Source of the DNA: an uncultured Caldisericota bacterium
GTDB lineage: Bacteria; Caldisericota; Caldisericia; Cryosericales; Cryosericaceae
DNA length: 24,442 nucleotides
Direction of reading: 5' to 3'
Assembly: GCA_964516155.1 (NCBI GenBank)
Contig: CAZEWU010000002.1
Location: 1 to 24,442 of the forward strand
Both the position numbers and the translations under genes were made by a program. Numbering within the stretch: position 1 is the stretch's first letter; the number at the start of each line of letters is the position of its first letter. Under the pieces are notes generated by a model that was not told where the DNA came from, did not search any database, and was given only the letters and a program-made list of their open reading frames with translations. Below are positions 1 to 24,442 of this stretch, one piece after another.

Positions 1-51
1 CAACAAGTTATCAACAGATTTCCACTATTTGTGGAAAACTCCCGGGCATGA
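1..51 (+). CDS. 3' end (16 codons) of an upstream gene that runs off the window; possibly 5-oxoprolinase subunit B (PxpB/KipI-like)
   Basis: Frame 1 is open from base 1 and ends at TGA 49-51. That TGA overlaps the ATG of the next gene (ATGA coupling), as is typical for pxpB-pxpC. The tail is too short to assign a family. Confidence 0.3.
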   Translation, partial: QQVINRFPLFVENSRA

Positions 52-1100
52 CCGTCCGGCAGGCGGGACTTCTCACAACAGTACAGGACGCCGGCCGGTG
101 GGGCTGCCAGGACCTCGGCGTGCCTGTTTCAGGAGCGATGGATCCTCAGGCGCTGGCACTGGGGAACCTCCTGGTGGGAAACGACCCCGGTGCAGCCGCC
201 CTTGAACTGACGGTAACGGGGCCGGAACTGATCTTTGACACAGACGCCCTGATCGCGATGACCGGGGCCGACCTGCAGATGACATGCAACGACATACCGG
301 TCGCACCGTGGACCGCCTGCCTCATCCATGCGGGCGACGTCGTCTCCTTCGGTACTGCGCCGACCGGGTGCCGCGCATGGCTCTGTGTTGCGGGCGGCAT
401 CGACCTTCCCCCGGTCCTGAAAAGCCGCTCTACTCTGCTGCGGGCGGGATTCGGCGGTCTGGACGGGCGTGCGCTGCGTACGGGAGACACTCTTCCTCTC
501 CGACCGCCGGCTGCCGCTGTACGGGCCCTGGAGGGATACGTCTGCCCGCCGGAACTCCGGACGCCCGGCGCAACGGATACGCCCATCCCCGTCCTGCCCG
601 GGCCGCAGCAGCAGGCCCTGACACCGGCGGCACAGGAACGTTTTCTGACCACCGCGTGGCAGGTGACGGCCGGGACAGACCGCATGGGGTGCCGTCTGGA
701 CGGGCCGGCGCTGCAGCTTGCCGGCAGCGCTGATATCATCTCGGAGTACGTGCCGGCCGGCGCCGTCCAGATCACCGGTTCCGGCCGTCCCATCCTCCTC
801 CTGTCCGACTGTCAGACCACAGGTGGCTACATCAAGCCCTTCATTGTCGCGAGCGCCGCACTGGGACGCCTGGCGCAGCTGCAGCCCGGCGATACCGTCC
901 GTTTCCGTCGCTGCGCACCGCAGGAGGCGCAGGCGCTCCTTGTAAAGCAGCAGCAGGACCGTCTCCAGCTGGTCCGGCTGCGTCCCGCACAGCGGATCTC
1001 TCATCCCGGTGGTACACTGGTATTGGTTCTTCAGGGAATACGTCACGTCGTAACATGGGAGGAAAGGACAGAGGAGGGAACAGATGGGCAGACTCATTGA
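48..1100 (+). CDS. pxpC: 5-oxoprolinase subunit C (PxpC; KipA / allophanate-hydrolase-subunit-2-like carboxyltransferase family)
   Basis: The 350-aa ORF has the N-terminal signature 'GLLTTVQDAGRWGCQDLGVPVSGAMD' of the PxpC/KipA family. It is immediately followed by a LamB/YcsF (PxpA) gene. Confidence 0.85.
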   Translation: MTVRQAGLLTTVQDAGRWGCQDLGVPVSGAMDPQALALGNLLVGNDPGAAALELTVTGPELIFDTDALIAMTGADLQMTCNDIPVAPWTACLIHAGDVVSFGTAPTGCRAWLCVAGGIDLPPVLKSRSTLLRAGFGGLDGRALRTGDTLPLRPPAAAVRALEGYVCPPELRTPGATDTPIPVLPGPQQQALTPAAQERFLTTAWQVTAGTDRMGCRLDGPALQLAGSADIISEYVPAGAVQITGSGRPILLLSDCQTTGGYIKPFIVASAALGRLAQLQPGDTVRFRRCAPQEAQALLVKQQQDRLQLVRLRPAQRISHPGGTLVLVLQGIRHVVTWEERTEEGTDGQTH

Positions 1101-1860
1101 TCTGAACAGTGATACAGGGGAAAGTTTCGGCGTCTGGAGCCTCGGCGACGACCGGGGCGTCCTGGCGCACGTGACCAGCACCAATATCGCCTGCGGTTTT
1201 CATGCCGGCGACCCGCAGGTCATGCTTGCGACCGTGCGCTCAGCCAAGGAACAGTGCGTCGCCGTGGGAGCGCATCCCGGCTACCGCGATCTCGCCGGGT
1301 TCGGAAGGCGCTCCATGACCTGCACCCCGGACGAGGTGTACGCAGACTGCCTGTACCAGATCGGTGCGCTGGTCGCCGTCTGCACCGCAGAGGGGATCCC
1401 CCTCTGCCATGTCAAACCTCACGGCGCTCTGTACAATCAGTCCGCCGGCAGCCAGAAGCTTGCCGACGCTGTCGCCGCCGCCATCAGCGCTGTGAACCCC
1501 GCCCTCATCATGGTCGGACTGGCAGGCACAGCGCATGAGACCGCTGCGCGCAAGGCAAAGCTGCTCTTTGCCGCCGAAGCATTTGCCGACCGCGCCTACT
1601 GTGCTGATGGCTCGCTGGTCCCCCGTTCTCAGGAAGGAGCCGTCCTGCATGATCCGCTGGTGATCGCCGCACGCGCCGTCCGAATGGTCACACAGGGAAC
1701 AGTCGTCAGCATTGACGGAACGCAGCTTTCACTTCACCCGGACACGATCTGCGTCCACGGAGATACGCCGGAGGCTGTGGCGATCGCCGCCGCCGTCTCC
1801 CGCGCTCTGAAAAAAGCTGAAGTCGAGGTCAGGCCCCTGCGCGAAGTCCTGCGCGTCTAG
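1084..1860 (+). CDS. pxpA: 5-oxoprolinase subunit A (PxpA; LamB/YcsF family)
   Basis: The 258-aa ORF begins 'IDLNSDTGESFG', the canonical LamB/YcsF N-terminus. GGAGGG lies 5 nt upstream of the ATG. The start overlaps the end of pxpC by 17 nt. Confidence 0.85.
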   Translation: MGRLIDLNSDTGESFGVWSLGDDRGVLAHVTSTNIACGFHAGDPQVMLATVRSAKEQCVAVGAHPGYRDLAGFGRRSMTCTPDEVYADCLYQIGALVAVCTAEGIPLCHVKPHGALYNQSAGSQKLADAVAAAISAVNPALIMVGLAGTAHETAARKAKLLFAAEAFADRAYCADGSLVPRSQEGAVLHDPLVIAARAVRMVTQGTVVSIDGTQLSLHPDTICVHGDTPEAVAIAAAVSRALKKAEVEVRPLREVLRV

Positions 1861-2329
1861 CGAGCAGGACCCGGCGCTCATGCGCCAGCAGCCATTCCTT
1901 GCGCTGCAGTCCACCGGCATAACCGGTCAGGGAGCCGTCGCTTCCGACGACACGATGGCAGGGAACAATGATGCCGACGGGGTTCCGGTGTACGGCGCCG
2001 CCGACGGCGCGGGCGGCAGCGGGACGCCCGATGCTCCGCGCCACATCGCCATAACTCACGGTGTGCCCGAGAGGGATCGCCAGGAGGGCCCGCCAGACGC
2101 ACTCCTGAAAGGCGGTGCCCTGCAGGGCCAGCGGCACAGTAAAGGAGATGCGCCGTCCCGCGAAATACTGGTCCAGTTCCCCGATGCATTGCTGGACGAC
2201 CGCCGTTGCACACTTCGCTTCCGGGTCGGGTGCCTCGACAAAGAGAACAGAGACGATACCGGCGGCATTGCCGGCGATCTCAAGAACACCGATGTCGGTA
2301 AACAGATACCCTTTATCCACTTCTTCCAC
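1829..2329 (-). CDS. ogt: methylated-DNA--protein-cysteine S-methyltransferase (Ogt/MGMT)
   Basis: Active-site motif 'PCHRVV' and a C-terminus 'GYAGGLQRKEWLLAHE' nearly identical to the E. coli Ogt tail. The first codon in the track (2362) is TTG without an SD. I place the start at GTG 2329, which is preceded by GGGAGGAA; GTG 2320 is an alternative. Confidence 0.8.
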   Translation of the reverse strand: MEEVDKGYLFTDIGVLEIAGNAAGIVSVLFVEAPDPEAKCATAVVQQCIGELDQYFAGRRISFTVPLALQGTAFQECVWRALLAIPLGHTVSYGDVARSIGRPAAARAVGGAVHRNPVGIIVPCHRVVGSDGSLTGYAGGLQRKEWLLAHERRVLLARRAGLRAGA

Positions 2330-2371
2330 GCCGTTCCTCCCGCGTGACCTGTCCAGCCACAACCGTACCAG

Positions 2372-2393
2372 TATAGTTGAAAATAAAACTATA
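2372..2393. promoter_or_regulatory. 7-bp inverted repeat TATAGTT-N8-AACTATA in the ogt upstream region (candidate operator, overlapping possible -10-like TATAGT/TATACT hexamers)
   Basis: Read directly from the sequence. It lies about 45 bp upstream of the ogt start on the minus strand. Confidence 0.3.
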
Positions 2394-2542
2394 CAGAAAG
2401 ATCGCGTATGCGCCGCGCAGGAACGCCGGCATACAGCCCATCGGGAGCGCAGTCCCTGATAACAACGGACCCCCGCTGCAACGATGCAGCCCTTGCGCGT
2501 AACTGCACGGACCGCATTTCGTGCGACCCGTTTTAACCGATG

Positions 2543-3058
2543 CTACAATGCTTCCTGCGGCTGTCTGTCGGATGGAGAACGCCGCGGGCGGAACATGGTC
2601 ACAAGGACGGCGGACGCAACACGGACATCCCCGGAAAACGCTTCCATGCTGCTTTCCACAAGGCCGTGTCTGTTCCCCGTCAGAGCGCCCCGGAGCGTCA
2701 GCGTGGTTCCCGGAAAAACCGCCTTGTGAAACCGTACCTCGTTCATGCCGACAAAATATCCGATATACCCCCTATATTCCGGCAGGGTGAGGACGATCAG
2801 CGACGACGCCTGCGCCATGGCTTCCACGATAAGGACGCCGGGCGTCAGGGGAAATCCCGGAAAGTGCCCCGCATAGAGCGGCAGGTCTCTGGCAAACACA
2901 ACCTGCGCACAGACGCGGACGCCGGGGACAACGTCGGCCGGCCCGTTCACGAACAGGAACGGCTCCCGCTGCGGGAGGATATTCCGCACCTCTTCAGCAT
3001 TGAGCCTCAGAACTCCCGTCGGCTGATGTTCCATTGCTTCCTGGTGCACATTCGCCAT
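2543..3058 (-). CDS. fabZ: 3-hydroxyacyl-[ACP] dehydratase, FabZ family (hotdog fold)
   Basis: Signature 'GHFPGFPLTPGVLIVEAMAQ' and an N-terminal 'LPQREPFLFVN' match FabZ. GAGGAG lies 5 nt upstream of the ATG at 3058. Confidence 0.75.
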   Translation of the reverse strand: MANVHQEAMEHQPTGVLRLNAEEVRNILPQREPFLFVNGPADVVPGVRVCAQVVFARDLPLYAGHFPGFPLTPGVLIVEAMAQASSLIVLTLPEYRGYIGYFVGMNEVRFHKAVFPGTTLTLRGALTGNRHGLVESSMEAFSGDVRVASAVLVTMFRPRRSPSDRQPQEAL

Positions 3059-3195
3059 ATCTGCTCCTCTTCTTCCATCTCCAGCGCTCTCCGGATATCA
3101 GGAGGCGCCATGGTCCAGTGTATGCATTTTATGCCGCCGCGCCACCTGGAGACAGCCGGCATTGTAATCAGAAGACCACCGGATATACTGCAGGC

Positions 3196-3747
3196 ATGGC
3201 TGAAGAAATAAGGCTTCAACGCAGCGGCGCAGTCGTTCTCTGCGTACCGGGCGATGCCGCCGGCTACATTGATATGTTCCGCCGCCGGTACGATCCTCAT
3301 GTGGCGCAGATCATGCCGCATATCACGCTGGCGTTTGCCACCGAGCTTGACACCGTGACGTGGCAGGCGGCGCGGCGGCATGTCCAGGATACTCTTGCCG
3401 GCCTGTCCCCGTTCACGATCAGTGTTGCGGAGACCGGCACCTTTGAAGGCGGCGAGCCCGTCCTGTGGCTCAGGCCCCGCGACAGCGCCGGGGAGATACT
3501 CATGTTGCGGCAGACAGTCCTGCAGGCATTTCCACATATCCGGTTTGACCGGCCGGACGATTTTGTGCCCCATATCTCGATCGGGTTCTTCAGGACGCAG
3601 AAAGAGCTTGCCGGTGCAGAACAGGCGGTTCGCCGTGAACTGCGGCCGTTCTCTTTCCGTGTTGCCTTCGTCTCCTTCCTGTATGCCGGCGAGAAGGACA
3701 TCTGGAAGTCTGTTGACGCCCTGGAACTGGGGAACGGGGGTCGCTGA
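3196..3747 (+). CDS. 2H phosphoesterase superfamily protein, LigT/ThpR-like RNA 2',3'-cyclic phosphodiesterase
   Basis: Two H-x-T/S-x motifs ('HITLAF' and 'HISIGF') at LigT-like spacing. The track ORF starts at 3034, but the first plausible start is ATG 3196 ('MAEEIRL...'). The upstream 54 codons would overlap the divergent fabZ gene. Confidence 0.7.
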   Translation: MAEEIRLQRSGAVVLCVPGDAAGYIDMFRRRYDPHVAQIMPHITLAFATELDTVTWQAARRHVQDTLAGLSPFTISVAETGTFEGGEPVLWLRPRDSAGEILMLRQTVLQAFPHIRFDRPDDFVPHISIGFFRTQKELAGAEQAVRRELRPFSFRVAFVSFLYAGEKDIWKSVDALELGNGGR

Positions 3748-3776
3748 CGCCCGGTTCCGGGACCGTCGTCAGCGAC
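3740..3776. other. compound stem-loop (10-bp perfect inverted repeat GTCGCTGACG / CGTCAGCGAC with a structured 17-nt loop) spanning the ligT-like stop codon; no U-tract
   Basis: Read directly from the sequence. Confidence 0.4.
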
Positions 3777-3910
3777 GGACGGCCCTTCCTGCATGCATCT
3801 GCCCTTCCTCATGAGAGACGATCAGCGGGTCCTGTGGGAAAAAACATGTGGAAAACGGGAAGGCGTACAAAAATATAACGGCGGCATCAATGAAAAGAGT
3901 CTTCTCTTCT

Positions 3911-3919
3911 TGTGGATAA
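3911..3919 (-). promoter_or_regulatory. perfect DnaA box (TGTGGATAA = complement of TTATCCACA)
   Basis: Exact 9-mer match to the DnaA-box consensus TTATCCACA. Confidence 0.5.
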
Positions 3920-4009
3920 CCTGTCAGCATAGTGCCATGCGCCTTTCCTGAAAGCCTGCAGACGATCTGTTAAAGGGATGTTCAGGATACCGAAGAGTCC
4001 GCTTCAGAA

Positions 4010-4018
4010 TGTGGATAA
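4010..4018 (-). promoter_or_regulatory. second perfect DnaA box (TGTGGATAA), same orientation, 99 bp from the first
   Basis: Exact 9-mer match. Two identical AT-rich 9-mers within 110 bp of a ~60% GC genome. Confidence 0.5.
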
Positions 4019-4030
4019 CTTGGAAGATAG

Positions 4031-4063
4031 ATTGTGACTGCTGTCATCACAATTGTGATGACA
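4031..4063. repeat. nested palindromes: ATTGTGA-N8-TCACAAT overlapping a perfect 22-bp palindrome TGTCATCACAA|TTGTGATGACA
   Basis: Read directly from the sequence. It lies 15 bp downstream of the rlmH stop, in the convergent intergenic region. Confidence 0.6.
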
Positions 4064-4077
4064 CACGGACGACCGGG

Positions 4078-4539
4078 TCACTTGTCGTACGGTTCGCCCT
4101 TCAGGATGGAAAATGCACGGTACAGCTGTTCCAGAAGAATGACCCTGGCCAGCTCGTGGGGCAGGGTCAGCTTGCCAAACGAAAGGATGCTGACACCGGG
4201 CGACAGAGGGCGGTTGCTCTTGTTCTGCTCGATGAACGGCTGGAGGACCGGACTGAATCCCTCGGCGCCCCCGATGAAGAACAGGAGCTTGCGCGTCCCC
4301 ATGTTCATCAGTCCCTGCAGACGCTCGGCGAAGTCGTGGGACGAGAGTTCCTCTCCGCGTGCATCCAGCAGCACACGGACGCACTCCTCGAACCGGGCGT
4401 ATCCGGCAAGCTGGTGCGAGGAAGCATCGATGACGCTCACCTCGCAATAATGCTGGAGGCGACGGCTGTATTCATCCTGAGCTGCCTTGTTGTATGACTT
4501 CTTAAGCCCGCCGCCCTGGGCGCAGATAACGATTTTCAT
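4078..4539 (-). CDS. rlmH: 23S rRNA (pseudouridine1915-N3)-methyltransferase RlmH (SPOUT family)
   Basis: 'MKIVICAQGGGLKKSY...' N-terminus and a C-terminal 'HELARVILLEQLYRAFSI' typical of RlmH. The track ORF begins 43 codons upstream; the canonical start is ATG 4539. Confidence 0.9.
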   Translation of the reverse strand: MKIVICAQGGGLKKSYNKAAQDEYSRRLQHYCEVSVIDASSHQLAGYARFEECVRVLLDARGEELSSHDFAERLQGLMNMGTRKLLFFIGGAEGFSPVLQPFIEQNKSNRPLSPGVSILSFGKLTLPHELARVILLEQLYRAFSILKGEPYDK

Positions 4540-4585
4540 ACTGTCAGTATACCGGCGGACGGCTCCTGCACAAGGAGCGGAACCG

Positions 4586-6067
4586 TCACTGAAGGGTGAT
4601 GATCCCCCGGCCCTGACGCTTGGAGACATACAGCCGGTCGTCGGCAAGCCGGACCAGGTCCCGGACACCGCTGTCGCCGCAGGAACTCGAGATGCCCGCC
4701 GAGAAGGTCACAGCCCCGAGGGAAGTCGTCAATTCAGGACAATTGAGACCACCCAGACGGACAAGGATGTTTTTTGCCTGTTCCGCCGTTGTCTCGGGAA
4801 GGACCAGCAGGAATTCGTCTCCTCCATATCGGAATACCAGATCCGATACCCGGATCGTCTTCCGGATACACTCCGAAAAGACCCGCAGCAGACGGTCCCC
4901 CTCCTGGTGTCCCAGCTGGTCGTTGACCTCCTTGAACGCATCCAGATCCAGCATGGCGAAGCTGAGATCATGGCGATACCGTTCCGAACGCTGCAGTTCG
5001 CCGGCAATCAGTTCGTCCATGATGTGGCGGTTCAGGAATCCCGTGAGGCTGTCATGCGTCGCCTGCCGCTGCAGCAGCTGCGTTTTCTGATAGTTGTCGA
5101 TGAGCAGGGCCAGCGCCGATACAAAAGGAGACAGCGACCGCTCATCCCACAGCGTGAAGGCCCCCTTTTCCCGGGATTCCAGATCAAGCACGCCGACACA
5201 GCGATCGCGGACAAGCAGCGGCAGCACGATCTCGGACTGCGCCGACCACAGCCCCTTGATAAACTCCCTGTCAAGCGCTGTATCCCGGACGATCACCGGT
5301 TTGCGCTGCTGGAAAGCCCGCACGGTAACGCCCCTGTTCCCGTTCACATCCAGCTCGGTGCCGATGTGTTCCACGATATGGCCCCGGTTGGCGGTGAAGA
5401 CCAGCGATTTCCGCTCTTCGTCGTAGACGAGGATGTCGGCGTGATGGTACCCGAGGATCCGGCCGATAAGACCGAGGATCTCCTGCAGCATCATCTGAAG
5501 ATCCGCTTTCTGGACTGATCCCAGGGCCATCCTGTACAGAATCGTCAGATACTTTTTCTGCTCCCGCAGTTCCTTGCGTTCCTGGTACCGGAGGATGATC
5601 AGGGTGATGGTATCCATGATCGGCTTGAGATTGTCCAGCACCTCCTGCGTCAGGCGCCATGAGACCGTCTGAACATTGATAATGGCAATGACCCGGCCAT
5701 GCAGAACGACCGGAAATCCCGCCCAGGATGTCGTTCTTTCCACAGGTTCCCGCCAGTCGCTGTAGCAGGACAGGTCTTCGATAAGACAGGGCCTGCGTGT
5801 GCGGAGAACTTCGCAGAGGTTACGCGGAAGAGTTGTATTGAAACTGCGTTCGGCGCTCCTGATAACAGAAGGCGGCGTCCCGGCAAATGCCTCGAACCGC
5901 AGATGTCGATGAGTTCCGAAGAACATGATACTGACCGTCGAGGCAGGAACGACCCGGGCGATGACTTCCGTCGCCCGCTGCAGTGCCCGATGATATGAAC
6001 GCTCCTGCAGAATACTTTGCAGTTCCGAGAGCTCTACCGCCTCTGTCGCCCGTGGTATGTCCATCAA
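4586..6067 (-). CDS. GAF-GAF-GGDEF diguanylate cyclase
   Basis: Intact 'RYGGDEF' active site with an RxxD I-site ('RVSD') immediately upstream. Two GAF-like modules in the N-terminal ~300 aa. Confidence 0.85.
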   Translation of the reverse strand: MMDIPRATEAVELSELQSILQERSYHRALQRATEVIARVVPASTVSIMFFGTHRHLRFEAFAGTPPSVIRSAERSFNTTLPRNLCEVLRTRRPCLIEDLSCYSDWREPVERTTSWAGFPVVLHGRVIAIINVQTVSWRLTQEVLDNLKPIMDTITLIILRYQERKELREQKKYLTILYRMALGSVQKADLQMMLQEILGLIGRILGYHHADILVYDEERKSLVFTANRGHIVEHIGTELDVNGNRGVTVRAFQQRKPVIVRDTALDREFIKGLWSAQSEIVLPLLVRDRCVGVLDLESREKGAFTLWDERSLSPFVSALALLIDNYQKTQLLQRQATHDSLTGFLNRHIMDELIAGELQRSERYRHDLSFAMLDLDAFKEVNDQLGHQEGDRLLRVFSECIRKTIRVSDLVFRYGGDEFLLVLPETTAEQAKNILVRLGGLNCPELTTSLGAVTFSAGISSSCGDSGVRDLVRLADDRLYVSKRQGRGIITLQ

Positions 6068-6077
6068 TTTTCAGTGT

Positions 6078-6116
6078 AGGTCTGACCGTGATTTTTTCAA
6101 CGCCCCGGTCAGACCT
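6078..6116. other. 11-bp perfect inverted repeat AGGTCTGACCG-N17-CGGTCAGACCT between the aldolase stop and the diguanylate cyclase start (candidate attenuator/terminator; the T-run lies in the loop)
   Basis: Read directly from the sequence. Confidence 0.4.
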
Positions 6117-6131
6117 TTCACCGGACTGTTC

Positions 6132-6761
6132 TCAGTTCTGGCGCTTCAGCCCACAGGTACGGACGAAGTATTCCATCTCCTCCTCCGGAATATGATGAAC
6201 GCCCCCCAGGATGGAAGCATAGACCAGCGACATGCACGTCTGTTCCAGGAGCTCCATTTTGTTGTAGGCCTCTTCAAGGCTCTTTCCCACCGTGATAGCC
6301 CCGTGGTTCGCCATGATGGCGGCATCATGGTTCCTGAGGCCGGCGGCCACTTCCCTGGCGAGCTCGATCGTCGACGGTCTCACGTAGGGAAGACACGGGA
6401 CGCGCCCCAGGACAATGGTCGCCTCCGGCAGCACGTCATCCGGAATATCGTGGTGCGCCAGTGCAAACCCGATGGCAAACGGCGGATGTGCATGAATGAT
6501 TGCTTTCACTTCCGGACGCAATTTGTAGATCTCGTAGTGCATCTTGCCCTCAGACGATGGTTTGCCGCCGCCCCGCAGCACCGCCCCGTCCAGACCGACT
6601 ACCACCAGATCCGCTTCGGTCAGATACCCCTTGTTGACGCCGGCAGGAGTGATGGTGACTTCATCGCCCTCCCGGATACTGACATTGCCGCCCAGCGCAG
6701 CGTTCATATTGCGCTCGTACAACCGTTTGGCAATCTCGACCAGTTTGCTCTGTGAATCCAT
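6132..6761 (-). CDS. class II aldolase/adducin family protein (L-fuculose-phosphate aldolase / MTRu-1-P dehydratase-like)
   Basis: 'MDSQSKLVEIAKRLYERNMNAALGGNVSIR...' with 'HAHPP' metal-binding region. A strong RBS (AGGAGGAGA) precedes ATG 6761. The 540-aa track ORF 6132..7754 is an artefactual upstream extension that overlaps the real + strand gene. Confidence 0.85.
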   Translation of the reverse strand: MDSQSKLVEIAKRLYERNMNAALGGNVSIREGDEVTITPAGVNKGYLTEADLVVVGLDGAVLRGGGKPSSEGKMHYEIYKLRPEVKAIIHAHPPFAIGFALAHHDIPDDVLPEATIVLGRVPCLPYVRPSTIELAREVAAGLRNHDAAIMANHGAITVGKSLEEAYNKMELLEQTCMSLVYASILGGVHHIPEEEMEYFVRTCGLKRQN

Positions 6762-6819
6762 GATTCTCCTCCTGACAGCTTGTAGTCCCCTCAGCACAGG
6801 AACAGCTCTGCATGCTGAG

Positions 6820-6847
6820 TTGTCAACTACTGAGTATACCATATAAT
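6820..6847 (+). promoter_or_regulatory. sigma-70-type promoter: -35 TTGTCA, 16-nt spacer, -10 TATAAT, upstream of the asparaginase gene
   Basis: Hexamers read directly from the sequence. The -10 is 35 nt upstream of ATG 6882, and GGAGGG lies in between. Confidence 0.55.
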
Positions 6848-6881
6848 TTGATGGTAAGAGATCTGCTGGTGTGGAGGGAAT

Positions 6882-7799
6882 ATGTATGCAATGATTGTGC
6901 ACGGTGGCGTCGGCGCTGTTCCTCATGAAAAAGAACAAGCGACGATCGCAGGGGTCAGGGCCGCAGTCCTGGCGGGAAAAAATATTCTGGCGGCCGGCGG
7001 CTCCTCGGTAGATGCCGTCGAGGCGGCCATCAATGTCCTGGAAGACGATCCGACGTTCAACTCCGGTACGGGTTCTGTGCTCACCTTTGACGGAGAGGTT
7101 GAGATGGACGCGGCCGTTGCTTACGGTCCCAGGCTCGGGTTCGGCGCCGTTGCCGGTATCAAGAATATCCAGCACCCCATTTCCCTGGCACGCATGGTCA
7201 TGGAAAAGACCGATCACGTCCTGCTGCAGGGAAGCGGCGCGCAGGAGTTCGCGCGCATGATGGGCGTCCCAACTCATTGTCCGGTCACCGAGGAACGCCG
7301 CGCGCAGTGGCGTGCATACCGTGAGAAATTCCTGCGCGGCGACGCCGGCGACTGGCCGAAACTCAGACTGCTGATGAAGGAGCATCCTGAGTTCATGCAT
7401 GGCACGGTCGGCGCCGTGGCCGTCGATGCAGACGGCGCTGTGACTGCAGGGACATCCACCGGCGGCGTTTTCCTCAAACTGCTCGGACGCGTCGGCGATA
7501 CGCCGCTTCCAGGAGCGGGGACCTATGCGACCGCTTTCGGCGGCGCTTCCTCCACCGGCCTGGGAGAAAGCATGATGCGGACCCTCATCACCAAAACGGC
7601 CTGCGACTTCATGCGGATGGGACTTGACGCCCAGGGAGCGGCTTCCGGCGCCGTTGACATGCTGACCAACACACTGGGGTCGGAGGCAGGGATCATTGTC
7701 GTCGACCGCTGCGGCGGCATCGGATTTGCACACAATTCCACCCAGATGGCGCATGCGTTCATGCAGGAGGGGATGACCGAGCCGACCGCAAGCCTGTAA
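6882..7799 (+). CDS. isoaspartyl peptidase / L-asparaginase (Ntn-hydrolase, plant-type asparaginase family)
   Basis: 'IVHGGVGA' N-terminus and autoproteolytic nucleophile context 'HGTVGAVAVD'. A 'GAGTYAT' box is present in the C-terminal part. Confidence 0.85.
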   Translation: MYAMIVHGGVGAVPHEKEQATIAGVRAAVLAGKNILAAGGSSVDAVEAAINVLEDDPTFNSGTGSVLTFDGEVEMDAAVAYGPRLGFGAVAGIKNIQHPISLARMVMEKTDHVLLQGSGAQEFARMMGVPTHCPVTEERRAQWRAYREKFLRGDAGDWPKLRLLMKEHPEFMHGTVGAVAVDADGAVTAGTSTGGVFLKLLGRVGDTPLPGAGTYATAFGGASSTGLGESMMRTLITKTACDFMRMGLDAQGAASGAVDMLTNTLGSEAGIIVVDRCGGIGFAHNSTQMAHAFMQEGMTEPTASL

Positions 7800-7928
7800 A
7801 CCTGACCCGATCAGAGCGGCTGCCGGGACAACAAACAGGTGTGTCCCTTATGGGACAAGTTCAACAATCCTCCTTTGTGGTTTGACAGGAACTGTTAAAC
7901 TGTGATGCATCAATATGGAGGTTGTCAC

Positions 7929-9119
7929 ATGAGCGAATATGAGGAACTTCATCAGGCGCTGGCAGGTTACGTCGCCGAGGCTGTCCAGCACCGGCGCCAT
8001 CTGCATGCGCATCCTGAACTGTCCCACGAGGAACACCAGACGCAGCGGTATATCATGGAACAGCTGGCAGCTCTGGGACTTGACCCGCGTCCCATCTCAA
8101 CGACCGGCGTGACCGCCCTGGTGCAGGGAACACGCGGAACAGCCGCCGATCGCGTCCTGCTGTTCCGGGCCGATATCGATGCGCTGCCTATCGCTGAGCA
8201 GACCGGCCTGCCGTTCGCTTCGCAGAACCCCGGTGTCATGCACGCCTGCGGTCATGACGGCCATACGGGCGCCCTGCTCGCCGCCGCACACTGGATGACC
8301 GATCACCGGGACCAGTTCGGCGGGACCGTAAAACTGCTGTTCCAGCCGGCCGAGGAACGTTCTCCGGGCGGAGCCCTGAACTGTATCCGGGAAGGCGTCC
8401 TGCAGGATCCCGCCGTGACGTTCGTCTTCGGCCTGCACCTCCAGAATCTGCTTCCATGCGGAGACATCGGTCTCTGTGACGGCCCCCTCATGGCACAGTC
8501 GGACCGCTTTACCATCACCGTGCATGGCAAGGGAGCTCACGCCGCCATGCCGCAGCACGGCGCCGATCCCATCCTGGCGGCCGCCCATATCGTCACGGCC
8601 CTCCAGTGCATCGTCTCCCGTGAGACCGATCCCCTGCGCAGCCGCGTAGTGACCATCGGCAGCGTGAACGGGGGATCTGCTTTCAATATCATCCCCGACA
8701 CGGTGACCATGACCGGGACGCTGCGGGCGTTTTCCAGCGCGGAAGCGGCGGACGGAGCGGAGAGCCTGCGCCGTGTCGTGGAGCACACGGCCCTCGCCCT
8801 GGGCGTCACGGCGACCCTCGACTATGAAGTGGGGTATCCGCCCCTCATCAACCCGGCCGATGCCGTCGAGCTGGTACGCCCCGCCCTTGAAGCTGCGGTT
8901 GGCGCCAACCATGTCGTCCGTCCTCAGCCGTGGATGGGCGGCGACGATTTTGCCCGTTACCAGCTGAAGGTCCCGGGCGTCTTCGTCCTCATCGGATCGC
9001 GCAATGAAGCCAAAGGTAATACAGCCCCTCTTCACAGCCCGTCCTTCACGTTCGATGAGGATGCGCTGAGCGCCGCCGTGGCCACTCTCGCCTCCGTCAC
9101 CCGGTCCTACCTGGGATGA
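7929..9119 (+). CDS. M20 family metallopeptidase / amidohydrolase (N-acyl-amino-acid amidohydrolase, hippurate-hydrolase-like)
   Basis: M20D signatures: 'HAHPELSHEEHQT', 'ADIDALPI', 'HACGHDGH'. GGAGG lies 7 nt upstream of ATG 7929; the track ORF begins 9 codons earlier. Confidence 0.85.
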   Translation: MSEYEELHQALAGYVAEAVQHRRHLHAHPELSHEEHQTQRYIMEQLAALGLDPRPISTTGVTALVQGTRGTAADRVLLFRADIDALPIAEQTGLPFASQNPGVMHACGHDGHTGALLAAAHWMTDHRDQFGGTVKLLFQPAEERSPGGALNCIREGVLQDPAVTFVFGLHLQNLLPCGDIGLCDGPLMAQSDRFTITVHGKGAHAAMPQHGADPILAAAHIVTALQCIVSRETDPLRSRVVTIGSVNGGSAFNIIPDTVTMTGTLRAFSSAEAADGAESLRRVVEHTALALGVTATLDYEVGYPPLINPADAVELVRPALEAAVGANHVVRPQPWMGGDDFARYQLKVPGVFVLIGSRNEAKGNTAPLHSPSFTFDEDALSAAVATLASVTRSYLG

Positions 9120-9661
9120 AACTCTCCGTCAGGCGGCTCGCGCAGCTTGCAGTCATGGTAGCGCTGCTCGTGATCAGCGCTCTGATCACTGTGCCGCTGC
9201 GGCCGGTCCCCATCACCCTTCAGGATGTCCTAGTCGTGCTGACGCCTCTTCTGTTCGGCGAAACCGCTTACGTCGCCGTACTGGCCTACCTGCTGCTTGG
9301 TCTTGTCGGTCTTCCGGTCTTTGCCGGCGGGCTCTCGGGCATGGCGACCTTCTCCGGTCCGACCGGGGGGTTTCTGATCGGGTTCCTGCTGGTCGCCATC
9401 GTGATCGGACTGATCGCCGGTCACCGGCCGGGGAAATCCTTTGCCCATAACCTGATCCTGTCCGAAGGGTCCCTGGTCCTTATCTACGTCCCGGGCATCC
9501 TGTGGATGCAGCATGTCCTGGCGCTGCGGGGAGCGTCTGAGCGCGCAGCTCTCGTCGCGCTTGTCCCCGTCTTCGCGGTCGACGTCCTCAAGATGGTCTT
9601 CACGGCACTCCTGGTCCGCCCTCTGCAGGAAGCACTGGCAGAGAAGGAAGAAGCGGCATGA
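9116..9661 (+). CDS. bioY: biotin transporter BioY (ECF-type S component)
   Basis: A ~180-aa polytopic membrane protein matching BioY ('VPITLQ', 'GLPVFAGG', 'GPTGGFLIGF'). Its start overlaps the stop of the M20 gene (ATGA). Confidence 0.85.
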   Translation: MKLSVRRLAQLAVMVALLVISALITVPLRPVPITLQDVLVVLTPLLFGETAYVAVLAYLLLGLVGLPVFAGGLSGMATFSGPTGGFLIGFLLVAIVIGLIAGHRPGKSFAHNLILSEGSLVLIYVPGILWMQHVLALRGASERAALVALVPVFAVDVLKMVFTALLVRPLQEALAEKEEAA

Positions 9662-10818
9662 GTCACAAAGTCCTGCTTGCATACGCCGGCATCGGAAGCG
9701 GTCACGAACAGGCAGCCCGGGCTCTGGGCGAGGAATTCGACCGCATCGGCTGGGAGACATCTTATGTGGATTTTCTCGACGAAGTGCCGGCGCCCATGCG
9801 ATTTGTCATGCGGGATGCCTACCTGCAGCTGCTCAAGATCCTTCCCCAGGCCTATGATATGGCGTTCCGCCGGACGGTCACCCTCGACCTCAAGGATGCC
9901 GAACGCACGACGCGCATGCTTTCCAACATCGGATACCGGAAGCTGCGCGACCTGGCCCTGGCCGAGAAACCGGACGCCATCATCTGCACCAACCTGTGGC
10001 CGACCCTGGCGTTTGCCAAAGTCAAACAGCACTGGCTGCCGGATACTCTGCTGATCAACTGTTTCACCGATTACGTCCTGCAGACGCTCTACATGTCCAA
10101 GGGCGTAAGCTGGCACGTTTCAGCCAACGAAGACCTGACTTCCCGGTTCCTGACCGCGCACCGTCGGTTACATGTCCCGATCTATCCTTTCGGCATTCCT
10201 GTGCGTACAGCGTTTGCCGCTCAGCATTCCCGTCAGGAAGCGCGCGCGCTGCTGGGGATCCCGCAGGACGTCCGCCTTGCTCTGGTCATGGGAGGAGGAC
10301 TTGGCCTTGGGCACATCACGGAGGTCTGCGACATCCTGACCTCCACGCCTCTCCAGGGAACTGTGACGGTCATCGCTCTGTGCGGAAGGAATACCGATGT
10401 TCAGGAACAGGTACGCACGCTGGCGATCGCCCGCTCGCCTGTCCATACGATCCAGGCGGCCGGCTGGACCGATCAGGTCCCCGTGTATATGCAGGCAGCC
10501 GATCTCCTGGTCAGCAAAGCCGGGGGCGTGACGCTTGCGGAAGCCGCCGCGATCGGCGTACCGCTCCTTATCTACAATCCCCTGCCCGGTCAGGAAGCGG
10601 TCAACGCCTTATTCCTCACAGCACGCAACGCCGCACAGTCGGCAGATACCACGGACCAGCTGGTTGCCGCCGCTGAAAACCTGCTCTTTACAGAAAAAGG
10701 ACGCGAGACGGCGGATAACCTGCACCGGCTGGGAAAACCCGGCGCCGTCCACGACATCGTCGCCAAAATCTGTGCACAGACAACGCGTCATGAGGGGACG
10801 AGGAAGAAACATGGCTGA
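9658..10818 (+). CDS. GT28-family glycosyltransferase (MGDG-synthase / UgtP-like diacylglycerol glycosyltransferase)
   Basis: N-terminal 'GSGH' motif and C-terminal 'SKAGGVTLAEAAAIGVPL' typical of the MurG/UgtP GT28 fold. Its start overlaps the bioY stop (ATGA). Confidence 0.75.
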   Translation: MSHKVLLAYAGIGSGHEQAARALGEEFDRIGWETSYVDFLDEVPAPMRFVMRDAYLQLLKILPQAYDMAFRRTVTLDLKDAERTTRMLSNIGYRKLRDLALAEKPDAIICTNLWPTLAFAKVKQHWLPDTLLINCFTDYVLQTLYMSKGVSWHVSANEDLTSRFLTAHRRLHVPIYPFGIPVRTAFAAQHSRQEARALLGIPQDVRLALVMGGGLGLGHITEVCDILTSTPLQGTVTVIALCGRNTDVQEQVRTLAIARSPVHTIQAAGWTDQVPVYMQAADLLVSKAGGVTLAEAAAIGVPLLIYNPLPGQEAVNALFLTARNAAQSADTTDQLVAAAENLLFTEKGRETADNLHRLGKPGAVHDIVAKICAQTTRHEGTRKKHG

Positions 10819-11338
10819 TACGTTTCTCCCGGCCTGGGCCCGTCCGCTGCCCAAGCACGCCACTGCTTCCGGGTTCGTGGTCCGGGACGACCGCCTCCTC
10901 CTGGTCTTTCACCGCAAGCATAACGTCTGGATCTACCCGGGCGGACATGTCGAATCCAATGAGACGCCGGACGAAGCGTGTCTGCGTGAGATCTTCGAGG
11001 AGACGGGGCTCCACTGCCGCATCACCAGTCCGCGGGATACGACGCTCGGGCTGCCCGGCGTGGTCGAGGTCCTGCATATCCCGTGGATGGTCCTGTGCGA
11101 GCGTATCCCCCCGTACGGTACGCAGCCGGAGCACTGCCACATCGATTTTGCCTATATCTGCGAACCGCTGGCGGGAGAAGGGGACCATATCGTCGAGGAC
11201 AAGCGGGAGACCGACGGTATCGGCTGGTTTACCCTTGAGGAACTGGGATCGCTGAAACTCTTTCCCGATTTCCGCCGTCAGGCAACGGTCCTCCTGACCT
11301 CCCTGCGCACCGGGACCTGCCGGACCGTTCTCCCTTAA
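10811..11338 (+). CDS. NUDIX hydrolase
   Basis: Nudix box 'GGHVESNETPDEACLREIFEETGL'. GAGGAAGA lies before ATG 10811, which overlaps the GT28 stop by 8 nt. The track ORF's 92-codon upstream extension is out of context. Confidence 0.85.
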   Translation: MADTFLPAWARPLPKHATASGFVVRDDRLLLVFHRKHNVWIYPGGHVESNETPDEACLREIFEETGLHCRITSPRDTTLGLPGVVEVLHIPWMVLCERIPPYGTQPEHCHIDFAYICEPLAGEGDHIVEDKRETDGIGWFTLEELGSLKLFPDFRRQATVLLTSLRTGTCRTVLP

Positions 11339-11922
11339 GGTTCGCCGACCCAGCGCACAACGTCGGCAAGGGGGAGGCGCGGCCGCGCCGGTGGCTGTTC
11401 GGCTGGATATCCGAGAGCAACGGCTGCGACAAGCTGCCCCTGTTCTCCCAGCCACGTGCAGAGCTGCCGGTATGCCGAGAATATATCGCAGATCCACAGG
11501 CTCCCGACGCCGAGATCCTGCGCGGCAAGGATCATGTTCTCAATAGCCGCCCCGATAGACTGAGTATCCACCGTCTCCATAACCGTCTGTTCAATGGAGT
11601 GATGGACCAGAGGTGAGATGCCTCCCGGATTGAAGACAAAGATGGTCACGGGCGCCTGCTCCATAACCTCGGCTGTATGCTCCGCACTTCCCGTCATCAG
11701 TCCATCCGCCTTCCGCTCGGCAATGCCTTTGCGCATGGCGCCCGCCATCTCCACCCGGTGTTTTTCATCGGACACGATGACAAAGCGCCACGGCTGACCA
11801 TTCTTGCCGGAGGGAGCCAGGGTCGCCGCCGTGAGAATGTCCCGCAGGACCTCTTCCGGCAGCGGCTGGTCGGTAAACATGCGAATGCTCCTGCGTGCTG
11901 CAATTGCCTCTCTCGTGTTCAC
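11335..11922 (-). CDS. nitroreductase family protein
   Basis: 'REAIAARRSIRMF' N-terminal motif and overall nitroreductase-fold pattern. The track start (11940) is GTG with no SD. GTG 11922 is preceded by AAGGAGGAG (5-nt spacing), so I use it; either start is possible. Confidence 0.75.
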   Translation of the reverse strand: MNTREAIAARRSIRMFTDQPLPEEVLRDILTAATLAPSGKNGQPWRFVIVSDEKHRVEMAGAMRKGIAERKADGLMTGSAEHTAEVMEQAPVTIFVFNPGGISPLVHHSIEQTVMETVDTQSIGAAIENMILAAQDLGVGSLWICDIFSAYRQLCTWLGEQGQLVAAVALGYPAEQPPARPRLPLADVVRWVGEP

Positions 11923-11953
11923 CTTCTCCTCCTTGTACACCAGACTCAGACTG

Positions 11954-13312
11954 TTATGGAGCGATCGCCAATGCTCCCATGGGATCCCACGGCGGCAGCA
12001 CGATCGGCTCCTGCGTGAAGATCTGCTGGAGTTCCTCGCTCAGGAATTTGCGCCCGACCGCAAGTTCGTAGACATATTCGTCGAACCAGGCGTCGCTCAT
12101 GACCAGGTAGCCCTTGTCGCCCAGTTTGTCGCCCCAGGAATTTTCGACACGCCACTTGCGCGGATGCCCGTCGTCATCGAGGTCGACGCCGGTGAACACC
12201 ATGGCATGCGTCATCATGCTCTGGCCGTAGTCGATGCGCTCCGCCTTGTCGCTCAGCAGGCCTTCGCCGTAGACCAGGTCGTACTCATACGTGTGCAGGT
12301 CCAGCAGCCCGAGGTCCCGTTCCATGAACTTGCCGACATCGCAGCCGAACCAGACCGGCTCGCCGGCGACCAGCATGTCCACGGCGGCCTTCTTGAACAC
12401 ATCGATGGGGAGGTTCAGGTAGCGGATGCCGTGTCCTTCGATGACATTGCCCAGGTACGAGATCGTGTACACGTGGTTCATGGGCTTGTCGGCAGTCGGG
12501 CAGTTGATGATGCAGCCCTTCTCATCCAGATCGATTCCCACATACTGGCTGAAAAAGTCCTGAGGTGTGATCATGCCGTCGCGGTGGAACATGTTGTCCT
12601 TGTCCCGCCACTGCCACAGGAACTCCGTGGGAGGCGTCCCAAGGTGAATGCAGAGCATGCGGTACAGAACACTCATCATCGCATCCTTGCGGGAACGCAG
12701 GACGTTTATATCATCCCCGTTCGTGGACATGCGCCGCAGTTCGGCCGCATATTCGCGCAGCTTGGCGGCGAGGATCGCGTTCATCAGGGATGAATTGCTG
12801 CTGCTCTGCGTCTCGGGCATGACGGTCTTGGGCACGACCCCGTACTTGCGCACCAGGTTGCAGAACATATCCCACTGCCCGCCGTCATCTACCGGATGCG
12901 CCATGAGGTGCATGAGCAGACGCCCGTCGGTCGGCTCCTTCAAGGTCACCAGGATCTTCTCGAGGAAGTAGTTGGCCTTTTCCAGTTTGTCCCAGAACAT
13001 CTGGTAACTCTGGGAGAGTTCAAATTTCTCGACATTCAGACGCTTCATCGCGGGGCTCCGGAACGTGTTGAGGCCGGAGAACAGCCAGCAGCGGCCGCTC
13101 TTCTGCTGGGATGTCGCCTCATTGCTCGGCAGCAGTACGGAGAACGTGTGATCCGTCCTGGCCGCTACTTCGTGATTGAGCGCGACGTCGTGGACGGTCG
13201 CTCTGGTAACAGCATCCTGCGCGAGCCGGTTGACCGGGTCGCTCTCGAAAAATGTCTTGTACTGCCCGATTTTTTCTTCTGTCAGAATTTCCTCGGGGTT
13301 GACTTCATGCAT
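11954..13312 (-). CDS. pepC: aminopeptidase C (PepC / bleomycin hydrolase, C1B cysteine peptidase)
   Basis: Catalytic-Cys motif 'QQKSGRCWLFSGLN' and a C-terminal 'NSWG' region. AGGAGG lies 7 nt upstream of ATG 13312; the track ORF extends 40 codons further upstream. Confidence 0.85.
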   Translation of the reverse strand: MHEVNPEEILTEEKIGQYKTFFESDPVNRLAQDAVTRATVHDVALNHEVAARTDHTFSVLLPSNEATSQQKSGRCWLFSGLNTFRSPAMKRLNVEKFELSQSYQMFWDKLEKANYFLEKILVTLKEPTDGRLLMHLMAHPVDDGGQWDMFCNLVRKYGVVPKTVMPETQSSSNSSLMNAILAAKLREYAAELRRMSTNGDDINVLRSRKDAMMSVLYRMLCIHLGTPPTEFLWQWRDKDNMFHRDGMITPQDFFSQYVGIDLDEKGCIINCPTADKPMNHVYTISYLGNVIEGHGIRYLNLPIDVFKKAAVDMLVAGEPVWFGCDVGKFMERDLGLLDLHTYEYDLVYGEGLLSDKAERIDYGQSMMTHAMVFTGVDLDDDGHPRKWRVENSWGDKLGDKGYLVMSDAWFDEYVYELAVGRKFLSEELQQIFTQEPIVLPPWDPMGALAIAP

Positions 13313-13413
13313 GATACGCCTCCTGTTTTCTCCTTTAGAGTACACCGGGCAGGAAAATTTGCGAGAGGATCCCATCCCGTTGTCCTGCGCCAACAGCATT
13401 ATATACTGCAGAC

Positions 13414-14199
13414 ATGATGATTCGAGTGGCAAGCTGGAATGTGCGCGGCCTGGCCCGTCCTGCAGCCCAGCTGAATTTCCTCGGCCGGCAGGGCGCCGAC
13501 CTCCTGCTGCTGCAGGATGTGACGGAACACGCCGCAGACGCCGTCCGTAACAGCGGCTGCTGGCACAGCGTGCTGCGATCGCGGCACGACGGAGGAAGAC
13601 AGCGCGCCGGATGTCTGATCGCCGCCGGCAACGGCTGGGACCTCGGGGTCAGCGATGCCGTCGCCGGGGTCCCCGACGCCGAACGGACCCTGACGGCGAC
13701 GGCCAGACACGGCGACCTGACCCTGACCGTCGCCTGCTGCTATGCGCCCACGAATACCGGCCGCAGTGCGACGGACCGGCCGGCCTTCTTCACGGCCGTC
13801 GCCGCATGGCTCGCAGCAGCACCCACCCCGCTGCTGCTGGGCATGGACGCCAACGGACCGCGCGTGGATCATCCCGACCTGATGCACAACGTCTGGTGGT
13901 CCCCTGAAGAAGAACAGGTCCTCGGCGCTTCCGCCGTGACCTGCGACGCCCTGCGGCTGTGGTTTGACGGGCACCCGGAACAGCTCGCCCTGCGCAGACG
14001 CTATTATCCCCATGGTCCGCTGGCAGATTCCTATCACCGCGGGCGCAGGGGCAGGTTCCTCCGCTGCCGGTACGACAGCATCCGCGTCTCGCCGGGGATC
14101 CGCCCGCTGAGCGTCCGGTACTTCTACGACGAAGCGGTCGCTGCGGGCAGCGACCATGCGCTCGTTATTGCGGAGCTGGAACTGCCGCCCGCCCCCTGA
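13414..14199 (+). CDS. endonuclease/exonuclease/phosphatase (EEP) family protein, Xth-like
   Basis: 'IRVASWNVRGL' N-terminus and a C-terminal 'SDHALV' (the 'SDHAPV' of ExoIII-like enzymes). Strongly Arg/Ala-rich composition. A TTGTCC-N16-TATACT element ends only 6 nt before the ATG, so the mRNA could be leaderless. Confidence 0.7.
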   Translation: MMIRVASWNVRGLARPAAQLNFLGRQGADLLLLQDVTEHAADAVRNSGCWHSVLRSRHDGGRQRAGCLIAAGNGWDLGVSDAVAGVPDAERTLTATARHGDLTLTVACCYAPTNTGRSATDRPAFFTAVAAWLAAAPTPLLLGMDANGPRVDHPDLMHNVWWSPEEEQVLGASAVTCDALRLWFDGHPEQLALRRRYYPHGPLADSYHRGRRGRFLRCRYDSIRVSPGIRPLSVRYFYDEAVAAGSDHALVIAELELPPAP

Positions 14200-14872
14200 A
14201 GAGTGCGCCTGCAAGGATGAACGCAACCGCCAGGTATGCACACGTCTTTGGGATCATGAGCATGCCCACCAGGGGATGCTGCGGGGCAAACAGGATGACA
14301 GGGATATAACAGGCAAAGGACAGGACGATCATCCATGCGCTGCGCCGGAATGGAACGTCCTTCGTGCGGAACGCATCCCGGAACAGAAGGAAAACCAGTC
14401 CCGCCCCCTGGATTACGAGGGGAATATTGCGGATGATGCTCCAGGGCATCGGCGAGACTGCGCTGCTCCATGCGTTGACCGCCGGGATCATGAGCCCCAT
14501 CCGGAAGACGCCGGCCATGACCAGCAGCCACTCGAACCACCCGTATGCCTTTCCATACCGGACACGCCACACATCCAGCAGAACGATATAGAAGAGCGTT
14601 ACGGTAAATGCGGTCGCCGCCGTCCCGATCCCCACAAGCGCTGCATGCTTCTCCAGCCCGCCGTTCAGGTAGGCGAACACACGGAACCCGACGTGTCCGG
14701 TATCCCCGATACCCAGCAGGACAAAGGCCGCAAGAACGCGCTGCGCCGCCGGACGGTTAGCTGCAGTTACCGTGCCGAGACGTTTTGCCATCACGCCGAC
14801 CAGCGCCCACAGGACGACCAGATAGGCGCTGTCAAAACCTACTTCGATCCACTGGCGGAGAGCTGCAGACAT
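14165..14872 (-). CDS. hypothetical polytopic membrane protein (about 7 predicted TM segments)
   Basis: Hydrophobic periodicity throughout. A strong RBS (AAGGAGGA) precedes ATG 14872, which lies 9 nt after the stop of the upstream methyltransferase. The 3' end overlaps the convergent EEP gene by 35 nt. Confidence 0.6.
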   Translation of the reverse strand: MSAALRQWIEVGFDSAYLVVLWALVGVMAKRLGTVTAANRPAAQRVLAAFVLLGIGDTGHVGFRVFAYLNGGLEKHAALVGIGTAATAFTVTLFYIVLLDVWRVRYGKAYGWFEWLLVMAGVFRMGLMIPAVNAWSSAVSPMPWSIIRNIPLVIQGAGLVFLLFRDAFRTKDVPFRRSAWMIVLSFACYIPVILFAPQHPLVGMLMIPKTCAYLAVAFILAGALFRGRAAVPAPQ

Positions 14873-14881
14873 CGGTCCTCC

Positions 14882-15646
14882 TTACGGTTTCCGGAACGTC
14901 AGAAGATAGAGATTGGCGATACTGCTTTCCTCGTAATGAACATCCGTACAGCCCTCGGGAACATAATCGGCCGGAACGCGCAGGGCCTCGTCCTCCGCAG
15001 CGCCGGGAGCGCTTTCGGCGGTAGCATGGAAATTCTTGAGCGCATCGCAGATCATGATGGTCCCGCCGCTCCTGGCCACCCGCAGCATCTCCTCGACGAC
15101 GCCGGTCCTGTTGTTGGCGTAATTGAAGGAATCCACCGTGTACACAATGTCGAAGCTCCCGTCCTGCAGAGGCAGATACTCCGGTTCGGCCTGGACGCAG
15201 ACGACCTTGCGCCGCTTCCGCCGCAACGCGCGCGAGCACTGTCTGAGCATCTCAAACGAGAGGTCGACATCGACGTAGCTGGCACGGGGGTTCAGACGCA
15301 CAAGGTTCTGCCCGGTCCTGGCGCAGATCTCGGCGACGCTGTCGTCATCGTTGATCTTGAGACGGCTAAGATACTCCTGCACCTGCTCGCGATCCTTTGT
15401 ATGTTTCACGTGGGCATAGATGGACATGGAAAAGTTGTAATACTGCGCCATCTTGTCGTACATCTTCTGCGTGGCGGCGTTGTTGCCGATCAGCTGATAA
15501 CGGGACAGAAAACACGCTATGCCGTTCCGCACGATATACCGGCGTCCATCCTCACAGACAAGAAACTCTTCGCCGTGGGTCCGAACCCTGCGCAGCCACC
15601 CTTTCTTCAGGGGATCCTGCAATATCTTGACAGCTTCATCAGTCAT
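14882..15646 (-). CDS. class I SAM-dependent methyltransferase (Methyltransf_11-like) with an N-terminal Trm112-like segment lacking the Cys ligands; motif I degenerate ('CARTGQ')
   Basis: The pattern 'VDVDLSFEML...QAEPEYLPLQDGSFDIVYT...RVARSGGTIMICDA' matches the type-11 methyltransferase core. The start is at ATG 15646 ('MTDEAVKILQDP...'), preceded by GAGAGGAA. Confidence 0.65.
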   Translation of the reverse strand: MTDEAVKILQDPLKKGWLRRVRTHGEEFLVCEDGRRYIVRNGIACFLSRYQLIGNNAATQKMYDKMAQYYNFSMSIYAHVKHTKDREQVQEYLSRLKINDDDSVAEICARTGQNLVRLNPRASYVDVDLSFEMLRQCSRALRRKRRKVVCVQAEPEYLPLQDGSFDIVYTVDSFNYANNRTGVVEEMLRVARSGGTIMICDALKNFHATAESAPGAAEDEALRVPADYVPEGCTDVHYEESSIANLYLLTFRKP

Positions 15647-15742
15647 GGAAATTCCTCTCTCCGGACAGGTTTGAGTTGCAGCAGCACCTGTGCAGCTATA
15701 GTACTCCATCCCCATGACGGTTCAAGGCGGGAATCCTGAGGG

Positions 15743-16483
15743 TCAGCCGGCATCCGGCAACGCATCCTCCCTCCTGGACAGCTGGACGGAAAGGACGATG
15801 TCGGCGCACAGAAGGTGCAGCAACCCGACCGCCACGAGCAATGCCTCCCTGCCCGGCCGCAGGCACAGGACCGCCAGGCAGACTTCGCCGGCGGCCAGCA
15901 GAACCCCGGCCCACCGTGGAAGCTCATGCATAAACGGCTGTGTCAGCACGGCAAGGATCGTCAGGACATACCCTGCTCCAAGGATCCAGAACGTCCTGGA
16001 CAGGTAGCCGGCGAGGGCAGTCGCCTGACCAAGTGCATCTCCCACCTGGCTGCTGCCAAAAGGCAGCAACTGTCCGCCGATCCACAGGACCGCCACCGCC
16101 AGAGCGCCGAGGATGGTCGTACAGCGCATGGACCGCCGCTCCTCCGTCCGCAGCAGCGCGTCCATCGCCGCGCTGCGTTTCCGGAAGAAGGGCAGCGTAC
16201 TGAGAACGCAGATGAGAACGGCAACAGCCACGAGCGGTATGACCGCCTGTCGGGCTTTCCACTGCTGCATCAGCGACGCGACCCGCGCCTGCGTGATGAA
16301 CAGGCTCCTGATGGACTGCACCGCATCCCTTCCCACGGGCGGCACCAACAGGCTCCTGATACAGACATAGCCCATCAGCCCGGCTGCAAACCAGCGCGAC
16401 AGGGCGCATACCGTCAGCCATCCCTGCACATTCTCCCGCTTCCGGGCGAGATCTGCCGATACCGTCTCCCGTTCCTCTTCCAT
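15743..16483 (-). CDS. hypothetical membrane protein
   Basis: Multiple hydrophobic segments. A perfect RBS (AAGGAGGAG) lies 5 nt upstream of ATG 16483. Confidence 0.6.
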   Translation of the reverse strand: MEEERETVSADLARKRENVQGWLTVCALSRWFAAGLMGYVCIRSLLVPPVGRDAVQSIRSLFITQARVASLMQQWKARQAVIPLVAVAVLICVLSTLPFFRKRSAAMDALLRTEERRSMRCTTILGALAVAVLWIGGQLLPFGSSQVGDALGQATALAGYLSRTFWILGAGYVLTILAVLTQPFMHELPRWAGVLLAAGEVCLAVLCLRPGREALLVAVGLLHLLCADIVLSVQLSRREDALPDAG

Positions 16484-16487
16484 GATC

Positions 16488-16544
16488 TCCTCCTTCTTTC
16501 CATTCCCCTTCACATCCGTAACGCGCCGCGAGAAATCCTCAGTG
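16488..16544 (-). repeat. copy B of a ~55-bp direct repeat (minus-strand core CGCGTTAYGGATRTG...GGAAAGAAGG); overlaps the LOR stop and the RBS of the downstream membrane-protein gene
   Basis: About 75% identity to copy A (17105..17158) by manual alignment. Confidence 0.5.
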
Positions 16545-17036
16545 TCTCATGGACTGCTGCTGTGCCGCTGCCGCCTCAGCCTGGACGCAGTCGATGGCCA
16601 GCACGACCGCCAGCGCCGTGACAGCATCTCCCGGGTCGGCGATGTCCAGGACATAGCAGTCGCCCCAGGTCAGCCACTCCTTGTGGATCGCGGCGACTTC
16701 ATGCCCTTCCCGGGAGATGGAATAGTCGTGCGCGAAGAAATCCCCTTCAACGTCCCATCCCAGGCCGTCGATCGTATACCGGGAACGGAACAATGTAAAT
16801 TCCTTGACGATCTCCGCCACCTGAACGCCGTTCACCCAGACAGAGAACCGGGGCAGGAAGGACAGGACCTTCTGCTGGACAAGAGCGACCTCCTGACCGG
16901 CAGGATCCGTGATATGAAGCTTCTTCCCGAAGGAGAAAAACTCTCCTTCCACGTAATAGCAGTCATGATCGCCCTCGTCCCAGACGCGGAATCTGTCGGT
17001 CCAGGAAAAGACCTTCTGTTTAATGATCAGACGCAC
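16539..17036 (-). CDS. LURP-one-related / tubby C-terminal-like protein (DUF567; B. subtilis YxjI-like)
   Basis: The pattern 'IKQKVFSW.D.F.V.DE.G...YYVEG..FSFGKKLHI.D..G.EVA' followed by a second half-barrel repeat is characteristic of the LOR family. The track start (17045) is GTG directly after a TGA. GTG 17036 has GAGGTG 6 nt upstream. Confidence 0.6.
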   Translation of the reverse strand: MRLIIKQKVFSWTDRFRVWDEGDHDCYYVEGEFFSFGKKLHITDPAGQEVALVQQKVLSFLPRFSVWVNGVQVAEIVKEFTLFRSRYTIDGLGWDVEGDFFAHDYSISREGHEVAAIHKEWLTWGDCYVLDIADPGDAVTALAVVLAIDCVQAEAAAAQQQSMRH

Positions 17037-17104
17037 CGCAAGCACCTCACAAGTTTTATATGGCGTGGACCGTTGTTCCTTAAACTATACTCCGTTTATG
17101 TATT

Positions 17105-17158
17105 TGCCTCTTTTCCATTTCTTTCCATATCCATAACGCGACAGGAGAGAATTCACTG
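17105..17158 (-). repeat. copy A of the ~55-bp direct repeat, about 70-120 nt upstream of the LOR gene start
   Basis: See copy B. Confidence 0.5.
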
Positions 17159-17356
17159 AAACTCTTTCCTTGCACTGACATGACGAAGTACCTGTCAAAC
17201 GCCTGAAGCCAAGTCAGCGAATCACAGAGACAGCGCCCTCCCTGGTTCGCTGCCCACGCCGGTTGCTGTTAAGCTGCATCGTCATCATCTGATTGCAGGA
17301 CGGCCCCCGTTACCAGCGCGCTATCTCTGTGGGCGATACCGGAGACAAGATTCAGA

Positions 17357-17387
17357 AAGGCCGTGACGAAAAAACAGTCACGGCCTT
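17357..17387 (-). terminator. putative terminator hairpin (11-bp stem AAGGCCGTGAC / GTCACGGCCTT, 9-nt loop) about 65 nt downstream of dfx; the trailing U-tract is weak
   Basis: Perfect stem read from the sequence. On the minus strand it is followed by TCTGAATCTTG. Confidence 0.4.
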
Positions 17388-17451
17388 CTGCCGACGATCT
17401 GCCAGGGAGAAGAATGTTATATCTTCATCCTCCTCGTTACCCAGTCGTTAT

Positions 17452-17826
17452 CTAAAAGTCAGCCTTCCAGAGGCCATGGATATTGCAGTAAGCGTACACG
17501 GTGCCGGAAACGGCCTCGGCAAATTCTGCTCCGGGTTCCATACCGGGCGTCAGGAATACGATGTCAACCTTGTTGCCGGTCACAAGAGCGATCCACTCGA
17601 TATGATGCTCCGGCAGCATGGGGTGCGGCGTCGATCCAACCACGACCTTGATCTTGCCATTCTCTCTGGTGATGACCGGGACGTGTTTTTCCCGTGAGGC
17701 ATCGGTCGAATTCGCCTTAAGCTCCGTCATCGCCTGACCGCAGCAGGTCAGCGTTCCGCCGCCCTTTTTGAGCAGGGCCACCATATTGCCGCACTTCTCA
17801 CAACGATAAAAAGCGATATCAGACAT
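17452..17826 (-). CDS. dfx: desulfoferrodoxin (2Fe superoxide reductase, Dfx)
   Basis: N-terminal desulforedoxin domain 'YRCEKCGNMV...LTCCG' and a C-terminal neelaredoxin domain with 'HHIEWI' and 'CNIHGLW'. AGGAGG lies 8 nt upstream of ATG 17826 ('MSDIAFY...'). Confidence 0.9.
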   Translation of the reverse strand: MSDIAFYRCEKCGNMVALLKKGGGTLTCCGQAMTELKANSTDASREKHVPVITRENGKIKVVVGSTPHPMLPEHHIEWIALVTGNKVDIVFLTPGMEPGAEFAEAVSGTVYAYCNIHGLWKADF

Positions 17827-17893
17827 CTTTGTACCTCCTCTGTCAAAAATCATCAAACATCAGTATAACCAGCGTTACGCGACATCATGATCT

Positions 17894-18709
17894 TCATGCA
17901 AAGACAACAATGGCCTGTCTGCGTTTGATGCGGAGCAGAACAGTCTCAAGCACACGCAGACTATAGTTCAGATTTTTCTGTTCCAGGTAGGCGGTTGTGA
18001 TGTCCTGTCCGATCACCAGGTCCATATTTCTCGAATCGGAACAGACAAGGACGGCCTTTCCCTTGCCCAGCACCGGCGTCCTGAAAACATGTCCGTCCAG
18101 CAGCTTGTTCACCCGGTCGATCTCCAGCAGACCGGTTCCCTGCTGTATCCGCTGCATCTGCATATACAGGTCCGGACTGACGGAAAGAGCATACGTCCCG
18201 TAAATGCTTTTCCCCGCCAGCAGTTCGATCGCAGAAGCGATATCGGTGAAGGCATTCTCCCCGGATGCCCAATCTTTTCTGGTGATCTTGCCGGTCCCGG
18301 ACGCCGTCAACAGACCTTCATAGCCGAGTCTCGCGTTTCCCGAATAGATCAGCTTGTCTTCGTTGAGCGCGCATGTTTCCGCCGAAGCCATCACTTTTGA
18401 AAGGTCCACAGGATACCCTGACTGTCTGCTGTTTTCAAGGTCCCGTGCCAGCAGCGTAACATCATCGTAAATGATCGGTATCTCTGCAAGCTTCCGGCCT
18501 CTGGTCGTGATGACGCCGTCTTTTGCAGCCTCGTCAACAGCATCGCTGTCATCGATCTGGACGCTTTCCACTCCGACGCCCAGCGGCCCGAAAATGTGCA
18601 GAAAACGCCGGCCGGACAGGACATTGCGAGCCGTCTCCGTCACAGCGGAATCGATCTGTCTCCACAGCTCCGCAGGTATTGAAGAGGATTCTCTGGATAA
18701 ATAACTCAT
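17894..18709 (-). CDS. family 1 encapsulin nanocompartment shell protein (HK97 fold, Linocin_M18/CFP29 family)
   Basis: The 271-aa protein aligns end-to-end by eye with T. maritima encapsulin: N-terminal 'ELWRQIDSAVTETARNVLSGRRFL..FGPLG', C-terminal 'LVIGQDITTAYLEQKNLNYSLRVLETVLLRI' versus '[31 protein letters not shown]'. RBS GGTGGAGG precedes the start. Confidence 0.85.
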   Translation of the reverse strand: MSYLSRESSSIPAELWRQIDSAVTETARNVLSGRRFLHIFGPLGVGVESVQIDDSDAVDEAAKDGVITTRGRKLAEIPIIYDDVTLLARDLENSRQSGYPVDLSKVMASAETCALNEDKLIYSGNARLGYEGLLTASGTGKITRKDWASGENAFTDIASAIELLAGKSIYGTYALSVSPDLYMQMQRIQQGTGLLEIDRVNKLLDGHVFRTPVLGKGKAVLVCSDSRNMDLVIGQDITTAYLEQKNLNYSLRVLETVLLRIKRRQAIVVFA

Positions 18710-18727
18710 ATCTGTGCCTCCACCAGA

Positions 18728-19108
18728 CTACGCTTCTTTATCGCTGATCATACTGCCCACAGTCTCCGGGCCGGCAACATCCGATTTCTGCTCCGCCGGA
18801 GGTTCCGTTCCTCCCGGCTCGTTAAGCATGGTCCTGACTTCCTCTTCACCGGAAGCAAACAGTTCGGCTTCTCTGGGGTCCAGTGCGGTAAGCAGGGTCA
18901 TCAATTCCCCGACGTGGGCCTTTTCTTCGTCACGGATATCAGCAAGGACCTTTTTTGCCATTTCATTGTCCGTGGCCTGAACATGTGCGTCATAGAGGTA
19001 GATAGCTTCCAGTTCACCCGCGATATCCAGACGGACCGCCTGGATCAGTTCCTTCTTCGTCAACTGTCGGTTGACATTGCCTTGGAAAGGATTTGCAAAA
19101 GCTGGCAT
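18728..19108 (-). CDS. encapsulated ferritin-like protein (EncFtn/Flp) cargo with a C-terminal targeting-peptide-like tail
   Basis: Di-iron ligand pattern 'GELEAIYLY ... DEEKAHVGEL' (E...ExxH). A Gly/Pro/Glu-rich linker is followed by a C-terminal 'ETVGSMISDKEA' resembling the TVGSLI-type encapsulin cargo-loading peptide. AGGAGG precedes the start, and the gene lies 18 nt upstream of the encapsulin gene. Confidence 0.8.
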   Translation of the reverse strand: MPAFANPFQGNVNRQLTKKELIQAVRLDIAGELEAIYLYDAHVQATDNEMAKKVLADIRDEEKAHVGELMTLLTALDPREAELFASGEEEVRTMLNEPGGTEPPAEQKSDVAGPETVGSMISDKEA

Positions 19109-19313
19109 CTCTTCAACCTCCTTTTACTGCTCTTGATAAAGAGACTATTTCCAGAATGTCTCTCGCCTCTCAATGAGAGCCGGCTCTGTTCTTCAGACCG
19201 CCGTCACACTCATCGATACGCTGTCAGCAAGCGGTGACAGAAATTCGTGGAGGAAGTGTCCACGCAATGTTCCATGGACCTCCAGATTATGTTTCAACTC
19301 CTTATCTATATGT

Positions 19314-19342
19314 ATTTTACATTATTCATACATTTAAATCAA
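19314..19342 (-). promoter_or_regulatory. sigma-70-type promoter for the EncFtn-encapsulin-dfx operon: -35 TTGATT, 17-nt spacer, -10 TAAAAT (minus strand)
   Basis: Near-consensus hexamers with ideal spacing. The predicted transcription start gives a ~200-nt leader, which contains an ATGTAT-N12-ATACAT inverted repeat across the -10 and two more inverted repeats downstream. Confidence 0.55.
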
Positions 19343-19396
19343 CACTGAAACCGCACTTTTCCGGAAGCGACGGACATCAGTCCGGGGTTTCCCGGA

Positions 19397-19615
19397 TTAC
19401 TTCTCTTTCTCATACGCCAGGAGATCGCCCGGCTGGCAGTCCAGCGCCCTGCAGATCTTCTCCAGCGTCTCTAACCGTATGGCGCGCGCCTTCCCGTTCT
19501 TGAGGATGGAGATGTTCGCCATGGTGATCCCCACTTTCTCCGACAGTTCGGTAACACTCATCTTTCGTTTTGCCATCATGACATCCAGCGTCACATTGAT
19601 CGCCACAGGGATCAC
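19397..19615 (-). CDS. XRE/Cro-C1-family HTH transcriptional regulator, YozG-like
   Basis: 'DVMMAKRKMSVTELSEKVGITMANISILKNGKARAIRLETLEKICRALDCQPGDLLAYE' is the stereotyped YozG-type sequence. GTG start 19615 overlaps the stop of the upstream DUF2975 gene (translational coupling). Confidence 0.85.
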   Translation of the reverse strand: MIPVAINVTLDVMMAKRKMSVTELSEKVGITMANISILKNGKARAIRLETLEKICRALDCQPGDLLAYEKEK

Positions 19616-19616
19616 C

Positions 19617-20096
19617 TCAGATCGTCAGATCGTTGTCTGTTTTCAACGCATATCCCTTCTCCACCCAATGCGACAGCACCGCTGCAACGAGGGAGACCCC
19701 CAGTCCTCCGACCTCGAGGAAAAAGCAGGCGATCAGAAGCCCGGGGTGCAGCCTGTTGGAAAAGAAGAAGACGTTACTCACCACAAAGCACAGCACCGTG
19801 TCGGACAGCGCAAGCCAGCTGATAGACTGCAGGGACCGCGAGACAGGACGGGAGAACGAGCGGTCCCTGCCGATCTCGCAGCAGATCTTCCAGAGATTCC
19901 CCAGGGCCAGGTAACAGGGAACCGCGGCAATCCAGATCCAGATCACATAGGACCGGAACAGGTAAGCAAGGTCAGGAAAAGACCGTCCGAAATCCCTGCC
20001 CATGCCGGGGATGATATAAAAGAAGAAAGCGGTTGCCAGCGCCGTTACCAGAACTGTGATGCATTTCAGCCATCGCGCCAGTTGCGACTGTTTCAT
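19617..20096 (-). CDS. DUF2975-family small membrane protein (partner of YozG-like regulators)
   Basis: A ~160-aa protein with 4 hydrophobic segments, immediately upstream of and coupled to the YozG-like gene, as in the widespread DUF2975-HTH pairs. AAGGAGGTG precedes ATG 20096. Confidence 0.65.
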   Translation of the reverse strand: MKQSQLARWLKCITVLVTALATAFFFYIIPGMGRDFGRSFPDLAYLFRSYVIWIWIAAVPCYLALGNLWKICCEIGRDRSFSRPVSRSLQSISWLALSDTVLCFVVSNVFFFSNRLHPGLLIACFFLEVGGLGVSLVAAVLSHWVEKGYALKTDNDLTI

Positions 20097-20403
20097 AGAG
20101 CACACCTCCTTGTGGGTCGTGTGTTCTCACTATATCGGTATATTATCGTTTTTCAATATGTATTTATTGTATGTCGATATTCCAGCAGTGCCTCAGCCTC
20201 TGTCGCACATGTATTCCAAAGACCACTGTCAGAGCAGAGAGATCATCTGATGCGGGATGTGTCCAGTCGGAAGGGTATGGACACCCCTCATCTCTCAGGC
20301 GAGAGTGCGACCGGGGACGACCCTGCGTCAACATTCGACATCTGCACCCGCCGGCATCTGCCGATTGCTCTCATCAGGAACCTTCTATGAAAAGAGGCCG
20401 TAC

Positions 20404-20434
20404 CCAGGATCGGATACAGCCCCATAAAATCTTG
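20404..20434 (-). repeat. degenerate copy of the hairpin element found at 21515..21541 (GAGGCCGTACCCAGG-atc-GGATACAGCCCC), located 25 nt downstream of the rpe-family gene
   Basis: Shared flank and arm sequences with the perfect copy (aaag-GGCyGTACCC...TACAGCCC), by manual alignment. Confidence 0.4.
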
Positions 20435-20458
20435 AAAGGTCAAGCTTCTTCAAAAACG

Positions 20459-21130
20459 CTAGGCCAGGTATTCCCTCAATTCCCTGCAGTTCTCCGCATA
20501 GGTGTGACCGGGACGGAACGCCGTCTTGGTCCCCAGCACCAGGATGTCGGCTCCCTGTTTGACGACCTGACGTGCATCATTAAACGTAAGGCTCCCGTCC
20601 ACCTCTATCGAGACATCCTGTCTTCCATGCTCGTCCAGCATCTTGCGTGTTCTGGCGATCTTGTCCAGGATCTGACTGTCAAGTTCCGGTTCCGGTACAG
20701 TGAAATTGCGTATCATCAGATTTACCATGTCGACATACGGGATCAACTCCTCCAGCACACTGAGGGGAGTGCCTGGATTCAACGTCACTGCCGGCCTGCC
20801 ACCAGCGTTCCGCACCCTTTTGAGAAGAGATGTGATCTGCATGGTCGTCTCTATCTGGATATCGATGCAGGAATTCTTGCAGTATGGCAAGAAAGCATCC
20901 AGGAGATGAGCAGGCCTTCCGACTGAAATATGAATGTCCAGCGGAATAGCCGTAGCCGCGCAGATGGCGGGAATCAGTTTCGGCGACATCAGGATTGTCT
21001 CGCCATAACTTGTATCCAGGATATCGATATGAAGCAGGTCAACCTTCGCTTCTTCCAGCTTCCCGAGCTCGGATCCCAACGCCAGCCAGTCTGCGCGTTC
21101 AATAGAAGGAGCTAGTCTGATCTTAAGCAT
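20459..21130 (-). CDS. ribulose-phosphate 3-epimerase family protein (Rpe / allulose-6-phosphate 3-epimerase-like TIM barrel)
   Basis: 'MLKIRLAPSIERADWLALGSELGKLEEAKVDLLHIDILD' matches the Rpe N-terminus, with His/Asp metal-ligand spacing. The track ORF begins 51 codons upstream and out of context. Confidence 0.8.
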   Translation of the reverse strand: MLKIRLAPSIERADWLALGSELGKLEEAKVDLLHIDILDTSYGETILMSPKLIPAICAATAIPLDIHISVGRPAHLLDAFLPYCKNSCIDIQIETTMQITSLLKRVRNAGGRPAVTLNPGTPLSVLEELIPYVDMVNLMIRNFTVPEPELDSQILDKIARTRKMLDEHGRQDVSIEVDGSLTFNDARQVVKQGADILVLGTKTAFRPGHTYAENCRELREYLA

Positions 21131-21149
21131 ATTCTCTTCACCATCCCCG

Positions 21150-21366
21150 CTAGTGCAGGTATGCACGCAGCGCGTTGCAGCGTTCCACGACGGAAACACC
21201 AGGCTGATAGATGCTTTTTGTCCCCAGGACAAACACGCTGGCACCCGCCTCTTGCGTGCGGCGAGCCACGTCAAACGAAACACCGCCGTCTACTTCGATC
21301 GGAACATCCTGCCTTCCGTGCTCATCCAGCATCTTCCGTGCCCGTGCCACCTTGGTCAGCAGCTGG
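21150..21366 (-). pseudogene. truncated paralog remnant: C-terminal ~70 codons of a second rpe-family gene, with its own stop, directly upstream of the intact copy
   Basis: The encoded 'SQLLTKVARARKMLDEHGRQDVPIEVDGGVSF...VLGTK' is about 65% identical to 'SQILDKIARTRKMLDEHGRQDVSIEVDGSLTF...VLGTK' of the intact gene. DNA similarity ends abruptly at about 21366, in a TATAAT that carries an in-frame TAA. Confidence 0.6.
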
Positions 21367-21508
21367 GATTATACCACAGTTGCAGACACTCACGCAGCAT
21401 CATGCAGATTTCCCGTGGGGGTTCTCCCGGGTCATTGAGCAAGATCCCCGCCCTGCTTCCGGGCATTCTGCTCCCGGAAACGGATTTTCTGCCGGAACCT
21501 CCCACAGG

Positions 21509-21541
21509 GAAAAAGGGCTGTACCCGCTCCGGGTACAGCCC
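21509..21541 (-). terminator. rho-independent terminator of the blaR1-like gene (12-bp perfect stem GGGCTGTACCCG/CGGGTACAGCCC, 3-nt loop, followed by TTTTT on the minus strand)
   Basis: Read directly from the sequence. It lies 20 nt downstream of the TAA stop at 21562. Confidence 0.7.
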
Positions 21542-21561
21542 TCCCTGCGTTCGTTCCTGAT

Positions 21562-24258
21562 TTACCGTCCGGTATTGACGGCGGCCGGTGCAGCGGCGGG
21601 ATCGGAGAAGCTGCCGATGCGAAGAACTCCGTTCTCCTCAAGGAAGGACAGGGTCTGATCGTAACGGCCGGCCGGACCATCGGAGGTAGCATATGTATAG
21701 GTCACGACCGCATTATCCCCGTCCAGACGGACTTCGTAACGCTGGACCCATGGGCTTGACTGTCCCGTTACCCAGTGTTCTTCTCTGTAGGAAGCATACA
21801 CTGCTGCCTGAAGTTGCGTGCTGAGCAGATCGTACTGCGCCTTTCCGTTGCGTGTCCTGACCGCTTCAGCCCACTGTGCAGCGAGAGCCTTCCGCCGTGC
21901 CTGCGCAGTCGTACCGACGCCGCTTCCGGTCGGATGCCGGAACGCGGAGGGGTAAGTCGCAATGTCGGGAAGAAAAGCTTCATCATAAACACCGCTGTCC
22001 ATCCCGTTCCCGACCGCCAGGACGGAACTGCCGTCATATTGCAGCGTGACATAATGATTCAGGCCCTGCGGCGTCTGATAGTTGATGTTGATCACATGAT
22101 TTGCGCGGTAGATGATACCCGTCAACGTACTGCCGTCAGCAGTGATCTTGCTCAGGACACTGTCGGCGCCCTTGAATTCAAGGAGCTGCTCCCTCGTGAT
22201 CATGATGCCGCCGTATTCGCGGAAACCGTTATCCCAGTACAGCCAGTACGGTTTCACGGTGCGACCGGTCCCATCTGAAACGGCATCGAACGTATTCTGC
22301 TGGACCGTGAACGTGCCGTCATCCAGCTGCTCCAGGTCCTGGACCCTGCCGGAAAGAAGGGTCGCGTATGCTCTGCTGTTCTTGACACCAAAGACCAGCG
22401 TCGTGCCGCCCGTTGTATAGACTTCTTCGATCTTGAAGAACTCACTGTTGCCGGCATAAAAAACAGGCTTCGGCGAAAGAGAGAAGACATCCGTCGTTTT
22501 CAGGCTTGTCAGTCCCTTCTTCGAGACGAACCACAATTCGCCGGTGTAGAAATCTTCGCTCTCATCCACCTTCTTCCCGACCAGAGCGAACGCTTCATAG
22601 CTGCCGTCGCCGTCATAATCGTCAAGATCAAAGCTGATGATCCTCTCGCCCGTTTTCAGGGGAAGCTGCCGTGACAGCCGATCCTTCGCTTCCGCTTCGG
22701 CCTGTCTTTCTGCCGCCGGTCTGAACACGTCATACGCCTGGAAACTGTGGTCCTGCGTATTCTCCACGATCAGCTTCAGGTCCCCTACAACGTCGTCGGC
22801 GTCCCACAGATAAGCGTAGGTCTTTTCATCGATCTGCCCATACGTGGCACTCGGCGCGCCCTCTCCCTCCTGCATCAGATTGATGTCCGCCGCCTTGTCG
22901 GCGATGTCGCCCGGAACATACGGATCGGCGATCTTCTGCGCTTTCACCGTAGACAACCTGTCTGCATCGATGTCGTACCGGTACATGACGTCGTCGGCAC
23001 CCTCGCCCAGGTTATCGATATAAACTGTCTTGCCATCCTTCGTGACGGTCACCTGCGTATACGTCGACCCCTGGATGTGGGCGCTGTCGATCTTCTGAAG
23101 GTCGATGCTCCGGTACAGCTGCCCATGCCCGGCTGTGTCGTAGACAAACAGCCCGAAGTAACCGTGGAAGATGACACGCGTCCCGGAGGCATAATCGATG
23201 TCCGGCTCCGCCACGCCCGTATTCATTGTCCTGAATCTGGACGTATCGACCGCACCGGCCGCTCTGTCGTACGTTATGGCGGTTCCCAGGATGCCGGCGA
23301 TCACGATAACGGCGCACAGGGCAAGCGCCCCTCTGCGTTTTCTGCTCATGTCAAAAATGTTCACCAGCCGTTCCCTCATTACTTTCTTCCCCCCATCAAA
23401 ATACGTCGAAAACACCGTCCGGCGTCCTCTTCCCTTGCGGACCGCCGTCAGGATCGCCTCGCTGTACTGTCTCCGGAACAGAACATCTGCGTTCCGGGTC
23501 ACTGAGGAGTCGCAGGACATCTCAAGGTCCCGGTCCGATGCCGCCGCCATGAAGCAGACAAGCGGGTTGAACCAGTGCACGGCGTTGGCACAGACCATCA
23601 GCAGCTTGTACCAGATGTCTCCGCATTTGACATGCACGAGCTCATGCTTCAGGACCATCGCAAGATCACCGTCCCGGAAGTCCAGGTCCGGCAGCAGCAG
23701 GACGGGCCGGAAGAAACCCGTCGTCATGGGGCTCTGCACCTTTTTGCAGGACAGCAGCCGGACAGGACGAACGACATGCATCTCCCCGCGCACAGCATTC
23801 CAGATCGCCAGGATCCTTTCATCCTCTACGGGCCGGGAAAAACGCCGCACCACCCTCCGGAAAAGGAGGTACCCTGTGAAATGGTACAGCAGGAACGCCA
23901 CCGCGCCCAGGATCCACACAAGAGAGAGGACCGTCATAAGCGGTATCGCTGTCCGTGTCGGGGGAACAGCTGTCGCCGGAGAACTTGCCGGACTTCCCGT
24001 CTGCAAAGGAAGCGTCGTTTTCCGGGCCGGGGCGGTCACCGTTATCTGCCGTGCCGGCGCTGCAAGCCGGATCGGCGCCTGCGGCAGAGACGGGTTCCAC
24101 GGGATCAGCAACCGTACCGCCACCAGAAGCCAGACCCAGGAACGCCACCGTGCCGTGTAACGTCGGCGCAGCAACGGCAGCAGAAGCAACAGCACGGCAA
24201 TGACAGCCGACATGATCAGGGTGACTTCGATAACGTTGCTGAAGATGCGCTGCAGCAT
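21562..24258 (-). CDS. BlaR1/MecR1-family M56 zinc-metalloprotease signal transducer with a large (~570 aa) C-terminal extracytoplasmic domain of unknown type
   Basis: N-terminal polytopic region with 'HELVHVKCGDIWYKLL' (HExxH) and the downstream 'VHWFNPLV' typical of peptidase M56. There is a further TM segment at about aa 313-335. The remaining domain lacks the SxxK/STFK motif of PBP-like sensors. Confidence 0.8.
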   Translation of the reverse strand: MLQRIFSNVIEVTLIMSAVIAVLLLLLPLLRRRYTARWRSWVWLLVAVRLLIPWNPSLPQAPIRLAAPARQITVTAPARKTTLPLQTGSPASSPATAVPPTRTAIPLMTVLSLVWILGAVAFLLYHFTGYLLFRRVVRRFSRPVEDERILAIWNAVRGEMHVVRPVRLLSCKKVQSPMTTGFFRPVLLLPDLDFRDGDLAMVLKHELVHVKCGDIWYKLLMVCANAVHWFNPLVCFMAAASDRDLEMSCDSSVTRNADVLFRRQYSEAILTAVRKGRGRRTVFSTYFDGGKKVMRERLVNIFDMSRKRRGALALCAVIVIAGILGTAITYDRAAGAVDTSRFRTMNTGVAEPDIDYASGTRVIFHGYFGLFVYDTAGHGQLYRSIDLQKIDSAHIQGSTYTQVTVTKDGKTVYIDNLGEGADDVMYRYDIDADRLSTVKAQKIADPYVPGDIADKAADINLMQEGEGAPSATYGQIDEKTYAYLWDADDVVGDLKLIVENTQDHSFQAYDVFRPAAERQAEAEAKDRLSRQLPLKTGERIISFDLDDYDGDGSYEAFALVGKKVDESEDFYTGELWFVSKKGLTSLKTTDVFSLSPKPVFYAGNSEFFKIEEVYTTGGTTLVFGVKNSRAYATLLSGRVQDLEQLDDGTFTVQQNTFDAVSDGTGRTVKPYWLYWDNGFREYGGIMITREQLLEFKGADSVLSKITADGSTLTGIIYRANHVININYQTPQGLNHYVTLQYDGSSVLAVGNGMDSGVYDEAFLPDIATYPSAFRHPTGSGVGTTAQARRKALAAQWAEAVRTRNGKAQYDLLSTQLQAAVYASYREEHWVTGQSSPWVQRYEVRLDGDNAVVTYTYATSDGPAGRYDQTLSFLEENGVLRIGSFSDPAAAPAAVNTGR

Positions 24259-24261
24259 ACG

Positions 24262-24442
24262 CTATGCTCCTCCGGTCGTTTTATCAATAAACCGCTGAAG
24301 CTCTGCAAGATCATCATCGCTGATCGCATTGCTCCTGTAGAGCGTGGAGACGAACGTGGTGAGAGAGTTGCCATACAGCTTCTCCAGGAAGGACCGTCCT
24401 TCGCTTTCAAGGTAGTCCTGCTCTCCGACGACCGCCGTATAG
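24262..24442 (-). CDS. BlaI/MecI/CopY-family transcriptional repressor, C-terminal 59 codons (the 5' end lies beyond the window)
   Basis: The translation '...SFLEKLYGNSLTTFVSTLYRSNAISDDDLAELQRFIDKTTGGA*' matches the C-terminal dimerisation region of BlaI-type repressors. The TAG stop is 3 nt before the blaR1-like ATG. Confidence 0.7.
   Translation of the reverse strand, partial: YTAVVGEQDYLESEGRSFLEKLYGNSLTTFVSTLYRSNAISDDDLAELQRFIDKTTGGA

Follow-up and report, generated by a model that had tools for sequence, protein, structure and literature searches.

The window, by which we mean the whole 24,442-bp stretch of DNA analyzed here, contains a 330-bp intergenic gap (3748–4077) between two convergent genes, one encoding a LigT/2′-5′ RNA ligase-like protein and the other RlmH, the 23S rRNA pseudouridine1915 N3-methyltransferase. 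The ligT-like gene is called as 183 aa on the metagenome contig L001, identical to the window. The RlmH of the window is 78–81% identical to that of Candidatus Cryosericum and Caldisericota MAGs (L003–L005), and the source of the window is evidently a Candidatus Cryosericum-like bacterium. The GC content is 0.51 at 3801–4200 versus about 0.58–0.62 in the flanks, and the initial annotation of this DNA, which had described a locally AT-rich, 330-bp gap between convergent ligT-like and rlmH genes, was right on both counts. The features of the locus are as follows, where identity refers to the nine lineages aligned below.

3196–3747, + strand: LigT/2′-5′ RNA ligase-like gene (Pfam 2_5_RNA_ligase2, E = 8.9e-28)
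3740–3776, + strand: 10-bp perfect inverted repeat with a 17-nt loop, across the ligT-like stop codon (inverted-repeat listing)
3748–4077: intergenic gap
3833–4053, − strand (rlmH sense): the whole conserved element of about 220 bp, comprising dyad, box 1, 99-bp interval, box 2, and boxes 3 and 4
3833–3841, − strand: candidate DnaA box 4, TTTCCCACA, 2 mismatches, 14 bp past box 3 (identity 0.62)
3847–3855, − strand: candidate DnaA box 3, TTTTCCACA, 1 mismatch, 64 bp past box 2 (identity 0.86)
3911–3919, − strand: DnaA box 2, TTATCCACA, perfect (identity 0.93)
3920–3929, − strand: near-invariant TGCTGACAGG, immediately 5′ of box 2 (identity 0.98; columns invariant in alignment A1)
3955–3966, − strand: semi-conserved motif ATCGTCTGCAGG (CGTCTRCRG; identity 0.73 versus 0.42–0.47 in the adjoining spacers)
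3990–4009, − strand: slot for the 14–16-bp palindrome (C)TGCAACCGGTTGCA(G) of most relatives, diverged in the window and in L093
4010–4018, − strand: DnaA box 1, TTATCCACA, perfect (identity 1.00)
4031–4053, no strand: dyad ATTGTGA-N9-TCACAAT (arms 0.91 and 0.95 identical)
4042–4063, no strand: 22-bp perfect palindrome, TGTCATCACAA/TTGTGATGACA (inverted-repeat listing)
4078–4539, − strand: rlmH (Pfam SPOUT_MTase, E = 5.7e-32)

The DnaA box motif is near-universal. As read on the + strand, the two perfect copies, TGTGGATAA, lie at 3911–3919 and 4010–4018 and are the sole perfect copies in the 24,442 bp, where 0.06 are expected and where none of 100 dinucleotide-preserving shuffles reaches two. 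The reported pair of perfect, co-oriented boxes at 3911 and 4010 thus stands, whereas the count of only two boxes has to be revised. Specifically, the same strand reads TGTGGAAAA at 3847–3855 (1 mismatch) and TGTGGGAAA at 3833–3841 (2 mismatches), both in the orientation of the perfect boxes, and the cluster therefore consists of four boxes rather than two. With up to one mismatch allowed there are nine matches in the window versus 2.5 expected, three of them within the gap. The four boxes (two perfect, one with one mismatch and one with two) are packed within 186 bp, clustered far above chance, with gaps of 90, 55, and 5 bp between neighbors (on average about 50 bp).

The dyad next to box 1 consists of the half-sites ATTGTGA (4031–4037) and TCACAAT (4047–4053) with 9 nt between them, not the 8 nt first assigned, and within it lies an inner palindrome, TGAC-N4-GTCA (4035–4046). 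The 22-bp perfect palindrome reported to overlap the dyad is indeed present at 4042–4063, and its outer arm (4054–4063 on the + strand, and thus first in the rlmH sense) is an additional inverted copy peculiar to the window. The inverted repeat at 3740–3776, across the ligT-like stop codon, is followed by no T-run and was not called by the terminator scan of the gap.

Conservation, geometry, and distribution of the element

A search with the RlmH protein gave 13 clusters of 74–100% identity, the contigs of which were compared. Nine lineages (the window, L003, L004, L005/L097, L083, L087/L088, L093/L094, L095/L096, and L099) were thereby retrieved through the protein, independently of the element, and the DNA past the rlmH stop codon was aligned. 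RlmH orthologues are 73–86% identical, and the synteny in the relatives is that of a GGDEF cyclase gene, rlmH, the gap, and then an opposite-strand ligT-like gene converging with rlmH, with a Cys-rich gene (76–81 aa) between the gap and ligT in many lineages. The element lies 44–127 nt past the rlmH stop codon, and some relatives accommodate 13–80 nt of inserted sequence ahead of the dyad. The element is anchored to the 3′ end of rlmH, the opposite flank being the Cys-rich gene or ligT, depending on the lineage.

Read in the rlmH sense, the element starts with the dyad, TTGTGA-TGAC-N4-GTCA-CAAT, which is followed after 10–14 nt by box 1, GTTATCCACA. Next come the palindrome CTGCAACCGGTTGCAG (in most lineages), CGTCTRCRG, and TGCTGACAGG joined to TTATCCACA (box 2), and the element ends with TTTCCACAGG (box 3), 5 nt, and TATCCACAGG (box 4). 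All four boxes share one orientation. Box 2 follows box 1 at a distance of exactly 99 bp in every one of the nine RlmH-retrieved lineages and in all of 36 metagenome loci, and in the RlmH-retrieved lineages boxes 2 and 3 are 64–65 bp apart and boxes 3 and 4 are 14 bp apart. The spacers, in contrast, have a mean pairwise identity of 0.39–0.53 across the nine lineages, versus 0.53 at the third codon positions of rlmH. The spacer sequence thus drifts at a neutral rate while its length stays constant, and the pattern is, as read from the alignment, that of discrete binding sites parted by neutrally drifting spacers of fixed length. By the comparative sequence evidence, the element is real, is under purifying selection, and is specific to one lineage.

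The individual parts of the element vary to different degrees. Box 2 takes the form CTATCCACA in L005/L097 and TTACTCACA in L095, and box 4 is TATCCACA in most relatives. The columns of the dyad arms are invariant in alignment A1, and the 4-nt center of the inner palindrome has an identity of 0.59. Conservation of the palindrome in related genomes, which the initial annotation had made a point to check, therefore holds for the nested dyad (arms 0.91 and 0.95) and not for the 22-bp perfect form, the outer arm of which is missing in all relatives save for a 5-nt trace in L099. In the TGCAACCGGTTGCA palindrome the arms change on one side only and no compensatory pairs are seen. Eighteen Cryosericum-like sequences (4.7–24 kb each) contain no second copy of the dyad and no further copies of TGTGA-N9-TCACA or TGCAAC-N2-GTTGCA, so that no dyad regulon is seen in them. 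A look-alike lies inside the start of the GGDEF coding region in L093 and is not conserved in the window, and TGTGA/TCACA half-sites are also found upstream of the promoter of the Cys-rich gene in L087.

A metagenome scan with the 19-nt context of box 2, TGCTGACAGRYTAYYCACA, gave 92 matches, 36 of which are the element, box 1 being perfect in each and preceding box 2 by exactly 99 bp. The remaining 56 are without box 1 and the dyad and were set aside as chance matches. Wherever the flanks are on the contig, the 36 elements lie directly past rlmH and converge with a ligT-like gene, which points to a single, vertically inherited locus and led us to reject a mobile or repeated element. In contig Ga0247841_10000001 (1.317 Mb) the element is at about 0.80 Mb. 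The initial annotation had proposed to judge the boxes by whether the 9-mer is common throughout the genome. In 57 partly redundant Cryosericum-like loci, which amount to 456 kb, TTATCCACA occurs 98 times in perfect form, always inside the element and never outside it. Together with the two copies in the window versus 0.06 expected, this excludes chance. A box array is also not a general feature of the region downstream of rlmH, since none of 77 loci from other phyla has at least two boxes within 400 bp past the gene. As a separate observation, in Blastocatellia box arrays were found upstream of obg-nadD-rsfS-rlmH-dksA.

The element is not uniform throughout the lineage. Several metagenome lineages have lost boxes 3 and 4 or carry other sequence in their place (for box 3, for example, L102, L106, L125, L129, and L187), which leaves as the core the dyad and boxes 1 and 2 with the 99-bp interval between them. 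A sister lineage (L090–L092; RlmH 74% identical) lacks the element and keeps the GGDEF-rlmH-(Cys-rich)-ligT synteny. The absence of the element there, and of boxes 3 and 4 elsewhere, means that its function is dispensable.

Candidate functions of the element

An intergenic region that is relatively AT-rich and carries four DnaA boxes at conserved distances is what one would look for in an oriC, or in one half of a bipartite origin, and yet we regard this as hardly probable at all. The sign of the GC skew is equal on both sides of the element for up to 10–20 kb in five lineages (the window, L083, L087, L097, and L005), with a skew of +0.02 to +0.07 on the rlmH-sense strand, which is probably the leading strand. 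The AT-richest 20-mers are 60–75% AT and are not conserved in position, so a conserved AT-rich unwinding element is lacking, and inspection by eye revealed no 3-nt repeat resembling a DnaA-trio past boxes 3 and 4. No dnaA, dnaN, gyrB, parAB, or rpmH gene lies within 10 kb on either side and the flanking genes are convergent, not divergent. Moreover, several lineages have lost boxes 3 and 4 and the whole element is missing from L090–L092 despite their intact synteny, hence it is not common to all relatives. The initial annotation had discounted an origin at this site for want of dnaA or dnaN nearby and had proposed the skew check, and the comparative data uphold that judgment. As measured by skew and synteny within 10–20 kb on each side, the element lies away from the origin. 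A structured non-coding RNA, a functional 3′-UTR of rlmH, or a small protein gene is likewise very improbable. The conserved length of the element would be in keeping with such a product, the + strand folds slightly better than its shuffles (z = −2.24), and a 53-aa open reading frame (3769–3930, − strand) crosses boxes 2–4. However, over 247 columns the RNAalifold consensus energies reach only −6.7 and −12.3 kcal/mol, with covariation terms of −0.08 and −0.82 kcal/mol and a double change at only two pairs, the rlmH-sense strand has a single-sequence fold of z = −0.54, and Rfam gave no above-threshold match, which together led us to reject a structured RNA on either strand. The reading frame is interrupted by a stop codon in L005, its ATG is missing in L003 and L004, and its conserved “codons” are those of the boxes alone, and the small gene was rejected as well. 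Nor are the dyads readily explained as an operator for an unannotated small RNA, as had been considered in the initial annotation, because there is no conserved promoter, consensus RNA structure, or covariation. Specifically, no sigma-70 promoter or intrinsic terminator was found on either strand of 3748–4077, and manual inspection revealed no conserved −35/−10 pairs near the dyad and box 2.

Two further explanations concern the proteins that occupy the element. One is that it serves one or more transcription factors other than DnaA as an array of operators, with the likeness of GTTATCCACA to a DnaA box being coincidental. This would account for the fact that conservation is not confined to the 9-mers but includes the dyad, the palindrome, and the TGCTGACAGG that adjoins box 2, as well as for the half-sites upstream of the Cys-rich gene promoter in L087. 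Nevertheless, the sites of an unrelated factor would hardly be expected to match the DnaA box twice perfectly and twice nearly so, all in one orientation, there is no regulator gene nearby, and a convergent gap offers no promoter to regulate, and we consider this explanation improbable. The other is a DnaA-dependent transcription roadblock or insulator, in which DnaA together with a dyad-binding protein, both bound right past the rlmH stop codon, would halt RNA polymerase on its way out of rlmH (or coming from the convergent gene) and thereby tie the 3′-end formation or expression of rlmH to replication status. The lack of an intrinsic terminator-like site on either strand of the gap and the anchoring of the element to the rlmH stop codon, with a variable flank on the other side, are in accordance with this, and there are precedents in that bound DnaA impedes transcription in E. 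coli, both at the terminator of asnC and at box 2 of datA (PMC10950094), and represses yydA (rlmH) in B. subtilis (PMC2533591). On the other hand, a roadblock would need no more than one or two boxes, and the presence of four, together with accessory sites and a strict spacing of 99 bp, suggests a larger complex. The distance from the stop codon to the dyad can also grow through insertions of 13–80 nt, and the lineage that is free of the element retains the same convergent arrangement. As the main function of the element a roadblock is unlikely in our view, and it is plausible that it would coexist with the explanation that we favor.

A proposed DnaA complex and its relation to known loci

We propose that Cryosericum-like bacteria have in this element a DnaA-binding locus that is peculiar to their lineage and distinct from the origin, and we assign to this a probability of roughly 0.6. 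Its most likely role would be to modulate the pool or the nucleotide state of DnaA. The sequences themselves show the architecture of the element, its conservation, its confinement to one locus, and its position away from the origin. The parts of the proposal differ in strength. We infer that DnaA is by far the most likely ligand of the boxes because the co-oriented matches, two perfect and two weaker, are the most strongly conserved bases of the element, and its binding there is highly probable on the strength of the sequence. That the function under selection is the control of the DnaA pool or state is a more tentative matter, to which we would give a little less than even odds. The reading as a non-origin DnaA nucleoprotein locus rests on the match between the conservation and geometry of the boxes and the precedents of E. 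coli datA.

In the proposed mechanism, boxes 1 and 2, with their invariant consensus and exact separation of 99 bp, would bind DnaA with high affinity, and DnaA bound there would nucleate binding at the weaker boxes 64 and 78 bp beyond box 2. One or two other DNA-binding proteins would occupy the TTGTGA-N9-TCACAA dyad and, in most lineages, the TGCAACCGGTTGCA palindrome beside box 1, and these accessory proteins may stand in for IHF. Indeed, an IHF consensus site (WATCAANNNNTTR) between the boxes has no match on either strand of 12 sequences, and the positions comparable to that of the IHF site are occupied in the element by the other conserved dyads. The fixed lengths of spacers whose sequence is neutral indicate a higher-order protein-DNA complex of defined geometry. 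Such a complex would most likely modulate the DnaA pool or nucleotide state in the manner of E. coli datA and the B. subtilis DnaA-box clusters, and it would likely also block read-through transcription between the convergent genes, either as a side effect or as a second role. We also infer the binding of accessory proteins and an effect on replication timing. What weighs against the mechanism is the low density of the boxes, with a mean gap of about 50 bp between adjacent boxes versus 4–21 bp in the stable clusters of B. subtilis, which means that the formation of a stable DnaA oligomer is not guaranteed. The absence of an IHF consensus site between the boxes, and that of the whole element or of boxes 3 and 4 from some lineages, also count against it. 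Moreover, to judge from the dyad and from the near invariance of the 10 nt that adjoin box 2, the leading part may fall to proteins other than DnaA.

The closest known counterparts are, in our best reading, E. coli datA and the DnaA-box clusters of B. subtilis. In datA, DARS, and oriC of E. coli the boxes and their spacing are conserved while the spacers vary, and for datA to function, box 2, the IHF site, and box 3 must stand at the right distances from one another (PMC4585315). datA is an intergenic locus of four boxes directly downstream of a transcription unit and is tuned by read-through transcription (PMC10950094). The element resembles it in being non-origin, intergenic, and directly downstream of a transcription unit (PMC10950094, PMC4585315), in having about four boxes of mixed affinity across roughly 200 bp, in combining conserved boxes and spacing with variable spacers and a putative site for another protein between or beside the key boxes, and in being dispensable. 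The key boxes are held at a constrained distance in the element too (99 bp, across a neutral spacer). The two differ in that the IHF site of datA is replaced by the TTGTGA-N9-TCACAA dyad and the TGCAACCGGTTGCA palindrome, and in that they have no sequence homology and belong to different phyla. The activity that defines datA is the stimulation of DnaA-ATP hydrolysis.

The B. subtilis clusters are likewise intergenic groups of DnaA boxes outside oriC, and their neighbors are RNA-modification or ribosome-maturation genes (PMC2533591, PMC3245932). One lies at the convergent 3′ ends of gcp and ydiF, the arrangement seen at the element, and another, between yydA and yycS, adjoins yydA, which is rlmH itself and is repressed by DnaA (PMC2533591). 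The yydA cluster, however, precedes rlmH and occupies the promoter region of two divergent genes, whereas the element is downstream. By the density measure of Ishikawa et al. (2007), stably bound clusters have a mean box distance of 4–21 bp over four successive boxes with an A value above 0.3 (PMC2533591), and the element, at about 50 bp, is outside this range. A location near oriC is a further mark of the stably bound B. subtilis type. DARS1 and DARS2 of E. coli, the DnaA-reactivating sequences, are also short non-origin clusters with conserved boxes and spacing, and DARS2 uses IHF and Fis. In the DARS core, as reportedly described by Fujimitsu and colleagues in 2009, boxes I and II are oppositely oriented and close together. 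The boxes of the element, by contrast, are all co-oriented with the strong ones 99 bp apart. The asnC terminator of E. coli resembles the element in that RNA polymerase is impeded by one or more DnaA boxes where a gene ends (cited in PMC10950094), but it is a simple site near oriC, whereas the element combines four boxes at fixed distances with accessory dyads. Bacterial oriC regions share with the element a co-oriented array of DnaA boxes with conserved spacing, and differ from it in that the element has no unwinding element, skew switch, or origin-type synteny and is absent from the sister lineage. The element is best filed, as far as its sequence allows, as a non-origin DnaA-box cluster, a known kind of locus, with a dispersed architecture like that of datA. 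Such a cluster was the leading option of the initial annotation, by comparison with B. subtilis, and the comparative evidence favors it, with the qualification that the box density is below that of the B. subtilis clusters and the architecture closer to that of datA.

Implications for a possible DnaA control locus in Cryosericum-like bacteria

To our knowledge, regulatory non-origin DnaA-box clusters have been studied mainly in a few cultured models, such as E. coli and B. subtilis. A bolder form of our proposal is that a DnaA control locus of the datA/DARS type evolved independently in Cryosericum-like bacteria as a geometrically fixed complex physically tied to rlmH, in which DnaA would sit on the two invariant boxes 99 bp apart and accessory proteins on the dyad and the palindrome. 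We consider this not very likely as it stands, roughly a one-in-several prospect. If it is true, the link between DnaA-box clusters and ribosome-maturation genes, which is already seen in B. subtilis (yydA and the yqeG operon) and, by the box arrays noted above, in Blastocatellia, would extend to a third phylum. If instead the element is a mere transcription roadblock, it would be an ordinary regulatory site. DnaA-box clusters recur near rlmH-containing units in three phyla, and this is worth a systematic look.

The essence of the finding is a clean footprint in which invariant boxes are combined with neutral spacers of fixed length and additional dyads, and which provides a ready substrate for study in an uncultured, deep-branching lineage. 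It raises the questions of how general the control of the initiator by chromosomal sites may be, of which proteins replace IHF and Fis in these bacteria, and of whether a coupling of DnaA to ribosome-maturation genes such as rlmH is widespread.

Genes and repeats around the element

In most of the relatives a small gene encoding a Cys-rich protein has the conserved DnaA-box cluster after rlmH (the element) on one side and the ligT-like gene on the other. The copies in three of the Cryosericum-like relatives that carry the element are as follows.

Cys-rich gene in three relatives
L083:10901-11137, minus strand, Cys-rich gene
L087:10769-10999, minus strand, Cys-rich gene
L095:5054-5299, minus strand, Cys-rich gene

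The product (76-81 aa) has a zinc-ribbon-like N-terminal half of the form CxxC...CPxC and a Cys/Gly-rich C-terminal tail, such as ...SCSCGGSGCSSCGGC, and a search with the L083 copy gave no Pfam match. In L087 the gene is provided with a strong sigma-70-like promoter, TTGACA ... TATAAT, just upstream of which lies a TGTGA-N8-TCACA dyad similar to that of the element (both within L087:11040-11125). The Cys-rich gene is absent from the window and has been lost in its lineage. In the window, the stop codon of the ligT-like gene falls within an inverted repeat at 3740-3776, GTCGCTGACG ... CGTCAGCGAC, whose 10-bp arms pair perfectly around a 17-nt loop, and since no T-run follows, this may be a factor-dependent 3'-end hairpin.

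The sister lineage represented by L090, which lacks the element, has TTGCTGACAG-acgaa-GTTATTCACAA on the opposite strand between the ligT-like and Cys-rich genes (L090:7095-7165), with TCGTCCACA and repeated TTCACAAC motifs nearby. The arrangement resembles the box-2 module carrying a 5-nt insertion, and could represent a remnant that has been relocated or some other operator.

The asparaginase gene and a low-GC region

Both the window (6882-7799) and L087 have an intact asparaginase gene. The gene is broken into three ORFs in L083 (6609-7526), L085, and L086 and into two in L084; the break in that lineage probably reflects a pseudogene or a sequencing frameshift. Further along the window, the GC content at 16800-21200 is 0.47-0.55, versus ~0.6 elsewhere. 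Several ORFs of this region have no Pfam match, and it also holds the following gene; the region may be a horizontally acquired island.

Window 17894-18709, minus strand, encapsulin shell gene (Linocin_M18)

DnaA boxes at other sites

Three one-mismatch DnaA boxes, TTATCAACA, TTGTCCACA, and TGTGGAGAA, are grouped in a 66-bp stretch inside another convergent gap, between the GHMP kinase and asparaginase genes, in the L097/L005 lineage only (L097:1641-1706, equivalent to L005:641-706). Two oppositely oriented one-mismatch boxes, TTATCAACA at 8-16 and TGTGGAAAA at 30-38, lie at the extreme start of the window, where they either immediately precede the carboxyltransferase (CT_A_B) gene or fall within its 5' end.

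At ~3 kb upstream of rlmH, six Acidobacteriota MAGs (four labeled Pyrinomonadaceae/Pyrinomonadales, one Chloracidobacterium, and one only 'Acidobacteria') have DnaA boxes (TTTTCCACA/TTATCCACA) in a tight, co-oriented array, in which the spacing is mostly 11-12 and 23 bp.

DnaA-box arrays in Acidobacteriota
L061:1061-1883
L017:450-493
L026:620-788
L042:1022-1076
L056:488-531
L075:1117-1160

At L061, the one locus of the six whose setting was inspected in detail, the intergenic region that holds the array is AT-rich and ~800 bp long, and an obg-nadD-rsfS-rlmH-dksA operon lies downstream of it. The array upstream of rlmH is reminiscent of the clusters of DnaA boxes that B. subtilis has at the yqeG operon and at yydA, and could be oriC or a DnaA-regulated promoter.

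Follow-up and report, generated by a model that had tools for sequence, protein, structure and literature searches.

A predicted operon for an encapsulin iron nanocompartment, with a superoxide reductase gene in third place, in an uncultured Caldisericota bacterium

We suggest that three neighbouring genes of the window (the whole 24,442-nt stretch of DNA that was analysed) very probably constitute a family-1 encapsulin iron nanocompartment operon. The superoxide reductase encoded by the third gene is predicted to be non-encapsulated, and the unit as a whole to be an oxygen-defence module of an anaerobe of the gut or digester type. An earlier note on this DNA had described three co-directional genes with gaps of 18 nt and 67 nt, and the ORF coordinates bear this out: encFtn, the shell gene and dfx follow one another on the minus strand, encFtn and the shell gene being 18 nt apart (18710-18727) and the shell gene and dfx 67 nt apart (17827-17893). 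A GGAGG ribosome-binding site was found 7-8 nt 5' of the start codon in all three genes. The genes and the targeting peptide of the cargo are the following.

18728..19108, minus strand: encFtn, encapsulated ferritin-like cargo of the EncB/EncC type, 126 aa (NCBIfam and Pfam profiles)
18731..18766, minus strand: C-terminal cargo-targeting peptide of EncFtn, ETVGSMISDKEA, a TVGSL variant (motif comparison over 80 loci)
17894..18709, minus strand: family-1 encapsulin shell of the M. xanthus EncA-like lineage, 271 aa (NCBIfam, Pfam and solved-shell alignment)
17452..17826, minus strand: dfx, desulfoferrodoxin, 2Fe superoxide reductase, 124 aa (Pfam and TIGR profiles, structure-chain alignment)

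The encFtn product matched the NCBIfam model EncB_fam NF058679 (164 bits, cut-off 90) and marginally passed Pfam PF22277, EncFtn-like (27.3 bits, cut-off 27); with TIGR04535 (encapsulin-associated ferritin-like) it scored 97.5 bits, below the cut-off of 125. Among solved structures the best match was 7S8T, the EncC of M. xanthus (E = 1.3e-17), followed by 5N5E, an EncFtn domain from P. furiosus (E = 1.2e-16), and 2E0Z likewise matched. The translation contains E32, Y39, E62 and H65 in columns conserved with 7S8T and 5N5E, positions that we take, from the R. rubrum EncFtn structure, to be the ferroxidase-centre ligands (Glu, Glu-x-x-His) and the conserved Tyr. Judged by these residues, the di-iron site of the cargo is intact, and the ferritin-like cargo with an ExxH di-iron pattern, as first read from the sequence, is confirmed by the EncB_fam match together with the ligand residues.

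Related shells were surveyed in 80 species-level loci. In 80/80 of these the related EncFtn has a T[VI]G[SG]L-type motif 2-8 residues from its C terminus, giving 81/81 with the window; the TVGSM variant is shared by the window EncFtn and one surveyed locus (L017). The TVGSL motif is the targeting peptide of family-1 encapsulins (PMC11202242).

The shell protein scored 283.9 bits against NCBIfam encap_f1 NF041155 (cut-off 100) and 235 bits against Pfam PF04454, Linocin_M18 (cut-off 24.3; E = 1.1e-69). We found 380 homologues at E <= 1e-10, and nearly all of the 120 matches listed are 271 aa long. Against the solved shells it reached 186 bits with M. xanthus EncA, 161 bits with Q. thermotolerans and 57 bits with T. 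maritima (E = 1.6e-14), and it aligned end to end with EncA (4PT2, E = 5.8e-54, residues 4-268). The call of a 271-aa encapsulin therefore stands on encap_f1 and Linocin_M18, but the special likeness to T. maritima encapsulin claimed along with it does not. An HK97-type fold is implied only by the end-to-end alignment to solved shells; an AlphaFold2 model computed on an alignment of 24 sequences was too poor for use (mean pLDDT 44.3, pTM 0.33). By homology the shell falls more readily with EncA-like (T=3) or Q. thermotolerans-like (T=4) shells than with those of T=1. Since shell and cargo are both far closer to M. xanthus EncA/EncC than to T. maritima, a larger shell is likelier, and on this comparison of sequences a T=3-like assembly of 180 subunits appears more likely than a T. 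maritima-like one of 60.

The HK97 fold is common to encapsulins and phage capsids, and the shell gave a weak secondary match to Pfam Major_capside (25.4 bits, below the cut-off of 26.8), as a capsid protein left over from a prophage (HK97 major capsid protein) might. We give this reading almost no credence, against the far higher score with the curated encap_f1 model, the cargo gene that lies immediately 5' of the shell gene and encodes a targeting peptide, and hundreds of 271-aa orthologues in the identical two-gene arrangement. In Pfam scans the larger ORFs of the window belonged to housekeeping and regulatory families only, and none coded for a terminase, portal, protease or tail protein. 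The capsid reading is rejected.

For dfx we place the start at the ATG behind GGAGG; the longest ORF begins with TTG at 17856. The product is a two-domain Dfx, desulforedoxin-like in its N-terminal and neelaredoxin-like in its C-terminal domain, with PF06397 (Desulfoferrod_N, 48.6 bits) and PF01880 (Desulfoferrodox, 68.2 bits) both above cut-off. The cut-offs of TIGR00319 and of TIGR00332 (two-domain architecture) were exceeded, and the equivalog model TIGR00320 was narrowly missed (141.1 bits against 146.9). The ligands are C9, C12, C28 and C29 for centre I, and H48, H68, H74, C114 and H117 for centre II, with the Glu-Lys pair E46, K47 before the first His of centre II. The protein aligned to the desulfoferrodoxins 2JI2 (E = 2.9e-33) and 1DFX (E = 1.1e-31) with the ligand columns conserved; which residues are ligands in these two structures is established. 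As the domain models are matched and the ligands are intact, the superoxide reductase call made for the third gene holds despite the TIGR00320 near miss. The profile searches that had been proposed as a check thus put shell, cargo and Dfx all above the cut-offs of family models, at scores well outside what chance would give.

The slot 3' of the shell gene often holds secondary cargo or accessory genes, for instance the ferredoxin of IMEF systems (PMC8346489; bioRxiv 10.1101/085266), so Dfx could be a second cargo, packed with EncFtn and reducing superoxide inside the compartment. This is highly improbable. A TVGSL-like motif was found at neither terminus in any of 30 encapsulin-linked Dfx proteins (0/30), their termini being canonical, and the 124-aa Dfx of the window aligns end to end, without extension, with the free-living 2JI2 and 1DFX. 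Encapsulin-free loci also contain close homologues of Dfx (73-77% identical), and a protein electron donor would have to reach the shell interior. Without a targeting peptide, Dfx most likely acts outside the shell.

The features proposed for transcription of the unit are listed below.

19314..19342, minus strand: candidate sigma-70-type promoter TTGATT-17-TAAAAT, about 205 nt 5' of the encFtn start (consensus scan, 9/12)
19304..19339, no strand assigned: imperfect inverted repeat with 12-nt arms, 83% complementary, and a 12-nt spacer, overlapping the candidate promoter (repeat search)
19109..19307, minus strand: putative 5' leader, provided that the distal promoter is used (from the candidate promoter position)
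17345..17390, minus strand: probable intrinsic terminator, hairpin GGCCGUGAC-(9 nt)-GUCACGGCC then UUUCUGAAUCUU, 62 nt 3' of the dfx stop codon

A single near-consensus promoter had been claimed for the three genes. A candidate is present at 19342..19314, and two near-identical contigs (L081, L082) keep it, L081 with a single change in its -10 element. This site is one of 4 matches at 9/12 per 2.7 kb, with 1.8 +/- 1.5 in shuffles, and the consensus scan also gave a rival 9/12 site at 19173..19144, therefore a single near-consensus promoter is not established. The inverted repeat could be a putative operator. The leader of about 200 nt is no known riboswitch or leader: Rfam gave no match in the whole window at gathering score, nor in 17380-19420 at E <= 1. 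Its folding was unexceptional (z = -1.72; 13/200 shuffles equal or better), and the 84%-identical relative (L085) shows no more than a loose resemblance to its 3' half.

We detected no hairpin between the three genes and a strong one 3' of dfx (-23.4 kcal/mol, z = -4.82, matched by 0/200 shuffles), which the consensus terminator scan missed because its loop is 9 nt long. The only further redox gene of the 24-kb window is a nitroreductase gene about 5.5 kb away. No gene for rubredoxin or another electron donor was found in the 24 kb.

In the related loci the EncFtn gene lies immediately 5' of the shell gene without exception (80/80). For the downstream side, 73 loci with at least 500 nt of downstream sequence were informative, and a co-directional dfx lies immediately 3' of the shell gene in 29 of them, as well as in two truncated loci, with a median shell-to-dfx gap of 71 nt. 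The triad was found in at least four families of Clostridia and Negativicutes (Lachnospiraceae, Acutalibacteraceae, Oscillospiraceae and Selenomonadaceae), and Caproiciproducens sp. R1 has two full triads in one genome (L013 and L071). Cultivable carriers of the triad include Anaerocolumna sedimenticola, Caproiciproducens faecalis, Pectinatus spp. and Thermoclostridium caenicola. The outer flanks vary from locus to locus, so the linkage of the triad is not general synteny. Terminator-like hairpins were present in 1/30 shell-to-dfx gaps and in 8/30 regions past dfx. The suggested survey of encapsulin neighbourhoods thus recovered a recurring dfx, and the operon-level coupling, which the earlier note had offered as its own inference, gains support from conservation.

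It could be argued that adjacency means little, that dfx is transcribed independently and that the encapsulin pair is ordinary iron storage unrelated to oxygen stress. A weak internal promoter could sit in the 67-nt gap, the window contains no recognisable stress-regulator operator, an adjacent dfx is missing from 60% of the related loci, and half of the sampled close Dfx homologues (3/6) are in encapsulin-free clusters. We regard this explanation as unlikely, however: order, strand and short gap recur in two bacterial classes despite the changing flanks, and the distribution of terminator-like hairpins in the related loci, together with the hairpin past dfx in the window, speaks against a separate dfx transcript. 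Moreover, loci that lack dfx usually have a different gene of oxygen defence (rubrerythrin, nitroreductase or glutathione peroxidase) in the slot or close to it.

The preferred reading, a common operon, goes with a facultative partnership, since 60% of the loci are without an adjacent dfx and three of the six sampled Dfx homologues are encapsulin-free. Loci without dfx have rubrerythrin, nitroreductase, 2-oxoacid:ferredoxin oxidoreductase or glutathione peroxidase in place, and 53/80 loci carry Dfx, rubrerythrin, nitroreductase, a KorAB-like oxidoreductase or glutathione peroxidase within 3.5 kb. Relatives with shells of 84% and 74% identity have rubrerythrin in the place of dfx. The Dfx-KorAB-rubrerythrin set occurs without encapsulin and also behind EncFtn-Enc (L002, L027, L048 and L061). 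Dfx is one among several interchangeable redox partners. Shell and Dfx distances were significantly correlated in a Mantel test (r = 0.44), which is no evidence for co-evolution because shared vertical descent gives the same outcome.

In 25 related loci a Fur/PerR-type 7-1-7 palindrome stands just before encFtn, flanked by the -10 element on one side and the ribosome-binding site on the other. With up to 2 mismatches allowed, the Fur-family-type box AGTAATnATTACT (in related loci also written TAACAGTAATnATTACTATT) was absent throughout the window, including the inverted repeat at 19304..19339. Lacking such an operator, the window shows nothing that would point directly to control by oxygen or iron. 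The dfx gene of C. acetobutylicum belongs to the PerR oxygen-response regulon (PMC5050335).

For the proposed module, encFtn, shell and dfx would be co-transcribed upon the appearance of oxygen or reactive oxygen species, and the TVGSM tail would pack EncFtn inside the shell. EncFtn would oxidise Fe(II), and the shell would keep the ferric mineral out of reach; mineralisation would take away iron that superoxide strips off iron-sulfur clusters. Cytosolic Dfx would draw electrons from rubredoxin or a different small carrier, with its gene outside the locus, and reduce superoxide to hydrogen peroxide. Joint expression would keep the peroxide made by Dfx from free Fe(II), averting Fenton chemistry, and this peroxide may itself be an oxidant for EncFtn. 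EncFtn systems are thought to serve iron storage and oxidative stress resistance, and their in vivo role is given only as 'iron homeostasis and/or oxidative stress' (PMC8346489).

A bolder proposal is that Dfx, or rubrerythrin in the sister loci, is more than a co-regulated neighbour and serves as a dedicated partner of the nanocompartment in an anaerobe-specific 'anti-Fenton' unit, possibly with the superoxide reductase docked at or close to the shell exterior, and with peroxide as the preferred oxidant of EncFtn. EncFtn would spend the peroxide from Dfx on Fe(II) that superoxide has freed from iron-sulfur clusters; both Fenton reactants would be consumed at once, and the iron would end up locked in the shell. 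We hold this to be speculative and rather doubtful. If this is true, both the physiological oxidant and the role of EncFtn encapsulins in strict anaerobes would be defined, and the rubrerythrin-tubule/encapsulin assemblies of P. furiosus would be a parallel case.

The closest solved shell (EncA, 4PT2) and the closest solved cargo (EncC, 7S8T) are from M. xanthus, whose EncA with EncB/EncC/EncD is a family-1, T=3, iron-storing system linked to oxidative stress. The ExxH ferroxidase motif and the TVGSL-type C-terminal targeting peptide are common to both systems. Compared with M. xanthus, the window has one cargo gene, directly upstream, no EncD-like flavin ferric reductase, a shorter shell (271 against 287 aa), a superoxide reductase gene next to it, and an anaerobic host. 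T. maritima encapsulin (maritimacin, T=1) with Flp/EncFtn resembles the window in its family-1 shell of similar length, its anaerobic host, the placing of the ferritin-like cargo gene immediately 5' of the shell gene and the general principle of mineralising iron within a shell, but its shell is the looser match.

In P. furiosus, an anaerobe relying on superoxide reductase and rubrerythrin, EncFtn is fused to the encapsulin in a T=3 virus-like particle, whereas cargo and shell are separate genes in the window; its EncFtn domain (5N5E) was the second-best solved match to our cargo. Oxygen-induced rubrerythrin tubules physically enclose encapsulin particles in this organism (bioRxiv 10.1101/2025.03.19.643997), a grouping that matches the functional one which shows up here as gene linkage. 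The locus tag of the P. furiosus rubrerythrin (PF1283) is far from that of the encapsulin (PF1192), and no operon linkage is described; by contrast, dfx in the window and rubrerythrin in the sister loci share an apparent operon with the encapsulin.

The clostridial oxygen-defence sets (Dfx, rubrerythrin, rubredoxin and NADH:rubredoxin oxidoreductase; PerR-controlled in C. acetobutylicum) likewise contain the canonical 2Fe Dfx, and the related loci, like these sets, combine Dfx with rubrerythrin, nitroreductase and glutathione peroxidase. Unlike them, the window is without electron-donor genes and without a Fur/PerR-type operator. One cluster of Oscillibacter valericigenes carries rubredoxin, a rubredoxin-reductase-like flavoprotein, nitroreductase, Dfx, rubrerythrin, ferritin and glutathione peroxidase genes. 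Here a classical ferritin holds the iron-sequestering place, a role taken in the window by the encapsulin pair. A neelaredoxin-ferredoxin-Flp-Enc-SOD locus of one Lentisphaerae genome is listed in a supplementary table of Andreas and Giessen (2021).

The individual parts of the locus are ordinary and automatically annotatable, and its value comes from their setting, not from any new mechanism. In the full-text library searched, no paper contained both 'encapsulin' and 'desulfoferrodoxin', and the papers with both 'encapsulin' and 'superoxide reductase' did not describe a Dfx-encapsulin gene linkage. The linkage of Dfx or rubrerythrin to encapsulin seems to be under-described.

The survey shows that the genes of the compartment, within one large Bacillota clade of shells, have repeatedly been built into the classical oxygen-defence set of anaerobes, beside superoxide reductase, rubrerythrin, nitroreductase and glutathione peroxidase, at the place that ferritin has elsewhere. 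This turns the vague role of EncFtn into a specific hypothesis, testable in the cultivable Anaerocolumna, Caproiciproducens, Pectinatus and Ruminiclostridium, and bearing on which oxidant drives the ferroxidase in strict anaerobes. Because many related anaerobes keep the pairing, the nanocompartment and the superoxide reductase probably work together against oxygen damage.

The encapsulin unit was detected as three co-directional ORFs on the minus strand (19108-17452), in the gene order and with the gaps, 18 nt (encFtn-shell) and 67 nt (shell-dfx), that had been read earlier from the sequence.

Features of the encapsulin unit
19342..19314, minus: candidate promoter, TTGATT-17-TAAAAT, consensus match 9/12
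19304-19339: imperfect inverted repeat, 12 nt, overlapping the promoter candidate
19108..18728, minus: encFtn (ferritin-like cargo), ORF of 126 aa, GGAGG 7-8 nt 5' of the start
18709..17894, minus: encapsulin shell gene, ORF of 271 aa, GGAGG 7-8 nt 5' of the start
17826..17452, minus: dfx (desulfoferrodoxin), 124 aa from the ATG after GGAGG (7-8 nt)
62 nt 3' of the dfx stop: hairpin, 9-bp perfect G+C-rich stem, then UUUCUGAAUCUU

The longest mechanical dfx ORF opens at TTG, 17856. Neither internal gap of the triad contains a terminator-like hairpin; the hairpin after dfx has a free energy of -23.4 kcal/mol (z = -4.82), 0/200 shuffles fold as well, and the next same-strand gene, encoding a LURP-one-related protein, starts ~400 nt further on. 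The earlier note placed a single near-consensus promoter before the unit. A 9/12 candidate is present, and its strength and singleness are not established, with four 9/12 matches in the 2.7-kb region versus 1.8 +/- 1.5 in shuffles and a rival 9/12 site only 36 nt 5' of the encFtn start codon; the promoter call is the weak point of that observation. The ~200-nt stretch from the distal candidate to encFtn gave no match in an Rfam search and its folding is not unusual (z = -1.72). Directly upstream of the operon (19397-20105, minus) are the genes for a DUF2975 membrane protein (162 aa) and, 1 nt on, a Cro/C1-type HTH_26 regulator (72 aa), a pair that also precedes the triad in the near-identical contigs L081 and L082, which carry the same triad. 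The HTH_26 regulator might control the encapsulin operon, possibly via the inverted repeat at 19304-19339.

A Fur-family-type palindrome, TAACAGTAATnATTACTATT, with the 7-1-7 core AGTAATnATTACT, was found in 25/81 loci, 18 of those with dfx, and is absent from the window. Its position is fixed at 31-41 nt 5' of the encFtn start, with a good -10 element on one side and the ribosome-binding site on the other (for instance, L015:5570-5600; also in loci L014, L022, L023, L041, L062, L063, and L073), and the background elsewhere is 0.084 matches per kb. At positions 2-3 the core departs from the B. subtilis boxes for Fur, PerR, and Zur.

Of the features tested that define a family-1 Flp/EncFtn encapsulin and a 2Fe superoxide reductase, the window system shows all but one, a score over the cut-off of the Dfx equivalog model. 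All three proteins were assigned to their families without ambiguity. For the shell, the curated model of family-1 encapsulins gave 283.9 bits (cut-off 100) and Pfam Linocin_M18 an E value of 1e-69, and EncFtn matches NCBIfam EncB_fam (164 bits, cut-off 90) and, barely over its cut-off, Pfam EncFtn-like, as expected from the identities first assigned to both proteins. The resemblance to the T. maritima encapsulin noticed previously stands at the family level and not beyond it: the T. maritima shell scores only 57 bits, versus 186 bits for the end-to-end alignment with M. xanthus EncA (4PT2, E = 5.8e-54), and the Q. thermotolerans shell (6NJ8) is nearly as good (161 bits). Over ~90 residues EncFtn aligns with M. 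xanthus EncC (7S8T, E = 1.3e-17) and the P. furiosus EncFtn domain (5N5E, E = 1.2e-16). Shell and cargo are thus both of the EncA/EncC-like lineage, whose solved members build larger shells (T=3 or T=4), and the likely size of the window shell would shift toward these. Because the AlphaFold shell model has a pLDDT of 44, too low for use, we still infer the T number.

The EncFtn residues E32, Y39, E62, and H65 are present, and the ExxH motif is EKAH. The C-terminal end of EncFtn is ETVGSMISDKEA, with the TVGSM variant of a T[VI]G[SG]L-type motif. Motifs of this type serve as the targeting peptide of family 1 (PMC11202242), and 80/80 related EncFtn proteins carry one a few residues short of the C-terminal end. 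In Dfx both desulfoferrodoxin domains were matched (PF06397, PF01880), bearing out the 2Fe superoxide reductase call, and the equivalog model gave 141.1 bits, under its cut-off of 146.9. Dfx aligns over its full length with the desulfoferrodoxin chains 2JI2 (E = 2.9e-33) and 1DFX (E = 1.1e-31), keeping the cysteines of centre I (C9, C12, C28, C29), the ligands of centre II (H48, H68, H74, C114, H117), and E46 and K47. Neither the window Dfx nor any of the 30 Dfx proteins encoded beside related shells has an extension at either end or a TVGSL-like motif; we therefore do not take Dfx for cargo, and it is most likely located outside the shell. In two loci the encapsulin-linked Dfx (L063:6846-7202, L073:6871-7227) has 119 aa, starts with MSKIHFYLSEDAKT, and resembles class III superoxide reductases in lacking the first CxxC pair of centre I.

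The operon-level coupling to dfx had been inferred from gene order and spacing, with a neighbourhood survey of related encapsulins suggested as a check. After alignment of the window shell to 23 homologues, we scanned one genome per GTDB species and confirmed 177 loci; the best 80 form the survey set, and their shells share 54-73% identity with that of the window. In this set EncFtn is directly upstream of the shell in 80/80 loci (tblastn). Where the sequence runs on for at least 500 nt past the shell (73 loci), Dfx comes straight after it on the same strand in 29, in addition to 2 truncated loci and one 45-aa fragment; adjacent dfx is missing in 60% of related loci. The shell-to-dfx gaps are short (21-297 nt, median 71 nt), and terminator-like hairpins occur in 1/30 of them versus 8/30 regions after dfx. 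The flanking genes outside the triad vary between loci, so the linkage is not general synteny, and together these data support the coupling.

Dfx-bearing loci are dispersed over most clades of the neighbour-joining shell tree, in Lachnospiraceae (Anaerocolumna, Lachnoclostridium, Mobilisporobacter), Acutalibacteraceae (Caproiciproducens, Caproicibacter), Oscillospiraceae (Thermoclostridium), and Selenomonadaceae (Pectinatus, class Negativicutes). Two complete triads per genome were detected in Caproiciproducens sp. R1 (CP194790.1; L013, L071) and the MAG UMGS926 (L012, L067), with shells 70% and 60% identical to the window shell and the two copies in different shell-tree clades, which suggests that the triad was acquired as a whole and not duplicated recently. 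Dfx is next after the shell in L087 (shell 75% identical to the window's), whereas rubrerythrin, not Dfx, follows directly in L085 (84%; 1790-2110) and L086 (74%; 2704-3258); the two enzymes, which handle superoxide and peroxide, look interchangeable in the post-shell slot over short evolutionary distances. The 45-aa fragment (L019:3354-3488, 71% identical) is all that follows its shell gene and is probably a decayed dfx, suggesting loss following ancestral linkage.

Neighbouring ORFs were clustered, representatives were scanned against Pfam, and partners were counted.

Redox partners within 3.5 kb, 80 loci
Dfx: 31/80
Rubrerythrin: 19/80
Nitroreductase type A: 13/80
Nitroreductase type B: 9/80
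Two-subunit 2-oxoacid:ferredoxin oxidoreductase (KorAB-like): 12/80
Glutathione peroxidase: 4/80
At least one of these: 53/80

The recurrent layouts are KorAB-EncFtn-Enc-rubrerythrin, EncFtn-Enc-Dfx-KorAB-rubrerythrin, EncFtn-Enc-Dfx-rubrerythrin, nitroreductase-EncFtn-Enc, and EncFtn-Enc-Dfx-nitroreductase-glutathione peroxidase, the window having the minimal form, EncFtn-Enc-Dfx. The KorAB-like enzyme (POR/POR_N alpha-gamma fusion and TPP-binding beta subunit) may be a source of reduced ferredoxin for Dfx or rubrerythrin; its genes are upstream of encFtn in L001, L004, L005, L007, and L010, downstream of dfx in L002, L027, L048, L061, and L070, and without the encapsulin pair in L095. The layout EncFtn-Enc-Dfx-nitroreductase-glutathione peroxidase lies on one strand in Pectinatus haikarae (L059) and P. 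cerevisiiphilus (L060), with a putative chemotaxis-receptor-like gene (cluster C16) after glutathione peroxidase; Pectinatus, a beer-spoilage anaerobe, is a possible cultivable model for a role in oxygen tolerance.

In the reverse sample of six Dfx homologues on long contigs (73-78% identical to the window Dfx), three are directly behind EncFtn-Enc and three are in encapsulin-free oxygen-defence clusters: nitroreductase-Dfx, Dfx-KorAB-rubrerythrin, and the Oscillibacter valericigenes cluster (L092, AP012044.1, 3845181-3852549; Dfx 77% identical). The latter encodes, co-directionally, rubredoxin, a rubredoxin-reductase-like flavoprotein, nitroreductase, Dfx, rubrerythrin, classical ferritin, glutathione peroxidase, and a thioredoxin-reductase-like flavoprotein, with ferritin at the place of the encapsulin pair in other lineages. 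Given these recurrent neighbours and the reverse sample, the EncFtn-Enc pair acts like a module added to the standard anaerobe oxygen-defence set, where it stands in for the classical ferritin of other clusters; the partnership is frequent, not obligatory.

No phage genes occur in the remainder of the window, which is ordinary chromosomal DNA encoding a carboxyltransferase, LamB/YcsF, a GGDEF protein, aldolase, peptidases, BioY, a glycosyltransferase, nitroreductase, methyltransferase, ribulose-phosphate epimerase, and a BlaR1-like protein. A 66-aa ORF (21150-21350, minus) is closely similar to the C-terminal portion of the ribulose-phosphate 3-epimerase-family protein whose gene lies just 3' of it (20459-21283); it seems to be a truncated tandem paralogue or a gene remnant.

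What the analysis established is the set of parts, with catalytic and targeting features intact, and the conserved linkage between them. In the mechanism that we propose, the three genes would be expressed together and EncFtn decamers packed into the shell by the TVGSM tail, where they would oxidise Fe(II) to a ferric mineral kept by the shell. Free cytosolic Dfx would reduce superoxide to peroxide with electrons from a small carrier encoded elsewhere. Superoxide would free Fe(II) from iron-sulfur clusters and, via Dfx, give peroxide, and Fe(II) removal concurrent with peroxide production would prevent Fenton chemistry. The general view of Flp encapsulins (PMC8346489), the presence of dfx in the PerR oxygen regulon of C. 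acetobutylicum (PMC5050335), and the oxygen-induced rubrerythrin tubules surrounding iron-filled encapsulin particles in P. furiosus (bioRxiv 10.1101/2025.03.19.643997) agree with this mechanism. Against it count the uncertain promoter, the lack in the window of a recognisable stress operator and of a rubredoxin gene or other electron donor, and the share of related loci without adjacent dfx.

A conserved Dfx or rubrerythrin accessory of encapsulins seems not to have been explicitly described before. Full-text literature, with incomplete coverage that makes an earlier description possible, gave no paper with both 'encapsulin' and 'desulfoferrodoxin'; two papers contain both 'encapsulin' and 'superoxide reductase', their titles being on subjects other than bacterial encapsulin operons, and the one on P. 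furiosus, a preprint, does not describe an encapsulin-superoxide reductase gene linkage. The main text of the largest encapsulin census has neither 'superoxide' nor 'rubredoxin', while its supplementary table includes at least one neelaredoxin-ferredoxin-Flp-Enc-SOD locus (PMC8346489). The earlier note was right on all main points, its inferred dfx coupling among them, and is corrected here for the closest relative and likely size of the shell and for promoter strength. Taken together, the parts are ordinary, and their recurrent genomic setting gives EncFtn compartments a concrete, testable role in strict anaerobes.

Follow-up and report, generated by a model that had tools for sequence, protein, structure and literature searches.

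Here we report that the C-terminal segment of an encapsulated ferritin-like cargo protein (EncFtn), encoded in a 24,442-nucleotide stretch of DNA from an uncultured Caldisericota bacterium (hereafter the window), can be assigned with high confidence as a family 1 encapsulin targeting peptide, or cargo-loading peptide, of the TVGSL subclass, with its core at T116-V-G-S-M-I121. The assignment draws on sequence comparison and structure prediction and, by analogy with solved systems, the tail very probably docks EncFtn inside the shell, which is the product of the adjoining gene. A C-terminal targeting peptide on the EncFtn cargo is a trait that defines family 1 encapsulins and is amply documented, and structures of the TVGSL subclass have been solved; what appears to be new here is confined to small variations, namely a methionine anchor, neutral flanks and a histidine at position 38 of the shell. 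Such a tag sets a packaged ferroxidase apart from a free one, and with it the three-gene cluster reads as encoding an encapsulin nanocompartment that sequesters iron, accompanied by a superoxide reductase without a tag, in an anaerobic organism of Clostridia type.

The EncFtn gene occupies positions 18728..19108 of the reverse strand (-) and encodes 126 residues followed by a TAG stop at 18728-18730. A preliminary description of this DNA had named the product an EncFtn protein, and the reading frame proves to be a genuine one, matching the NCBIfam model EncB_fam NF058679 over its full length (164 bits against a cut-off of 90, E 1.2e-48, profile positions 1-117 of 117); this model is named 'encapsulin nanocompartment ferritin-like cargo protein' and already covers the tail. 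Scores against two further models are 27.3 for Pfam EncFtn-like PF22277 (cut-off 27) and 97.5 for TIGR04535, under its cut-off of 125. Among solved structures, the protein comes nearest to EncC of M. xanthus (7s8t, 1.3e-17) and EncFtn of P. furiosus (5n5e, 1e-16). An AlphaFold2 model of the monomer, built with 47 aligned homologues, places helices at residues 18-45, 49-76 and 78-96, with a block-mean pLDDT of 83-98 over residues 11-90 and of 64 over residues 91-100; together with low column entropy (121 sequences), this delimits a folded helical domain of approximately residues 11-96 (18821..19078, (-)). Residues E32, E62, H65 (ExxH motif) and Y39, which we take to be the ferroxidase centre in R. 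rubrum numbering, are all present and are invariant in a 47-sequence alignment, and because of this invariance the cargo is probably catalytically competent. By homology, the protein would also be expected to form decamers. Many database homologues of the cargo carry the names 'demethoxyubiquinone hydroxylase/COQ7' or 'rubrerythrin', an annotation that the tail, taken together with the shell neighbour, corrects.

Beyond the folded domain lies a flexible linker, residues 97-115 (EPGGTEPPAEQKSDVAGPE; 18764..18820, (-)), with abundant Pro, Gly, Glu and Ala; it differs in length among EncFtn homologues and is delimited by this length variation together with column entropy and pLDDT. The entropy of positions 101-115 is 2.4-3.2 bits (121 sequences), with the exception of the partly conserved Pro103 (1.8 bits), and residues 99-113 have pLDDT values below 50. 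The preliminary description had the sequence, the linker and the neighbouring genes right; the linker as given there, NEPGGTEPPAEQKSDVAGP, corresponds in the translation to EncFtn residues 96-114. The C-terminus that follows, P114 to A126 (PETVGSMISDKEA, P114-E-T-V-G-S-M-I-S-D-K-E-A126), is encoded at 18731-18769 (-), the reverse complement of which reads CCG GAG ACT GTG GGC AGT ATG ATC AGC GAT AAA GAA GCG. It comprises the putative targeting-peptide core T116-V117-G118-S119-M120-I121 (18746..18763, (-)), identified by its conservation and by its match to solved peptides, and the post-motif residues S122-D-K-E-A126 (18731..18745, (-)), which vary in sequence and length. Over residues 111-126 the block-mean pLDDT is 55 and 52, with a short helix predicted at 117-124 and values below 50 for residues 124-126. 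A predicted pattern of this kind is the usual signature of a disordered tether with a short binding motif at its end, and we regard the tail peptide DVAGPETVGSMISDKEA ((-) strand) as the candidate docking peptide for the shell protomer. A phmmer search of the 31-residue EncFtn tail against PDB chains gave no match, the tail being too short and too low in complexity, and the characterised peptides used for comparison were taken from published work.

Conservation of the core was examined among the EncFtn homologues returned by a protein search, of which there were 1,471; the best 120, at 69-99% identity, were analysed. Throughout this set of 120, a variable linker is followed by T-V/I-G-S-L-L/I and then by 1-7 residues more, the one exception being a truncated protein. 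The core itself stands at residues 116-121 of 126 in the window's EncFtn, with five residues and the stop after it, and is placed in the same way in these homologues. Column entropy (121 sequences) is 0.29, 0.59, 0.00, 0.29, 0.37 and 1.18 bits at positions 116-121 and is higher again after the motif, at 1.5-3.0 bits. The corresponding residue counts are T in 114/120, V in 105/120, G in 120/120, S in 114/120, L in 113/120 (M in 5) and L/I in 117/120, so that the clade consensus is T-V-G-S-L-[LI] with an invariant glycine, and methionine takes the place of the leucine anchor in 5/120 homologues, as it does in the window. The same motif is seen on inspection of the raw C-termini of the homologues, which excludes an alignment artefact. 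The flanks of the motif carry a net charge of about zero across the clade, and no basic residue is conserved after it.

The association between tail and shell was followed across loci through a genome scan with one genome per species, which identified 367 relatives; the best 80 loci, all of them close relatives (at least 67% identity), were analysed. A shell gene lies downstream of EncFtn in 78 of the 80, its product 43-73% identical to the window shell, and 11 to 120 nt lie between the EncFtn stop and the start of the shell gene across the shell-paired loci, apart from L073, where the shell match is only partial and no gap is measurable. In all 78 shell-paired loci the EncFtn gene encodes the motif, either as such or in a conservatively altered form (TLGSLL, TVGGLL, TIGSLM, TVGSML or SVGSML), and no tail-less orthologue still paired with a shell was found among these best 80 of 367 loci. 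Four shell-less homologues were identified, a small sample, in which the tail is absent in three and damaged in one. In the locus L053, EncFtn ends ...EELGISFPAK before the tail and the gene for desulfoferrodoxin (Dfx) comes directly after it, while in L066 the protein ends ...EMLGDR before the tail and unrelated genes follow. The other two came from the protein search: P0097 (105 aa) has neither tail nor shell and is followed by an amine-oxidase-like gene, and P0041 has a tail reading TVGSPLKK, in which the anchor leucine has become proline, with no shell and with a short-chain dehydrogenase and a transposase adjoining. A 43-aa ORF after P0041 was considered as a shell remnant and rejected, its sequence being unlike the shell N-terminus. 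In L053, and possibly in others, tail and shell could have been lost in one deletion event, and such cases are then not independent evidence of co-dependence. The earlier characterization of the tail as cargo-loading-peptide-like is upheld by the match of the core to solved peptides, by the presence of the motif in 78/78 shell-paired orthologues and by its absence or damage in the four shell-less homologues.

The third gene of the cluster (17452..17826, (-)) encodes Dfx, a superoxide reductase matched by Pfam Desulfoferrod_N and Desulfoferrodox, which scores 140.8 bits against TIGR00320, just below the cut-off of 146.9. The protein starts MSDIAFYRCEKCGN and ends ...CNIHGLWKADF, and inspection of both ends agreed with the earlier statement that Dfx has no comparable tail at either terminus; the sole motif in the window is that of the EncFtn tail, and a six-frame motif search found none in Dfx or in any other ORF of the window. 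Since it is without a targeting motif, Dfx is presumably not packaged. Among the papers covered by a literature search, none linked encapsulins with desulfoferrodoxin. Dfx lies directly downstream of the shell in ~30/80 related loci, and this co-occurrence bears on the possibility that the conserved short linear motif of the tail serves some purpose besides shell docking, such as regulation of the ferroxidase within the decamer, a protease degron or contact with Dfx. The intermediate AlphaFold2 confidence and short helix of the tail, as in many binding motifs, could be taken in favour of such a role, as could flanks without the basic residues typical of characterised targeting peptides. However, the motif is conserved to the same degree in the ~50 loci that do not have Dfx, its loss or damage coincides with the absence of a shell gene in the four shell-less homologues, including L053, in which Dfx is retained directly after a tail-less EncFtn, and the same core has been resolved bound to the shell in two related systems, all of which makes a non-docking role very unlikely.

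A targeting peptide by descent could also have become weakened or non-functional in the window organism itself. Three features of the window's EncFtn might be taken in this sense: methionine at the anchor is rare (the 5/120 above), residues 98-100 read PGG where 112/118 homologues have L-G-I/L, so that an upstream LGI element has been lost, and the acidic extension SDKEA is longer than in most relatives. Against this, the change to methionine is conservative and keeps the position hydrophobic, and it occurs naturally among EncC-type peptides, for which a review table gives the consensus RLTVGS(N)L(M), with Met recognised in place of the Leu anchor (PMC11202242). Furthermore, the exact TVGSMI recurs in Lutispora saccharofermentans (L054) and in L073, TVGSML or SVGSML is found in other shell-paired loci, and several shell-paired lineages are likewise without the LGI element. 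The shell gene of the window is intact and full length, and a 99%-identical copy of the locus with the same gene order is present in three independent metagenome assemblies. Given these observations, we attach very little weight to a weakening or loss of function, and a working targeting peptide remains our preferred reading.

That shell gene, encoding an HK97-fold family 1 encapsulin of 271 aa which is the presumed receptor of the tail, lies at 17894..18709 (-), on the same strand and in the same frame as EncFtn and separated from its stop by an 18-nt spacer. Its product scores 283.9 bits against the NCBIfam equivalog encap_f1 NF041155 (cut-off 100, profile positions 1-261 of 261) and 1.1e-69 against Pfam Linocin_M18 PF04454. 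The nearest solved shells are those of M. xanthus EncA (4pt2/7s20, T=3, ~6e-54) and Q. thermotolerans (6nj8, T=4, 3e-46), and T=1 shells are much more distant (~1e-11 to 1e-16). With the genes so tightly packed, no more than 36-53 nt separate the motif from the start codon of the shell gene downstream, and conservation of the motif might in principle reflect a nucleic-acid element serving the downstream shell gene, such as translational coupling, an enhancer of ribosome binding or an mRNA structure. However, every codon for Thr, Val and Gly (four each) and for Leu (six) is used at the conserved motif residues, and because synonymous codons vary freely at fixed residues, purifying selection acts at the protein level, its target being the peptide rather than any RNA or DNA signal that serves the shell gene. 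In addition, the distance between the two genes ranges from 11 to 120 nt as given above, and a scan of 17300-19700 for Rfam families gave no match. The ribosome-binding site of the shell gene, GGAGG at 18717..18721 (-), lies in the spacer, 7 nt upstream of the ATG at 18707-18709, and cannot explain the conservation of the tail because it falls outside the coding tail. Taken together, these findings make a nucleic-acid element extremely unlikely as the source of the conservation.

In a six-frame translation of the 24.4-kb window, the loose pattern [TS][VIL]G[SG][LM][LIVM] has one occurrence, at 18746-18763 (-), where 0.25 would be expected per window for this pattern and 0.01 for the strict form TVGS[LM][LI], and for any one protein the strict motif would fall among its 15 C-terminal residues with a probability of ~2e-6. 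The motif is thus far beyond chance. Across 886 kb of related loci translated in six frames, it is found in 75 EncFtn tails and 7 times elsewhere, the latter at about chance level, and it is essentially confined to EncFtn tails in this set. A secondary cargo carrying the motif was sought in the window and in the 886 kb of related loci, and only chance-level internal matches were seen; three apparent 'N-terminal' TIGGLM matches were set aside because they precede the likely start Met. The shortness of a six-residue motif and the off-consensus Met for Leu in the window copy might invite the view that the tail is unstructured, serves no specific function and resembles a targeting peptide by chance; this view is set against these expectations, against near-invariance beside a hypervariable linker (best 120 of 1,471 homologues) and against presence in 78/78 shell-paired loci, and its probability is negligible.

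For a targeting peptide, the residues of the shell that would receive it are of particular relevance, and 73 clade shells and the window shell (n=74) were aligned with M. xanthus EncA, for which PDB numbering equals paper numbering + 1. Shell Arg34 (codon 18608..18610, (-)), in the N-terminal helix of the putative peptide-binding cleft, is found in 74/74 clade shells; its counterparts are R34 of M. xanthus (paper numbering) and Arg34 of K. pneumoniae, both of which hydrogen-bond the peptide. Asp236 of the P-domain (codon 18002..18004, (-)), likewise present in 74/74 shells, aligns with M. xanthus D243 (paper numbering). These two are among only 33 invariant positions of 271 (n=74), and position R28 is R or K in 65/74. 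In the K. pneumoniae shell, Arg34 and Asp229 hydrogen-bond the peptide backbone (PMC10960027), and in solved M. xanthus and K. pneumoniae complexes Asp38 is salt-bridged to the Lys/Arg at the end of the peptide (PMC10402063; PMC10960027). At this salt-bridge position the window shell has His38 (codon 18596..18598, (-)), histidine being found in 60/74 clade shells and aspartate in none, and M. xanthus D213 corresponds to Gly206. On the side of the peptide, SDKEA follows the motif in place of the one or two basic residues that would pair with Asp38, and the ionic contacts of the M. xanthus, K. pneumoniae, H. ochraceum and T. maritima peptides depend on basic residues that here are either absent or lack conservation. 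We take this to mean that the interaction would keep its hydrophobic and backbone core but not its ionic clamps; because two of the three acidic shell residues are replaced (D38 to His, D213 to Gly), the binding mode cannot be identical to that of M. xanthus. Shell residue 38 and the first post-motif residue showed no pattern of co-variation among clade shells and peptides, and nothing finer was found. Basic residues after the motif are frequent in targeting peptides, the motif being 'often followed by' them (PMC10402063), yet they are not strictly defining, since the literature says only 'often' and the Q. thermotolerans peptide TVGSLIQ is also without them.

These observations suggest a mechanism in which EncFtn would fold into its helical ferroxidase domain (~aa 11-96) and, by homology, assemble into ring-shaped decamers, each subunit projecting a disordered linker of ~20 residues with TVGSMI at its end. 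V117 and M120, together with I121, may then occupy hydrophobic pockets of the shell, while G118 and S119 would permit the backbone conformation needed and the peptide backbone would hydrogen-bond with shell R34 and D236. Tethered in this way, the ferroxidase would oxidise Fe(II) and lead to its mineralisation within the shell, and the untagged Dfx would remain outside. The docking geometry, the decamer and packaging itself are those expected from homologous systems, from which we likewise infer that the compartment oxidises and stores iron and that Dfx acts outside it.

A more speculative idea is that this clostridial EncFtn-shell clade uses a charge-independent variant of docking, in which loading may be sensitive to pH or metal and, in the present case, the Met anchor may be sensitive to oxidation. 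The idea arises because the peptide is net neutral and a conserved His38 replaces the salt-bridge Asp38; we consider it improbable, though if true, the docking variant would belong to an oxidative-stress operon in which an unpackaged superoxide reductase is a frequent member. In any case, the tail adds one more natural TVGSL-type variant to the catalogue used in engineering cargo loading.

The relationship of this system to known encapsulins can be described through four comparisons. In the EncFtn-encapsulin fusion of Pyrococcus furiosus (PDB 2E0Z, 5N5E), the EncFtn domain is highly similar to that described here (E 1e-16) and the ferroxidase is held in the shell, but it is covalently fused to the shell N-terminus and no targeting peptide is needed (PMC11202242); here, unlike in that fusion, the genes are separate, with a TAG stop and an 18-nt spacer carrying the ribosome-binding site. 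The peptides of T=1 EncFtn systems, SLGIGSLK/R in Rhodospirillum rubrum and Haliangium ochraceum and GGDLGIRK in Thermotoga maritima, together with the GSLxIGSLK of DyP cargo, have another register (a double GSL motif or DLGI), and their terminal Lys/Arg is salt-bridged to Asp38 (PMC10960027). The T=1 shells are also only distantly related to the shell here (E 1e-11 to 1e-16).

A closer parallel is the system of Myxococcus xanthus, in which EncA (T=3; PDB 7S2T and others) is the nearest solved shell and EncC the nearest solved cargo. Its cargo genes are dispersed in the genome, whereas the cargo gene here adjoins the shell gene. EncC ends PEKRLTVGSLRR and EncB ends SHPLTVGSLRR (PMC10402063; list in PMC10960027), and alignment of the tail with these characterised targeting peptides, as had been proposed, shows T-V-G-S shared between their LTVGSLRR and the TVGSMI of the window, with a Leu anchor there and a Met here. 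In a 2.5 Å map, EKRLTVGSLR was resolved, its L, V and L filling pockets P1-P3, and hydrogen-bond or ionic contacts were seen to shell R28, R34, D38, D213 and D243 (PMC10402063). The V and L of the motif occupy P2 and P3, and the shell here retains the R34 and D243 of EncA, at its own positions R34 and D236. In contrast, the third hydrophobic anchor of the M. xanthus peptide, the Leu before TVGSL that fills P1, is replaced here by Glu115, and where the flanking K/R contact D38, D213 and D243, the flanks here are neutral and the shell has His38 and Gly206.

The Firmicute system of Quasibacillus thermotolerans, with a shell (PDB 6NJ8, T=4) close to the window shell (E 3e-46), offers a close parallel to the peptide. 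Its cargo IMEF ends HKKKGFTVGSLIQ, of which TVGSLIQ was built into density on the luminal face of the shell, and removal of those 13 C-terminal residues defines the TP-less construct (PMC6668986). Five of six positions are the same between its TVGSLI and the TVGSMI described here, and both peptides are C-terminal on the cargo. The differences are that IMEF is a four-helix-bundle dimer (PMC11202242) and the cargo here is EncFtn, that a basic KKK stretch precedes the IMEF peptide and is absent here, and that the anchor is Leu there and Met here. Peptide class and shell class agree, since the shells of M. xanthus and Q. thermotolerans, both users of TVGSL-type peptides, are the nearest solved relatives of the window shell. 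Like the peptide here, that of Q. thermotolerans has a neutral residue after the motif in place of Arg/Lys, and in our reading the interaction in the window would be closer to this neutral-ended peptide than to that of M. xanthus.

At the serine of the EncFtn targeting motif TVGSMI (Ser119, codon 18752-18754, minus strand), comparison with 78 related loci showed codon use to be restricted, with AGT or AGC in 73 of 73 cases and TCN in none. The sole alternative to serine at this position is glycine (GGN), which is reached from AGY through one transition. On the shell side, residue 38 (18596-18598, minus strand), the position of the salt-bridge aspartate in the Myxococcus xanthus and Klebsiella pneumoniae shells, is His in 60 of the 74 clade shells and Asp in none, and within this clade the non-Asp residue is accompanied by charge-neutral flanks of the peptide.

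Free-standing EncFtn homologues with no shell gene were found at four loci, L053 (6001-6728), L066 (5871-6167), L081 (4001-4318) and L082 (224-616); three of the encoded proteins stop early, at residues 98-105, and the remaining one carries the tail TVGSPLKK. These homologues may represent shell-independent ferroxidases or decaying genes. At L053 the shell has been deleted and the desulfoferrodoxin gene, Dfx, still lies directly behind a tail-less EncFtn. Many EncFtn homologues retrieved through the protein search bear the source names 'demethoxyubiquinone hydroxylase family protein', 'ubiquinone biosynthesis protein COQ7' or 'rubrerythrin'; the adjacent shell gene and the targeting tail mark these names as a systematic misannotation.

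The Dfx (superoxide reductase) gene itself (17452-17826, minus strand) is located 3' of the shell gene. Of the 80 related loci, about 30 (in the range L004-L079) likewise have it directly behind the shell gene, which gives an EncFtn-shell-Dfx cluster. No targeting motif was found in Dfx, either in the window or in the related loci, and none of the papers in the library that was searched connects encapsulins with Dfx.

Upstream of the EncFtn start lies an intergenic region of 288 nt (19109-19396), which gave no match in an Rfam search and contains a promoter-like site, TTGATT-17-TAAAAT (19342-19314). An inverted repeat, AT-rich and imperfect (19304-19315 and 19328-19339), overlaps this site; the repeat is a candidate operator that could be recognized by a stress or metal regulator. 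Beyond this region, just upstream of the encapsulin cluster, a Cro/C1-type HTH_26 gene (19397-19615, minus strand) forms a tight pair with a gene for a DUF2975 membrane protein (19617-20105, minus strand). The HTH gene occupies the same upstream position in two contigs, L084 and L085, that are 99% identical. Among the 80 related loci, however, L053 alone gave a detection of the HTH gene, and the pair is therefore probably a neighbour unrelated to the encapsulin cluster.

Also on the minus strand, a gene of the ribulose-phosphate 3-epimerase family (20459-21283) is adjoined by an ORF of 66 aa (21150-21350) and is partly overlapped by it at the 5' end. The match of the short ORF to this Pfam family is confined to the C-terminal 40 positions, and the short ORF is similar to the C-terminal end of the complete gene. 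It looks like the remnant of a tandem duplicate. Another gene (21562-24258, minus strand) encodes a protein of 898 aa whose N-terminal domain is a BlaR1-type M56 peptidase/sensor (E 2.6e-52); the C-terminal region of this protein is long and matches nothing in Pfam.

Just past the last helix, 112 of 118 EncFtn homologues carry L-G-I/L (consensus E-[DE]-L-G-I), a position held in the window, according to the homologue alignment, by P-G-G (residues 98-100; 18809-18817, minus strand). Some further lineages that are paired with a shell (P0069, P0075, P0112, L050, L067 and L069) also lack the element, which could either cap a helix within the fold or act as a second, dispensable point of contact with the shell. 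The conserved L-G-I/L of the homologues resembles DLGI, the core of the Thermotoga maritima peptide. A similar LTGI is present in Pyrococcus furiosus, where no peptide is needed.

Follow-up and report, generated by a model that had tools for sequence, protein, structure and literature searches.

What does an M56 sensor-protease sense, and which genes does it control, when the penicillin-binding sensor of BlaR1 is replaced by something else? The question is raised by a repressor–protease gene pair in the 3′ part of the window, which is a whole contig of 24,442 nt. In the Staphylococcus aureus BlaR1–BlaI and MecR1–MecI systems, and in BlaR1–BlaI of Bacillus licheniformis, an M56 gluzincin with a penicillin-binding sensor is partnered with a winged-helix repressor. 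Here the sensor is a 565-aa ectodomain of three modules. The original prediction overrated how unusual this is, since a transpeptidase domain occurs in ~6% of M56 proteins and is absent from about 94% (Kurtz et al. 2026, PMC13492132). The commonest M56 architecture is the M56 domain followed by an unannotated C-terminus, ~96% of M56 proteins have a BlaI homologue no more than five genes away, most often on the upstream side, and members lacking the transpeptidase domain, such as CenIR, control non-beta-lactam regulons (PMC13492132). We conclude, with a probability of roughly 0.8, that the pair is a BlaIR-family regulatory system that senses an extracytoplasmic ligand through a non-PBP ectodomain.

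The protease domain retains the functional residues of BlaR1

The protease gene (21562..24258 including the stop codon, minus strand) has an ATG start and encodes 898 residues. Residues 9–301 (23356..24234, minus strand) match positions 3–296 of the 296-position Pfam profile PF05569, Peptidase_M56, with a score of 178.3 bits, where the cutoff is 31 (E 2.6e-52), which places the protein in the M56 family. S. aureus BlaR1 (8EXP, residues 9–319) aligns collinearly (E 3e-14). The HELVH motif at residues 205–209 (23632-23646, minus strand) and the E246-M-S-C-D250 motif (23509-23523, minus strand) were located by position and by this alignment, in which H205/E206/H209 and E246xxxD250 correspond to BlaR1 H201/E202/H205 and E242xxxD246, the gluzincin pattern HExxH...ExxxD. 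The domain is thus canonical, as had been predicted. Further along, on the same strand, Tyr265, Ile269, the P1′ residue Phe287 of the autocleavage loop (Tyr286|Phe287) and Arg297 align with BlaR1 Tyr261, Ile265, Phe284 and the salt-bridge residue Arg294, whose roles have been described (PMC9834060). Every catalytic and autocleavage-loop position of BlaR1 has an aligned counterpart and the zinc-binding residues are intact, whereas the P1 residue differs from that of S. aureus BlaR1.

Hydropathy and the 8EXP alignment place TM1 at ~9–31, TM2 at ~38–54, TM3 at ~105–129, TM4 at ~311–333 and a re-entrant segment at ~219–237. The hydropathy peaks lie at 4–33, 102–133, 219–237 and 307–332, with TM2 weaker. 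The protein is therefore predicted to have four transmembrane helices and a re-entrant segment, with the active site on the cytoplasmic side, as in BlaR1 and MecR1. Four helices had been proposed, all N-terminal; the number stands, but only three are N-terminal and the fourth (residues 311–333; 23260..23328, minus strand) lies between the protease domain and the ectodomain, an arrangement shared with BlaR1. Extracellular loop 1 (residues 55–104; 23947..24096, minus strand) is rich in Pro, Ala and Thr (28/51), and had been taken for an insert. The composition is as described, but the loop aligns at equal length with BlaR1 residues ~53–100, which take in EL1 (residues 56–96), and so is no insert. 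EL1 has a role in BlaR1 signalling (PMC9834060).

A full-length homologue with 98% identity (P0001) comes from an independent sample. Between two samples the codon changes in the gene divide into 13 synonymous and 13 non-synonymous, and this comparison indicates that the gene is under purifying selection. Just 2 of the 26 changes fall in the M56 part, which is therefore the most constrained region.

A BlaI-type repressor gene lies three nucleotides upstream

A BlaI/MecI-family repressor gene is represented by its final 59 codons, which occupy 24265..24441 on the minus strand (frame 2, from 24441) and match PF03965 positions 62–114 of 115 (E 1.8e-8, 35.2 bits, cutoff 22.6). The stop codon, TAG at 24262-24264, is separated from the protease ATG at 24258 by three nucleotides, CGT, in agreement with the original prediction. 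The gene breaks off where the assembly does, the window being the entire contig.

The prediction was to fall if the repressor gene proved truncated or absent in the full contig. Contig L001, which is 98.6% identical to the window over their common 3.1 kb, and completely identical over the 184 nt 5′ of the protease start codon that contain the repressor fragment, encodes a complete repressor of 130 aa, likewise three nucleotides upstream of the protease gene. Residues 10–125 of this repressor align with MecI (1SD6, residues 8–122, E 2.5e-12) and it also matches the BlaI structures 1SD4 and 1P6R; the alignment is end to end. The repressor is thus assigned, from its sequence, a winged-helix N-terminal domain and a helical C-terminal dimerization domain typical of the BlaI/MecI/CopY family. 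The cleavage position of MecI, Asn101|Phe102, corresponds to Thr|Leu, so that the presumed site is unlike that in S. aureus. The C-terminus reads ...LQRFIDKTTGGA, the C-terminal half has no cysteine, the CopY-type C-terminal CxC metal motif is absent and the CopY NCBIfam model TIGR02698 gives a score of 15.7, its cutoff being 122, which sets the protein apart from CopY/TcrY.

The order of the genes, repressor then protease, is unlike that of S. aureus, where blaR1 precedes blaI. The 3-nt gap suggests that the two genes are co-transcribed.

These features bear on a different reading, in which the M56 part serves mainly as a membrane anchor, or is a degenerate protease, of a surface-displayed binding protein, and the repressor is controlled in another way, CopY-like metal control being one example. 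In its favour, ectodomain modules A and B (described below) are widespread in proteins without an M56 domain, and some module A genes stand alone. The intact zinc-binding, catalytic and autocleavage-loop Phe residues, the constraint on the M56 part and the lack of a CxC site all argue against it, while the tight gene spacing and the family-wide linkage to BlaI favour a functional pair. We consider the anchor reading very improbable.

The promoter carries two TACA/TGTA-type dyads

As the original prediction had proposed, we searched for BlaI-box-like dyads upstream of the repressor gene. In L001 the promoter TTGACT-N17-TAGAAT is followed by a perfect dyad, TTCTACtagtGTAGAA, and a second dyad, farther from the ATG, overlaps the −10 element. 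A scan of 10 kb of L001 gave these two dyads, against an expectation of 0.18, and neither is more than ~60 nt from the start codon. The promoter/operator block of ~75 nt is near-invariant across L001 and four Candidatus Cryosericum loci (L007–L010), whereas the proteins are just 69–75% identical and the upstream flanks are dissimilar. The ATG-proximal dyad of L007–L010 has the sequence TACAgtTGTA, which is the core published for BlaI/MecI/CopY (PMC7253601). The predicted operators thus follow the pattern of the family, typically two TACA/TGTA palindromes at a regulated promoter, as in the BlaR1/MecR1 systems. A near-invariant promoter with two such dyads implies that the repressor–protease operon would be autoregulated.

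No further operator dyads were found in the 24-kb window at ≤2 mismatches, and therefore no output gene beyond the operon can be named locally.

The ectodomain comprises three modules with non-penicillin-binding folds

Residues 334–898, ~565 aa, form the ectodomain, close to the ~570 residues that had been predicted. Extracellular may here mean periplasmic, depending on the kind of cell envelope in Cryosericota, the probable host lineage. AlphaFold models show three well-folded modules with pLDDT of about 90. Of the 1345 matching representative clusters at E≤1e-3, most match module B. Alignments were made one per module from whole small proteins, and Pfam scans of 68 and 51 members of the module families gave scattered single-member matches only.

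Module A (residues 337–515; 22714..23250, minus strand) is modelled by AlphaFold2 as a three-bladed partial β-propeller, with twelve strands in three four-stranded blades (pLDDT 90.4), and has the conserved motif LDYAS..VIFHGYFGLFVYD. It has no Pfam model. Its profile gave one marginal match among PDB sequences, the surface-layer protein chain 1L0Q (E 0.0085), and 128 proteins at E≤0.01, mostly hypothetical and of ~200 aa; the few with an organism name are all from Clostridia. Stand-alone module A proteins were considered as dedicated partners of M56 proteins and rejected, as there is no general linkage. One of them, P0313, comes after a 69-aa M56 fragment, an arrangement resembling a split gene; another two have no linkage to M56.

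Module B (residues 520–780; 21919..22701, minus strand) is modelled as a long linker helix, a β-rich domain of ~13 strands containing the DxDxDG sequence DYDGDG, and an α/β sub-domain with the conserved motifs GTG(H/R)TxKxYxxYWD...F.EYGG and YR.N.I.N.N, mostly with pLDDT >92. It too has no Pfam model, and a Foldseek search of the PDB returned low TM-scores only, with no close solved analogue. The proteins related to it are surface proteins, secreted or anchored at their N-terminus, and SH3b wall-binding domains (PF08239) occur in some of them.

Module C (residues 781–891; 21586..21918, minus strand) has an NTF2/SnoaL-like model of three helices and a curved four-stranded sheet, for which Foldseek found the Clostridium thermocellum anti-sigma-I factor RsgI9 (7SJY) and CaMKII hub domains. 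There is no Pfam match, and the NCBIfam model Rv0361_Cterm matches below threshold (E 0.005). The closest M56 relatives also carry module C, often in two copies.

Could the C-terminal region be a penicillin-binding or class-D-like domain that has diverged strongly, so that the pair controls beta-lactam resistance? A divergent PBP/transpeptidase sensor was the other outcome named as fatal to the original prediction. Beyond the family name, this reading can draw on one STVK (436–439, in the module A propeller) and one KTG (535–537, in module B). The prediction had stated that the ectodomain lacks SxxK/STFK, a minor inaccuracy. SxxK occurs at the chance rate, for which ~1.5 are expected. The domain of BlaR1 and MecR1, of PF00905 type with SxxK, SxN and KTG, was not found: a Pfam scan of the ectodomain gave no PF00905 or other match at E≤1. 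The NCBIfam models blaR1_generic (134 bits against 400), sensor_MecR1 (54 against 1200) and sensor_BlaR1 (46 against 1200) fall far under their equivalog cutoffs and reach the N-terminal 320–370 residues only. A profile of modules B and C has no match among PDB sequences, and the high-confidence models are of a partial propeller, a β-rich and an NTF2-like domain, which are non-enzymatic folds of binding type, none of them penicillin-binding. Nor is a beta-lactamase or low-affinity PBP gene linked under the same operator among the Pfam-called neighbours in the 3′ part of the window, L001 and L002; the PBP2a gene of the BlaR1/MecR1 systems likewise has no linked counterpart here. The beta-lactam reading is effectively refuted. 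As neither of the two fatal outcomes was borne out, the original prediction is supported.

A second possibility is that the ectodomain monitors the wall or surface layer of the cell in which it resides, and that the regulon adjusts envelope biogenesis, as proposed for Clostridioides difficile CenIR (PMC13492132). It differs from our preferred reading, of which it is a sub-case, solely in the origin of the signal. The surface-protein relatives of module B and the weak match of module A to a surface-layer chain are in keeping with it. However, CenR's C-terminal region is short, ~125 aa, with disorder predicted for most of it, in contrast to the three confidently folded domains here, and no envelope genes adjoin the pair in the 3′ part of the window, L001 and L002. 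We regard an envelope-status signal as possible but somewhat unlikely.

The sensor has been exchanged at a conserved locus

We compared the pair with its orthologues in Candidatus Cryosericum hinesii, odellii and septentrionale (L007–L010), whose M56 proteins (P0002–P0009) have 1155–1161 aa. The M56 part is 69–75% identical, and the repressor and the promoter/operator block are shared, as is module C at 52–60% identity. Where the protein here has modules A and B, those of Cryosericum have propeller repeats of Sortilin/BNR type and module C in duplicate. Homology to close M56 relatives stops at TM4, at about residue 331–336, with other modules beyond, and therefore the sensor has been exchanged at a conserved locus. 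A divergent operon of AbrB/MazE-like and ABC-transporter genes adjoins the pair in L001 and L007. It is missing at that position in L008–L010, so this linkage is not constant.

A model for signalling

We infer the ligand type, the direction of signalling, proteolysis of the repressor and the regulon from these features and from BlaR1. A dimer of the winged-helix repressor would bind its own promoter at the two dyads, one overlapping the −10 element and one after it, and keep the operon low. The protease would be embedded in the membrane, probably dimeric like BlaR1, with its zinc site toward the cytoplasm and, on the outside, a half-propeller, a β-rich domain with a calcium motif and an NTF2-like domain. 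Binding of an extracytoplasmic ligand would change how the ectodomain is placed against loop EL1 and helix 3, and this movement would switch on the M56 site, as in BlaR1. The protease could then cut the repressor in its dimerization helix, at the Thr|Leu equivalent of the MecI site, which would relieve repression of the operon and of other promoters with a dyad, if any. Where propeller, NTF2 and DxDxDG modules occur on cell-surface proteins, their most frequent ligands are glycans, envelope polymers or small hydrophobic molecules.

BlaR1 acts as an intimate dimer. As module A is half of a six-bladed propeller, two copies could close one propeller. A bolder proposal holds both that ligand bound to such a composite propeller, or to module B with its calcium motif, sets the dimer geometry that switches the protease, and that modules A, B and C are uncatalogued, exchangeable sensor cassettes. 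This combination is a long shot. If true, a composite propeller would be a sensing principle unlike the competition between active site and EL1 in BlaR1, and the cassettes would form a toolkit that Clostridia and Cryosericota have in common, with swaps taking place at a conserved regulatory locus.

Relation to other BlaIR systems and implications

The pair falls in the most abundant class of M56 proteins, those with a C-terminus lacking an identifiable domain (PMC13492132). CenIR and other non-transpeptidase BlaIR pairs share with it an M56 protein without a transpeptidase domain and a BlaI-like repressor upstream; the host lineage of CenIR differs. PvmSR of Pseudomonas aeruginosa, an atypical BlaIR pair reported not to control beta-lactam resistance, is likewise of this family but is proteobacterial and regulates virulence genes (bioRxiv 10.64898/2026.08.03.742534). 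The likeness to RsgI9 is one of fold only, an NTF2 domain in the ectodomain at 10–12% identity. RsgI9 is an anti-sigma factor rather than an M56 protease with a repressor, and its NTF2 domain is partnered by an S1C peptidase-like domain rather than by modules A and B.

The locus alone leaves the understanding of the M56/BlaIR family unchanged. It is a concrete, well-folded case of the largely unexplored non-beta-lactam majority among BlaIR systems, and its three defined ectodomain modules are open to expression and ligand screening. As the operator sequence is predicted, the regulon could be read from a complete genome. Candidatus Cryosericum offers a natural sensor swap, with the same promoter, repressor and protease core joined to a different ectodomain. 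Modules A and B each stand for a sizeable family of domains that Pfam lacks, and their description would improve the annotation of many surface proteins of anaerobes.

The M56 protease domain

The minus strand from 21562 to 24258 holds one uninterrupted 898-codon ORF. Peptidase_M56 is complete on residues 9–301 (Pfam, E 2.6e-52; 178 bits, gathering score 31), and residues 9–319 of S. aureus BlaR1 (8EXP), solved by cryo-EM, align collinearly with this region (E 3e-14). Using the residue roles described for BlaR1 (PMC9834060), the zinc site H201ExxH205 corresponds to H205ELVH209, the gluzincin motif E242xxxD246 to E246MSCD250, and the active-site residues Tyr261 and Ile265 to Tyr265 and Ile269. 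The autocleavage site between Ser283 and Phe284 aligns with Tyr286 and Phe287, and Arg294 of the interchain salt bridge with Arg297. The domain is canonical, as the original prediction held, with all BlaR1 catalytic residues matched. Hydropathy analysis detected TM1, TM3, the re-entrant segment and TM4, with TM2 weaker. The Pro/Ala/Thr-rich stretch once read as an insert is not an insertion, since residues 55–104 match the BlaR1 EL1 loop in position and length.

A three-module ectodomain

Pfam found no family besides M56 in the sensor-protease at E≤1. The NCBIfam BlaR1 and MecR1 models matched the N-terminal third only, with scores far under their cutoffs. One STVK and one KTG occur in the ectodomain, a frequency as by chance. 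The proposed absence of any SxxK/STFK motif must be amended for this single STVK, but the non-PBP nature of the ectodomain stands, given the lack of a PBP match in either database and modelled folds of binding types.

Local BLAST and phmmer against retrieved homologues divided residues 336–898 into three modules, which are also found independently, and in varying orders, in other proteins. AlphaFold2 models from per-module alignments had mean pLDDT values of 90.4 (module A) and 90.6 (modules B and C together). For module A (residues 337–515) the DSSP strings of the model show twelve strands, which group into three blades of four; this arrangement, with a marginal profile match to the surface-layer protein chain 1L0Q, identifies it as a predicted half-propeller. 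A separate profile search for module A returned 128 proteins at E≤0.01, mainly hypothetical proteins of ~200 aa, and the few bearing an organism name are from Clostridia. Module A also stands alone in P0313, a widespread 214-aa protein present in 98 blocks of the collection. On contigs L004 and L005 (4798–5645) the start of P0313 is overlapped by a 69-aa Peptidase_M56 fragment, suggesting an M56 sensor gene that has split or decayed.

Module B (residues 520–780) is a β-rich domain with a DYDGDG motif (DxDxDG-type), followed by an α/β sub-domain. Its family is large, being aligned by most of 1345 representative clusters at E≤1e-3, and in the proteins inspected it follows an N-terminal hydrophobic segment or lies beside surface-protein domains, for example SH3b, F5/8-C and LRR. 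Scans of family members found no Pfam coverage of either the module A or the module B family. Module C (residues 781–891) is NTF2/SnoaL-like, with which Foldseek agrees.

The repressor and its promoter

As predicted, a BlaI-type gene ends just upstream of the protease. The window holds the 59 final codons of a PF03965 (Penicillinase_R) gene, which ends in a TAG at 24262–24264 and is separated from the M56 ATG by 3 nt. An exact-sequence look-up showed that the window spans the full 24,442 nt of the source contig, so features at both ends, including the repressor gene, are cut by the assembly. We found the complete gene on a near-identical contig, L001 (Logan SRR31637312; 98.6% identity across 3.1 kb), which does not differ from the window in the 184 nt preceding the M56 start, where the repressor fragment lies. 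There it encodes 130 aa with the same 3-nt gap, which settles the earlier concern that the repressor might be truncated or absent. The L001 M56 protein has 902 aa versus 898 aa in the window, with a four-residue tandem duplication (FSDP-FSDP) near its C-terminus that the window protein lacks (window 21565–21600).

The L001 repressor aligns to MecI (1SD6, 1OKR) over residues 10–125 (E 2.5e-12), and BlaI also aligns. It has no C-terminal CxC motif, which rules out a CopY-type repressor; it is therefore of the BlaI/MecI type. The position aligned to the MecI cleavage site, which we take to be between Asn101 and Phe102, is Thr-Leu.

The 186-nt intergenic region 5' of the L001 repressor holds three elements ahead of a ribosome-binding site: a promoter-like TTGACT-N17-TAGAAT, a first dyad overlapping the -10 (TTCGTCATTTGTAGAA) and a second, perfect dyad (TTCTACtagtGTAGAA). 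Allowing ≤2 mismatches, the dyad motif has two matches in 10 kb of L001, both upstream of the repressor, against 0.18 expected. The promoter and operator block of ~75 nt is nearly invariant in all four Candidatus Cryosericum genomes, including where the sequence flanking it upstream is unrelated, and the BlaI-box-like dyads sought upstream of the repressor are thus present and conserved. The proximal dyad in these genomes reads TACAgtTGTA, the core operator published for BlaI, MecI and CopY (PMC7253601). The repressor would autoregulate its operon through these dyads. No further dyad occurs in the 24-kb window, which leaves no other output gene to name.

Different sensors on a shared regulatory core

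In a single scan of species genomes, the nearest relatives were Candidatus Cryosericum hinesii, odellii and septentrionale and a Candidatus Cryosericum sp. MAG (phylum Candidatus Cryosericota). Going by this locus alone, the host of the window would be a relative of the Cryosericota. Identity is 69–75% and refers to the M56 part only, except for module C in the full-length match from Ca. Cryosericum hinesii (L007). These orthologues (1155–1161 aa) have the repressor, promoter and M56 core in common with the window pair, whereas homology to the window protein stops at TM4; their ectodomains instead contain propeller repeats of the Sortilin/BNR type, together with module C in two copies. The regulatory locus is thus conserved, while its sensor has clearly been swapped in nature. 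Other M56 proteins arrange the modules as C...A (P0010), ...B (P0122) and ...A (P0028). Of the 26 codon differences that separate the window from L001, 24 fall in the ectodomain; overall, 13 are synonymous and 13 non-synonymous. The M56 gene is maintained, with the protease core its most constrained part and the sensor its variable part.

Neighbouring genes

Beside the pair in L001 (2833–4522, minus strand) and in L007 (3709–5400, minus strand) lies a divergent operon that encodes an AbrB/MazE-like small protein, an ABC ATPase and an ABC-2 permease; in L001 an esterase gene follows. The operon is absent from the flanking position in the three other Cryosericum genomes (L008–L010); the system may control it, or the two may simply be neighbours.

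Directly 3' of the M56 gene, the window (20817–21350) and L001 (8025–9499) differ structurally. In L001, a ribulose-phosphate 3-epimerase domain is fused to a Mga/HTH_11/PRD regulator in a protein of 613 aa. The epimerase ORF of the window (20459–21283, minus strand) is a plain one, preceded by a 66-aa ORF (21150–21350, minus strand) that resembles the C-terminal end of an epimerase. The arrangement has the look of a remnant left by recombination or deletion between epimerase paralogues. Further along, a DUF2975 membrane protein gene (19617–20105, minus strand) and the adjoining small ORF, which encodes a 72-aa XRE-type HTH_3 regulator (4828–5046 in the collinear contig L002), form a recurrent two-gene unit. 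An encapsulin shell gene lies at 17894–18709 (minus strand; Linocin_M18, E 1.1e-69). The gene just upstream of it, placed at ~18.7–19.1 kb by collinearity with L002 5335–5715, encodes an EncFtn-like cargo protein. Together they form an encapsulated-ferritin nanocompartment locus.

Proposed mechanism and place among BlaIR systems

A BlaIR-family mechanism is the best-supported reading of the pair, whose components are present with intact catalytic residues, folded modules and conserved operators. A signal at the ectodomain would switch on the cytoplasmic zinc site, the activated protease would cut the repressor in its dimerisation helix, and the dyad-bearing promoter would be derepressed. We infer the cleavage and the direction of signalling, and likewise the ligand and regulon. 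The module types are predicted to be binding folds rather than enzymes, which leads us to favour a glycan, an envelope polymer or a small hydrophobic molecule as ligand. By analogy, a role in reporting envelope status, as proposed for the Clostridioides difficile pair CenIR, is a live sub-hypothesis, although CenR has a short disordered tail in place of the large, confidently folded ectodomain seen here.

Among ~15,000 M56 proteins in 254 architectures, a transpeptidase domain is present in only ~6%. The most frequent class joins M56 to a C-terminus lacking an identifiable domain, and a BlaI homologue is linked in ~96% of cases, mostly upstream (Kurtz et al. 2026, PMC13492132). A non-beta-lactam BlaIR pair has also been described in P. 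aeruginosa (2026 preprint, bioRxiv 10.64898/2026.08.03.742534). Systems of this kind have therefore been recognised before. The features particular to this one are the large, confidently folded three-module ectodomain, built from modules of uncatalogued families, and the sensor swap at a conserved locus.
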